Below are positions 1-64,000 of a stretch of 64,000 nucleotides of DNA, one piece after another. The notes under the pieces are model-generated. The model did no database searches. It had not been told where the DNA came from and saw nothing but the letters and a program-made list of their open reading frames with translations. A program made the translations under genes and the position numbers. Position 1 is the first letter of the stretch. Every line of letters begins with the position of its first letter. Source of the DNA: Fimbriosthenelais zetlandica (Eukaryota); the NCBI GenBank assembly GCA_977030845.1, contig OZ365114.1, positions 20,894,001 through 20,958,000 on the forward strand, read 5' to 3'.

Positions 1-729
1 CTTCTCATTCTGGAAGTAATAATCAAACCTTCCACGAGCATGGATGGCTAACCATATAGTTCTATGGGCTATTTAATTAAACTAAGCCTGTGTTTTACTT
101 TATTAAGTCTATAGGCCTAATAGTAGGCCTAGACCTGGGCCTACCATGGACCTATGAACACACGTGTTTCTATGTCTATGGGCCTACTTTAATAGGCTAA
201 TGATAAATCATTATATTCTTAAGTGAGTGGAAGTAATAAAATTAGGCCTACTGTAACTGTTGAAAAGAAATAAATGCACGTCCTCTATGAGGGGTGGAAA
301 GATCTTTGCAAGGCAGGGATCCAGTGGACCTAAATTGGCTAGAAGTAAATTTGTAGGGCCCGGATGAAAATGAAGAATCTATAATAATGCCTAGGAACCA
401 AGTAAAGCCAAGGTAAAACTATGGTAACACAGGGGTAGATTGCATTTCGGATGTAGATTATTATTAGTATAGGCCTAGATCTATAAGATCCTATAAGTGA
501 AGTGAAATAATCAACCTCACATAAGAAGAAAAAAGACTTATTAAAGTTCTCAACAAAAGAAAAAAAACAACCATGGCAAAAGAACTGCATGTAGACCTAT
601 TCATGATTCTGATAACATTGACTGCAGCAGCTGCCTGGCATAGTAAGTTACCATCCATTTAGCACCCGGGGTTTAGCATCGATCACTTATCATTTAGTCT
701 GCCTCATCACAGAACTGCCTAGTTCTATG

Positions 730-981
730 TCCTGATCAAACTGTGTGGCGGGAAACTTTGATCAGCATCTGCCACGCGAGGCAAGCTGTTACCCAGTGCT
801 GGCGCCTAGTGGGTAAAACCAGAACTAGGATCGTAATGGCGGAAGAAGAAGGGCTGGCCGTATGAAGATTTAGTCGGAATATTGTGTGGGAGAGGGTAGT
901 TTTATTTGATATTTGGCCATACAAAGCTATGATTGGTTTATGTGCGTGTCGGCGGTGAGGCGGTGGACTGTAGGTGCAACC
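730..981. promoter_or_regulatory. Probable promoter/5' UTR region, locally CpG-richer, with an E2F-like GCGGGAAA at 748-755
   Basis: Higher CpG density than the flanks, directly upstream of ATG 982; the motif sits between the short inverted repeats TGATCAAA and TTTGATCA. Confidence 0.35.
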
Positions 982-1022
982 ATGAAGGTTGTAGACGATG
1001 TAGATGTCGATGATGGCGACAT
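982..1022 (+). CDS. Microprotein gene exon 1 (MKVVDDVDVDDGD-I)
   Basis: caaccATGa start, then donor AT|GTAAGT at 1023; the phase-2 end matches the next exon. An alternative in-frame ATG lies at 940, with an in-frame TGA at 907-909. Confidence 0.7.
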
Positions 1023-1545
1023 GTAAGTTGAAAGTTCCCTGTTTGTTTTCATTTGCTCAATGACAATGCCTGGCTGAGGGCCAATGTGTATTGGACTATT
1101 TTTGGTACCGGTATATAATATTAGACTATAGTATAGCTAGGTAAACTACAGCCGCTGACGCTGTTGGGACCAGTTAGTCATTTAAAGGAGAATAAATATG
1201 CAAAAAATACATGCCAATATTTGTGTTATTGAGCGATAATAGAAGATGTTAGGCATACTTTTGGCTTACTCAATGTTGACGTTAGGGCGTGGGTGTCACC
1301 CGTGTGGGCGTGTCTCTTATTTCGTTTACTTTAATAATTTTTTGTGGGGATCAGAACAGTTTATTAGCTCCAAAGTATCTTTTTTATAGAGTAATAAACC
1401 AAGGGTCTGGAAGGAATCGTGATTTTCCCTTGGACTAAGTTAAAGACTAAGTTTGGATCAGTGATCAGTGATTGTAAATCATTATGTGCCTAAATAATTA
1501 CCGTCTATGACCTGATATTAAAGCTGTTTCTTTTTATCTTGTTAG

Positions 1546-1651
1546 AATATCGGAGCAGGGGGTACTCGGACACTTCGTCGCCATCTTCACATTTTCATTC
1601 CTGGTCGGTCTTGTGATTCTCCATACCTCCATTCTCTGGCAACGCATGCAG
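1546..1651 (+). CDS. Microprotein gene exon 2, transmembrane helix (ISEQGVLGHFVAIFTFSFLVGLVILHTSILWQRMQ)
   Basis: Acceptor tttctttttatcttgttAG, donor CAG|GTATGT; 106 nt = 1+35 codons; about 22-aa hydrophobic stretch. Confidence 0.8.
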
Positions 1652-2533
1652 GTATGTACAGTTATATATTAGGCAATTTTATTGATAAGCTTTTGATATA
1701 AGGGTGATCTACAGTCTTGTATTTTATCAAAATTTAATTGGGCCTGGAAACCAATACTAATACGGGTACCAGTATTGCCTATTTATAAAATATGGTAAGG
1801 TGCATTCTTACAAAGATTAAAGGCATTACGGAGTACCGGCATCTACAAAATATAGATATAATCTGAAAGATTTATGTGGCTGTGGCCAGTATTAAACGGC
1901 CATTACATGGATCAACATTCAAGGCGCCACTCATGGATATAAGAGACCCCTGCTGTTTTTGTTTAATCTTAATCCCAACAGCTTAAAATATTATGCACCA
2001 TTGAAGAGCCAAAAGACCAGGCACCGACACCAACATTTTTCTCACGTTACTAGCTATAGAAGACGAGTTACAGTACTACAAGTAGAATAAAATGTGCATT
2101 ATGTCAAGAATATTGGAAAAAAATGTGGCAAGAGGATCATTTTTCCATGAAGAATTTCTGCATTATTTAGGACACTTCTTTTATGCTAAGACTGAGGTGG
2201 TCGGATACAATGCTTCATTTCGTATAATGCATGTTAGAGAAAACTGGCTGTACCTTAGTATTGCTTTGCATGATGCTTCCCAGCTTTAACACCATATAAA
2301 ATAGTAATACCAGATAAACTGGAGGGAAATTGAACCCTCCTTAATAGAAATGACAAGGTGTCCAAATTGCCAATAAAAAGGCAAGGACATCAGCTGGAAA
2401 CGGCCACCTGTTTGTAGAAGTGGAAACTAAGCTTGCACTAACATCAGCGTGCCATAGTTTTGCTTAGGACTAGCATTCTCCCCCTCTGCTTGCACTCTTC
2501 CCTCTGACTGACGTATGGCGGTAATTTTTGCAG

Positions 2534-2665
2534 TATGGAGACGGGTTCTACACGTCAGAAAGGAATATGGAACATGTGATGGCTCGTTATTACGGCTTTG
2601 ACTATTATTACGACATGCCCAGGCGTTATGACCTGGCTGTCAATACTACCTATTTCATGCATTAG
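2534..2665 (+). CDS. Microprotein gene exon 3 to stop (YGDGFYTSERNMEHVMARYYGFDYYYDMPRRYDLAVNTTYFMH*)
   Basis: Acceptor aatttttgcAG; phase 0 matches exon 2; 44 codons ending in TAG at 2663-2665. Confidence 0.75.
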   Translation, partial: YGDGFYTSERNMEHVMARYYGFDYYYDMPRRYDLAVNTTYFMH

Positions 2666-3880
2666 CCATTACTACACCTTCAACATAAACCCACCTCGTC
2701 CTGCCTGATCAACTTTTACATGTTGGATCTCTGCAAGTGAGATCAACATACTTTTACCATGTGCCACCGAAGAAAAGATCTGGAACTTGACTCCACTACT
2801 ATGAATTTCCAACTTTCGAAACATGAAAACATGAAATTCATACTCGTTACTCCACATTCCCATGTTACAACCTTACGCTACAGACGTGACAAAGATGGCT
2901 TAGTTATATTTTAATTTTATTAGCACTCCAGAACTTGCTGGTTTTATTTGTATTTGTATAATTTATTGGCAAGGGGGATAAGTTCACTATGTACATTGGT
3001 AATTTTGAGGAGAAATTTCAGTCTCTTACCTGGTTCACGAAAAGGAATGTGATTCGGGGCCAAAATGTTAAAATTTAGTCATGAAACTTAATTTACGAAG
3101 TATAGAATATAGAATCAAATCCTTCCACATATTTAGTATTGTGACTGAATTGTTCTACAACGTTTTGATAAAAGGAATTTGTGAAAGGATTGGCGTAGAA
3201 GAAATATAAATGCAAAAGCACAGGTATTGAAGTTATCTTTTTTGTTATTGGGTATTTGAACAGGAAAGTAAGTGGCACTATTGGTTTGAGAATACAGACA
3301 TTGTGTAGACTAGAATTGTTTGAGAGGTTAAGTGGAATGTGATAAGTGTAGTGATGGGCATCAGGGAGTTTAATTGATAAAGAGTTGGTGCTTCAAATAG
3401 GACTGTGGGGATAACTATTATATAGTTATATAAGGATACACAGATAGTGGCCTGTATTTGTAGAGAAGTTTTCACCTCAAGTATTAAGTGATATGGATTG
3501 TGTCAAGCTTGTATGTAAGGGCCAACTGCATCGCCAATTGATGCACCAGCTGAGTAGGATGTGATGTGAAGCAATCGCCAAATGTGTGAACTCAACTTTA
3601 ACTGTGTAGAAGCCTCAGTCTCCCTAAGTGTTCAACTATTCCTTTGGGTTATTTCAAATAATGGCCATTTAATGTAACTTATAATGATGTCACTAAAGCT
3701 GCTACTAATTATAAGTTATGTATACTAATATAAAGGTCAACATTAGGAGCATTATTCATTAACCATGATGTATTGCCATAAATACAATGCAAAATAAAAA
3801 CTGAAGATAAAGTTAATGAGCTGAGATATTTGTATTATCTCCTACGAATACTTCTGAATTAAATACTCAGTGATGTCCAA

Positions 3881-3930
3881 TCCGGCCATTGTATAACCAT
3901 AGACTAAAGCGTTGTTATACAATGGCCGGA
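3881..3930. repeat. Perfect 17-bp inverted repeat with 16-nt spacer
   Basis: TCCGGCCATTGTATAAC (3881-3897) and GTTATACAATGGCCGGA (3914-3930). Confidence 0.9.
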
Positions 3931-6900
3931 ATATCAGCAATAGGTTTCAATAGTCGTGGTAGTCCATCGCCATGCATTAGTTTTGCTCTTGTATTGCAGT
4001 GTAGATGGCAGCACTCAAATGTGGTTTTGATACTGACGGCGGAGACAACTTTGTGAGTGAATGGAGGTTTTGATGTAAACCTACCATTAACCTATGTCGC
4101 CTGATTATTTTAGAAATGCATATCTTATCACATGTATTTATTTTAGTTCAACAAACCTACATTCCCAACCTCTCGGGTTTACTTTGATGTCCCCATTACT
4201 AGAAGTACTTTGTTTGCGAAACTAATAGTTTGACATACAATTGGATGAAGTAAGTTAAGAGTAGAGGAGCTAAGACTAGGAAATTAAGTTTTGTTTTGTT
4301 AATGATGTAAATCTGTATGTTATTGATGAGTACATCTCGTTCAGGGGACAAAAACTTGAAGCATCTGGACAGGTCTCAAAGGTCTATGGTAAAAACTAGG
4401 TCAAATTTCTGACCAGATGAAGACCGCAATGTAAAACAATTAATTGAATAAAAAGCATGTGACAGATAAGAGTATTAATTCGTTGAAATTTACCCACTTA
4501 CAATACACATGTATTCCCAGAGTTTCAGTGCCACCAGTTCCTTGTTGGATCTTGTTTTGTCATTGATTTTTTATTCTTTTGCCGACCTTGTCGAAATCGA
4601 TTGCCACAAGTACTAAACTCACCTAGAAACTTAAGGAAGAAAGTCTTACCCTCTTTCTGTCTACATTATTTCCCTTGTTGACGCTGGATCCATGCCTGGT
4701 TCTATCTGTTGACCTACTGAGGACTCCCTTGAGATGGTCTTTCAGGTCGATTCTCCGGGTGATCTGTTTTTGAGCGTCGTCAAAAGAGTCAAAACGATGT
4801 GCCAACCATATTGAGATAAGCAACAGAGATTGCCAATTCGCGTGCTATGCCTCCACCCACTTAAAAAGCCCATCTCGTCTGTCGATTGCAACCTATTTAG
4901 TGTGTGTTGTTTCAGCTCCCGGAGAGCATGTCTTCATTTCCATCCTGTAGAGATGGGATTGTATGATTGGCAGCTTGCTTTGGGGTATGTTGCATGCTCG
5001 AGGCGACAAGTGCATTTCGCCCTGGCCCACGTGTTGTCACTGATCAATATAATCTTTTGTGCCCATCTCTAGGGCAGCAAAAGGCCAATGAAACCTGACG
5101 GTGTTGTTCATACTATCAGTGCAGCACTTCTTGGGTTCAATAGCCAGGATTTGAACATCTGACCTATGAGGGCAAATGTTTATGGGACTGTTTACATGGG
5201 ATTTTCTTTCCGTCTCTATTTTAGCTATGATCTATAGCGTCTTCTATGATCATAGTTTCAACTTTAGGAAAGGTCTCCTCATTTACAAACTGTATATAAG
5301 TACATAGGACCTTTAACATAAATCAATTGTCTATGGGCAACTTGCATGATATAAGGCGAAGAGACGGGAAATGTGAGCAGATCCAGATGGAGATGTCCAT
5401 AAAGCTGCTAGTAAGGCAAATATAGGACCTCGTTTAGGTTTATGAAGTCTGGTCAACTGTCCGACGATGTATTCAGCAGCTTTATCCTGATGGCATTCGT
5501 GGAGAATAGAGAGAGCAACTCGTTGCCGGGCAGCCCTGGATTATCCTCATCTGATAATGGAGGCCTTCATCCCCGGAGCAATCTACTTATCTGACCACAA
5601 GATGCCATCTGGCGAGTCGCTCCATGGCCACGATAAGCGCCCCAAATCAGTTTCCCTGTTTTAACTGTCATTAGGGAACCATCCAATAAGAATTGCCACT
5701 CCAGCTTCCAGTCTTATTATTCTACCCATTTCACACTTGGAGTCAATGCGTTGCCTTTATAGAGACACTACTAGCTCAAGGCATCCAGATTATTGAATGA
5801 ACCTTTCCAGTAGGAATCCTGGCCCTTGGAATGTGGCCACTTGCGTCCCCAGTCTAGTTTATTAAGAAATAAGAAACTGCTGTACAATACATGCTAAGAT
5901 AAAGAAGAGATGGAATGTATTGGTCACTTAGTTGGGAGATTGATCTGGATTGTATTCATGCATGCAGGGTATCAAGGGCACTACCACTCAGCAGCTCTTT
6001 TTGCCATGGAATAAATCATATATTCTCCCCATATTATCAGCTGTGCATGTGGACGGCTCACTGCTCCTCCAAATGTAGTTCATCTCCTAAAATAAGAGAT
6101 TAAAAAAGAGCCAATATTTCCTGACGTATGTGGATCGTTAGATCAACTGGTTAAGTTTCCACGTCTGGACAGATTTGAGCACGGTTCTTTGCTAGATTTG
6201 CCGAGAGCTTTGACTGTTCCCTTCATATTTTTAACCTGGAAGTTTTGCAGCTCAACCATTTTTCTTTGGGGTGAGAGGAGCATGAGAGGAGAGGGTTTTC
6301 AAAAGAAATCCATTTAAGTGTAAATGAGACTATCCAGGCTTGGGGCTCGGTTTACATGAGATTTACTGGAAAATGTCTTGAGGCTGTGTGCTAACCCACT
6401 GCTTGTGTGGCATGATGTCTGCCCTACAGGCTGCCAGCTGTGGTCTGATAAAGCCCTCTGCACGAGTATTGCCTGTGTACGTCACAGACGCCTGTCACAG
6501 GAGCGGATGACATCATTGGTCAGCCGACAGCTCCACGTCATTTTTCCATTTCCCATTTTTTTGGCAAAATCCAGCAGTTGCCTTCCCTTTAGACATCATA
6601 CTTCCTTCGTATTAGGCCTAGTGTTGGGAGTTGGTTGCATCAACAGGGAAAATAAGTTATTGGTTGATGATGCATAGCATACTGTTTGATCAAAATCCTT
6701 TGAAAACAGAATCTAAATCATCTCTCAATTCTGATAATGTAATATTGCTGTCCGCTTTGTAATCCCTCTCAACACTCGGAAGTCATTCACGCCTATCAGA
6801 TAGCACATCTAGATGGACGATGTTGCATAGCAACGCAATCAACTATTAGATCAGAATGAAAAATCGAAGAGCTTCTAATGTTTCCTCCGTCTTCTACCTC

Positions 6901-8351
6901 ATTCTCTTCCCCACCACCCATCACAAAAGGATATCTGGTGTCTAATGAAGGAAATGTGTGATTACTCTTTTCAGGAATTCATTCATTTTTCCTTGAAATG
7001 AAATAGCAGGTTGTACATTCGAGCAAGCTTTTCAAGAAATGAATTTGACTGTAGAGACATGCAGGTCTTTCCACACAAAAGACATTCCTCCATGTATGAG
7101 ATGAATAAATAAGTCTCCTGTGTCCCTTTATCCTGGTGTATTTGAAAACAAATAAAACAGTCTATAATGCGTGTTAAATAAGACTAAATAATTGATTAGC
7201 TTAAAGGATTTATTAAACTTTCATCACAGGATTTTAGTGACAAAGAATCCTCTTAACAATCATTCCCTTGATCATGTAGTCACAGTGTTTAACAGATCCT
7301 TAATGTGTGTTGTGGGAAGGTGCAATTGCCAAATGCTTACATTGCGTGGATTGCGGAAACCTCTCGTATCGCCAAGGTAAATTCGCGATGTGATTCGCCT
7401 TCGCCAAATCTATTTGGAGAGAAGATCTTTCTGCAACGGATGCAATTTCATAGGAACATCTCTGGTGAATCAGATACATAATGATGTTTTTTCTAAGAAT
7501 GGATATCGTTTACCCATTGCAATTAATTTTACAGAAATGGAAATATGATTCTTTTCCTCTTCTTGTACTCTCAGTGGTTGGAGAAGAAGGCAACATAACA
7601 TTACTTCCATTGTTCCCTCCATCAGAATTTGTAAGTAACTTACCTGGTACGCATTTAACCTTCTGTATCAACTTTGCAGTGATGAATTTGAAAAAAGCTC
7701 TGTCCACAAAAATGTACATGTACGTATATAACTGTCTTGTTGAACACATTTCATAAGCCGAGCGACAAAAACAATGCAGGAAAATAATTCTGGATTGTGG
7801 AGTAATTTGTGGTAACATAGGCCTACATCACTAAAAAAAAACATGCCTTTATGTGTTTTAAAAAAAGTTATTCCATCCTTGCTAAAAGCTCTATTTCAGC
7901 ATGTTGCATACATGATTGTATTGTTTAAATCCTTGACACTATAAGATCTATACAACATAATGAACAGCTTATTGGTGATCAGCCAAGAGCGAGTCAAGGC
8001 ACAATAATGTAGACCTTGGTAATTCTGTTTCATCAAATCTCAAAAAGGCGCACATTTTGTTTTGTACAGAATAAAAGTCTTTGCTTCAAAGATGATCGCA
8101 GGGTGTGATGAATATTGCACTCAGGTTAACTACATTTCGGATTGATTCAAATGAAAGCACACAGGGGGCATCAAAGGACAACAGATTTAAATGTGTTCCT
8201 TACTGAAAGAGAAATCAGCTCTTACAGCTTTGTACTTATCAAGGCCGTTAAACGAGATCCCACATGCACACTATAATGAGTTCCTTGAGATTGGGAGAGA
8301 CACCTTTCGAACTATTGACACTGCGTGAAATGTAGTTTGCACTGGCCTCCC

Positions 8352-8357
8352 TTTATT
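8352..8357 (-). terminator. Candidate polyadenylation signal of the CUB gene
   Basis: AATAAA about 130 nt downstream of the predicted stop. Confidence 0.4.
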
Positions 8358-8484
8358 CCAAGCCATGGCTTGCGTTTCAAGAGAGTATCACATTAATCCA
8401 TGCGGACGGAATTGGTCCAAGTTTACATGAAAGACATCACAGTTATTGAATCTCATTAGTGATCTTGGCCTCCATAGATGTGCG

Positions 8485-8639
8485 TCACATCCACCTCTTC
8501 AGTGTTAGTACTATTAGGATTATTATTGGCCAGTGCAAGTCCAAAGGTGGAAAGAGGGAAGGACCACTGGATGTGTCCTCCATTTTGGATCTCACAGGCT
8601 CGTCTTTTAGTCGGACTGACTCGGTGTGCTTTTTAACAG
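8485..8639 (-). CDS. CUB protein terminal exon G (VKKHTESVRLKDEPVRSKMEDTSSGPSLFPPLDLHWPIIILIVLTLKRWM*), GPI-signal-like tail
   Basis: Acceptor tattatatttttcAG; phase 1 matches exon F; TGA at 8487-8485; AATAAA on the minus strand at 8352-8357. Confidence 0.7.
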
Positions 8640-9036
8640 CTGAAAAATATAATAGTCAGCAAAATTGTGACCAAGTTTACAAACTATACATAGTGAAATT
8701 TATTCTTAGCAAAATCAATAATCTTTTTATCCTGTACATTCTTTCCTCCTTCTTGAGTATCCTATATATCATCATTCAATAATGGATTTGTATACATTTA
8801 TGTTTCAGATCAAACCTGATCTTGAGCAGGTGAGCAATTAGTGTAAGCTGTTAATAGTGTTTAAGACTTTTCTTTCAGAAAATACAGGTTTAACGCACTT
8901 GAATATAGCAATCTTGTTGCTTGCACTCTAGGGAAATCATCAATCTCATTCTGTTCATGAACTGGCTTTGAGCATTGCTGTCTGTGTAAGATGTCAACGA
9001 AGCCATTTAGACAGAAATTGGTAGGATGATACTCAC

Positions 9037-9239
9037 ATCTGATCTGCCTAAAGGAAAGCCAGAAGCCAGCGTCTGGGGTAGATTGGTATTGGCCTTGTGA
9101 TGAGAAATACTTGAGTCTAACTGGGTCTGCTGTGAGGTTATAAACAAAGCGGGGCTGGGGGGTCTTCAGTTTACTGGCGCATAACTTCTCAACAAGTCTC
9201 TGTGACTCGTAAACCTCGATGCGGTCAAGACAAGCGCCT
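9037..9239 (-). CDS. CUB protein exon F (CUB3 C-half: GACLDRIEVYESQRLVEKLCAS...VRLKYFSS...GFWLSFRQI)
   Basis: Acceptor ttttttctctccgcAG, donor T|GTGAGT; 203 nt, phase 2 to 1; not present in the ORF track. Confidence 0.88.
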
Positions 9240-9631
9240 CTGCGGAGAGAAAAAAGTTATTGCCATATAGAGTTTGTTACTGGTGGCGGAGAGATGGTTA
9301 TTACTCTTAGCAAGTTGGTTATTTCTGCTTTGCTAGCGCTGAGGACTGGCTGTAGAAAGTGCCATATCAGACAGAGCTCAGATGGCATGGATAAATTGGT
9401 CAATATCATATAACTATGGCACTCAGGACTCCAGAGTGGCCATGTTATTTGGACGAATGATACTTGCTATAGCGATATATTGATGATTGATACTATAGTT
9501 ATAAGTTTATATCATTTACCGGCTAAGGATATATCGATGATACCATAGCTATAATCATAATTACTTGTTAGGGATATATTGATAGTAAACATTGTAATCT
9601 ATATATTATATGGTTGGAGTATGTCACTTAC

Positions 9632-9809
9632 TTTAAACCATAAATAGTAAGTATGACTTCCAGATAGAACCCAGGGTGGACTACAAACTTGTATGTACAA
9701 ATGGTGTCTTTTGGCAGCCAGTGGTCAGGAGAAGACACAGAGCCTTCACTGGCATTAAAAACCCAATCACACCAGCTGTTGGTCTTCTTATGTCCGTCTT
9801 GATGCCACT
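9632..9809 (-). CDS. CUB protein exon E (CUB3 N-half: WCDWVFNASEGSVSSPDHWLPKDTICTYKF)
   Basis: Acceptor tactttttacttcAG, donor AA|GTAAGT; 178 nt, phase 1 to 2. Confidence 0.9.
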
Positions 9810-10096
9810 CTGAAGTAAAAAGTACCTTGAAGTAAAACACATTTCAGCGATATAGAAGGCCTTTTGAAGCGGCCAAGGACCTTGCGTCTTATAGACCTAT
9901 TACTTAAGGGCAAATCAGCTTCCTTTGAACGTCTGATGCTTTCAATTGAAAAAAATGGATTGAAAGAAAATGCTACATGTTTTAGAGTAGAATAAGACTA
10001 AATTCAAAGGTTGCCCTCATGAATAGACCTGTAGAAGTGAAATTCATTTTAAAAGCTCGATAATTGATTTATGTTGTTTTCTAAAGTTCATCTTAC

Positions 10097-10296
10097 CTTT
10101 CGTTAGTCTTATTGCTGTGCCATGGAAGCCTTTTATATCATAGGGAGGACTGTCCTGGCTTGAAAAAAACGAAAGGAAAAGGTGGCCGGTAGATGATGTA
10201 ATATCTGGTATATTTCTCCCACAAAAGCGGCCAATGAGAGGGCTGTAGGTAGAATTACCATCGTGGATAACCATGTAATCGTCCCTACAGTCAGTC
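10097..10296 (-). CDS. CUB protein exon D (CUB2 C-half: DCRDDYMVIHDGNSTYSPLIGRFCGRNIPDITSSTGHLFLSF...GF)
   Basis: Acceptor ttttcttttattcctAG, donor G|GTAAGA; 200 nt, phase 2 to 1; classic DY-x-I-x-DG...IGRFCG motif. Confidence 0.95.
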
Positions 10297-10928
10297 CTAG
10301 GAATAAAAGAAAACGGTCAATAAGAGAGAGATGTCCTGGACCCCATTGCTGCGGATTAGAAAACGCACCACAGGAGGTTCCGTGATCTGTATAATGCATA
10401 TACAAGGGCCATCTTAGATAATTATTTTAAGAAGTCAATTTTTAGAGTAGAACTGTTACAGTCGATATGAAAGGCTCTTTAGATTGGAAGCATTGCCTGG
10501 ATATAGCCTTATAGAGAATGAGCGTGCTTATCCAGGATTAGGGCTTCTGACTGTATACCACTATACAGCTGTACCCTACTCATTCTGTAGAATGATAAAA
10601 ATCCAGTAGGCAATCTGGATTAACTTTTCAAAGTGTTGAACAACAGGTTGTCTGTGACAGTGAATGCTGCTAAGAGGAACATATGGCAGGGATTAGGGAG
10701 GATATTTCCATGCATTAAGCATAACTGTCTGGTTCCCTAATCCCCTGTATGATTCCCTTGTTAAATTGTAAAGGATTTGAGGATGGCATCTGATATTGGA
10801 AAACTTTGTAACCTTTTCAACTGTTCTCAAACTGAATTATTTAGCAAGAGAAAAATATTGAAACAAAGGCAGATCTTTGTAACATAAGGCATGCAGAAAA
10901 GGGAAGAAAGAAGTGTAGCATCTCTTAC

Positions 10929-11118
10929 GTTTCTCTGATGGAGAACTCTCTCGGTTTTGGTGCAGCCCCCTGGAACGTGAGTTGTAACGTGGAGCTGTCA
11001 TCCAGGGAGTAAACGTGATAGTGACATTCCATATTGGGCGGGTAAATACCCGGATATCCAGGCGATAATATATCGCATAAGCCATCACAATCTTCCGACA
11101 CCACTGTCCAATAACAAA
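10929..11118 (-). CDS. CUB protein exon C (CUB2 N-half: CYWTVVSEDCDGLCDILSPGYPGIYPPNMECHYHV...LQLTF)
   Basis: Acceptor ctactttttttccacAG, donor AC|GTAAGA; 190 nt, phase 1 to 2; canonical SPGYPxxYPPNxxC CUB motif. Confidence 0.93.
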
Positions 11119-12779
11119 CTGTGGAAAAAAAGTAGACAGATAAGTCGATTAAATTGAATGAAGTAAATCTATTATGCGGGTATCCCAGATCAGGAACCTC
11201 TTGATTTATGTTGGAAAGCAAGCGGTATCATATGCATGAGTGGTTGCAAAATAGCGACACCCAGACCGCATCTTTCTTATGTTCCCTGATAACGTTAAGA
11301 GCAACATAGGAACACCTCCTTCTTATGGAATGGATCAATTTCAGTCGATGCCCAGGTCTATAAGAAGGAGTGGTAGGAAGTAATTAGATTTTGTGCTGAT
11401 ATCATCTGATCAGGCTTCCACTGTAAAGAGGCATTTTAATAGAAAATTCCATGCACCTAACTAGACGATAAACAGTCATAAAGCTGCATCTGATGCTGAG
11501 GAAGGAGAATCCTATCATCCTCTTGTACAATTCATATACCAACTCATGTCCTCATATATAATTGCTGAGTCGTATGGGTATACAGTGAGACGTTTTTCTG
11601 TATTGATGGTTGATTGATTAAGAGCACTAAGCTCATGGATATCATGAAACATTGAATTTAAGATTGTCCCATCGGAAACACTCATCTGGGTGAAAACCGG
11701 GTTCATCTAATTCGAAAAATTAAGAATATTGATAACGCTGGTTATCAGCTGAGCTACTGATTGGCAATCAGCATCCGGTTATTTGACATCATTAGGTTTT
11801 ACAGTGCCATAGCCCATCTCCCCAGCTCTACTTTTACCCTCCTGTGTGTACTTTAGGTTTCATTTCCATTTCAATGGTTGATATAATGAAATTATCCCCA
11901 CCTATAATCAGTGGTAATCATATAGACAATGCGTCACCCAGCACCAACCAGCCGTGTTGATTGGATCATTGGCGATGATGAGGTCTTTTTTAGGGGCCAT
12001 ATCTCCAATCGACTCAAATGATTCTGCCTAGTGGAGTATAATATAGTGGAACCATTTTTTGGATGTTTCACAATTACAATCTCCATTTTTTGTGCATCCT
12101 TGTGGAACGCTCACCGAGATGCAGGAAGTCTGCTTTCCAATTTCCCCTCGTTTCAAAATGACGTCAATGTTTCAGCCTTGACTGGGGGCATAAATATACA
12201 TGACAGTAACATTGACCTATATTACAGCTTAGTCCTGAACACTTGTCTGACGATAATCGACAAGAATCGCTCAGGAATCCAAACAAAAATGAAAAAATAC
12301 CATAACATTCATATGTTTACTGAAAAGGTTTTTTGGTATTTGCTCTGGTAGATGGGCAGAGGCAATCATATATGCTTTCAGGTATAGTGGGACAGCAGCA
12401 GCTGGGAAAAGGGAATCCACGTCCCCGAGTGGGAACTCTATTATGATTGTCAACATCCATACAAGCATAATATTAGCTTATGCAATCTGCTAGCCTGGGA
12501 ACAGACACTAAACTTCCTAAGTCATCAAAGGCTTCATCCATCAGGCTCCATCACCCTGAAGACCATAGACAGAACATAGTGTCTGGATGAGGTAAACCAA
12601 AGCCTATAGCTCTCCATTCAACGGTTATTCACCTCCAACCATTGCTGTGCCTTCCTCGGTTTTCAAATCTCAATAATTATCTTGGCTACATTCAATGGAA
12701 TACTGAAAGTAAACTGTTATCAGCTGCAATTTACACATTATGAGAAGTTTTGTCTGGAGCTTCTTTCCCAGCTTTGGTG

Positions 12780-12900
12780 TCATAAGATGCTTGCTTTAGC
12801 AAGAGTTTGTGTTGGTTGCATTAGCTGAATTGTTGTACAGTCATCTCGGATTCCTCTCAGATCCTGAAAGGCAAACGTTTCAGCTCAGTGTCTTTCAGTC
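12780..12900 (-). mobile_element. Possible Ty3/Gypsy gag remnant
   Basis: Translation LRGIRDDCTTIQLMQPTQTLAKA resembles the gag GIRD...LTL.KA motif. Confidence 0.3.
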
Positions 12901-13299
12901 TTTGCCATTGATATTGCCTTCTGTATTTGGCAACTCTCTCAGTTCACAATGGTCCCTTGTGGGACCGCTGTGCAAGAGTTAGAAATGACTAACGGCTTGA
13001 CCGACCTGAATCTAATGAACCTTTCCCAGCTCTTGAGACCCCCACTGTCTTAATAAAACACCAGATGGCGGCACAGGCAGCCAACATGGCTCTGCTTCCC
13101 CTTCCTGTGGGGCATGCGCAGAACTTGATGGATAGTCTAACTGAGGTTTGATACGCTAAATTGAATAGAGTTCAATAACACTGGGCGCAGGTGTCAATCG
13201 ACTTTTAGAGAGAAATATACCGGCTGGATATTGCAGGGGTTAATTGAGTGAGCTGCTCGTGCTATAGGCGTATATGGTGTCACTGAATCTAAATTAATT

Positions 13300-13739
13300 C
13301 TCAATGTAATCTCTCGAATTTCACACCTTAGTGTAGATGTATGGGCACCTTTCCGCCTTGCTGGACTTTTACGCTTCAGCTCGTGCACTGACCATTCATT
13401 ATTCATGTATTGGCTTCCATCGATGCAGACCGTGAATGCAGTTTTTGCGTAGATGTGTAACTTGAAGAAATCTCTAGCTTTGGGAAGAAATGCGTCTTTC
13501 TCAGAAATTCTCTGCATGACTTCTTTAAATCTTCATTGATATCTCAACACGCCAAGCGACAAAGATATCGTACGACAAGCTGTGAAAATTTCGAACTGAA
13601 TCAAATCTGTCCGAAATACCAAGAGACAAGCTGGCGACAACACATTATGTCTGCTGTCTATCGAAACCCCTTCGTCCACTCCTGCGGGCGGCAGTGTCGC
13701 ACGAGCTAGAACTGTCGCTAACCTTGCGACAGGCTTCAC
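13300..13739 (-). mobile_element. Probable LINE ORF1p C-terminal fragment with one in-frame stop
   Basis: ORFs 13533-13739 and 13194-13517 share one frame split by a single TGA; VSIDSRH (cf. I.RAHR) and FKEV...LPKAR...IDGSQY resemble the ORF1 RRM/CTD. Confidence 0.5.
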
Positions 13740-15877
13740 TTAATTGTCACTGCAATGGAGTCCCACCTTAATGCTTTGTAGGCTATAATTTACTTAAATG
13801 CAATGGTCAAAATATCTTTCCTCACATGAGCCTCAAACTCTGTTTTGTTAAGTCATTCTGCCATGCATGGCGTTAGACTTAAACTTCAGCTCTGGGTTAG
13901 CCTGAAGTCTGATTGTTCAACTGAACTGCAAAACATGGCCTAATATGAGTACTTTCTCCTCTATCACTCGTAATAAAAAATAGGATCTGAAAGATCATAC
14001 TTTCCACTCAGTTTGTGTAATGAATAATTTCTTAATATGCCTGAGATGATATGAGAAACAGAGATATAAAATGTAGGGCTATAATTAAAATGATTATAAC
14101 CTGTTGCGTTATAAAAGTGACTCACCAGAACTACTACTGAGCTTCATCCTGTGCAGAATTTGTCTGGGGTATTCCTCTGCCTCCGTTTCTGAAAGATACC
14201 AAAATATGACACTGATTAGAGGTATATGTTCCTTAGAAATCAATCTTGAAATTCTTTAATGATTTAAACTGGATTCTTCTTTTTGAAAGTGTTGGGCAGC
14301 TAAAATTCTCGACTTATATTTAATACGGTTACAGGCCTGAGAAGTTGGCATAAACAATTTCTCGAATGTACATGTACACAAATAATAATGGACCATTTAT
14401 GTGGGGTCTCATTTGAGGTTATAAATTCTCAATATCTGTTATGTTCCGTGTTGAATGCTGTCTGACCAAACATTTTTGAGTTTGATCTGAGTAACATTTC
14501 TTGCTGGGAATACTGCTGTACACCAGCCTGGGGAAGAGGTTTTCTGTGAAAACCCAAAATCGAAACTGGATTAGATTAGGGAAGGATGGGGAGGCTCTAG
14601 GGCAGAAGAGGGGATTCAGGTGATTTACAAAATGGCGGACTATTCGATTACACCAGTCAGAGACATGGAGAGGATTTAGAATGAAATAAATAGTCTTTTT
14701 CTAAGTCTTGCTGTCAATTCAGGCGTTAAGTAGAAAATCGACTGCTTACTCTGTTCTCGTTAGATTTGCGTTGCCTCCCATTTCTCACTTTGTACGAAAG
14801 GCAATTCTTGTTGTTTACATCATCCTGAAGAAAGCATTAATTCAGTCCTGCTTTCAGTATCATTGATATGCCTTTTGCAAGGCTGCAGCATTGTGCCTGA
14901 TTATGTGTTTATTTGAAGGCATGGTGATTTCCTTTCTCTTCATATTGGTTTAGTGCCCACGGTAACAATGGCAGGTTTAGATTGAAAGAAAGGTTTTGTT
15001 CACCAAATGCTATAGACCTCCATACGGATATTTCACTTGCAAGAAGGCAACAAAAGAACCTCGATGTGCACTGAATCCCCAAACACATACTTTCTATTGC
15101 ATTATTACTGGGCTAGCTTCGGTGTAATCATTGTGTGATAGTTCTAAATATATCTTATCACAATTTCCCTGTCCGTTAACGTGCCTTCAGCTAATGGACT
15201 AAGAAATGAAGATTCATGAAGCCTAATGTTAAAGTGAGACAGAAATTGGAGTAGGAATTATGTTGTATACGCAGTATTGCAAGTAGTATTTTTTCCCCAG
15301 ATTTTCTCATTCACATCCATTAAGATTTATCTTTTTCCTGCTAAATATTTAGCAACTGGCTACAGTTCCTCTGCATATTGCAAGTCATGAAACAAGGAAC
15401 TTTAAGCAACCTGTTCCAGCCTGTGTGATGCCTTGTAGGCAGCAGAAAATACTGCGGAAAAAGTGATAATTGTGTAATGACCTTAGGCCTGGATTGACAT
15501 TTTAGCAACAGGTTTTGTTTAACATAGTTTTAAACTCCCTTCCTTTCACCTTAGGAGCGTTTTATCTCATTAACACTGTCACAAAATGTGCCAGAGCCTC
15601 TTGGGTGGATTTTTCACAATCCAATCACAGAGATTTTCTCCCGATTCATCAGCTTCAAGTAAGGCTGCAATGGCTTCACAATACTGTTTACAAAATAAAC
15701 CACCGTACGTGTTACAACAACAGTCCAAACACATTGCTCATGAATCATGATTGAATTCACAAGATGTAAAATTCCTCCACGAATTGTCTTTTCATGAAGA
15801 TGAATTTCCATCGATTATTTTTCTTTTCCTTTATTTTGGGGCATTTTGAAAGTGTGCTTTTGATGAGAATTGTCATT

Positions 15878-15981
15878 AATCACAATCTGTTTCTCTTCTA
15901 ATATGTATCATCAATAGTCCTGTCACTCGAATCACAATCTGTTTCTCTTCTAGTATGTATCATCAATGGTCCTTTCACTCG
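15878..15981. repeat. 52-bp tandem duplication (2 copies, 3 mismatches)
   Basis: aatcacaatctgtttctcttcta...cactcg occurs twice in tandem. Confidence 0.9.
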
Positions 15982-17229
15982 GGGCACTGATACACATAAT
16001 GGTGCCTCACTATGAATATCACGGACGATAGTACCCATAGAAACATGATTATGTTAATTGAAAGAGATCATTCGAGTTTTTGGATCTCATTATTCTTGAC
16101 ATATGGTCCTTTTAACAGATGAATCCTGGATGCTTCTTCCTGCTAACATCCGGGCTGCCCTCCTAGGACAGGGCCCGCTGTCCCTCCAGGCATCTCCTAA
16201 TCACAGCCAGGCGTCAGTTCTATGGCTGTTAGCTTCTGTCCGCTCTTTTAGATCGGCGGGTAATAGTTTGTTGCAGTCCCAGTAGAGTTGGCCTTCCTAC
16301 AGTAGAATGGTTCATCAGCCTGAACTGTTCTCCCTTGGGCTCACCTGCACTGGCCCTCAGAGATTGTCCTCAGTGAGATATTTCCCAAGGCCCTATTGAT
16401 ATTTACTCAGAGAAGGAAAACGAGAGGGAGAGAACTTATATAAATTGTCTTTTTCGGTAACGAAAGCTTTCCGACAATTGCAGTGTGCTCTTGCATAGTG
16501 GAGTCTTGGTCAGGTTCATCAGCAATTGAACTTGGAAGGCATGTCCAGTGTGTCCCTGGTATGTGACGATGTCTGATCATTTATGCTATACATGTATATC
16601 GACATATAAGATATCCTATTAGACGAATAGGATTCAGTGTTTGACCAGCAGCTAAATTGTTGAATACTTTCGATAGTAGGCCTACCTCTTTAGGCCATTG
16701 GCAAAAGATTTTGGGGTTGCCCTTGGTAATTACTTGCCCATCAGGTAAGTAATTGCCAAGATTATAAAACCTTTTCTGACGGCACTTGTTTCTCTAGTTT
16801 CATCTCCATCTCCGCACCAGTTTCATTTTCGGAAAGTGCTTTGGAGTATTTGCTGCATTAGGGGCCTGGCTTTGGCAATTTGTTGGTTTTATTCGGGAAG
16901 GAAACCCTTTTTGTTGGGTCTGGCATCATTATAGGGGCCTAAGTAGAAGACATCGTTCACGAGAAGATCTTCTCATCTCTCCTCATTAGGGTATGGCCAT
17001 ATACTAGGCTCACAAAAGCTGTCTCTTCAACAGGGAATCTTTTACACTCCATAAAATGCCAGACACTCACAGATGGGGTTCATCTTCTGACCCCTATGTC
17101 AGTGTATATTCATGAGAACCGGCAATCCAAGCTGTTGCCACATAAGAAATAGACGTCCTTTGAGATTCTCTTTGAAATAATTTGAATTATGCCCTCAGGA
17201 AGAGTATAGTGTATGTCGGTCCAGACCAA

Positions 17230-17314
17230 GCTTGCCTATCACGTTCCAGCCTATGCTTGCCTATCACGTTCCAGCCTATGCTTGCCTATCGTGTTCCAGG
17301 ACATGCTTGCCTAT
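17230..17314. repeat. 25-bp minisatellite, about 3.4 copies
   Basis: Unit gcttgcctatcacgttccagcctat. Confidence 0.9.
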
Positions 17315-19689
17315 TGCCTTTCAAATCTTTCTTGTCGAATATTCCTGATGAAAAGTAACTAAATCACTGCATGACTGTCATTACGGGGCTGCATACTATA
17401 CTCGTTTCTTGGCTTGCTGCAATTGGCGCGGCCCGTAGCCTGACAAATGACTGAGGTGCCAGCTTCTAATAGTCAAATATGTTACCAGAATTTGCCCGGC
17501 CTCCGTTTGCCATGGCAACCAACGGTATACCTAGATGATCGTACACAGAGCAAACTGGCCCTGTCAGAGGTTAAGTGCCTGGTGCCAGAGGCACACAACT
17601 CGGTTATATTTCCTCAGTAAGCTATGTGCTAACCTCCAAATTTTGTCGCTTTCGTAGTAGAGCATCCCACGGTGTTTGGTCGACAATGCCTCCCCCCTAA
17701 CAACGATATTGCCTAGCAACTGTGTGAGAATTCTGTTTTGCTGTCATGGGCTTAGCTGGAAATCCACGTAATTGGTTCTGGACTATAGAGTACAGATGTG
17801 AATGATAAATTCCAATTAACAATCATGATTAGACTGTCAGTTGGAATGAAGGAAAGGGGTGTTCCTTGTCTTATTGGTAACCGGAGTTGCCTTGCTGCAT
17901 CAAAGCATGCAGTTTGCTTACAATGTTAAATGCAGCAGTTGTTATCGCTGCCAAGCTTGGATGCACTAATTAGACTGACTTTAATTTATCATTCCTAACA
18001 TGAACAATAGACCCTCTCAAGACTTGTAACCTCCTATCATGGCTATAGAATATTAAAATCCAAATACTGTTCAACAAAGTGATAAGCTCTGATCCATAAA
18101 ATCAATTGGCAATAATTCAATCTGGCAGTAGGTAAAAAATGGTTGGCTTTATACTCTCGGGAAGAGACATACTGCTCAATCCATCCCCGACAAAAAAGCT
18201 ATTGACCTCTCAATAGAAGATAATTACAGCTGGAGGATATGTCCAGAAAATCGAATTTATGTCCTGCTATATTCATCCTGGACGTTTTTTACACCCCATC
18301 ATATATGTTGCACCTATCTGCACATAAAATATCCCACCGAACCTCTGTGCGGCTGGGTACATCTTGGATATGAATATGAAATGCCAAGGTTGCCAAATAT
18401 CGCTGGAATGATGCGGGAGAAAACCAACCATGGAGCTTGTATAGGTTTTTCGGAAAGGGTTAAAAAAATTACCATACCATATCCATTAACGATCCTGTGA
18501 CAAGATCAGCAGGCTACATTTTGTGATTGGAAACAGCAATTTCCCCCCATGCTTCTAAATCCCATCAACCTCTCTCAGTTTGAAAAATGTTGTTGGATTC
18601 ACCCATATGATGTATAATGGCAATAGTTCGCCTGCTTGGTGATAGGGGCGTGGTAGTTAACCCGAATAACATCCATCTATCCTGGGTGTGCTCCGCTCTC
18701 AGCTCTGTAGTTCCTCATGGCCGGAACTTTTGTCGGCGACACGGACGGCTCGTCAATGAACGATAAACTTGTCCTCCCTGAGAGCCCAGACCGCTTGACC
18801 CACCGCTGAATTATTAGCAGAACAAGTCCATCGATACGTGAGGCCGGCTTGGTTTATGAGGCTTGTATGCCGTTAGACAAGCTATAGTTAGTGCAGGGAT
18901 TGTACATAATATATATATGTGACCCGCCAATGATGAGCAGGTCTCCCATTAGGCCAGATGGGAGTGGTGTCGTGATGTGACAAACCAGAGACCTAATGGG
19001 GGCTTAAATGTCCTCCAACCTGCTCCGTCATAAAGGCATCTCCATCTGTGTGCATGTGAGCTTCTTTATCAGGCTTGTTTTCTTCATCAGTGATGCACAT
19101 TCTATCTATAATACAACAGTAATGTTCATCAGATGCATGCTTTTCTGCTATTAACGACATATTCAGAGATATTGTCAATAATTATGTGCCTGTAGTTCTT
19201 CTGGCAAACCACATTCAGAGGATGACAATCTATTTCCATCATATTGAATGACAGTCTGTGTCACGTTAAATCATGCTGAGAGGTGCCCACCTACAAGAGA
19301 TTACTGATGCTGTTGTGTTTTGCCTTTTAATACCCTCTTATGCGGTGGTACTCTCTGCTGTCATAGCATATCCTGCTGTACACCCTGAGGTATAGATAAT
19401 GGATGTTGTGGACCCTAAAATCTCATTTAAAAGCATGTGTCTTTACTCTGATGGGAATAATGTATTTTGCAGCTTGATGACACAGCTGCACAATAAATCA
19501 TTGTCTCCTATTGTGGTTTAACCTGTGCTGCAATCCACTCTCCAAGACATATACTTCATCTCGATTGCACTTTTCATAATACTTCCACTCGTGTTGCGTG
19601 TAGGCCACATGCCAGTGTAGTACTAAGACGAATATGCATAGCTCCACTGTAGTTTAATTGTCACTTCGATGTTGGAGTAAATAAGCTAT

Positions 19690-20270
19690 CGGTTAATGTT
19701 GAGAAAACTAAAATCATGTTATTTGGGTGTACCTGGGTGTCATGCTGGGTGTCATTTTACTCTTTCCTTTGCTGGGCATGTCAACTATTGAACTAAGAAA
19801 TGCAGTTCATAAAATGTTTACACTGGGAAAGACTATCTGTCACACTCAGCAGCCCTGCAGGTATATAAAACGAAAATACTTCCCTTTATATATAATAGAC
19901 TGTGGTGAAATTTTCTATCATGATATTAACACGGCAAAATTGTGTACCGTAAATTAAAAAGGTTGCAAAACCGTGCACTCAAGATGTGTCTGCCATGTAT
20001 CAGTAGGGAATCCACTGTTAAAATTCATCAACTGAGTCAATTACCTTTATTATAAAGAACCGGCGTCTAGATTTACCGAAATAACTACTAGTAGAGAAAC
20101 CAGATACAGCTGCGCACCTGTTCCTAAAGCATATATTAAGCTGAATTATTGTTGTATATCAAAAAGAATTATTTTAACCTGGAAGGCCAGGAATGCGCTT
20201 AATGCTGAGATTCGAAATATTGAAGATTATGACTCATTTATGCGCCATAGGAAACTGGTTAAAATCTTCT
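19690..20270 (+). mobile_element. Degenerate LINE (CR1/L2-like) reverse-transcriptase 3' part
   Basis: VNVEKTKIMLFG, YLGVM, IDCGEIFY and LQNRALKMC motifs in order, with deletions and frameshifts. Confidence 0.7.
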
Positions 20271-21139
20271 ATCCCAACTAAATCCTTCTAAGACACTGTC
20301 CGGACAAATATTTATTATAATATTCGCTTTAAAGTTATATCGGCAATAACCTCTTTCTCACATGCTTGCCGATATCCAGTGGTTTTGTAGGATATACTTT
20401 TTGCCCTATATACCATGGGGATCTTTGTAATTTGGAGTCTGCTACCTAATGGGGATTTCATGTTGTGCTGATGCCGTTGTTCTTTTATCCTTTCATTGGG
20501 ACAGACTTTCTTCATATATTAATTACTTTTTTATGCAGGCTCAGAGATGTTTACCCCAGGATAATATTGGAAAAATATATTACTGCAACAGAAAACTATA
20601 GATTTCTCACTTCATGTGTGCCCATCTATAGATATTTTCTATCGTAGTTGGCCATTGTGTGCTCTGCTGGAATAACTAATCTATAAAAGGCCAGTATCCA
20701 GTACACTGACCAGAAGGCCTCACAATTTCCAGCTTTTTGTGGCTTGCATTTTGACTAGAACACACTTTGTCTGATGACTTGCATCCATACTAACCAGGTT
20801 TATAGCACTAACCAGGTTTATAGGGACAATCCCACTATAATATGTCCCAGGTGGCTGAGAAAAAGAAAGTACTTGCCATATCCCCATGTATTCATCAACA
20901 ATTGGCCATATAACTAGATTTATACTGGGATCATGTGTCAGGAGAGAGGCTTTAGGCAAAGAGAAATGAAGGGATCCCCGCTCAACAGACGATAAGTGAC
21001 AACAACTGAGTATTGATGGTACGAGCCTTCTGTAAAGACACTGATTACAAAAATGTGGCATTCATTTGAACATCACATTCTGATATTGAGGGATTTGTAA
21101 AGGACTTATGGCCTTAGTGAGTTGAGACAATGGTTAAAC

Positions 21140-21480
21140 AGCACGTTTCATGTCCCGTGAAGCAGCATTATGATTGAAACCCATGTAGTTATTTGTTCGG
21201 CCTTACTTGTGGCCCAGGCATCCCTCTCACGCCTGGTTTCATGTCCACCATCAAACCCATTGTTACTCAGGTGGTCTGAGAAGGAAGGCCCCAAGATGGG
21301 GGTCAATACCAATCACTCTGACTCGTGGACAAAAGTCAGCCAGTACACACCCTACAGGGTGTCACTTATACAGCCTCTCCCTAGGGGGCCATCTATATCT
21401 TAATTCTACATCTCAATAGTCAGCCAGCCAGCTACACCAGCAAATCCTATTATCTGGCTTTTGCAGACGACATCCTGGGT
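21140..21480 (+). mobile_element. Possible degenerate RT fragment (DIRS-like)
   Basis: STFHVP, FGLTC...IKPIV and LAFADDI motifs across frames. Confidence 0.3.
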
Positions 21481-22599
21481 GGGGCGTATTATAGATTTAT
21501 CACAGGACACTGTCGGCTTTGCTCCATCATTGATTCGAGCTAGCTGAGCTTCTCACAGACCTCCTCAGATATGCTTTAAATAGCTCCTTGTTTCTGCCAG
21601 GACCGCTCCACCTCTGGTCTGGTCCGGTGGCTAGTCGCGTGATTCCCGGGGAAAGCATGGAGTCCTGGCATTGCTTTGTTGAGATAAGGAGTAATTAATA
21701 GCCAGACTTGTAGAGGGATTTGGGTTCTTTTTGATCTTAAACATCAGGAACCAGGCTGGCTTTAACTAAGATTGGTTGGTCAACAACGATTGTGTCGGTG
21801 TTAATGTGTATCAGTGCTGAGTTACTAACCATCTCGACAACTCCTGCAGTTTATTCTGCAAGAATGGAATGATGATATTTTTCATCCAAACGCACGAATG
21901 GCATTTTGGCATAATGGCATCTTCTGACCATTATGAATACGGCATAGGTCGTCTTAAGAGTTACTTTCCCCGCTAGATTTGACCCTAGTCTGGAGCTCTA
22001 CTGATAATAACTATTCGGTTGTAGATAAAGTAGAATTTCACGTCAGACTGACAGACCTTGAATCTCTAGGTCAGTGGTCATCTACTAATCCATGTCAGCT
22101 GAAATATTACGACTTCTCTTTTGAAATTATACCCCGTCACTTCAGAATGGCTCAAGGCTATACTTTGCATGTGTGTAATCTACCATTACATTGTTATCGT
22201 GGTCATATATAGAGGGAATGGAGCCCCGTCTGTAATATGGTCCACTACACTGCCTATTGTGTATATTTTTTACCCGCCCTCCACATAAATCCCTTTTCTC
22301 ATTAGTTAATTTGGTGTCGTTGTCCCGCAACATCCATGAAAATGGCTCTTTATGGGCTGGGCACTTCATGGCTGAGTACATGCAGCCATATAAACCTTCC
22401 CGGGCGATGTTGTAGGCAGGGGAGTGAGAGCTATATGTACCCACCCACTTCATGCTTCAGGACCTGCTGCTTAGGCAGCTACACTCTAAAAATGTCAAAA
22501 TACAATGTTGGATTTTGTGCAGTGTACGTCTATAATAGTCCATCCGCTCAGTAATAAAAAGTATCTTACATAAGACCTGGTTTGAAATGCTGGGAAAAC

Positions 22600-22740
22600 A
22601 CTGCTCATTTCTTAAAGTCAATCACGGATCGTTTCTGCGTGGAAAGCTTGCAGATGATGAATGGATTTACAAAAGACGTTTGATTCCCTGTCACATCGAG
22701 TGCTTCCTAACAACTGAGCTAACAACTCAGCTCCTGTCAA
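22600..22740 (+). mobile_element. LINE RT fragment
   Basis: From 22661, MDLQKTFDSLSHRVL matches the D..KAFD...H..L RT motif. Confidence 0.6.
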
Positions 22741-24171
22741 TCTGTCTGCCTGGAAACCACAGGGTTGAATTGAAAGTAGCACCTACGTTTTAATTATGGG
22801 TGCTTAATAAAGTCAGATGGTAACTTCCCCCCTCATTTAAGTGGCAAGCCGTTCAAATTGTAATCGTAATAGGCCTATTTTGTTCACATTGCTTCTCTAG
22901 AGCAACTGTTGTCGCCAGTTGTGTAGAGGGAACCATCCATGCAGCCAACTGTCAATATTCTGATCGCGACACAGATGAGAAGCTGTCAGCAAATGTCCCT
23001 ACAAATCTCTACCACCCACAGCAACGCTAGCCAACCAATGGATATCGCCATCTCTTGCTGTACGCCATTCGATATCTGACCTGCCGGATAACTAAGAGAT
23101 CCAGTCAGGTGGAGGACCATTTTTTCTATGCCTCAACAATTTGAATCGGTTTATAGATGTTTCTGGCATAAAAAACAAAAAAAGGGCGTATATATGTGCA
23201 TAGCAATCGGTTTGGAGTGGCGTTATATATATGGATTCAGTGAAAGAAATAGTATCAGGGACATTACTGTGAAAATATCATTACCTCAGAGTCATAAAAG
23301 ACCGGGGCATGCATTGAAGTTGATTCCAGGGCAATGGAGAAATGGCCATGGAAAATGATAGTCAATTTCATGTATCGATACCTTTCAGAAATATTGGATT
23401 CTGGATGAATTATACAATCTGAAATACTGAGCAATGATGTTCTGCAAAAAGGACATAGCTAGAACGAGCTGTGCACTGTGGGCAATTTGATATGGGATTA
23501 GACGGAATTTTAATCTTTATAAGGGAAAGAAAGTGTAACAAAAACGGACAGAAATTGATTGAAGCCATTCCAGGAGCATGTGGCTGTTGTATGTTATGTC
23601 ACGTTCAGTATTATTTTGGGGAGACTGGAGTGCATCACTAGTCAAGGCTTGACTGCCTTTGAAGAAATGAATATCTAAACACTACTGCTATTCACTACTG
23701 CAGTTTGTAGACTGTCAAGCATTTAAAATAATGACCTGTACGTTTTATTCTTATAGTCTACAACCACATGGGATCACTCGTTATAAGTTTCCTCAGTCTC
23801 CTCACAAAAAACTTTAATAGGCCTGTACCTCCACCACTCGCTGTCACCAACAGTCAGCTTGCAAAAGCGCAGTCTTATCTCTTCCCTCTTCTGTGGCTTG
23901 TACGATGTATATAATGTGAAATCCATTTATAGTTATAAAACCTTTAACGGGATAGAAATAAAGATTCACGGGAGGAAGCAAAAGCAACTGACTTTCGGAA
24001 GAATACATGTGTGGGAAGGGAGATTGTGAATTCATCCTGTGTTTAAAAAATATTGTTATCGTGTGTACTCTTTGGCCCAAATTACGTGACTCTGAAAGGC
24101 ACTGTTTGCCTTTCCCCTGATGGCCGTGTTTTCTGTGATAGGATTATGCTGTTTAACACCATGCATAGAAC

Positions 24172-24208
24172 TGTCACAAGTGTCACAAGTGTCACAACTG
24201 TCACAAGT
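24172..24208. repeat. 9-bp tandem repeat (TGTCACAAG), about 4 copies, just inside the large CUB intron
   Basis: Seen directly in the sequence. Confidence 0.85.
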
Positions 24209-24234
24209 GATGTTCGCCTTTAAGGGAAACTTAC

Positions 24235-24443
24235 CTATGTTCATATAACGGTAGTTGACAGTAAATGTGGTGTGCACGTCCACCTGTTCTGAGTAGAACT
24301 CTATTTCGGCTGTACTGCGTGTAGAAAATTTGCGTACGTTGATTTGACCCGTCTCATAACTCCCACACAATGTATTAGGTGGATACGGGTATCTACCGGG
24401 CTGGCGAAGTCCATCCCATAATTTCAAATATCCATCGTGACAC
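24235..24443 (-). CDS. CUB protein exon B (CUB1 C-half: CHDGYLKLWDG...LCGSYE...EIEFYSEQ...FTVNYRY)
   Basis: Acceptor cttcttgttgccAG, donor G|GTAAGT; 209 nt, phase 2 to 1. Confidence 0.9.
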
Positions 24444-24856
24444 CTGGCAACAAGAAGTAAAGTTCTATATTACAACCTGCTCATCTTAATTCAAAAAGTT
24501 TGATGAAAGTAGTCACTAGTTTGATGATTATCAATTCACAGATATGAAAATAATATGAAATGTGGATGTCTTGTTTTTGGGGGTCGTGGGGGGCATGCAC
24601 ATCTATAAATCTGGTTCCAGGCATTAGTCATGCTCATATGGCTGAATATATGTCACCATATATCTTCAAATCAAATTTTCCTTCATAACTTTTCATTTCT
24701 ACTAACATCATGGACAAATTGATGGAAAGGAAAGATATCTTTGATGAAGGTGACCTCTTAAGAGTGGCCACCTTGTCTCCTTGAATTAGATATGGAGTGA
24801 CGAATAGCCTATTTCGGAGCATTTTTCTAACATGAGTTGATTACGTTTCTACTGAC

Positions 24857-25064
24857 CTTTCGGTGACAAAGTTATAATCTCCGGCTCGTAGTTTCCTCAC
24901 GTGGAATATAATTCTCTGACCAGGTAGAGCGAGGAAGGTATAAGCGCAGTAGAGCGGCGTGCCTGGGTCGTCATAGTAGATGCTAATGGGACGGAGAGTG
25001 GCAAGTCCCCGATTACCTCCAGCCTTGTCGGCACTTCGCGAGGTGATGTTACACACACCACGGT
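24857..25064 (-). CDS. CUB protein exon A (CUB1 N-half: DRGVCNITSR...LYCAYTFLALPGQRIIFHVRKL...TER)
   Basis: Acceptor ttttccatgttttacAG, donor AG|GTCAGT; 208 nt, phase 1 to 2; C-x-Y-x-F...PGQRI CUB pattern. Confidence 0.88.
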
Positions 25065-25789
25065 CTGTAAAACATGGAAAATGGCTTTGTTAGACATAGC
25101 CAGGCTAGGCCAGTGAGAATTGGTGGTGGCCAGTCAGTACTCACCACAAATTCTCCCACCACCCACAAAAAAATATATAGTAGTCTGTAGACCACTCAGT
25201 CACAAAACAGCACCGATAAAGAAAGGTGCCAGGTTCCAGGGTACACTTATGAACAAGTGTCAGAATGTTAACCTGCAGGAAAATGAAAAAATAAGTTTAG
25301 GAAAATAGTTGGACTTGCCAGATGTCAAAATTTACAGGTCAACTGGGTATGATTCTTCAGCCAGACACCCTCTTAAGTACAATGCTATTTGATGAAACCA
25401 GCAATTTGACCACATTCAGATGGCAGAAGACAAAACATTGTACTTGACTACATGAAGCAATTGGTGTTTTATTGAAGCCTACACTCAAAAATAATCAATT
25501 GCGTTTGATAACTGCCTGAATAAGGGCAAAAACTTCTAATCTTGTAGTTCTACTTTTTCCATGTGCAGAAGGCCATTCCCCTTTAGGGGTCCACTGTATG
25601 GACCTTTTTATTAAAGGATTGAGTGGGAACTGCTCTAGGAAAAAAGTCTAAATAGATTTTGCAGCAATGGGGCTATATTGGACTGGGTAAGCACACTATT
25701 CCCTGTGAATTATTGCAGGAGGGAGATAAGAAAACACATACACGTTATATCAATCATCTTGAGCCTTCTATGTACCAGATCTGTACACA

Positions 25790-25970
25790 TTGATATACTG
25801 ATATAACTCCCTACAATAACGATATTTGATGCCATGATCTGGCACTGCACTTTTCTCGGACTATAGAGCAGTTGACCAATATTGTCATATATGTCAGTCC
25901 CATAGTTATACACTCCAAGATTTCTAACGGATATATGAGCTATCTTTTGGGCAATATATGTACCTGTGCA
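25790..25970 (-). mobile_element. LINE RT fragment
   Basis: SVRNLGV motif in ORF 25710-25973. Confidence 0.45.
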
Positions 25971-26049
25971 CATATACCTCCGGTATATTTTCTGTCTTTC
26001 GCCCCATTAGTCAGTTATTGGGAAACACATTTCTCATCTCTTTCTTTCA

Positions 26050-26460
26050 AGAGCAACACATCTTCTTCAATTCAGCAGGTGACAGGAAGCCAACATCCTT
26101 CCTGTTGGGTAGATAGCGCATACACAAGGAAGAACACCTATGGTGTAGCAACTAACTGAGCGCTTTGTCCCTTGCCCAAGCACCACCCATCTATCCTGAC
26201 TAAGACAAGCCAGCCTCCTCTCCTTTGTCCTCCTCCTATTGGCGATCAATCGTTGCCTCTACGCCTTTATTTCTTTTGAGAGGGCCATTTCCCTCTCGGC
26301 CTCGGGTTGCACGGGCAACGAGTATCAGCTGCCCAGTAAAGTCAGTCGGAAAACAAGGATCGTGTAGGATGTAACAGGATCGATATGGGGGAGTAGCCAG
26401 GCTCTTGCCAGAAAGGCGTCTTGGTGGTAAACTTAGTCACTGCCCCAAGTAGGTGGGACG
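26050..26460 (-). mobile_element. Possible DIRS1-like RT N-terminal remnant
   Basis: Weak GY...P, FFLV and GCWLPV similarities across frames. Confidence 0.3.
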
Positions 26461-29379
26461 ACCTTGTTGGAGGCTGACATGTCTATGCTTTCATGAGGCT
26501 GAGGGCCTGACTGTCAGGCCTGGTTAGCCGGTGGTAAGGTATATCGGCTGACCAAGTGACACATCAGATTGCCTTGTTTTAGTGCTGACAGCTTGTAATC
26601 ACCAAGATGCCATGACCCAGGCCCTCTCGTCTCCTCATCTGTTTAGAGGGCAGCGCATCACATTCATCACTAAAACCTCTAAATCAAATCCCCTCAATGA
26701 CTAGATCCCTCTCTTCCACCTGCATGTACAATCAGCCTGCAGACCCAAAGGTAGGGAGGAAGAAACTCCGGTATTCGCAATTCAGGGTCTGTATTCAGTC
26801 TGTCCACCTAGTGACCACATTATACTTGTACATACACAATTCATTACTCTTCACGACTAAGCAGTTCATGCATTGTGAATCCACGAGAAGGTCCAAGCCA
26901 TCTTAACCTACAAGGTTCTCAGTGATAAATGGGACATTGATGAGGAAAGATTGGGTGGATATCAATTGGTTCAACATGTGAATAAAACATGATGAATTAG
27001 CGGGTTTCATAGGGTAGAGCTTCGCCTTAGAAACCTGTATCAGTTGATCCAAGAGAGGGTATGCCTGTTATAAGAAAGACATTACCCATCCACTTGCATT
27101 ACAATCTGATTGGTCTTCCAATGGACATGATGTACTATTGAATGATGACGAAGTAGAAAATTAGTTCCCCAAGGTTTTTTTTAACACTTGATGATGCTTA
27201 GTCGAACATGTTGATCATGGTGAAAAGCTTCTATTTGGAAATCCGATCCTAATAGCTTTTATTCCTTGGCAGCCATTATTAGTGAGAGCTTCATCCGAAA
27301 AAAACAGTTGGAAGTAAGAATTCTATCAATGAGTTAAGCTTTGGAGCAAGAGAACACCCTTTGTTCGGGTTAAATTGCTGCCAGGAAAAAAATCCTCTTT
27401 TGATACATCATATTTTACAGATGGGTTGTCCCAAAGGGAAGTTTGATGGCTCAACAATTTGGGTGCAATCAAGGAAGAAAGGCCTCAGCAAACAGTATTC
27501 AATTCCCGGTACCAAAGCAAATGAATTCTCTTCTTACTTAAAACAGCATGCCCTGGGCCCATAGAAAAACAGGGCTGGAACAATCCATTCTGAGTGGAAA
27601 AACTGATGGCGAACCTCACTCAAGAGGACGATATTCATTATAAATCCTCACATAAAATGCTGGTAAAGAACTGGCGTCTGAGGCAGCATTAGGTTGTGGA
27701 GAATATATGTATGCTGAAGTCGTTAATTGTGTACTAAGAGATAGGTAAAGCTTAAAAAGAGCAGCTGTGTTTGTGGTTCTATGATCACTGCTGTCTGAGG
27801 CGTTTACAAATGAGTGAAGGAATGCACTCATCATGGTGTCTGTGGCGTATACTGCTCTTTACTGTCAGTATATATAGAGTGGTCAGAATGGCTGTTGCCG
27901 ATGGGTGTGAACACTGCCTGTGAAGGATGGCCAGGGCTGAACCTGGGATCATGCAAATCAATGAAAGTGACAGAAAGGAGAAATACCCTAATCCATCACC
28001 TGCTTAATTCATGATTCTATCCTAGGCCAAAAACAAAGGACGTTGTGTTTCTGGCATTTCTCAGGAATGTCTGGGTCCTCATTTTTCTCATCACCGATGG
28101 AATTGGTTTGAAAGTTTTCATCTTCCATTGATGCAATTTCAGGAAAAAGCGGAAACATCTGGCTTTTTAGGGGGCAGACAATATGGATAGCAATGTGGAT
28201 AGCATTCTTGCTCTTAAAGGGACTGATTATTATAACAAAGTCAGAGAACTGAATTAAGAATCATCAAATATTAATACGATGGTCTTTTATTCGCAACCAA
28301 ATGGTTGTCTCCATCTTCTTTTGGTCGCATCTCATTTTGCAGTACACGTCCACCTATTGTCCAAGGTGCCCCGTGCACCATTATCTCAACTTCCTACTGG
28401 AGAATAGTGGATCAACTGGGGCCCAGGCCATGACTGGTTAGTGTGTCAGGGAAGAAGGGGAAGTGGGGATATAGTGAGGAAGGATTACACTGGGTCACTG
28501 AATCTTTCATCGCCCTCCCAAGCTTGCCATCGCTGAGCCTGATGGCACCCAAGGGCCTATCACAGCCCAGCGGGAACATGACGGCAACCACCGTCAAGTC
28601 AAGGACCGTGGTGCGAGATTTATAAATTGTGTATAAAGGGAGGATGAGTAATCTACAATTCTCCTTTCACAGAATCATTTCCCTGTGTCTATAGATGGTA
28701 TGCTTGCCTTGTGTGGTCTAGGGAAATCATAAAATGCATAGCAAATACTGGCTAGCCAGCAATTTGGGGGTATATTAGATAATTCAACCGAGACTCATCA
28801 TCTTTGGAATTGTATAATTCGGGCCGGTGCTTTGGCTGCCAGCATCAGCTTATGACGATTATTTATATAAAAAAAAAATGGTATGGTCTTTGTTATGGCA
28901 GGGCATACAGATATAACAGACATTTTTATTTGGTGTTCAATTGTTACAGTGCAATGTCATTCTGTGACCTTTAAGGAGTTTGTCAAGTCCCACACTTTTA
29001 CATATAATCATATCCAATGAGTAACTTGGAAAAGAGGAAGGCCACCCATGGGGAAAGGTGGATCATCTGTTCAAACTAAACATTAGCCTCAAAGGTGGAT
29101 TAATGGGGGAGACGTTGTCAGCTTCAGAGGCGCAGCAGGTCCAGCTGGGGCCAGGCGGGATAGCATAGTTAGTGTTTCTACTCGGAGATGGCATCAGACA
29201 GAGGAGGCCCAAATCCCACTGAGCAAATGCCAAGCAGAAAAACTATTGTGGAGATGCATTTCAGCCTGGTGAGCACAAGCCTGGTTAGAGGAAGGTCCTT
29301 GTGGACCTTGAGCACAGGTGGTGGTGCAGTCCAGTCAGTTGCGATCCAATTGACATGATCGGGTTTGGAAGAGAATAGT

Positions 29380-29720
29380 GAGGATTTATACCAGTTGCCC
29401 CTAGGGGTTCAGTGGTGGCCTCACTAACAGGGTCTGAGACTGACCAGCCGAGGGTCCGGCTGGGTGAACGATAATAGGCAAATCAGACGCCTGCAGTGTG
29501 TCTGGCCAGATTGATGGATTCACGATAAAAAGGAACACTGTGATTGAATTCTTCCATTCACTGAAGTGTGATGGACCATCTCGCCCAGTGGGACTCTGCA
29601 TCCATGCAGCTATTTATTTCCAACTATATTAATCCAAGGCTGCGGAGGCTCTAACAGTCAGGGGGTGTGGAAACTGTGTTGGTATAAGCTGTTCAGTCTG
29701 GCTATACCATTTATGACACA
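29380..29720 (+). mobile_element. DIRS1-like RNase H remnant
   Basis: VQWW, SDAC (cf. TDAS) and NYIN motifs in the expected order across frameshifts. Confidence 0.4.
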
Positions 29721-30089
29721 GGAGTATAGGGTGTATCCACCAAAACCATATATTGCTAAAAGTAGTATTTAGTTTACTGTGGTTGCTTGTAGACCATATG
29801 ATAGGCCTACTGATCTGGCTGTGTGTAACCCTATATCACTGAATCTAAAACACGGTCCATATATCTCATAACCATATTCCGCTTTTACTTCAAGGCTTCC
29901 TTATCCAGAGCAGTTCCCCTCCCTGTAGGTGAAGGTCATTCATCAAATCATCATGACTAGATAGTAGATTCAACTCTTTTTTCAATAAAAGAAAAAGTGA
30001 GTAGAGAATACCTTCATTGGGAATTGGCCTCTGATTGCTTTATATTGGAAACTATATGGCAAAGTTTCATAGGGGACTTCACACTTCAA

Positions 30090-30290
30090 ACTCGATTAAG
30101 ACTTACAAAAGTCCCATAAAAGAAGGTTATTGCTTTGTAAAGTTTGTTAAGAATATGATGTGGAACAATCACTCCCTTGTTACTTAATACTTTGCCTACT
30201 GACATTATCACATCATTCACAAATCCCTTCTGGATGACATAAGGCCAATTCATTACAGATTGTCCTGACGCGTGGCATAAACTCATTACA
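30090..30290 (-). mobile_element. LINE RT C-terminal fragment
   Basis: VPHHILNKLYKAI..FYG resembles P..IL..LY...I.P...YG. Confidence 0.45.
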
Positions 30291-30589
30291 GGGACAACAG
30301 CAGGGAAATTGTGTCAACTCAGCTCAAAGAGCAAACAATTAACGCCATGACGCTTTATATAAAGATAATTAAGACAAAGTTAATAACCAGGCAGAACTCC
30401 AGAAGCTTCCCAACTTCATAAATCACTTGGTTTTAGTAGCATTTCCGAACATTTCAGTCTCTTTCCTTAATTAAGAGCAAATATTACACTTTAGGCAACG
30501 AATAGAATTGATAACTAGCACTAGGTTCTAATAGATACAGGGCTTTAACAAAGGCCTGAGGCTATTAATCATGCTCTTGATGGAGTTTC

Positions 30590-30780
30590 CTAACTATAAT
30601 AACATGTAGTAAAAAGATTGAGAAGGCAGAAGGGAAGGCAGCCATAGACTGTCCCACGACAGACGCGGAGACAAAGATTAATGATCGATCATTATGTGAA
30701 GTATAGTACCCGGCATATTTTATCCAGTATGCAACATCAATTTTTATGGTGCACCATGAGGAAATTTGAACCCACATTCA
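30590..30780 (-). mobile_element. Ty3/Gypsy RT fragment
   Basis: KIDVAYW...FPSAFSIF resembles KLD....W...PFG..SA..F. Confidence 0.4.
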
Positions 30781-31049
30781 GTGTTTGAGACTATAAATTA
30801 GGTCCTGCCAATAGAACCCTGATCTGAATGGCTATTAATCCCCTGTGCCATGTCCTGCTAAGCCTTATAGGATTATCTGGGTATGCAACAGCTTTGTCTG
30901 ATCCAAGAAAAGCTCTCTATAGAAAAAGGCCTTCTCATCATGGCGGTAAAAACACCATACATTTACAAGCATGGAAATTGGCTTAGGGCACCGCCAATGT
31001 TGTGGAAATGCCCTATCAGGGCACAAAATCTGGGGAAATATTCCATCCA

Positions 31050-31260
31050 TCATGTTATAGTGTTGTTACAGCTATGGGGGCTCGCAACCACACATCCAAG
31101 TAGCCCAGGAATCTTAAAGGCAAATGACGCAGAGTCGAGTAAGACTGGGCTCTTTACGTTATCCATCTCTTTCTGCATCTTTCTCTTCATCAGTGATGGC
31201 AGGCTCACAAAGAAGCCCTCCCACAGGAGGGACTGACTATGTTTGATTAACGGTGACAAA
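31050..31260 (-). mobile_element. Ty3/Gypsy RT fragment
   Basis: SLPSLMKRKMQKEMDNVKSPVLLD resembles SAPE.FQRKM...G...++DD. Confidence 0.35.
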
Positions 31261-34200
31261 TTAAGGTTAAGCGTGGGCTGATATCTGCTGCTGGAGACAT
31301 TGTACTGGGTGCTAAGTCTCAATCATTCAGTAAGTGTTGTCTATGGCTCTGTTTAGGCATTCCCCTCCCACGGACAATGACATTGTTTCACAGTGCACTT
31401 GAATGCTCGTCTGACTGACATAATACTGTACACATTGAAAGTTCACAGGTTGTCAGTCATCTACAGGTTTGCCATACTTGCCTGAACTTTTGATTGACAT
31501 TTGTCAGTATAATTATTATTTCGGCTCTTTAGATCAAGCAGCTCTGTTTGCTAACTTCACTGCTGTATCTACGCACATATTTTAGCGTGATGACAAGAGG
31601 AAGCTAAGTAGCATGGATGATTTAGCTGCAAAAATAAATATTCTATCAGTGTGACGAATGGTTCCCCTAAATTGTCCTAATTGGAAGGTGTGTGGAGTGA
31701 GGGGCGTTTTCATTAGAAGCTGTTGGCATGAGGTCACCCATTGCTACTACACACGACCATATCTCCCCCTTCAACTGCCGTCAGTCCATCCACAGTCCAT
31801 CAAGTCAGGATCCATCTTAATCCGTCTCTGATGGGCGTTGCTGGCGAAGCTATCTCCCGCCCCCAATAATTACACTGATAACACCCTACTTGAAGGCACT
31901 ATCTCTCACTCAGCACTACTGTACGAGCCTTCGCCGCACCGGAACTCAGACATCAGCCTTTGTTACCACAAATATTCACCCAAAGCCCGCGCCGAGTCAA
32001 TGGAAAAATGCCCCAGTCTTACTGCAACATGTGCCTTAAGATAGAAAGACTCATTACAGGTCTATATGACTGAGTAGGCCGCATCCTTCCCTCCTTTCCT
32101 TTTGTGTAAGTTTGTTATTCAGTACTAAGAGACTTTTATTAAGACAGAAACTTTCCTGTGAACCATGAATTACTCTCCTAATCAGGCACTGATAGAGTAG
32201 GCCAGGCTCAACATGGATGGCCATAGTACGTAAGCCATCCTTTTCAAGAAATATTTCATTGTGGTGTCAACCTGTACAAGTGCTACAGCTTCGTTAAGAA
32301 ATGCTGTTTTTTGCCAGGCGATCCCTCAATTTGTTCTCTACCGGTGTATGGCTTCATGGTAGTGGTGTACATGCAGCAGGTTTACATGCTGTGCCCGGTC
32401 ATTACACCTAACAATTTTAACCTGCTTTGTTCAATATCCCAAATTAATTTTTAATGTCGACAAACATCACGTATAGAGTTAGAAATTAAGACTTTTCCTC
32501 TGAAATATGAAGAGTTGCATCCTCATTCTCAACTTGTATCACGGCACATTTCGAATTGCCTCAGCCATACCTTCCCGGTCTGATTTTACTGCATTAATAC
32601 TTTAAGCTTGTCCTCTCATTAATAAATACAAATTGGTGACAGTCCTTATTTTGCTGTTCCTGTCAGTCGAATTCCTTTCCATCTCATCAAATCTTTAGTT
32701 TTTTTCTTTCTTTTTCTGCTGCTTTTCATTTCGCCACAGCAAATGCCTTAATCTTTAACATTCGTGACTGATTCCCTATTGTGTGGTGCTTTGTTGCCCA
32801 TTGAATAAAGTAGAATGTAAACTTTATAGTTCAATTTAAAACAATCTTGAGTGTATATTTAGCAAGTTATACATACCCTAGGGGGATTTCCTTTCACAGA
32901 TTTTAAGAAGGAATTGTGTGGAACTGATCCTCCAGATTAGACAGACCAGTGGACTTGTCAACCTTTATGGTCCACATTAGCCCGGGAAGGAGGAGCATCT
33001 CTTAATAGCTCTCTTCTTCTGATGAGGCTCACTGCAATGGGATTAGAGCAGCAATCGATTCCAATCAATCGATGTGGCCACTTGACGAATCAATTTCACA
33101 CACCAGTGGTCGCGCCAACTCGCCTCTTACTCAGATTCCTCGACACATCACCCACCGTTGTGATGTAACAATAGCTTACCATCATCACTTCCTGCTTTAT
33201 GACGTAACTAAGTGGAGAAATGATGTGGATGTGCTATTTAAGGTTATCCACTCATGTGGATGACCTTAACTCGGGCATCAAGACTGTTTAATATTCCCTG
33301 AATGCTGGGAGAAATTACCGTGTTTAAAAAAACCTAAATGGGCTATAAGATGTGCCTGGTAGAAAATCACACTCTGGAGTGAATTTCTGTGGCCCTTCTG
33401 TATATGACCAGATAAGGGTATTTATAAGTGGTCTTCAGTCTTCTTTCCTGGTGTTGCTTGTCAACCCATGCAATGTCATTAATCAACATTACCTTACTAA
33501 ACACTGAAATATTCATAAGCCAAAATTATTTAAAAGCTGCTCCATAATGTCAGCCATTATGGCTACAAGAGTGTGTCTGGTTTCTTAGCATAGACTGTCA
33601 CTTAATGAGAGTTCACTTCCTTGCAGCTTTCTTTCGTCAGTGTTGAGCAGATTTCGTTCATAATTAAAGGAAGGAAAACGGGAAAGGTTTCACAATGTAT
33701 CGAAGTCGTACAACCGCTTCCTACATCCATCAACGTCATTCACCTTAAGCCAGGAAAAAAACTTGACATTACCCATTACACGAGAGGAACTACTTGTTTA
33801 CTGGACCTGTAGAAGAACTATAAATTTTCATTGCGGTTGTAACCATTTGACCTCTCTATTTGAACTCCTCAGCTCTTCACCCACTTCTATTACTGAAAAC
33901 CTTGTGATGAGGTCTGCAGTGGCAGTTTGTTCATTCAGAGACCAAGCTGAGGATAAATAATGCAAAAGCTTCCCTTGTGTGGCTTGAGCTCTTAATACAC
34001 ATTGAAATCAACCGACCAATCAGGGATAGACTTAGAGCAGGGGTGCTTTAAATGGTCATTCCCGGTGCTTGTGCTGCACGATTCACTAAAGGAATCTCTG
34101 TATTGTGAACGATTTTCGATTCTATATTGCCGCAGACCTCAGAACATTCAATGAATATTATCAAGCAGTATAGAAACAACTGATGTTAAATATTTCCCGG

Positions 34201-34889
34201 CCAACTCCGTGTCCCTTGTCTAAGGCGAGATATTCGTAGTCAGATTTTTCCCTTTATTATCTCTCCAGATGCCTAGTACCAGTTACAAAGGGAGTCCTTC
34301 TCTAGCACACATGAATAAGATTCAGACGACAGATAAATGTAATGAATCTATAAGGAACCTTAATGAAGTCTCATCAACGGAAAAGAATATCAGGACAAAG
34401 TGGTCAATGAAACACAAGACACATCTGAGTCAAATCAAAGGCAAATGTTTAAAAGAAGGCACTTACAGGATAGTAACATGAGCCATGACATCAATAGAAT
34501 ATTACACAGGGAATTACTCCTCAATCCAGAAGCCTAGGGAACGGCAGCGCTGTTGAACCTCTCTACCCCTTAATAGATTCTACTTGGAAGACTTCTCATT
34601 TGATGCTCCCAGAGTGTCTCATACTTCAAGGAAAAGGGAAAACCATATACACTTATGGTTCATAATATTGAAGATGAGCAGCGCCAAAACGTTCAAGAAG
34701 CGACTATAACGTCCTAACTCCAGGGAGCGAGTAGAAGATGAGCCGTAGGTTGGTCATGCTCAAGGCAAAGACTTGAGACCTCAAGTCATGAATACAAACT
34801 GTTCTATAGAGACAGACATCCCCTCCCTGCGCAGCATCAAAGCTAACTCTCCACTTTACAAAAAATACCTTTCCCGACCATGGATGTCT

Positions 34890-35080
34890 ACAATATTTTG
34901 AGGCTTTGACGATCTATAGTTATACCTCCTATTTTGGTTTCGGGAAAACGATGTAACATCAGGAATATTTGAGATTTTACATCAGGCCACCCCTTGGTGC
35001 AAATTTGACCAAGCTTGCATATTGATGGCAACCCAATGAGGCCACTGTAACAACTGGCTAACCAATAATACTGATTGGAT
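34890..35080 (-). mobile_element. Ty3/Gypsy pol fragment (upstream of the integrase zinc finger)
   Basis: ICKLGQICTKGWPDVKSQI matches the conserved L...I..GWP motif. Confidence 0.55.
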
Positions 35081-36329
35081 CGAGGGGGGCTGCATGGCAC
35101 GTCCACATTTATTGGATAGAGCTCTTCACTCTATTCTTCACCATCGCACCTTATCGGGACAACTCAGAGGCCAACAGTTTCCGATATGGTTCAGATCTAT
35201 TTTTTTATTTTTTATTTCTGGTCCCTTTTGTTACTTTTGGTATTTGGATGTTTGTCATCTCCGGAAATTTTATCAGAGACTCAGGATACAGACTAAATTA
35301 TATTACAAATCTTACCCCTCCCCCCCCCCCCACTCAAACCACCACCCTGTCTGAGAATTTTAGAATGCTGACGCAGCCAATATGTCATTCCGCAGGGAAG
35401 TCAAAGACCTTTCCTCAGACCTACACCCAAGTGACATTTTCATCGGCATCCCACACTCGCCGCACTTCCACAGCGACATACATCTGACCCGGAAATACTT
35501 AACCCCAGGCTATCCTCTCGCGTGAGATCATGTGCTGCACGTGATGAGGCTAATCAGTGAGATCTTTCTGACCATTAGTCTTTGACTGTGGGTGTTTGCG
35601 AGAAGCTTATGGACACAGCAGATGTGGGATAAAAATAAGTAGGCTATGGAGTGGGATGAAGTCCTCCCTCCAATAGGAACATTAGGAGATCATCTGGGGT
35701 GCTTTGACTTTGATCTTGGAGTTCTTCTACGATCAAGATTGACGACTTAAACCAAATTTCTCCTCCAAGACCATGGTGTAATTGTCTCCTTGTTTTAATG
35801 AGTTATGAATACTGTCTTTTATTGTGGTTACTCAGTCAAAGATATGTGGCTAGAGATATCGAGCTGCAGCTGCAGACTATTGTCCTGGCCGTATGTCTGG
35901 ACAACACATACAAACCCCTGGAGAGTCCTTATAATACAGAGGTCCTCCCGCCAACTGGGGCCAACAGAAGACACTGCCTCCACTGAACTCTCTTGTCAGA
36001 GCCTTCCGAAAAGCAACACAGGGTTTCCGACCAGCAGTGGTATACTCGAATCACATACTCATATGGAAATCGATTCACCCTGCTACAATGGAGGCAAGGT
36101 CAATCTGGACGGGCGCCTATTGTCACACAGGGGTATTATTTATAGTCCCCCTCTCTTTGGCAGCATAATATTAATATATCGGACTGGTGCAAGCCATCTC
36201 TGCACCAGTCTAACATTAAAGAAACCACCTATTACTCAGTGCACAGTTGCTTTTGCAACTAGAGCCTCCTAGCAACAATAGGCTCGGCGGTCTTTCTCCT
36301 ATCAGCCTAGCATGTCCGAGTACATCAAG

Positions 36330-36520
36330 TCCTGATGCTAGCCAGGCATTGGCCCTCCACCCTGGCCAGTTGACCCATGGAGCTAGAGCGACCCAGCCTG
36401 GATGCCATTAAGATATTTTATGTATTTCGTTCCCGGATCTAAATACTAGATGGATGCCTGGAAAACACTGGGCTTATAGCCTAAGCCTTTCCCTCATGTC
36501 CTAACCCCAGCTGTAGCCCA
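36330..36520 (+). mobile_element. DIRS1-like methylase-like domain remnant
   Basis: LALHP, P.LDA, FRSR and GLIA*AFP (cf. YAFPP) motifs in order. Confidence 0.45.
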
Positions 36521-37359
36521 CATCGGGCCCTCCCTGCCTCTGTATCACTGCCTCCCTGTGGAAATATCCATCCCCCACTGCCACCGACGATTGTTTGACA
36601 ATCTTAATTGAGATCGCTGCAAAATATGTAGCACAGCAAATATCTTATTTTCTCGGCACTTTTGTTTTATTTACTGATAAAGTGCCAATATTTGGGGTGG
36701 GTACACATGGAGAATACCCATATGTTCCTCCCTACTGTATGAAAGGATCGATAAAGTATTTCTATAGCTGATGCCTCTACATATAGTGTGCTGTTGCCCA
36801 TGATAGTAGAACAGTGATAGCATATATTGATATTGGACAGTTCAACACCCTTTTCACTGCCCATACCACTTTTTGATGGGATCAATATTGGGTATATTGT
36901 TGCCATTACCCACTCCACGACGTCCCACCCTTGAGCAAAGTTCAAACATAAAAATGAGATGCTCAGCCACGAACTTACACAAAGATTGAAGACGGAGCAC
37001 TGCCTTAGATCATCGGTCAGGTAATTGCCTCATGATATGTAAGGAAGTGATGTTCATCATTGAAAATGCATCATTTGAAGATCATCTGTCATCTTACTAT
37101 GACAACATTCATATTCCACTTGCAATCCAAATATATTTTTTATAAGTTCTTTCTATATGTCTAGCCCCAGTGCGGGGCCTCTGGTGCGCGTCTTTGGATC
37201 TGATAGTGAGGTGTCACTGGGGTCAGAACTGAGGACGGACCTGATAAGGAGGAGGTCACTGGGGTCAGCTCTGGGCCTGTGGGCTGCTGGCTATGAGGTG
37301 ACCAAGTCTCACTGACCAGGACAAAAGTCATCGACTGATGAATTAACCAGACCTGTTCA

Positions 37360-37680
37360 TTTAGACCTTCAAAGGTTGACAAAGAAGATGAAAAGCATTC
37401 ACCATTATTGCCGAGTTCGGGGAACTTTGAGGGAAGTATTTTCCCTATTCTGGGAGGACGCCATTGATCTAAGATCTTTGATCTATGAGGCACAAAAGAC
37501 CTTATTGGATCCACAACCTCTTCCCTCTTCCTTGCAAAGTGCACTATCGGTATAGGAGACATATGAGAATGGATGATGATATGAAGGAATGTTGGGGGTG
37601 CACAGCATACACAAAACTCGCTAACTATGGCAAACTCCCGAACTTCTCTCCGGTTGCAACTTAACTTGCCGCCCTTTGAA
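37360..37680 (+). mobile_element. Possible Ty3/Gypsy integrase zinc-finger remnant
   Basis: FWED..DL...LPSSLQ followed, after a frameshift, by MDDDMKECWGC. Confidence 0.4.
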
Positions 37681-37989
37681 GTAGTCCCTTCATTGTAGGT
37701 TATCCGGCAGTGATGTTTTGCCTTCCTTTGATCTATCGATACATGGTGCAGATTTATTAATGAAATCATAAATAAATATGGCATATACTAATTCATATTC
37801 ATATGGTATATACTAAGATGAATGTTGATGTCAGGTTTGGCAATACAACTAACTGCACCAACAAATTAATTCAGAGGGAAAAAGTGTATAACTTGAACAT
37901 AAGTTGTAACCTTTACCAGTATAAATCAGGGCCTCGGTGTAAAGTGTAAGAGTTGAGATGTTAACATAAAAGAAAATAGCCTATTTGTA

Positions 37990-38340
37990 TAGACACTTAA
38001 AGCGATTGCTGAATCAATCAAAAGGACAATACGTCTTCATTTAACATAAGTTATGGCAAAGGTCAGAGCTTTGGGACTGGCCTATAATTGATTGGTCTGG
38101 CATTAGAGTTGAGTTTGTTTTGCCACCATAATTAACTCAGTATAAATATCATCTCTCATCATAAGTCACCAAGAGAGTCTCCTCTATCACATCTAAAACA
38201 TTCATAAAACTGCTGGAAACCAGGAAAAGCAAACTATTAAATGACGAAGGATATCCGATATAGAGTCACCCAATACATCCCAAAACAAGGGAACATGGAT
38301 TCCACGTAATACACGCCCGGGTCCAGATCAATGCATGTCA
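37990..38340 (-). mobile_element. LINE RT N-terminal fragment
   Basis: TCIDLDP, FPAVL and NYRPV motifs in order. Confidence 0.6.
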
Positions 38341-38966
38341 CCGATATCATAGCATCGAACACACTAATCAAATCATTGATAGGCAGTGGTAAAAAAACTT
38401 ATTTCTAACATGAATCTGGATCGGAGCCTGTAATGCTTTAATTCTTTTGGTGCATGGTGTATATTATTCAGACTTATTCTTGAAGTTTTTCGTATATTGT
38501 TGTGCCTTGCTTGACAACATACAGCGGAGTTACAAAAGACACTGATAGGATCAATGGTGGACCATTGTACAACAATAGTAACCTGGAATGGACAATCCTA
38601 AGTTATATTTGAAGTGGCTGAACTTCGGAAAAGAACGTCTGTTGAAATTACATTAATCACAACAACCTCCACAATCTGCCAGGGAAAAATCTCCAGCTGA
38701 ATTATATGCATGCCTGCACAAAACATCTGTGGCGTCCGTTCATCGTTCGGCACCCAGGATCAAAGCATCATGCCAGGCATCTTGTTTCCTGCCTTTAGGA
38801 TTGTGGTCGGATTCATATTTGGAGCACTGCAGCAATGCAAAGCCGGTCTGTGCAAGCTTGATTCATCGACCGTATTCCCATGCTTTCTTGCAAAGCTGAA
38901 TGTATACGACAGTGAAGGTCATATTAATTCTTTCAAATCTAGTGACCAGGAAATGCTTATAACATA

Positions 38967-39116
38967 CATTTGTACATGTATGTAGACATTTTAATTTTTC
39001 TCCACATTAAGAAGCTCACGTATCATAAAGGCATCAAACATGCATTTGTACATGAATGTAGACATTTTAATTTTTCTCCACATTGAGAGGCTCACATATC
39101 ATAAAGGCATCAAACA
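38967..39116. repeat. 76-bp tandem duplication (2 copies)
   Basis: catttgtacatg...ggcatcaaaca repeated with a few substitutions. Confidence 0.9.
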
Positions 39117-39539
39117 GCCTATCGCAATCAGAAGGGAGATGTAAGTCAAGAATCAAGGATATGATCAGCATGTCCCAATACAGGATGCAATATTATCAGG
39201 ATGTCCTCTGCCTCAGGGTCTGGGTGATGGCGGGCCTTGAGGCGCCCAATGTTTGGCGATCACATCAAACGTTTGCCCGGATCTTTGCCTCAAGCCAGTG
39301 ATAAAGCCTGCCCCTCCAGAAAACTAGTTAACTTGGCCCTGATAGGCGCTGACTACCTTGAATATCTAATACAAGGTTGTTGTACTTCTCTCACACAATG
39401 ACAATTGAATTGAAGATGTACACAATAACATATTGATTAAGCATTTGGGTTAGCCTTCCGAAAATCAAGAAATCTTTAGATCAGATTCAAAGTTCCATCT
39501 TAATTCTTGTCATTTTCTTATCAAGTCCTTTTGTTATTA

Positions 39540-39890
39540 ATTCAGAAGGAGATGAAGTATGTTGAATTACTTTTCGGGCGAGTGCATCCATTTATTTGTA
39601 AGTAAACAAATATCAAGGAGATCTGAGCCAATTCTTGGCTATCTTATGAAATATTCTCATGGTCACCCACCTAATTTCCCCAGTATTCTTTATCAAGCTT
39701 GCATCATTCATGCAATATCACGCATGCATATTTCATCAAATATCCAACAAGGCACTGCCAACTGCTCACATTCAACATGTCCCCAAAGGAGGATTTGGAG
39801 ACATCATGTATGTGACTCCTTGATGTAAATGGGGATGTACAGCCGTATTGTACATTTCATGTCTTCTGGTATAGACATTGATCATTTTGG
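39540..39890 (-). mobile_element. Ty3/Gypsy integrase fragment
   Basis: IPEDMK, HLHQGV and RIGSDL motifs in order across frames. Confidence 0.5.
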
Positions 39891-40399
39891 ATAGACATCA
39901 GGGATGTCAGACAAACTTCACAGATGGCCAGCGATACCACACTGTCCGCAATGAGTGATTAGGTCTATCTCCTCCATCGGTTACGGGTGCGATTGCAATT
40001 GATGGCTTTCTTTTTATAAAAGTCACGTCGCTGAACATATTTCATTTTCAGTGGGGTCGAGGTGTGCCATACCGGCAATGATTTACTGCGTGTATGCACA
40101 TAAAAATGATTTCCTTTGAGTAACATGTTTCAAAATCTATTCAGCCATGACACCGGAGACGTGTACATGTTTACTATGGTATTATATATGGTGATGGCAT
40201 AATGTAAGCCTGTTACATAGTTACAACATTCAAACTGCTAGATGATTAGCCTTCTCCAAAAGTAGGAAATGACCTTCCATCCAATCAGACTTAGATAGAG
40301 AAGTCAATTTCCACCCGCATTTCAGGGATCAACATTCTGGACCTCACCTTATTTTCCTTTGTGACTTACTGATAGTATCCAGGACCCCAAACCCATCTT

Positions 40400-40600
40400 T
40401 CCGTGCCCCTTGACTGCAGGCAGCGATGTATGAGCGGCAATCGGAAATACTATCAACCATACATGAACCTATCAACGGAGATTCCCAGGAATTCAAAGCT
40501 ACCGGGGGTGTGGTTGGAGGTGATGCCAGGGCGACTTTAGAGTTGTCTCCATAATCAATGGGTCTCCTGGACATCCCACTAGTCTCTAAGGTGGCTCCAA
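40400..40600 (-). mobile_element. DIRS1-like RT fragment
   Basis: FEFLGISVD matches the +EFLG+.ID motif. Confidence 0.4.
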
Positions 40601-40799
40601 CAACCCTCCCTCTGCATGCACAACTGCACTGAAATCTGCTTCAATCCATTCCCAAGTTTAATACCGCAAGAATACATGCAATATCAAATACCTTAAAGGC
40701 TGTGCGAGTGAAGCTAATGGTTCTTGGTGATACCTGACTTTCCAACTGAAGAGAATGGAAGATGGTTCATGTATAAAACATGAGCTAGAGAACACCACT

Positions 40800-40990
40800 A
40801 TAGTCGCAGTATTCTGTGGCTAATTCTTTCTGAAGTGATGGAGTTCTATCAAATATTCACGTAGACTCGACCACCAATGGCTTCTCTAACCAAGAAGGAG
40901 GGTCCCGTCTTCGTAACCAGTGAAATTCAGTTTGTAGAGAAATTAATTAAACTTCTTCATTAAAGTTCTCGTAGTCAACAACCATGATAA
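40800..40990 (+). mobile_element. Ty3/Gypsy RT-RNase H connection fragment
   Basis: PMASLTKKEGPVFVTSE...KLL resembles PL..LTKK...F.W..E....K.LL. Confidence 0.4.
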
Positions 40991-41699
40991 ACCTATGCTG
41001 AACCAGACTAAAGTGAATTAGTCTATGTTAGCTCTACGTCTGCCGAGACGATTGCTTGTAATATATGACCTGCCTTGTCTTATGTAAATGTGGGTTGTTA
41101 TATGTAGGGGGCCCAAAAAGACAAGCAATTGTCGTAGTCGATTTGCATACTGAGACAAGGGTCCCTATTGTTATTTCGACTCTGCGGATACCATCGACGG
41201 CGAGTTGAATTCACCCCAACTAAAGACCAATTGATGGCAGGCCAATGAACTACATAAATTTCATGGACAGAAAATCAATGGCTGTTGTGTACATCTATGA
41301 AGCCGTGGACAAGTGGTAGTGAGCTGTCCTGTAAGGGGCTCTTATGCCTCGCCAATACTTCTCATATCCGAAACACATTAGCCGAGGTAAACTAGTTTAG
41401 CAAGCTGTGGCTGGTCCGGCGCTGAGGCTGAAGGGTGATGGCTAGCTTGCTTGTTGACTAGCTATAGCTGTAGTGTTGGCCAGTGATGGCATTTTGGCCG
41501 TTTGCCTCTCAGAGCTGTTGGGATGAAAAAAGGACAGCAATCATGATATGAATTATGAGTGGATGTGATCCTATCATTGGGCTGATGGATGACTGTAGTA
41601 AGTACACACAGGGACTGAGATACTTATCATGTCTGCAGGATGGTGGTTACTGAACACTAAGATGTAGACACATTGAATCTTAATGGTCACCTTGACAAT

Positions 41700-41850
41700 C
41701 ATGGGGACCAGGACCAGGGTGAGGTATACGTGGACAGAAAAGATTGTATACAGAATATTCCAACAGACACCCATGAAATTATTGTATCGCATCGAGTTTA
41801 AGATCCTTGCGGTAAAAAGTGTTTACTTCAAATATGTTGTTTCTAGAAAA
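41700..41850 (+). mobile_element. LINE (L2/CR1-like) ORF2 C-terminal fragment
   Basis: RIEFKIL motif. Confidence 0.5.
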
Positions 41851-42954
41851 GAGATCTTGACGTTGAAGAAAAATATCCATCCATTTGTGCAACACAGCCA
41901 GAGTGTGGGAATTCCCGCTGAACTTACTTCATCCTCTCCTTTTTTGTAATTGGGAGAAAAGAGCCTCTCTATCCCATGGTGATTCAAAAATCATTAGAGG
42001 CACTGAAGTTTTCAATGGACACATGGCTAGAAGTTTGCAAAGTTAAAATGGCGCCCGCCTCTCCATCTGCTTGAGTAATGATATAAAGGCATATTCCTAG
42101 AGGAGGCTTGGGCCAGGCAGCCTGGAGTAATACCCTCCGGGGTAAATGCAATATCATTGCCTCTCACCGGGGAACATTCATAGCGCTTCAACCCCACCAA
42201 TCAATAGTTCTTCAATGAGACGCCTTTCTCTCAAAGAAGGAGAGAGCTAAGTGCAAAACACCATTTAATATCAGCCCCTTCCTGCTGCTGCTTGCTTCCG
42301 TCGCGCCATTTACCCATACAGACAGACTTAATTCTGCCTATGGCTCAGTTTAGAGCCGAGCTGTTTTAAGATGGTTTCCTATATGTGTATTTTGTTGTCT
42401 GGGATTGAATCGTTTGGCAGAAGAGAGATCGACCTGAATTTATTCATCAGATTCTCAGATATTCAGCACGGCATCATGTTCTTCCGGAACTTTGAAAGCA
42501 TTGCCCGACTTCCAAATTGGGTGACATTTCCTGCAATCTGATGGAAGTTGCGCTGCCATACTCCCAATGTTGCGCTGTATTTGTCTCCCCAAGAAACTTG
42601 TTCTACTCCTTGAAAATATACCTTTTTCCCTTCTCGTGCAGAAGACATTTTAGTACAAACTTTATAACGACTATATCATAGACGAGATGCAATCCTCTTC
42701 GCAGAGCAGTTCCCAAATGCTAAAATCGCTTAGAAATAGCAAACATTTTTTTAAAAGATGGATTGCTCAGTATAATGTTATCCAGCTTGAATTGACAGGT
42801 GGAGGAAAGCAGTTCACTTCATGCCTGATAGAATAATCATTTCTGGTGTGCTCCTGTAGTTGTTGGGCTTTTGGCTGAGATTTTCACAGCTCTAGTCCTG
42901 GAATCAGATTGATTGCCTATCGCGTCTACCGCACAATATGGCCGCTGTCCCTCA

Positions 42955-43180
42955 AGTCCAATATGTTGCTTTCCCAGCTGCCAGGTTATGAAGCAACGCT
43001 TGGTTTCTGGTCAGATACCCTCTCAGTATGAGACTACTGGATTTCTGGACAGCAGAAGTATTTGACAGCAGGGTACTGGCAGACAGATGCCATGATTTAT
43101 GGTGTGCTGATGAATCACAAACTCTTATATTCGCCACTGAATTCATCATGCTGACAATCGGCGAGTGAGGCGTTTCCCTC
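42955..43180 (-). mobile_element. LINE (L2-like) RT fragment
   Basis: SVANIRV.DSS, KSWHL and RGYLT...LLH motifs in ORF 42952-43182. Confidence 0.55.
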
Positions 43181-46100
43181 AATAAATGAAGACCGATTAA
43201 GGTGAAAATTCCAGCTTCGAGGAAGTATTTGGTGTCTGGAAATGTTATATTAGTAGAAATGTCTTCGAATGGTAGTAAAAATTATAGTATTTAGAGGCAC
43301 TTATTTCAAGAGAATGCAACGTTTTGCCAAAAGTGTTCACGTAATCTATAAAAATGTGGTTATTTTTTATGGATCCATGGTGGATGGTAAATCTTCATGA
43401 GCATGGTATCAAACCAGAATATTGGCTGAACAATACAGGTCAGCGACCGTATAAAGTGGGCAGAATAGGGTAATCATGGCCATATCAGTGGGAGACTGGC
43501 AGGCAGTGTGCAGTCTCCTATTCCCATGGCCTTCAAGCAAGAGCTCAATGTTAATGGTTACAGGTCATCTGTGTCATCAACTTCATGCATGTCAAAACTT
43601 ACATTTCCCCTGCTCGAGGACCTCCAGACTTGAACCTGATAGGTGTTTATTGGCATTTGCATAACATAATGTTCTCCTTCAGTGTTCACCCTATCTCGTC
43701 CAAATACAGCCAGTCGCCAGCCATCCTGGACCAGGCACTCTGATTTATAAGTGCAGTGTCTTATTTTGGGACAATCTGCCTGATTTAGGGACCGAGCCCG
43801 GGAAGACCCTGTAAAGTAAGCATCCTTTGCCCTAGCCCTAATCGTGGATTATACTAGGATATGGACAGTCTCCGAGTTGTAAACCCTTATCGAAAGGCCT
43901 GTGACTCTGAAGGAAGTTTGCCACAAAAGCTCTCTTGTGGTTTCAGTGATTTTCAGCTGCGTCTTTGGTCATCGTAACTAGATTCATTCCAGCACCTAGT
44001 GCCCATCATCTACCCAGCCCCTGACTATTAATATCAATAGCCCAGCTGACATATGTGTCCAGTAGGATTTGACCAACAGCATTGGCCATAAGTCAGATGG
44101 TACTTTGTATGCGTATGCACAGAATCAAGCTCACATCCATGGGGCCGGACAGTTTGAAAAATGGTAGCTTAAACATAAGGCAATCTTATATCCTGGTGAG
44201 AATAAGATAATCTGAATTGCACTATGGAGCTATTTATTATGCTGTCTTAGGTCATAAAAGTGCAGTAGTAACACATTTATTTTTGTCTTTAAATACTTAA
44301 TTTCCAACACATTTTCCAAAATTACTTTAAGCGAATATTTAATATAATTAAATAATGTTCTTATTGCCTTTGGTCTTATAAGTGGCAGCTATCAGAGTCT
44401 GCCAGAACCATGTTAGGTTGTCCTCACCTCTATCGGCATTCTTTGCCCTTCTGATCCACTGGTCGCTGTCTTGCATGAGAGCTGGTGACCTTGTAACCAT
44501 GCCATGCACTTATAGCCTAACTCTCACTAGCCAGTAGCTGGTGATCGCAGTTAGTGATGGATCGCTGATTTGATGGCCAAGAAGATGACACCATTTTGAC
44601 CTCCTCTGACAAATACATTATCACTGAAGCTCTTCATGTTTATTGAGTAAGGTATTTAGAGTAGCATGCCTACATTTATATAGGATCACCCATTAATGCA
44701 CGTTAGTGACGTCTATTTTTGCTTACTGATGGCTTGACAGGGGTTCAATATTTCATGTTTTGACAGACCACAGGTCGATATTTGAGGGAGCGGATATAAT
44801 TCGGTGAATAATAATCAATGGACAAAATGGATGGGAAGGGAATGATGCATACGTTTGGACCCGAATTCCCAAGTTTATTGCTTACCATGCCATTTTATAA
44901 CTCATAAAAGAGGCAGATCATGGGACAAACCTGTGAATGAGCCATTTCGGAGAACATCATTTCCCAATGGACAGGAAATTGCGGCATGTAAATATTACCA
45001 GTGGACAAGAGAATTATATTCTTTACTTCTGGTCCAATTAATTCCATGCAAATATTGCACAGCAACAGCAACTTCTAAAGCTGGCGGAATATATCCATCT
45101 ATAGGCTTACATTATAAGTGACGCCTTCATGGGATGAATTTAGGATCCCATTAATGAACCAGATGCTGCTGGATGTTCCCATCACAGTACGATATCTATC
45201 TCTTTGTTCAGTCCCTTAGAGATTTAGATATTTGATACTACTTGAAATATCTGGAAAGGCTCTCATTAAAGTTGCTGATGTAAGTCAAAGGATAAAAGGA
45301 CTTAATGTATATTGCACACTAATTTCAATGAATGGCTGAGGCAAGCTTGTTTCATTTCCTCGTCGAAGGTAAGGATCTCATTTCCAGCCAACGCCATCAG
45401 GGTCTTCCTTACTTTCTCAAAATCTAATCAGCGCCAGAGGCTCACGTGATATTGAACTGATATTCAAAAAGCTTTATTTAAGGGCCATTGCAAGCGACTT
45501 CATTTTCAAAACTTCATTATTTTTCCTGGCTTAAATGGGTAGTTGGTCCATAATTTATCTTAAAACGAGCACACAGCAGTTAGAAAAGAAAACATAGCCG
45601 CTAAATAACGATGACGGTTATGGTTGCTGTGATGTCGTGACTTAAAGATATTAACTTGTACAATAAGGTTGCCACCATCGGGAACCATACAAAAATAAAA
45701 CCATCGGAGTGATGTGTTGTGTTTAACCTAAAATAAGACTAAACTGACATAAAATCAAGTTCTGCAAACACTGTTTGTAGAACATTTTACAATTCTGCCC
45801 TGATGTCACTATTAATAGCATGCATAATGCTCCCAAATCATTGCAAGTCTGTGGTCATTCATGAGGTAGGATATTGCAGGTCCCTGGTGATAGATTTCTG
45901 AAAACGGCCATCTACCTTTCGGAATAGTGCTGTCATAATTATAGCTGCAATTTGTCTTGCTGCCATCTGATTCCTGGATGATCCCGGAGGCTCTGCCAGA
46001 GGTCACGTATATGAGTGCATTGGAGCACTATAAGCATACATCACAAATCATGTGCCATGCATGATCAAACTGGTGGATATGAGGATGCACCTAGCGGGTG

Positions 46101-49061
46101 GCCTGACCTGACCCATCCATGGCTGACCCTGGTGCTTAAAATATTTTACGGTTTAGTTTCTTCGCATCCAGATGCAGTATGACCTGATAGAACCAGGATA
46201 TTGCTATATTGATTCGGCATAGCACGTGAAAGATTTTTTATTAAAGTTGCCTCTTTGCCCCCTGTTCATTCTTCATGAGGCCAGTCTACTTAGGACTATA
46301 ACTCTAAACTTATGCAGAAGACACTCAACGGAACGTAGTTTACAAGTTGAAGGCCACTTGGATAGAACATAATGTTTAAACGCTATTTGCACTAAGCATT
46401 GACGAGTATAGACTGCAAGGTTTACACCCTAAAAACTGCCAGAAGCCCAAGCTAATGTTTGTCTAGCATGAAACGAACAATGACAACCAGGGTGTTGGGA
46501 GTCACAGTTGATTGACTTGGAAAAACAAACAATTTTCTGTCTAGTCTGTTTTCATCATCATAAATAGGTTGATGGAAAGTTAATGCTATAATCTGAAGCT
46601 AGATAATCTTCCTTACATAGAGGAATTGATGTGCAGGATAATTATACTTGCCCATAGAACTTTCTGCCTATTTTGAAATCTCAAAACATGTTAAAAAGTT
46701 AGGGCAACAAATTATCTTTAGGCTTCCTCAAATAGTGGGCCGAACTTTCAGGTATCAGATTGATAAATTCATTTCATGCTGTCCTGATTCCAAAGGTTTA
46801 ATATTTTCCAAGCACCGTGGCTCCTTGAGAGAAAGAACTTCCTCTTTCATTCCTCAAGAATGGTGATTGAATAGGAAATTACAGAAGAGATTGATTGGAA
46901 AAGCGTAAATCCCATCCAATGGAGGTGTTGGAAACAATGCCGCCTTCAGTCTCAGTCACAGTGTTTTAGCGCTATCTAGCTAACAAAAACTCCAGACCTG
47001 AGGCTGAAAAGGATATCTCCTTTTTGAAACCAGCTTGATTCTTTTCAAGATTAAGCGAGAATGAGGCAGAGCTGTGTAAGTAAAGAAATTTGAAGAAATG
47101 GTTCTTGATTCAAGATGGCCGCCTGAAGTTCATCCATGAGATAATCTGTCATGACGGATTGCCTTTCTTCTGCTCCACATGAGATTATTTCTTGTTTATT
47201 GCATTGGAAGTGAGCAAACATCACTCTGGCCTCTGTTATTTCTACCAGCTCTGATGGATAAGCTCATTCAATCTTGGTTTTCCCCTTTGATGCTTAAGTC
47301 AAGTCGTGATTCCATCTCTCACCTGCAAGTTGTGCTTGGAATCTTATTCAGAACAGGGAAGTCCTTCAAGTCAGCTAAAACATTTGGGCTTATAAATTTG
47401 CTGGAAACGGTGCTTATTATATTTAAATGCCTCCGCATTCCCTGCACTTTTCGCTGACTTCTGAAATCTGGGGATATCCAGCAGCATCCTCGCCCTCTTG
47501 ATTCCAATGCGATTTGCAGTTGATGGAATGATCTGAGCCGTATGCTTCCCTGTTACTGCGCTATTTTATAGGTACTAACATCTAGGCAATGGCATCACAA
47601 ACCTTACCAGATTGCCCATTTCAAGACCAACTTTTTCTTCTTGGCAATTCCATTTCTTCCATCACATCCCATTCCTTACAATTATCGTTTCAATTACAAC
47701 TCCCCATGGCAGACACAGATTTCCTGAGGGCAGCTGAAAAACGATGAAGATAATCAAGGGTTGTGATGAATTTTCTCTGCTTTTGCTCGAGTAACAATCA
47801 CACGGTCAAACCCTCCTGAAATGCCCTACCAACAGACACAACTCATCATAGTTTGGCGGGAGAACTCAGCTTACTTTGCTCTTCCATTATCCCCTTGAGA
47901 TTCCTTCTATTCACCTCAGATTTGTTTTTCTTTTCAAGTGGGTGTCACTCACAAAACAACGTTATAACTCCATTAATCTGAACACTCCTGTCCTCATCTA
48001 CCTTGGGCTTTTAATTTCATTTTCTATTTTTTTTTAAATCTGGGTTTGAATTCTAAGCATTGTCAAGGTATTTGTACCTGATACAATTGTCCATTTTGCA
48101 TTCTTTTACCCTGGGATGTACAGGTACCATGCATTGTCTGCACTGATTGATGCTTTCCCTCCACCCTCATCCCTATGGCGGTTCTCTATATGAGTAATAT
48201 GTGTACCAGAGCACCATGCCCCTGGGTGTAAACTCTGGGTGTCCAACCAGTCTGTGGAAATTGGTTGATTCCCATTTGACTGGCCACTGCCTGTTTAGAT
48301 CATTCTGCTGAAATGAATAGGGCATGTGCAGAGAACTAAGTATTAGGCCCAGAGAAAATTCACAGATACAACCTTATACTAATGGAATTTTCTCTCAATG
48401 ACCAACAGGAGGTTCAGCACAATGTACATGATGCAGCAAAGTATGGGGTAGCTGGATATGAAGGCAGGATGATTGATCTGTGGAGGAACCCTCAGTAGTT
48501 GTCTCGGCTGGAATTCTCCACACGAAAAGTACAACTCTTCATTTTCCTATTATATTGGTCTTTTTTCCTTGCAGGTACCTATTGATATATATCTTTAATT
48601 TCACAAGAGACCTGTTTCGCTCTGTAACAATAATTGCCAAACTGGTTCTTGTAAACAGACCTGGGGAGTACGCATATGTGGAGATCTCTGGTTTTCCCAT
48701 TCACCCAAATAGCAGCGCTATAGCTTCTATCAGGGAAGGTTAGACTTCTTTCCTCAGCTAAGATAGATGACCGACTCTGCAGATGATGATACAAGTATAA
48801 AAATGGCATTTCGCGAATGCCACTAAGATCGGGGAAAGATATTTTTATCTCTATTTTTCAGGTGCTAGTTAACATGGCCTGCCTGCCTGGTATGCATGCA
48901 GAGCGACCATATCGCTACAACTAGGTTACTAGGAGAATGCCTAGCCTTGTCTCATCCGCTGATGCTTAGTCCATGATAACGCTTATTCCCTGATAACATA
49001 TTTGTTGGTGAGATAAATGTGGATCTTACAGCTAGGGGCAATATTAAGGAAAACATGCCGC

Positions 49062-49124
49062 GGGCCTGTTTCAGAACAACCATTAACAATGCTAAATCTA
49101 TGGGAATTTTACTGAAACAGACCC
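49062..49124. mobile_element. Tiny MITE-like remnant with 13-bp TIRs
   Basis: GGGCCTGTTTCAG ... CTGAAACAGACCC (1 mismatch). Confidence 0.45.
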
Positions 49125-49759
49125 CTGATATTACGTAGTGTCCTAGTTTACAGTTGCATACAAAATCCTTGTTTCGGCTTTAATCTGATACTGTTAAGGA
49201 TTTAAGATGACCACTATGCATCTGGACCAACCAGGGCTGGTTTGATACCTTTACTAGAAGGCTTTCAAAGTGACAGTTTGAGTCAACTCCCTTTAACATT
49301 GTGACCTATTTGAATGCAGTGAAATACGGATCATGAATCAAGTTGATTTGACTGCAGAAGTCTGTTGCCTATGGGCACAGAAAGCAATTAACAGAACCAA
49401 GTCGAAATTTGTGCATACAGTAGCTCCTTGGTGCAGATAATGACTGTAATTAGGGTCTCCCTGAAGAGTCTTTACCCAAGGGATTAGTTATAAGCTAGGA
49501 AAACAGATGTGGACCCCGACACAGGAAAAGATGCTAACCATATACTTATCCAGCCGTCCATCTTTATGGTGCAGAATCAAAGCAGTGCATCTAATATGAT
49601 TCTTTTCAGTAGGATGGCCTTTCTTAAAAATTACTTACCAGATATTTTCCGTTAACTAAAAAGCCTGTGTGCATCACCTCTTACCTAATACCCACATTAC
49701 ATTTTTATATCTCATAGAAGAAGTCTTTATCTCTATCTTTACATTAGCCATTTCTTTCA

Positions 49760-49957
49760 TGCAACTTGCTTTTCTATATCGATGCGAAGGGACCAAGGAT
49801 CCTTGACCTGGGGTCTCCTAAGACATATAATGTGTCAAATACATTTCCCATCGAACCATTACACAATGAAAGCTTCATGCTAGAGCTCAGAATGGTGGCC
49901 CTACCTTTCCCCCTTTTCACGGCCCCACTTTTCATCCCTTTTGTGGGAACTATCTAA
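49760..49957 (+). mobile_element. DIRS1-like RT fragment, internally deleted
   Basis: GPRILDL, F.IE.L and VALPFPLFTAP (cf. LPFGLSTAP) motifs. Confidence 0.55.
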
Positions 49958-50409
49958 GCGTTCACTCCGTCCGGGGTCCAGGGGACTTTCTGATGTATCT
50001 CTCCATCTAGCTCTCCCTGCATACAAGGTTGGTTCCCTGAAGAGTCAGCCGAAAGGCGTTCATCGCTCGCTCTAAAGGAAACCAAACAAGACTGACGGCC
50101 TGGCCAGGCTGGGTGGGTAGAGAGGCCTTTACTGCCTGTGATTTCCCCTTCTGGACGAGGTCTTTTCCGGGACAGAACAACTTGCCTCTCTGCTGTCTTC
50201 TGCCTATAAGTATGTGGTACCATGCATCAATGCTTCTCGTCGTCGTCGCCATGTAATAATATGTAGGTGTTGGAGGTATGCTTTACCTTCATAGCAATTT
50301 GTGTCATCATTGAAAACTATATGGACAGCTTTTATATCTTCCTTAAGTGGGCCTCCCTATAACCAATCGATGAGCACACAGATGATGACTTTGCCAGTCC
50401 AGTAAGACT

Positions 50410-50600
50410 AGACGGGACCATGTAATTTGATTGGAAAAGCTTGGTATGAATTGAGTTCATACATACTGTCAGTTAATGGAAAAGAATGGTCGGGAGACAG
50501 TCGATCATGGGATAGCATGTATCCTATATACCTGTCCTCTCTAGAGAACTGTAGGACATGGACCATAACCATCCTAATCACTGGCAGCAAGCGGGCCATA
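50410..50600 (-). mobile_element. Ty3/Gypsy RT fragment
   Basis: RYIGYMLSHDRLSPD resembles V.YLGH.IS..G+.PD. Confidence 0.55.
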
Positions 50601-52279
50601 CATAATCCCTCAATACCAAATTCAGGATGGATAACTTACATCAAAGCAATCCCTTTGGGTAAATTCTAGACTTTCCTCTGCGCATGCTTTCAGCACCAGT
50701 ACAATATTCAAACCTCGGCCATGTAATGTAGTTCTTCTGTTGTCCATTGATTCCATCAAGTTGGTTCTAACAAAGATGTATGGTGTCAGGGACTCTCAAT
50801 TGATATGTCACCTTTACTGACCCATGGCAGATATTCATGCCACTAAGATAAATGATTTCCTTTATATTTGGATCAAAACCCCATCAGTCATATATGATGT
50901 CCTGACATATACCTCTTGGTTCAATACAGGGCCCATTACAAAAAAGCTCAAAAGTTAGGAGAGAGTCTGCATGGCCACCATCAAACTTCTATGGCTATCA
51001 CACAATCTCTGTCCTCTGTTCGTTGAAGCATGAAATGGGGAGGTGGAGATAGCACGTCAGTACAGCAAACCATATCAGCCCAGTCATTCCTGCTAGGGCT
51101 ATGTAAGTGGCAAGGCAGATAAAAGAGTAATACAGGAGGCAAAGTTATCAGTGGAGTCATTCCTCCAGAATGACTGTTTTTAATTAGCCTGTAGCCATGA
51201 CACGACCACATGTTCAGCATGTAAGAGAGCATATTGCTATCAAATGTCTTGATATACTGATGACAGATTAATCCGCTGACCTGACGCTGACCCAGGAAAA
51301 TTAATGTGCAGAGGAAATCGACTGAAAGGGCACTCCCGCGACATGGACCCCCACATGGAATGCCTAGGTCATTTCCCTTTTCATTGCATCTCCAATTTAT
51401 TCATTAATTCTCTGCCTGTATCCCTATGCACCTGATGACTTCCCTACCAGGTCCTGGTACTGGTACTTTTCTGGTTGCAGTTTATCGTAGTCTTTGAAGT
51501 GGATATAATTGCTTCATTAATTATAATAAATGTACTTATTTAATTGGCTATTTACAATACCCTCAAGAATAGTACCAGATTAGTGTACTGGTAACTTTAT
51601 GACAATTTTGAAGTTTTAGTACCTTCTGTCATGACTAAATTATTCAGCAGTGGACTGCTACTTCCTGCTGCATACCATGTTGGGAATAGCCAGCGGAAAG
51701 TTCCCATTTGTGATTCAGGCCTAAGAACCACCAATCAGTATTTGCACATGTCCGCTGAGGGAAAATTCTCTATGAATATGATTTAAAGTCCCAGAATGCG
51801 TGATCAGCATTGGGCAGCTTGAAATTTCCATGGACTTGTCAAAGTCAAAGCCAGAAGATAAAAACTCAGAAATAGATCGTCTGTCACATCTTTCTCTAGA
51901 AAACTCTTTTAAAACCTGTAACGTTAGTGCAAATGTAACTTTCATAATAAGAAGCTAATAACTAGAATTCAGGGGCAGGAGTGAGAAGATAAAAATGATG
52001 AAGACCAGGCTATGAAGACCCTCTTACGATACACCATCATTTGGACGTATGTCCAAGATTTGTCCATCTGATATTCCCGGTCATCCATTTTGTTTCTATG
52101 TCTAACATCTGTGCAGGAAGTATCTTTTTCCCAAGAGTACACATATATTCCTGCTACTCCCTTTTCCTCTACAACTTCTCAATGCTAACATGTACGTATG
52201 AAGATGTATTGTTTTCCTAAAAGCCTCATTGTTTCCCAGGTTACCAGCCTGTGTAACGTTTCCACAGAGTACCATCTCA

Positions 52280-52760
52280 TTCCCTAAAACCAGCCACATT
52301 TTATTGCAGGATCTATGTTTCCTTTCTTTATAGGTGATATCGGCTTGTGTACGTTATATGCTTGGGTTGAAAGAGGCTGCAAATTGATAGTGGGTAACAG
52401 CCTGCTCTCTCCTATGCTCGGCCAGTTGCTTCTTGGCAAGAGGTCAATATCACCAGTCGATACAGCCATCGACATCAGGTGTTTTGCCGGAAGATCACGG
52501 TTTAGTTGCGATCGAATTTTGTTCTTAAGGGAGACATTTGTGGTATGTGAGATGTCGCCAGCGTATACCAGATATTGGTCTATATAGTACTAAGAGCTTA
52601 TCTTCCTATGGCCTTTAATGTTTTGTCGCATGTGCCGTCCAGTAAATCAGACTGCCCATTGACCTTTTGCTGCTTTTTGCTGGAATCAAGGGCTTTTTGT
52701 CCACCCTTTCAAACTCTGCTCTACCGGAGCCAACTTTCTCTGAACTTTCGACTTCTGTAA
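52280..52760 (-). mobile_element. Ty3/Gypsy RT fragment
   Basis: About 100-codon stop-free run: YIDQYLVYA (cf. YIDD.LV), H..N...LN, then P+..+KK...W. Confidence 0.5.
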
Positions 52761-53499
52761 TGACCCCAATTCAAGACAAGCCTCTTGTGGAGAGTTACTA
52801 CCAGTTTACATTATACCTTACCAGGCAAATTGAGAGTTTCATGTCTTGTCAGGTTTAATTGTCAGCTTCTTCTAATACCGTCTGATATCCTCTACGGCAA
52901 ACATGCCAACCCCTACAAGCCCCAGCCTCTGTGGGTATTCACACATGATCTTACAACTACTGACGCTACATTGGAAGTATTCATTCTCATGGTGGGGTCT
53001 ATCTTAGACTGAATCCCTGGGGTCCGGCCTTGTGTCTACATGGCCTACAGACGGCCAGCCACTGTGGCTATTCCAGAGTGTGTCCTTGTCGATATTCATA
53101 TGTTTGACCACGTAAGGGACCAGCAAGAGTGTTTAGGGAAGCAGTGTATGTAGAGAAGCCTATAAGGGGTGTCTCGTGAAAGCTGTTCCACTCGCCTCTA
53201 GTATTGACCAGAGTTCCTCAACTGTGGCCTCCGTAGGTGACAACGTGCCAGCGCAACAATGGCCTTAAGTTGAATACAAAAGGCAGCAAGGGCTATCGGA
53301 AACAGGCCCCCGCCTACTATAATGGAATTGGCTTTGATGCAGAGCTGAAGCCTCTGTTTGCCTCTGTGCCAAAAGAGGGGGAATGGAGCACTCCAAGCCT
53401 GCTTCAAAACCTATTACTGTGATAATTGTTGCTTATACTTCGTCTGATTGTTGGCTGAGCTGATCAATTCTGGATGCATTTCTTTTTCATGGCAATGCT

Positions 53500-53700
53500 C
53501 ACACAGATCTATGCTCTTTTGCTGTTGTTCATGTGACATAAATAACAGACATCCACTCTCCGGTTACAGCGCATTCATATGCTTTTATTATTGGGTGTCT
53601 TCATGGACCAGCATAGTGTACAGATCACCTGCCATTTGGTCGCCATACAGTATTTCTTATAATTATTACCAATATGCTTCACCAATTCATACTTTTAGAC
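53500..53700 (+). mobile_element. Possible LINE AP-endonuclease fragment
   Basis: SIVYRSP matches the YR(S/P)P motif. Confidence 0.35.
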
Positions 53701-55912
53701 AGTCCTCTTGTTGTTCTAGTTAGTTTGTATTACTCTTGACAAAACAGTGTTGTTCTAAAGGGAAAGGCCTATTGTTTTTGTGAATTCCTTTGTGTAACCA
53801 AAGAATATTAAAAAAGTTACACAAGGTCTTCTTTAGACAGAACCTCTCACCCGTTCTCTTCTTGGCCACTCCATTGAGCAAAAAGATTGACAAAAAGCTA
53901 AATGATACCGTTTTAGAATGTTTAGCCATCAATCATAACCTGAGAGATAGTCCAACATTGGACATTCATTGTATGTATTCTTATACTAATCGATCAATTT
54001 TGTCTGCTCAGTTTTGTTTCGATTAGATTGTAGAAACATATATATTTTCCCTTGAAGAACCTTTTGATTATATAATAGTCTGGATATTGAGTTATTGAAA
54101 TCTCGGTCAGCCCCGTGAAAGATAGCTGCCAGACAAATTCTGTTGTGCTACTTTTTCACAAAAGGGGGTTTTATAGATCAATAATAGTTATTATTTCCCT
54201 TAAAGGAAACATTTTTATAATACATACTGTGCTCATGCGTTGCCATATGTCATCAGTGGATATCATATCTCTCGCTCTTCATCATTAGTTGGTGTAAGCA
54301 AGGCTGACCTGGTGAAATCAGCCATCCTTACATAACAAGCCTTCCCACAAAGGTCAGTACAATACATCGGTCTGATACAATACACAGACTGCTTCTGAGT
54401 AGGTGGCTCCTGACTGATAGGCTGCAATCAACTCTGCTGGGCCTACTTGTCAGTCCCTCAAGTCTTTGATGATATTAGATTCTATATTGTCTGTTTGCTT
54501 CCCCGCGGTTTTCCTTCATATAGTCAGCCACTATTTCTGCCTCTATAGAATCCGCTAGTGGACACAGAAATCTGAGATATATACCATTACGATTTGTTTG
54601 TGTTTGGTATCCATTTTTTCAGTTACACAGATCTATGTGTTTCAGTTACACAGATGCCTCTCATGCCCTTGTTCAAAACATAACTGGCGTGCCTCCTTCT
54701 CTTGGAAATACAAGTCCTGCTGCTATTGATGGCACAGATTGTAGTTGTAGATTTGCTTCCTGGTACTTTCCTAATACCAGAAGTTGACCAGCTGCTGCTG
54801 GCCTCATTTAATAAATACATAATTATCTATTTTGACAAATTTAATAGCCATGGTCCCCTCAAGATGCTGCTGTGGACTGCTCGCAATCTCTGAGTAAACA
54901 CTGTTCATGACGATGCGAGCCAATAATAAATCGTGCAAACCATTGCCTTAAAACTTCCGCAATTAAAAGTTTAATTTCCATCATGACAAACCTGCCACCA
55001 GCATAACTGAAGAAAAGGCCTCAGGGGAGACCTTCGCCCCTGAAGCAACTGTCAAAATTCCCGCCCGGGAAGGCTTGGTCATGCATTAATGATTTCGCCA
55101 AAAGACCTCATCCATTTACTGCCGGCAAAGATGAATCACATTGAAATTACAGATTTGAGGATGTGGGTTCATATAATTGCTCACAAACGGTTGATTAAAA
55201 CGGTTTTCCTTCTGTGGCCCTGTAGGAAATTGAGTTAAATTGCCTTCCATCAGTGTCTTGGCTGCTTGGATGGAAATGATAAGCATGCATATGGTACCAT
55301 AAGACCCAATTCAATTTCTGGTATAATGAGGGATTCCCGTACTTTTATTATTGGCATGTTAAAGTGCATTTTAATCATAATTGCCTCGAATAAGGTAATA
55401 ATTATCAAGACTTCTGCCCATAGCTTTATAGATACACAATGGCATGTCTTATACTACCTCAACTCATTACTAAAGGTGGGTCATCAGGTGGATGGGTCAC
55501 AGATGCACCGTTGACGCCAGGCCCGTAGCCAGAGGGGGTGACGTAGGGTACGCGTCACCCCCCCAAATTTTCCTAAAAGAAAAAAGAAAAAAGGAAAAAA
55601 GAAAGAAATAGCACTTCTGACGGCTTCATCGTGTCCTTGTACAACGGAACACAACCTAATAGGGTTTATCCGTCTCGCCCCTCCCCTTTTTCATTTCCAT
55701 TATAATTATCCTCCCCCTTCCCATGGCTTTCACCCTACTGTCAATCCATTTGACTCCCTTGCCTCCTTCCTCACCTCTCTACCATCCGCGCTGAATCTCC
55801 TTCCCCATTTTTTATTTTTCTCCCCTGCTACACCACACCCAGCCCCCCACTTTCTACTTTTCCTCTTCCTTCTCGTCAGCTGTCCCATACTAGGGGCCAT
55901 GCTACCGATTCT

Positions 55913-55941
55913 GTGTGGGTGTGTGTGGGTGTGTGTGGGAG
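55913..55941. repeat. (GTGTGTGG)n microsatellite inside the transposon
   Basis: Seen directly in the sequence. Confidence 0.85.
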
Positions 55942-56252
55942 GGGGCGGGAGGGCGGGCGATGGGGGGCAAGGGTATATGTTAGAGTAAAGGGACAGTGCC
56001 TGGGTGTGGATAAAAAAGGACAAAGGGTACAAAAGAATGACACTTTGGTGGGTGCATGGACCACAAATGTAGGCCTTCACCCCATTAAATGACGAAACAG
56101 ATATATTTATTAGGTCTAATATATTAAGCACGTTACTCACTTTCGGGAGCAGTCTCGGGTATGTGTTTTGTTCTTTCGGGATGGTGGGTTGGGGGGGATG
56201 GTGGGGGCAGGTACAACCATGGTGGGAGCTCTTGATATGTGCAGCTTGGTGG

Positions 56253-56610
56253 GTGGGAAGGAGCTTGCCCAGTGGGAGGGAGCTTCGACTGTGGGAGGGA
56301 GCTTGGACCATGGGAGGGAGCTTGCCCAGTGGGAGGGAGTTTGGTCGGCGGGATGCAGATTGTACCGTGGGACTGAACTTGAAGCGTGGGAGTGAACTTG
56401 GTCGGTGGGAGGGAGCTTGGAGTGTGGGAGGGAGCTTGGGCCATGGAAGAGAACATCTGATAATCATTCAGCTGTAGAGGAATATTGGTCGGTGGGAGGG
56501 AGTTTGGTCAGTGGGAGGGAGCTTGGACCATGTACGGAGCTGGGTCAGTAGGCGAGAGCTTGGGCCATGGGAAAGAGCTTGGGTTGTGGGAGGGTGTTTG
56601 ATGGGGGAGT
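56253..56610. repeat. 19-bp G-rich minisatellite (consensus GTGGGAGGGAGCTTGGNCC), about 17-18 degenerate units, inside the transposon
   Basis: Units read directly from the sequence; it explains the overlapping low-complexity ORFs at 55730-56477. Confidence 0.9.
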
Positions 56611-57799
56611 GTTCAGTGTCCTTGGGGTATATGGACCACTAAGGTCCACATTTTCCAAATGGTCACCCCCCAAAAAATATTCCTGGATACGGGCCTGGAC
56701 GCTGATGACCCATTACATTGGTAATAGACTTCCATTTGAAGCCAGGTGAAATAATTTTAAATTCCCACAACTTCACAGAGCAAATGGAGTTTCTAATTCG
56801 GAGAATGAATTATTCAGCTGCAAGGCATGTCGTCCTAGAAACTGTCAGCTTCTTCTTTGAATAGTTTGACAACTGGGCTTTGCCCCTCTCACGTTTGTGT
56901 TAATATGAAATGAGGGACGCATAAAAGACACTGGTCTGACAGAACTCAAAACCTTCATTATAACTAGTGAAAACACATGAATAATGCTCATACATTTTTG
57001 TCTTGTTTCTACTGAAGATTCCAAAGTCTTAGTCTATTTTAATCCCATTAGAATTTATACAACTCAAGATGTCTAAAGGAATTTCCTGGTTCATGCTTTA
57101 TGATTCCACTAAGATCAAAATGAAAAAATATTCCTTTCCTTCAATCAGTAAAGGGGAGAGATTCTGTGTACGATCCTACAGTGGATTGAGGGCCTGGGTC
57201 GCTGGATATTAGGCTCAACTCCCGCACTCCCTAAAGGATTTCCACTTGTTCAGTTAAAACAAGACGCTTCCCTCTGTAGCATACACCTCTCATTCTCATT
57301 ACTGGATGTTTTGCATTCCGATGCTTTCAAGTTTTATTCTGGAAGAGCCAGCTGCAAGCCTAGCTTTCCACGCATGTATTACTGAAAGCAAATCATAACA
57401 TAGATCTCAGAAACAAGTCAATCTATTTGATCAAAGCGATGGCGCTTTATTACCGTCGGTCTTAGCCCCTGTCACTGAACATCAGAGGCGATAATCATGA
57501 GGGTCTATACTGGAAATCTCCACCTTGGGTGCCATGATTCAGATCTATAAGCTGACCCGCACCGCCAGAGGAGCAAAGGCAGGTTGGCGGGCACGCTGTA
57601 TGGTTAAGACCGATCTCTGGTGTCATCCCACTGCCTGGTCTCAAAGCCTGATCAAATATTGTCCTTCTCCGCCATCTCATGGCTGCAACGCCGACTTTAT
57701 GGATAACCGGCACACTTGGGGATCAACCAATAAAGTAAAGCTCTAGCTTTCTATTTTGCTGCCAGACTGTGGCTTTCTTTGAGTAATATAGACAGAATA

Positions 57800-57997
57800 T
57801 TAGAAGTGAGACCATTTTCTCCACTTTCTATTTCAGTAAGATCGTTTGAGGCTCAATATTTGATATCGTTCTTATACCGTCACAAAACTGCTCGAACATA
57901 CTGCATGCTACCCAATAAGCTTCAGAAATGTTCCCAAGACTATCACATAGTACACTTCCTGTCTTGTAGAAAACGGCATTTGTTCAACTTTGTATGA
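57800..57997 (+). mobile_element. LINE ORF2 3'-terminal fragment
   Basis: MLPNKLQ...F...KRHLF resembles WN.LP..+...FK..LK.HLF. Confidence 0.5.
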
Positions 57998-60900
57998 ATC
58001 TATTTCCACCTCAACTATAGCTGTCTTCTCTTGAAAAGCGTACTCCCATAGAATCAAGTCATGAAAGCATTGCATCCTTTAATGTATCCTCTCATGACGA
58101 GACTTATTCGTTCAGTAAAAGCTTTGCTCTAACAGCTTCATCTGCATTTTCACGTTTCTACTAAAACAAATCTTTTTTCATCAGAGAACAAAGCAGTAAG
58201 TAGAAAGCATTCAATACAATATAGGTCCTATGGACATAAACGCAATATCTGGAATGAAGTGTTGTATTTAGTAAATCACTCAATATCCTCTTTTCAGTTG
58301 TAAGAACTAACTTCGAGGTATATCATATACAAAGATGTAACACAATGCTGTAGGAAGCACCCTTGATATTAATGCATTCAGGGAGTGACTAAGGATTCAA
58401 ATTTGCTACAGATAATGAGAGGGAGACAGTACCTCACGTCTGAAGAGGAAAATCCTGTCATAAATGACATTCCTCTGGAGTATTTCCTTGACTTGAGTAT
58501 TTCAGACTGTAAAATACTTTTTGCAGGTAGTTCTAAAACGAACGCATGAATAAAAGAACATTATGAAGTTCTCTTTATTTCAAATGTCTTGAAACATTTT
58601 ACACATTTTGTTAAGTTTTGAAGAAAATGTTTCTCACAGACCTAGTCTTCCTGGCAGAGTTAGATGAAGGCGGGTACTGGGTAGGCTAGCTTACAGAGAT
58701 TAATTGAATGATTGAGATGCGTATCAGGCGGGAATGAAGTGTGACAAGCCAGTGAGCTATGTATTAATGGCATAGGGATCTGATAACAACAATGGAAGAG
58801 GCAGTTGCTTCCTGCAAGAGACAAAAATGTGACTTCAGCTGATTTCAGGGTGGTCCATTTGGTGACTGCACTCCTCTTAACTCTTAATAAACTATAATCT
58901 GTAGAGTGGACGGCTTTGGACAGTGATAGCCTTGACGCACTGGCCTACTAGCCTACTTGATGCATTGTTTGATGCATTCAAGACCTTGTTGTCATTCTGT
59001 ATACTAACACAATTCCTTAGGCATAACAAAATACTAATGGGTCTTAGATACATTGTGCCATTAATGAGTATTTTAATGAGGTTTTTAAGGTGATGAAATT
59101 CAGGCTAGAATCCCTGAAGCAAGATTATCTCAAGCCACTATCATCAGAACCATCAGATATAAAGTCTCTGTCATAGTGAAAGAAATGCCTGTGGTGATAT
59201 ACAAAAAGACATGGCTACACAAAGTCATCGCTTACACTTAAGCACCAGGTCCTTCCTGCATGACCCTCTCAGGATGAGATATCTTTCATACTGAACATCA
59301 TGAGACCCAAACCCCAAGGACAATTTACATTAATTCAATGTGCATTAAGTGTTCACCATTAGACTATGGCAGAAAACACTATCACCGAGTCTGGGCATGC
59401 ACAGACTGTCTGTAAGGCCAGCTCTCATGGACAGGCACGTTTGCCTAAAGCACTGAGACAAGCATCCGGAACTACCAAGTGTTTCACCAGGCTTGCCCCG
59501 TAGGGCTCCTCAGTAATTTGTCAAGGACTGGTCTTACTCTTCTCAGAGGAGTAATTTACACTGATATTATCAAAGCACTGTTAATCTCTACCTTGGTTTG
59601 CTCTACTCTCCGATGAATTTGCTCGTCAGCTGTCGAATAAGATTTCTTTGTGAGATGTACAATCCTTCTCATCTGTGGTAAGTCTGCAAGTGCATGACCC
59701 CAGAATCTTCATATTCACAAGTTGTCCAAATACTTCCACAGAGCCTGTTAAAGTGTTTTATAAGTGAACTGAGGAAGAGTTAGCTGAGTCTGTTAAGAAC
59801 TTTTACCAATCTGGAGGAACCTGACTGACATGAGCAAGATTGGTGGTTCATTGCCCAGCCGTTTTGCTTAATCCTATGATGTATAAATTAATTACATGTA
59901 TAGGATAAACCATGATAAGAATCATACTCCTACAGGACTCAACATGCCCATTGTGATTTCCACTGTGCTATGAAATGAGAACAACTGAATCAAAAGCTCC
60001 CCAGAGAAGCTTTTTATCCATCATCAACCCTTTAGGCTCCCATGCCATTTCAGGTTGCAGGGTTTGCAAGGCAGCTTCAAAGGACTGATGTTCTGCCTAT
60101 ATCTACAGTTACTTTTCATGGATCAGGAGTGGGAGGCCTCCAGGTTCAAGTTGATGGCTGTTCACTACAAAGCTTCTTCAGCTCAGTTGGTCACAGTCTC
60201 CAGTGATGCAGACCCTGAGGGAGGCGTATACTACCCTGAAACAAGCCAATTTCAGCCGGGATCTTGATAAAACACTAGAACTAAAGCTTTCTGAGCGACA
60301 CCGTACACTAAGCCCTGTACTGTGGCCCCTTGTTTTACTTTATAATCCATTTCATTGGCTACGTACATATTTGCTGATGCAATTGTTGCTTTTGCTTTTG
60401 CCTTGACGACCCTGTGGCTTTGTGGAAGTTGGTAACATCATTATCTTATCCTGGCAATGGAAGTAAAGATCATATTAGTTTCCGTTCCATTCCATTTCCA
60501 ATTCTGTAGAGGTCCTGGAGTGTTTCATTCAATGTCATATGTGTTTGGTGGCAGCCAGATCCATATTGAATAAATTCATCCAGGAGGCACATTGCAGGAA
60601 CATTCACTGCTTTTAGGGTCAGGGTTCAGCCTCCCCTAGGGGGGATACTGCCCCACTCTGCACCATCGGGAGTGAACTGGAGCTAAATGAAAGACTGCTT
60701 TGCCTTCTATTGCCACTGGCAGTCTCGGCAGACTGCCAAACTGACGTAAGGAGAGGGGGATCCCCATATTTTGGCCATCTGTTGGCATTAAATTTAAGGG
60801 CCCAGAGAGAAGGAAGCACAAATCTGCCAAGGCAGGTCAGGTTAGTGCCCATGAAAATAATCTCTGCAAGAACGAAACAATACTGATCTGTCATTCACTT

Positions 60901-60999
60901 GGGAGAGTACATTCAGTCCTGACCATTTGGTTAGATCATTACATAACGAATTTAATCCACTGGGCATTATGTCTTGCAGGACCATTTGTTATTCAATTT

Positions 61000-61520
61000 T
61001 AGATCACCAAACCACACAAGGGATTCTTTGGTGCCTCCACTGTTAGTAGTTAAAAATGAAAAGTCAAATTGCAATTTCCTGGGATCTTGGATAATGTCCT
61101 ACTCGAGTGAATTTTACTTGAACAGAAGAGATCTTGTTCAAATCTCTCTAATCGCAATTCCCTGGGCTAGCAGTTCTACAAACAAATTTGGAGCTTAAAA
61201 TGACCAGTGTCCACATAAGGAAGCTTGGTTTTGACACTTAAACACCCACGGGCCGAGTAACTGATGGGAATGGACATGCCCCCCAGGCTCTCTACTATGG
61301 ACCTCAGGTGGTACACTCTGGACCCTGGTGCCACAAGGTGATGGCATTTGGACGTAGCAGGTTGAATTCCTCCCCTCTACTGGAGCGTCAATTTTTGGAA
61401 TCGATGGGATGGTGAAGACCTCATCTTGGTATCCTAGGAGGTGGTTAGGAAGACTGTAATCCGAACAGTTAATCTTACAGTTCTGCCGTACTAGCTTAGA
61501 AAAAGCCTCGAAAAAGCACA
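61000..61520 (-). mobile_element. Ty3/Gypsy RT fragment
   Basis: FSKL, YVQMP..G..SVPPEV and LNK...VGH motifs in order. Confidence 0.5.
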
Positions 61521-62899
61521 CTGTATATAGCTGGGGCGCAGTGTATGAATGAAACGAGACATAAGACCTCGATGGGAATGTATACCGAGGTAAAATTTAC
61601 TTTAATAATGTCATTTTAATCAAATATAATGCAAGATATAAAGTCTCAAGATAACTGGGATCAGTGTCTATTCAGACGCGTTGAACTGTTTTACACGTGA
61701 ATCTATAATTGAAATGGCAAACTAGTGATATGGCAGAGCTGAGTAATTTAACTGACGTTCAACCTTTCGGGGATTCTCTTTTTGGCTATCTTCACAAGAA
61801 CAACAAACCTACATGTCAGTGCCTTGTGCTAACTGAACTTTATTAGATTAGGTTATTACCCAGAATGTAGGTGGAAAAATAGTCTTAGTGCAAATATGGG
61901 GAAGGCTTTGCAAAATATGAAGGGATCCTTTGTATTAGGTTGAATTGTATATTTCTTACGTTTTATCGAGCATTTAGCTACTTCCCACTTCGTGCCATTA
62001 TAATAGAATTTTGAAAGGGGTTATCATTAGACTTCATTATGGTCTATGTTGACACGATGTTAATTTTGATAATCAGGAATGAATTCTCTTGAGGGGCTTC
62101 TCAACAGATGAAGCGTTATTCACTGGCGGTAGTTTAGTGGACAAAAATTTCATTAAATTTCATCTGTTTCACAGATATCAGTAATGAACCACTCCCCTCG
62201 CTGAAAGTGTATTGTTTCATGCATAAAAAACTATGCTAATAAAGTCTCTTGGTGGTGCGTTTCCTTCAGGAAGAAACTTTCATCAGAGCAGAAATAATCG
62301 CTGTTGGTCCCATGCCAGAATCTCGCCATCGATTCTGGGAGGGTGAGAATCCACGAGATTTCATCACTCTCATCAGGCGTTGCTAAAGTATTTAAAGTTC
62401 AATCTTGCAATGTCTCGATCGATCACGCTTTGTCGTCACTTGGGGCTCATGGCTTAAGCTGGTTGGGGAGAAAAACTTGTCTTTGGCACAACCAAGTATG
62501 GACTCTAGCCAGTTCAGCGGGGACTAAGGAGTAGAGGAGTCAGGAAAGTATCCTAGAGGAATAAAGCAAGTAACATCAACTTGATCTGAATTGATATTTT
62601 CATCTCCAGGGACTAGGGTCAGGGTGAACAGTGCGGGGTAAGAGATGAATGTTCTGATTTATTCATCGGGGAGAACACACTGCAGCATTGATTTGTAAAT
62701 GCCATAATCTCTGATTTATATCCTCCCAGGATTCCCCATGGGTTACATCAATATGATTTGATCAAAGTGAATTTTTTTTTTATTGAAGACACAAGATAAA
62801 ACCTATGGTCAAAGCACTTTTTGATGCCTTTTTACGATATTGTGTGTTCGTGTTTGAGGGTAATATCATCACAACGTAATCTCAGACGTCTGCTATCTT

Positions 62900-63310
62900 A
62901 CCAAAGACATCGTCTGCAGAAGTTCACACATAAAACAGCATTCACGAAGAACCAAAAACTGGACATAACTCAGTGGTTTGGGCTTCTCTGCTTCTTTACA
63001 TTGCTCCATTCATCCTTGTCATTACACTTTTCAAGTGTGTATTCAGCCTCTTGCTGTTCTTCCTCTCCTCGTGAATCTTCTTCATTTTTTTCTTCCTGCT
63101 GACCATGCCACCATTCTTATTCATCCTCTGAGAGAGAAAGCCAAGACCCTGGATCAGCTCCCATAAAGACCGACCAGGTGGTGCTTGCGGCAGGCCCTCC
63201 CTGTATCAACCAGCCGCTGTCCCAGCACATCCCTTCTAATCTCCCCGCAACAACAATGCAATCAATCAATGTGCTCCAAACCCAAACCTTTGATTTATGA
63301 AGTGATTGCA
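62900..63310 (-). mobile_element. DIRS1-like gag/RT junction remnant
   Basis: VVAGRLEG...W..GW (cf. PVGGRL...W) followed by Y.QFLV. Confidence 0.4.
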
Positions 63311-64000
63311 ACAGCTTAGGATAGAAAAATCATCAAGCCAATTCCCTAAAAGTGGCCAAGAGGGAGGAGCAGGAGAGGGCCGGGGAAAAATGACGGGGAA
63401 CATTTTCTTCCTATGAGGTCGTTCCGGGAGGTGTTGGCTGTAGCGATGTGGGTGGGAGGAAGTTTGGAAACCGGCATCTCTTGTGATCAGTTTGATCACG
63501 TCAAACATCCATTTAGAGCTGATGAGTTTGGCATGTTTCACACAGGAGTAAATCAGACCTGCTCATAGACAGACAGCCCTTTTACACGCCGTCATCAGTT
63601 GCTGGCTGCGCCACTGATGGCAACTGACATTGGAGATCATATCTCGGTCTGGAGGCCTGTCACCTCATGTTAACTCTCCAATGAAGGCTGTGTTCCCACT
63701 CTCTAAATGGTCAACGAAGGACTTTAATTTATAAGCAAGGCCGGATGATACTCATTTTACTGACCATATAATTGACAAGTTTCCTAAAACGGTCTGGAGC
63801 TTGAAAATATCATAGGCCTATTATATATAGGGGTATACTCCTTCTAGTGAAAGTCAAACTGCACGTTTATCTTGGCTTACCATTTCCTTAATGAGTACTC
63901 CTAGATCCTTTATTTATAAGTGATCCGCCCACTCTCGCTGTTAAAGTCGCCTGTCTTGCTCTGAACAAGAGGGAGTATTTCTTGGCTCATGAGAATCATT

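What the first reader, a model, noticed from the sequence alone, without database searches (positions are those of the whole stretch)
982..2665. Hidden 3-exon gene for a 92-aa single-pass membrane microprotein with a Tyr/Asp-rich tail
Seen: three short exons (41+106+132 nt) with canonical GT-AG sites and matching phases splice to MKVVDDVDVDDGDIISEQGVLGHFVAIFTFSFLVGLVILHTSILWQRMQYGDGFYTSERNMEHVMARYYGFDYYYDMPRRYDLAVNTTYFMH*. None of this appears in the ORF track, and I do not recognise the family. Inference: an acidic cytosolic N-terminus with a dileucine-like DDGDII, one TM helix, and a luminal C-terminus. The tail has an N-T-T sequon, a YYGFDYYYD cluster (Tyr next to Asp, the usual tyrosine-sulfation context) and an RR dibasic site. 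It could be an unannotated type II microprotein or a precursor releasing a small Tyr-rich peptide.
Basis: partly seen in the sequence, partly recalled or inferred. Interest (0 to 1): 0.72.

Follow-up and report, generated by a model that had tools for sequence, protein, structure and literature searches.

The report
Real conserved spliced membrane microprotein gene
The three short exons form a real gene for a 92- or 106-residue single-pass membrane protein: a related species has the same gene as a spliced transcript under strong purifying selection, but it belongs to no known family and its tyrosine-rich tail more likely faces the cytosol than the lumen.

Summary
Exons 982-1022, 1546-1651 and 2534-2665 have canonical GT-AG sites and splice in frame to the quoted 92-aa protein.

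The gene model alone is not beyond chance: shuffled sequence gives 0-7 such models per 64-kb strand.

Conservation shows the gene is real. A search with exon 3 found one relative, P0001 (106 aa). It lies on a 2761-nt contig (L002, run ERR14707600) where the coding sequence is uninterrupted. That contig aligns to the window exon by exon, with joints exactly at 1022/1546 and 1651/2534. Of 45 base differences in 321, 35 are at third codon positions (p about 1e-9). dN/dS is about 0.06 overall and 0.02 over the membrane helix plus tail, with dS about 0.6-0.9. Similarity ends at the stop codon.

P0001 starts at an upstream in-frame ATG, which is 940 in the window. A conserved 9-codon uORF (929-958) overlaps it.

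There is no Pfam, PDB, Atlas, metagenome or paralogue match. The gene is single-copy and apparently lineage-restricted.

That undercuts the sulfation, glycosylation and cleavage ideas.

No RNA runs were listed for this species. The scan has noted this stretch only at this same place, not on other DNA.

The parts
929..958 (+). Conserved 9-codon upstream ORF. Its ATG has G at -3, it lies out of frame with the main ORF, overlaps ATG-940, and ends in TGA 24 nt before ATG-982.
   Evidence: The relative's transcript has the same length and the same aligned start and stop (L002 48-77). Similarity to L002 begins at window 924.
940..981 (+). Optional 14-codon N-terminal extension from the first in-frame ATG (weak context, T at -3), giving a 106-aa form.
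   Evidence: The ATG and open frame are conserved in P0001/L002. There are 4 synonymous and 4 non-synonymous codon changes, so constraint is weaker. An in-frame TGA at 907 closes the frame upstream.
982..1022 (+). Exon 1 coding part, from the strong-context ATG (A at -3) to the GTAAGT donor. It encodes the acidic cluster DDVDVDDGD (994-1020).
   Evidence: The acidic cluster is identical in the relative despite 3 synonymous changes.
1023..1545 (+). Intron 1 (523 nt, GT-AG, phase 2).
   Evidence: Absent from the relative's contig. The joint falls exactly at 1022/1546. GC is 37% against 49% in the coding sequence.
1546..1651 (+). Exon 2. It carries the membrane helix (hydrophobic core at residues 20-45 of the 92-aa form, bases 1562-1639) and the start of the tail.
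   Evidence: 91% DNA identity to L002 142-251. In the membrane-core codons (34-59 of the 106-codon numbering) there is no amino-acid change, only 7 synonymous changes. The best 19-residue Kyte-Doolittle window scores 2.35. AlphaFold2 on P0001 gives a helix at 25-64 with pLDDT above 90 in the core.
1652..2533 (+). Intron 2 (882 nt, GT-AG, phase 0).
   Evidence: Absent from the relative's contig. The joint falls exactly at 1651/2534.
2534..2665 (+). Exon 3 coding part. It encodes a 43-residue Tyr/Arg/Asp/Met-rich tail with two YxxPhi motifs (YYGF, YYDM), RR, an NTT sequon, and the TAG stop at 2663-2665.
   Evidence: 93% amino-acid identity to P0001 64-106, with only 3 amino-acid changes against about 20 synonymous ones. 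Similarity ends at the stop codon, and the 3' UTRs cannot be aligned.
2666..4452 (+). Presumed 3' UTR, extent unknown. Candidate poly(A) signals lie at 3793, 3858 and 4447.
   Evidence: Signals listed. The relative's contig carries about 2.4 kb of AT-rich non-coding sequence after its stop. No reads were available to fix the 3' end.

Best explanation
This is a single-copy, three-exon protein-coding gene for a small single-pass membrane protein. The product is 92 aa from ATG-982, or 106 aa from ATG-940. The gene is shared with at least one moderately distant relative and is kept under strong purifying selection.

Shown: the exon structure, splicing at both predicted joints in the relative, codon-level constraint, the absence of any detectable family, and single-copy status.

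Inferred: the protein inserts as a type III (N-terminus outside, C-terminus cytosolic) signal-anchor protein. It would expose a short invariant acidic stub (DDVDVDDGD) to the lumen or exterior and a 47-residue Tyr-rich tail to the cytosol.

Both the membrane helix and the tail are essentially invariant at dS about 0.8. The helix has small-xxx-small spacing (G..xA, S..xG) and a His at each end. A helix that served only as an anchor would tolerate I/L/V exchanges. I therefore think it most likely works as a small regulatory or adaptor subunit. In that model the helix packs against a partner membrane protein, or against itself, and the tail's tyrosine motifs (YYGF, YYDM, the latter of YxxM type, flanked by Asp) recruit cytosolic sorting or phosphotyrosine-binding machinery.

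Translation is probably tuned by the conserved overlapping uORF. The uORF and the weak context of ATG-940 would favour the strong-context ATG-982.
For: Exons and translation are confirmed. An HMMER search of 1.84 billion representatives with exon 3 found P0001 (106 aa, E 5e-19, 93% identity). P0001 lies on a 2761-nt Logan contig with an uninterrupted coding sequence at 59-379. That contig aligns to window 924-1026, 1546-1656 and 2529-2664 only, so both introns are removed exactly at the predicted joints. There are 45 differences in 321 nt with no indels. Thirty-five are at third positions (binomial p 1.3e-9), giving 31 synonymous against 11 non-synonymous codon changes. NG86 dN/dS is 0.063 overall and 0.023 for codons 33-106, with dS 0.6-0.9. 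The 3' UTR cannot be aligned, and coding GC is 49% against 37% in the introns. The gene is single-copy in the 447-Mb genome. For topology, the N flank has charge -7, the C flank 0, and the hydrophobic core is 26 residues long. AlphaFold2 gives one confident long helix. YxxPhi motifs lie at residues 68 and 74 of the 92-aa form and are conserved. The uORF is conserved in position and length, and the start-codon contexts are as described.
Against: No RNA or DNA sequencing runs were listed for this species, so transcription and splicing are shown only in the relative. I could not confirm that ERR14707600 is an RNA library. An intronless retrocopy in DNA would give the same contig, though it too would descend from an mRNA spliced this way. 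Topology, partner binding, sorting and phosphorylation are all inferred from sequence rules. Only two sequences exist, so no covariation or site-level analysis is possible. The tail model has low confidence (pLDDT below 60). The actual start codon is undetermined.
Confidence: 0.55

Rival explanations
1. The gene is real but has the reader's topology: a type II protein with the acidic N-terminus in the cytosol and the Tyr-rich tail in the lumen or outside. There the tail could be N-glycosylated at NTT, tyrosine-sulfated or otherwise modified or cross-linked, or cut at RR to release a short Tyr-rich peptide.
For: NTT, RR and the Tyr-Asp cluster are all conserved despite synonymous changes in their codons. 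Tyr next to Asp is the usual sulfation context (established knowledge).
Against: The flank charge difference of +7 (C minus N) and the long 26-residue core both favour N-terminus out. Every residue of the tail is conserved, so conservation of these motifs does not set them apart. There is no signal peptide. RR is not followed by a typical amidation or processing context. The DDGDII motif fails the dileucine consensus and is not conserved.
Confidence: 0.15
2. The gene is real, but the product is a small accessory subunit of an organellar membrane complex, for example in the mitochondrial inner membrane. Many single-pass subunits of 60-110 aa with invariant helices and aromatic-rich tails are found there.
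For: The size, a single invariant helix, very low dN/dS and a three-exon structure are typical of such subunits (general knowledge). The 106-aa form begins with a short Arg-containing stretch.
Against: No match to any Pfam family of respiratory-chain or ATP-synthase small subunits, even at E up to 10, and none to PDB chains. Such core subunits are widespread, whereas this protein has one relative among 15 billion proteins. A strongly acidic segment directly after the start is unlike a presequence.
Confidence: 0.12
3. This is not a protein-coding gene. It would be a chance spliced ORF, or a non-coding RNA conserved for nucleotide-level reasons.
For: Three-exon ORF models with splice sites this good arise by chance at about 0-7 per 64-kb strand in shuffled sequence. 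No expression data are available for this species.
Against: 78% of differences are at third codon positions (p 1.3e-9). dN/dS is 0.06. There are no indels or stops over 321 nt at dS about 0.7. The start and stop positions are conserved. Similarity collapses right after the stop. The relative's contig is spliced at both joints.
Confidence: 0.02

Closest known systems
Type III (N-out, C-in) signal-anchor microproteins such as stannin and several SMIM proteins
   Same: About 90-100 aa, no cleavable signal peptide, a short N-terminal stub, one helix in the N-terminal half and a longer C-terminal tail. The flank charges fit this class.
   Different: No sequence relationship was detected to any of them (Pfam, HMMER, word search). 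The resemblance is in architecture only, and the comparison with named members rests on my recall, not on a test.
Minimal transmembrane signalling adaptors such as DAP10 (HCST), with a YxxM tail
   Same: About 90 aa, single-pass, a very short outer part, and a cytosolic tail with a conserved YxxM-type motif (YYDM) next to acidic residues.
   Different: No signal peptide, no outer cysteine for disulfide dimers in the 92-aa form, and no acidic residue inside the helix. No sequence similarity. The phosphotyrosine role is untested.
Single-helix regulators of pumps and channels: FXYD proteins, phospholamban/sarcolipin-type 'regulins', KCNE subunits
   Same: A small single-pass protein whose membrane helix is invariant, as expected when the helix itself is the binding surface. 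An F-D-Y-Y string faintly recalls the FxYD motif.
   Different: No Pfam match at E up to 10. The FxYD-like string lies after the helix, not before it. Regulins are tail-anchored with no long C-terminal tail. Here the tail is as conserved as the helix.

Membership tests
FXYD ion-transport regulators (Pfam PF02038) | A PFxYD motif in the outer segment just before the membrane helix, plus a profile match | tested here: not met
   No Pfam hit for P0001 or for the exons at E up to 10. The only F-D-Y-Y string lies about 25 residues after the helix.
Phospholamban/sarcolipin-type regulins | A tail-anchored peptide of up to about 60 aa, with a C-terminal helix and almost no lumenal tail | tested here: not met
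   The helix is at residues 20-45 of 92 and is followed by a 47-residue tail. No Pfam hit.
KCNE potassium-channel subunits (Pfam PF02060) | Profile match to the KCNE helix and juxtamembrane region | tested here: not met
   No Pfam hit at E up to 10.
DAP10/DAP12-type transmembrane adaptors | A signal peptide, an outer Cys for dimerisation, a charged residue in the helix, and a cytosolic Tyr motif (YxxM or ITAM) | tested here: not met
   Only the YxxM-type motif is present (YYDM, residue 74). There is no signal peptide, no Asp, Lys or Arg in the core, and no Cys in the 92-aa form.
Type III (N-out) signal-anchor membrane proteins (a topological class, not a homologous family) | No cleavable signal peptide, one long hydrophobic segment near the N-terminus, and an N flank less positive than the C flank | tested here: met
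   The core is 26 residues, the N flank has charge -7 and the C flank 0. There is one confident helix. This is a sequence rule only. The orientation itself cannot be measured with these tools.
SMIM19 / UPF0697 (a lead from memory only) | Profile match to the Pfam family | tested here: not met
   No Pfam family matched P0001 at E up to 10.
Protein-coding gene under purifying selection | Open frame kept, excess third-position changes, dN/dS well below 1, and conservation confined to the coding sequence | tested here: met
   35 of 45 differences are at third positions, dN/dS is 0.06, there are no indels, and the UTRs cannot be aligned.

The most novel reading that the evidence does not exclude
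The gene was born recently and is confined to a narrow invertebrate lineage, with only one relative among about 15 billion public proteins. It has already become a tightly constrained minimal transmembrane adaptor whose invariant helix docks on a membrane partner and whose Asp-flanked YxxM/YxxPhi tail signals or sorts through tyrosine motifs. That would be an independent invention of a DAP10-like module outside vertebrates.
Probability: 0.12. Interest if true: 0.55.

Novelty: new member of a known kind. Interest (0 to 1): 0.36.

Why it matters
The locus shows that a tool-free reading of splice signals can recover a real gene that ORF-based tracks miss and that is absent from very large protein collections. 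It also adds a strongly constrained, apparently lineage-restricted single-pass microprotein. Its helix and Tyr-rich tail are both invariant, which makes it a clean candidate for a small regulatory subunit. The conserved overlapping uORF, with two candidate starts, gives a compact case for studying start-site choice. The gene should be added to this genome's annotation. On its own it does not open a long-standing question.

Tried and rejected
- **Sequencing runs.** I searched twice, with window 900-2900 (kind rna) and 2534-3300 (kind any). None was listed, so read laying could not be used. I did not pass the relative's run id to read laying because it did not come from the look-up of sequencing runs.
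- **Pfam.** Exon 2 and exon 3 separately gave nothing meaningful. Full-length P0001 gave no family at E up to 10.
- **ESM Atlas feature search.** Exon 3 and P0001 gave no usable hit.
- **PDB sequence search.** No match.
- **Word-indexed search of 5.8 billion clusters.** P0001 found only itself. Exon 3, used to catch short fragments, found no candidate. P0001's cluster has a single member.
- **Metagenome contig scan with P0001.** 561 pattern matches, none confirmed.
- **Paralogues in the window's own genome.** None found with exon 3, with L002 DNA or with P0001.
- **Full-text paper search.** No papers for three peptide strings and the run id.
- **Other 'called genes' on L002.** The two calls (957-1370 minus strand, 1832-2314 plus strand) contain stops under code 11 and are not open frames. 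I treated them as caller artefacts in the 3' UTR.
- **Second hit of the representative search.** P0002 (372 aa, E 2e-4) is an unrelated repeat protein matching on composition.
- **Fold search.** Not run. The model is one helix plus low-confidence coil, so matches would be meaningless.
- **Complex prediction.** Not run. No partner is known, and I do not claim a specific binding pair.
- **The spliced 92-aa sequence.** I did not type it into any tool. All searches used exon references or P0001.
- **Alternative third exon at 2191-2289.** It turned up in the enumeration and was rejected because it has no counterpart in L002.

Full report
**Observation**

The window is eukaryotic-looking DNA of about 40% GC with no gaps.

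- An ATG at 982 with A at -3.
- A 41-nt first exon ending in ...GACAT|gtaagt.
- A 106-nt second exon, 1546-1651, preceded by a pyrimidine-rich tract and ttag, and ending in CAG|gtatgt.
- A 132-nt third exon, 2534-2665, preceded by ttttgcag and ending in TAG.

The phases match (2, then 0), and the 279-nt product translates to the 92-aa sequence quoted.

With a simple consensus matrix, the two donors rank in the top 0.5% of all GT dinucleotides in the window. The acceptors rank at the 96th and 84th percentiles. None of the exons is long enough to appear in an ORF list.

It would add 14 residues, giving 106 aa. A TGA at 907 closes the frame upstream of it.

**Is the model more than chance?**

On its own, no. 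I counted every ATG-start three-exon model of at least 270 nt, with introns of 60-1000 nt and splice scores at least as good as those observed.

| Sequence | Models found |
|---|---|
| + strand of the window | 3, all at this locus |
| - strand of the window | 0 |
| Ten first-order Markov shuffles | 0-7 each, mean about 2.8 |

A model of this quality can therefore arise by chance, and independent evidence was needed.

**Independent evidence: a spliced orthologue**

An exhaustive HMMER search of 1.84 billion representative proteins with exon 3 alone (43 aa) returned one real hit. This is P0001, 106 aa, E 5e-19, 93% identical over its last 43 residues. The other hit, P0002, is an unrelated repeat protein.

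P0001 matches the window's product from ATG-940 over its full length: 95 of 106 residues are identical and there are no gaps.

P0001 is encoded on one Logan contig of run ERR14707600, 2761 nt long (L002). Its coding sequence is uninterrupted at 59-379.

L002 aligns to the window, and to the whole 447-Mb genome, in three blocks only:

| L002 | Window | DNA identity |
|---|---|---|
| 43-143 | 924-1026 | 81% |
| 142-251 | 1546-1656 | 91% |
| 243-378 | 2529-2664 | 85% |

In the contig the exon joints read GGCGATGT|AATATCGG and GCATGCAG|TATGGAGA. Both introns are therefore missing exactly at 1022/1546 and 1651/2534.

The simplest reading is that L002 is a spliced mRNA of a related species. An intronless retrocopy would also have to descend from an mRNA spliced this way.

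**Selection**

Over 321 aligned coding bases there are 45 differences and no indels. Thirty-five are at third codon positions (binomial p 1.3e-9 against one third). Thirty-one changed codons are synonymous and 11 are not.

| Region (106-codon numbering) | NG86 dN/dS |
|---|---|
| Whole ORF | 0.063 |
| 92-aa ORF (codons 15-106) | 0.043 |
| Helix plus tail (codons 33-106) | 0.023 |

dS is about 0.6-0.9, and maximum-likelihood estimates agree. Codons 33-106 carry only three amino-acid changes, all in the linker after the helix.

The acidic cluster DDVDVDDGD is also invariant, despite three synonymous changes.

Similarity stops at the stop codon, which is TAG here and TAA in the relative. The 2.4-kb 3' region of L002 has no significant alignment to the 6 kb downstream in the window, even with 7-base words.

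Coding GC is 49% against 37% in the introns and 35% in the relative's UTR.

Together this is the signature of a translated, constrained gene. The non-coding or chance reading is effectively excluded.

**Start codon and uORF**

Both in-frame ATGs are conserved.

A 9-codon upstream ORF is also conserved in position and length, from ATG 929 (G at -3) to TGA 956-958. The peptide is MIGLCACRR here and MPSLCVCPR in the relative. It overlaps ATG-940 out of frame and ends 24 nt before ATG-982.

ATG-940 has T at -3 in both species. ATG-982 has a purine at -3 in both.

Codons 1-14 show 4 synonymous and 4 non-synonymous changes, so they are less constrained.

By the scanning model (established knowledge), this layout favours ATG-982, reached by leaky scanning or by reinitiation. 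This is inference. The transcription start in this species is unknown.

**The protein**

The features below are, in the numbering of the 92-aa form.

- **Hydrophobic core:** one 26-residue core, residues 20-45. The best 19-residue Kyte-Doolittle window scores 2.35.
- **N-terminus:** a 19-residue segment with net charge -6.
- **Tail:** 47 residues containing 9 Tyr, 5 Arg, 5 Met and 4 Asp.
- **Motifs:** two YxxPhi motifs, YYGF at 68 and YYDM at 74, and one NTT sequon at 86.
- **No dileucine signal:** nothing matches [DE]xxxL[LI].

AlphaFold2 on P0001 without an alignment gives one confident helix (25-64, pLDDT above 90 in the core) and a short helix at 75-82. The rest has low confidence. I did not run fold searches on such a model.

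**Topology**

The 15 residues before the core have net charge -7. The 15 after have net charge 0, with Gln-Arg directly after the core.

Under the charge-difference rule for eukaryotic signal anchors, the more positive flank stays in the cytosol. Long hydrophobic segments and short unfolded N-termini also favour translocation of the N-terminus. Both points are established knowledge, not tested here.

On that basis the protein should be type III: acidic stub outside or in the lumen, Tyr-rich tail in the cytosol. It removes the basis for N-glycosylation, tyrosine sulfation and dibasic processing of the tail. I put about 80% on N-out among secretory-pathway options.

**How it most likely works**

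A helix that served only as an anchor would tolerate I/L/V exchanges at dS about 0.8. This one shows none. It also has small-residue spacing (G-x-x-x-A, S-x-x-x-G), a polar Thr/Ser face and a His at each end.

The tail is equally fixed.

I therefore favour a small regulatory or adaptor subunit. The helix would pack against a partner membrane protein or against itself. The cytosolic Asp-flanked tyrosines would act as sorting signals (YxxPhi) or phosphotyrosine docking signals (YxxM).

All of this is inferred.

**Relation to known families**

| Search | Result |
|---|---|
| Pfam, exons 2 and 3 separately | nothing meaningful |
| Pfam, P0001, E up to 10 | no family |
| PDB chains | none |
| ESM Atlas clusters | no usable hit |
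| 5.8 billion 90% clusters, P0001 (58-185 aa) | only itself |
| 5.8 billion 90% clusters, exon 3 (24-75 aa) | no candidate |
| JGI metagenome contigs | none confirmed |
| Paralogues in the own genome | none |
| Paper full text, peptide strings and run id | no papers |

The window's own protein is not in the 15-billion-protein collection. It is therefore either unannotated or from a genome whose annotation is not public.

With dN this low, orthologues in sampled taxa should have been detectable. The family therefore looks lineage-restricted, though thin sampling of relatives cannot be ruled out.

In architecture it resembles type III microproteins such as stannin or some SMIM proteins, minimal adaptors such as DAP10, and single-helix regulators (FXYD, regulins, KCNE). 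It fails the defining features of each family that I could test.

**Surroundings**

- The 10 kb upstream (L006) shows no obvious coding ORFs.
- Downstream on the opposite strand, ORFs at about 9.6-11.2 kb encode pieces of CUB domains: PF00431 at E 5e-5 and 7e-4, the second just under the curated cut-off. This is a convergent neighbour.
- Another agent's note on this genome calls it 'probably annelid' (s1-188368). I did not test that.
- The scan's earlier notes list this stretch only at this same place.

**Verdict**

The 'real hidden microprotein gene' interpretation is supported. The topology and modification inferences are probably wrong.

This is a new, apparently lineage-restricted family within a well-known kind, small single-pass membrane proteins. 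It is worth annotating and of moderate interest.

Noticed in passing
window 929-958 (+); L002 48-77: A 9-codon uORF is conserved in position, length and stop between the two species. It overlaps the weak-context first in-frame ATG (940) and ends 24 nt before the strong-context ATG (982). This is a compact possible start-site switch.
   Followed up: partly
window 9628-11221 (-): Three minus-strand ORF pieces encode parts of CUB domains (Pfam PF00431, E 5e-5 and 7e-4). This looks like a convergent multi-exon neighbour gene. Its full extent and identity were not worked out.
   Followed up: partly
window 55730-56467 (-): A 245-aa ORF rich in Pro, Ser and Leu, with a repeated '...LP.GKLPP.VQA.SH...' unit and a THTHTHPH run. 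It may be a repeat-derived or low-complexity ORF rather than a gene.
   Followed up: no
window 24056-24427 (-): A 123-aa ORF containing a CDSCDTCDTCDS run. Its nature is unknown.
   Followed up: no
L002 957-1370 (-) and 1832-2314 (+): The collection lists two further 'called genes' (137 and 160 aa) on the relative's contig, but both contain stops under code 11. They are probably gene-caller artefacts inside a long AT-rich 3' UTR.
   Followed up: partly
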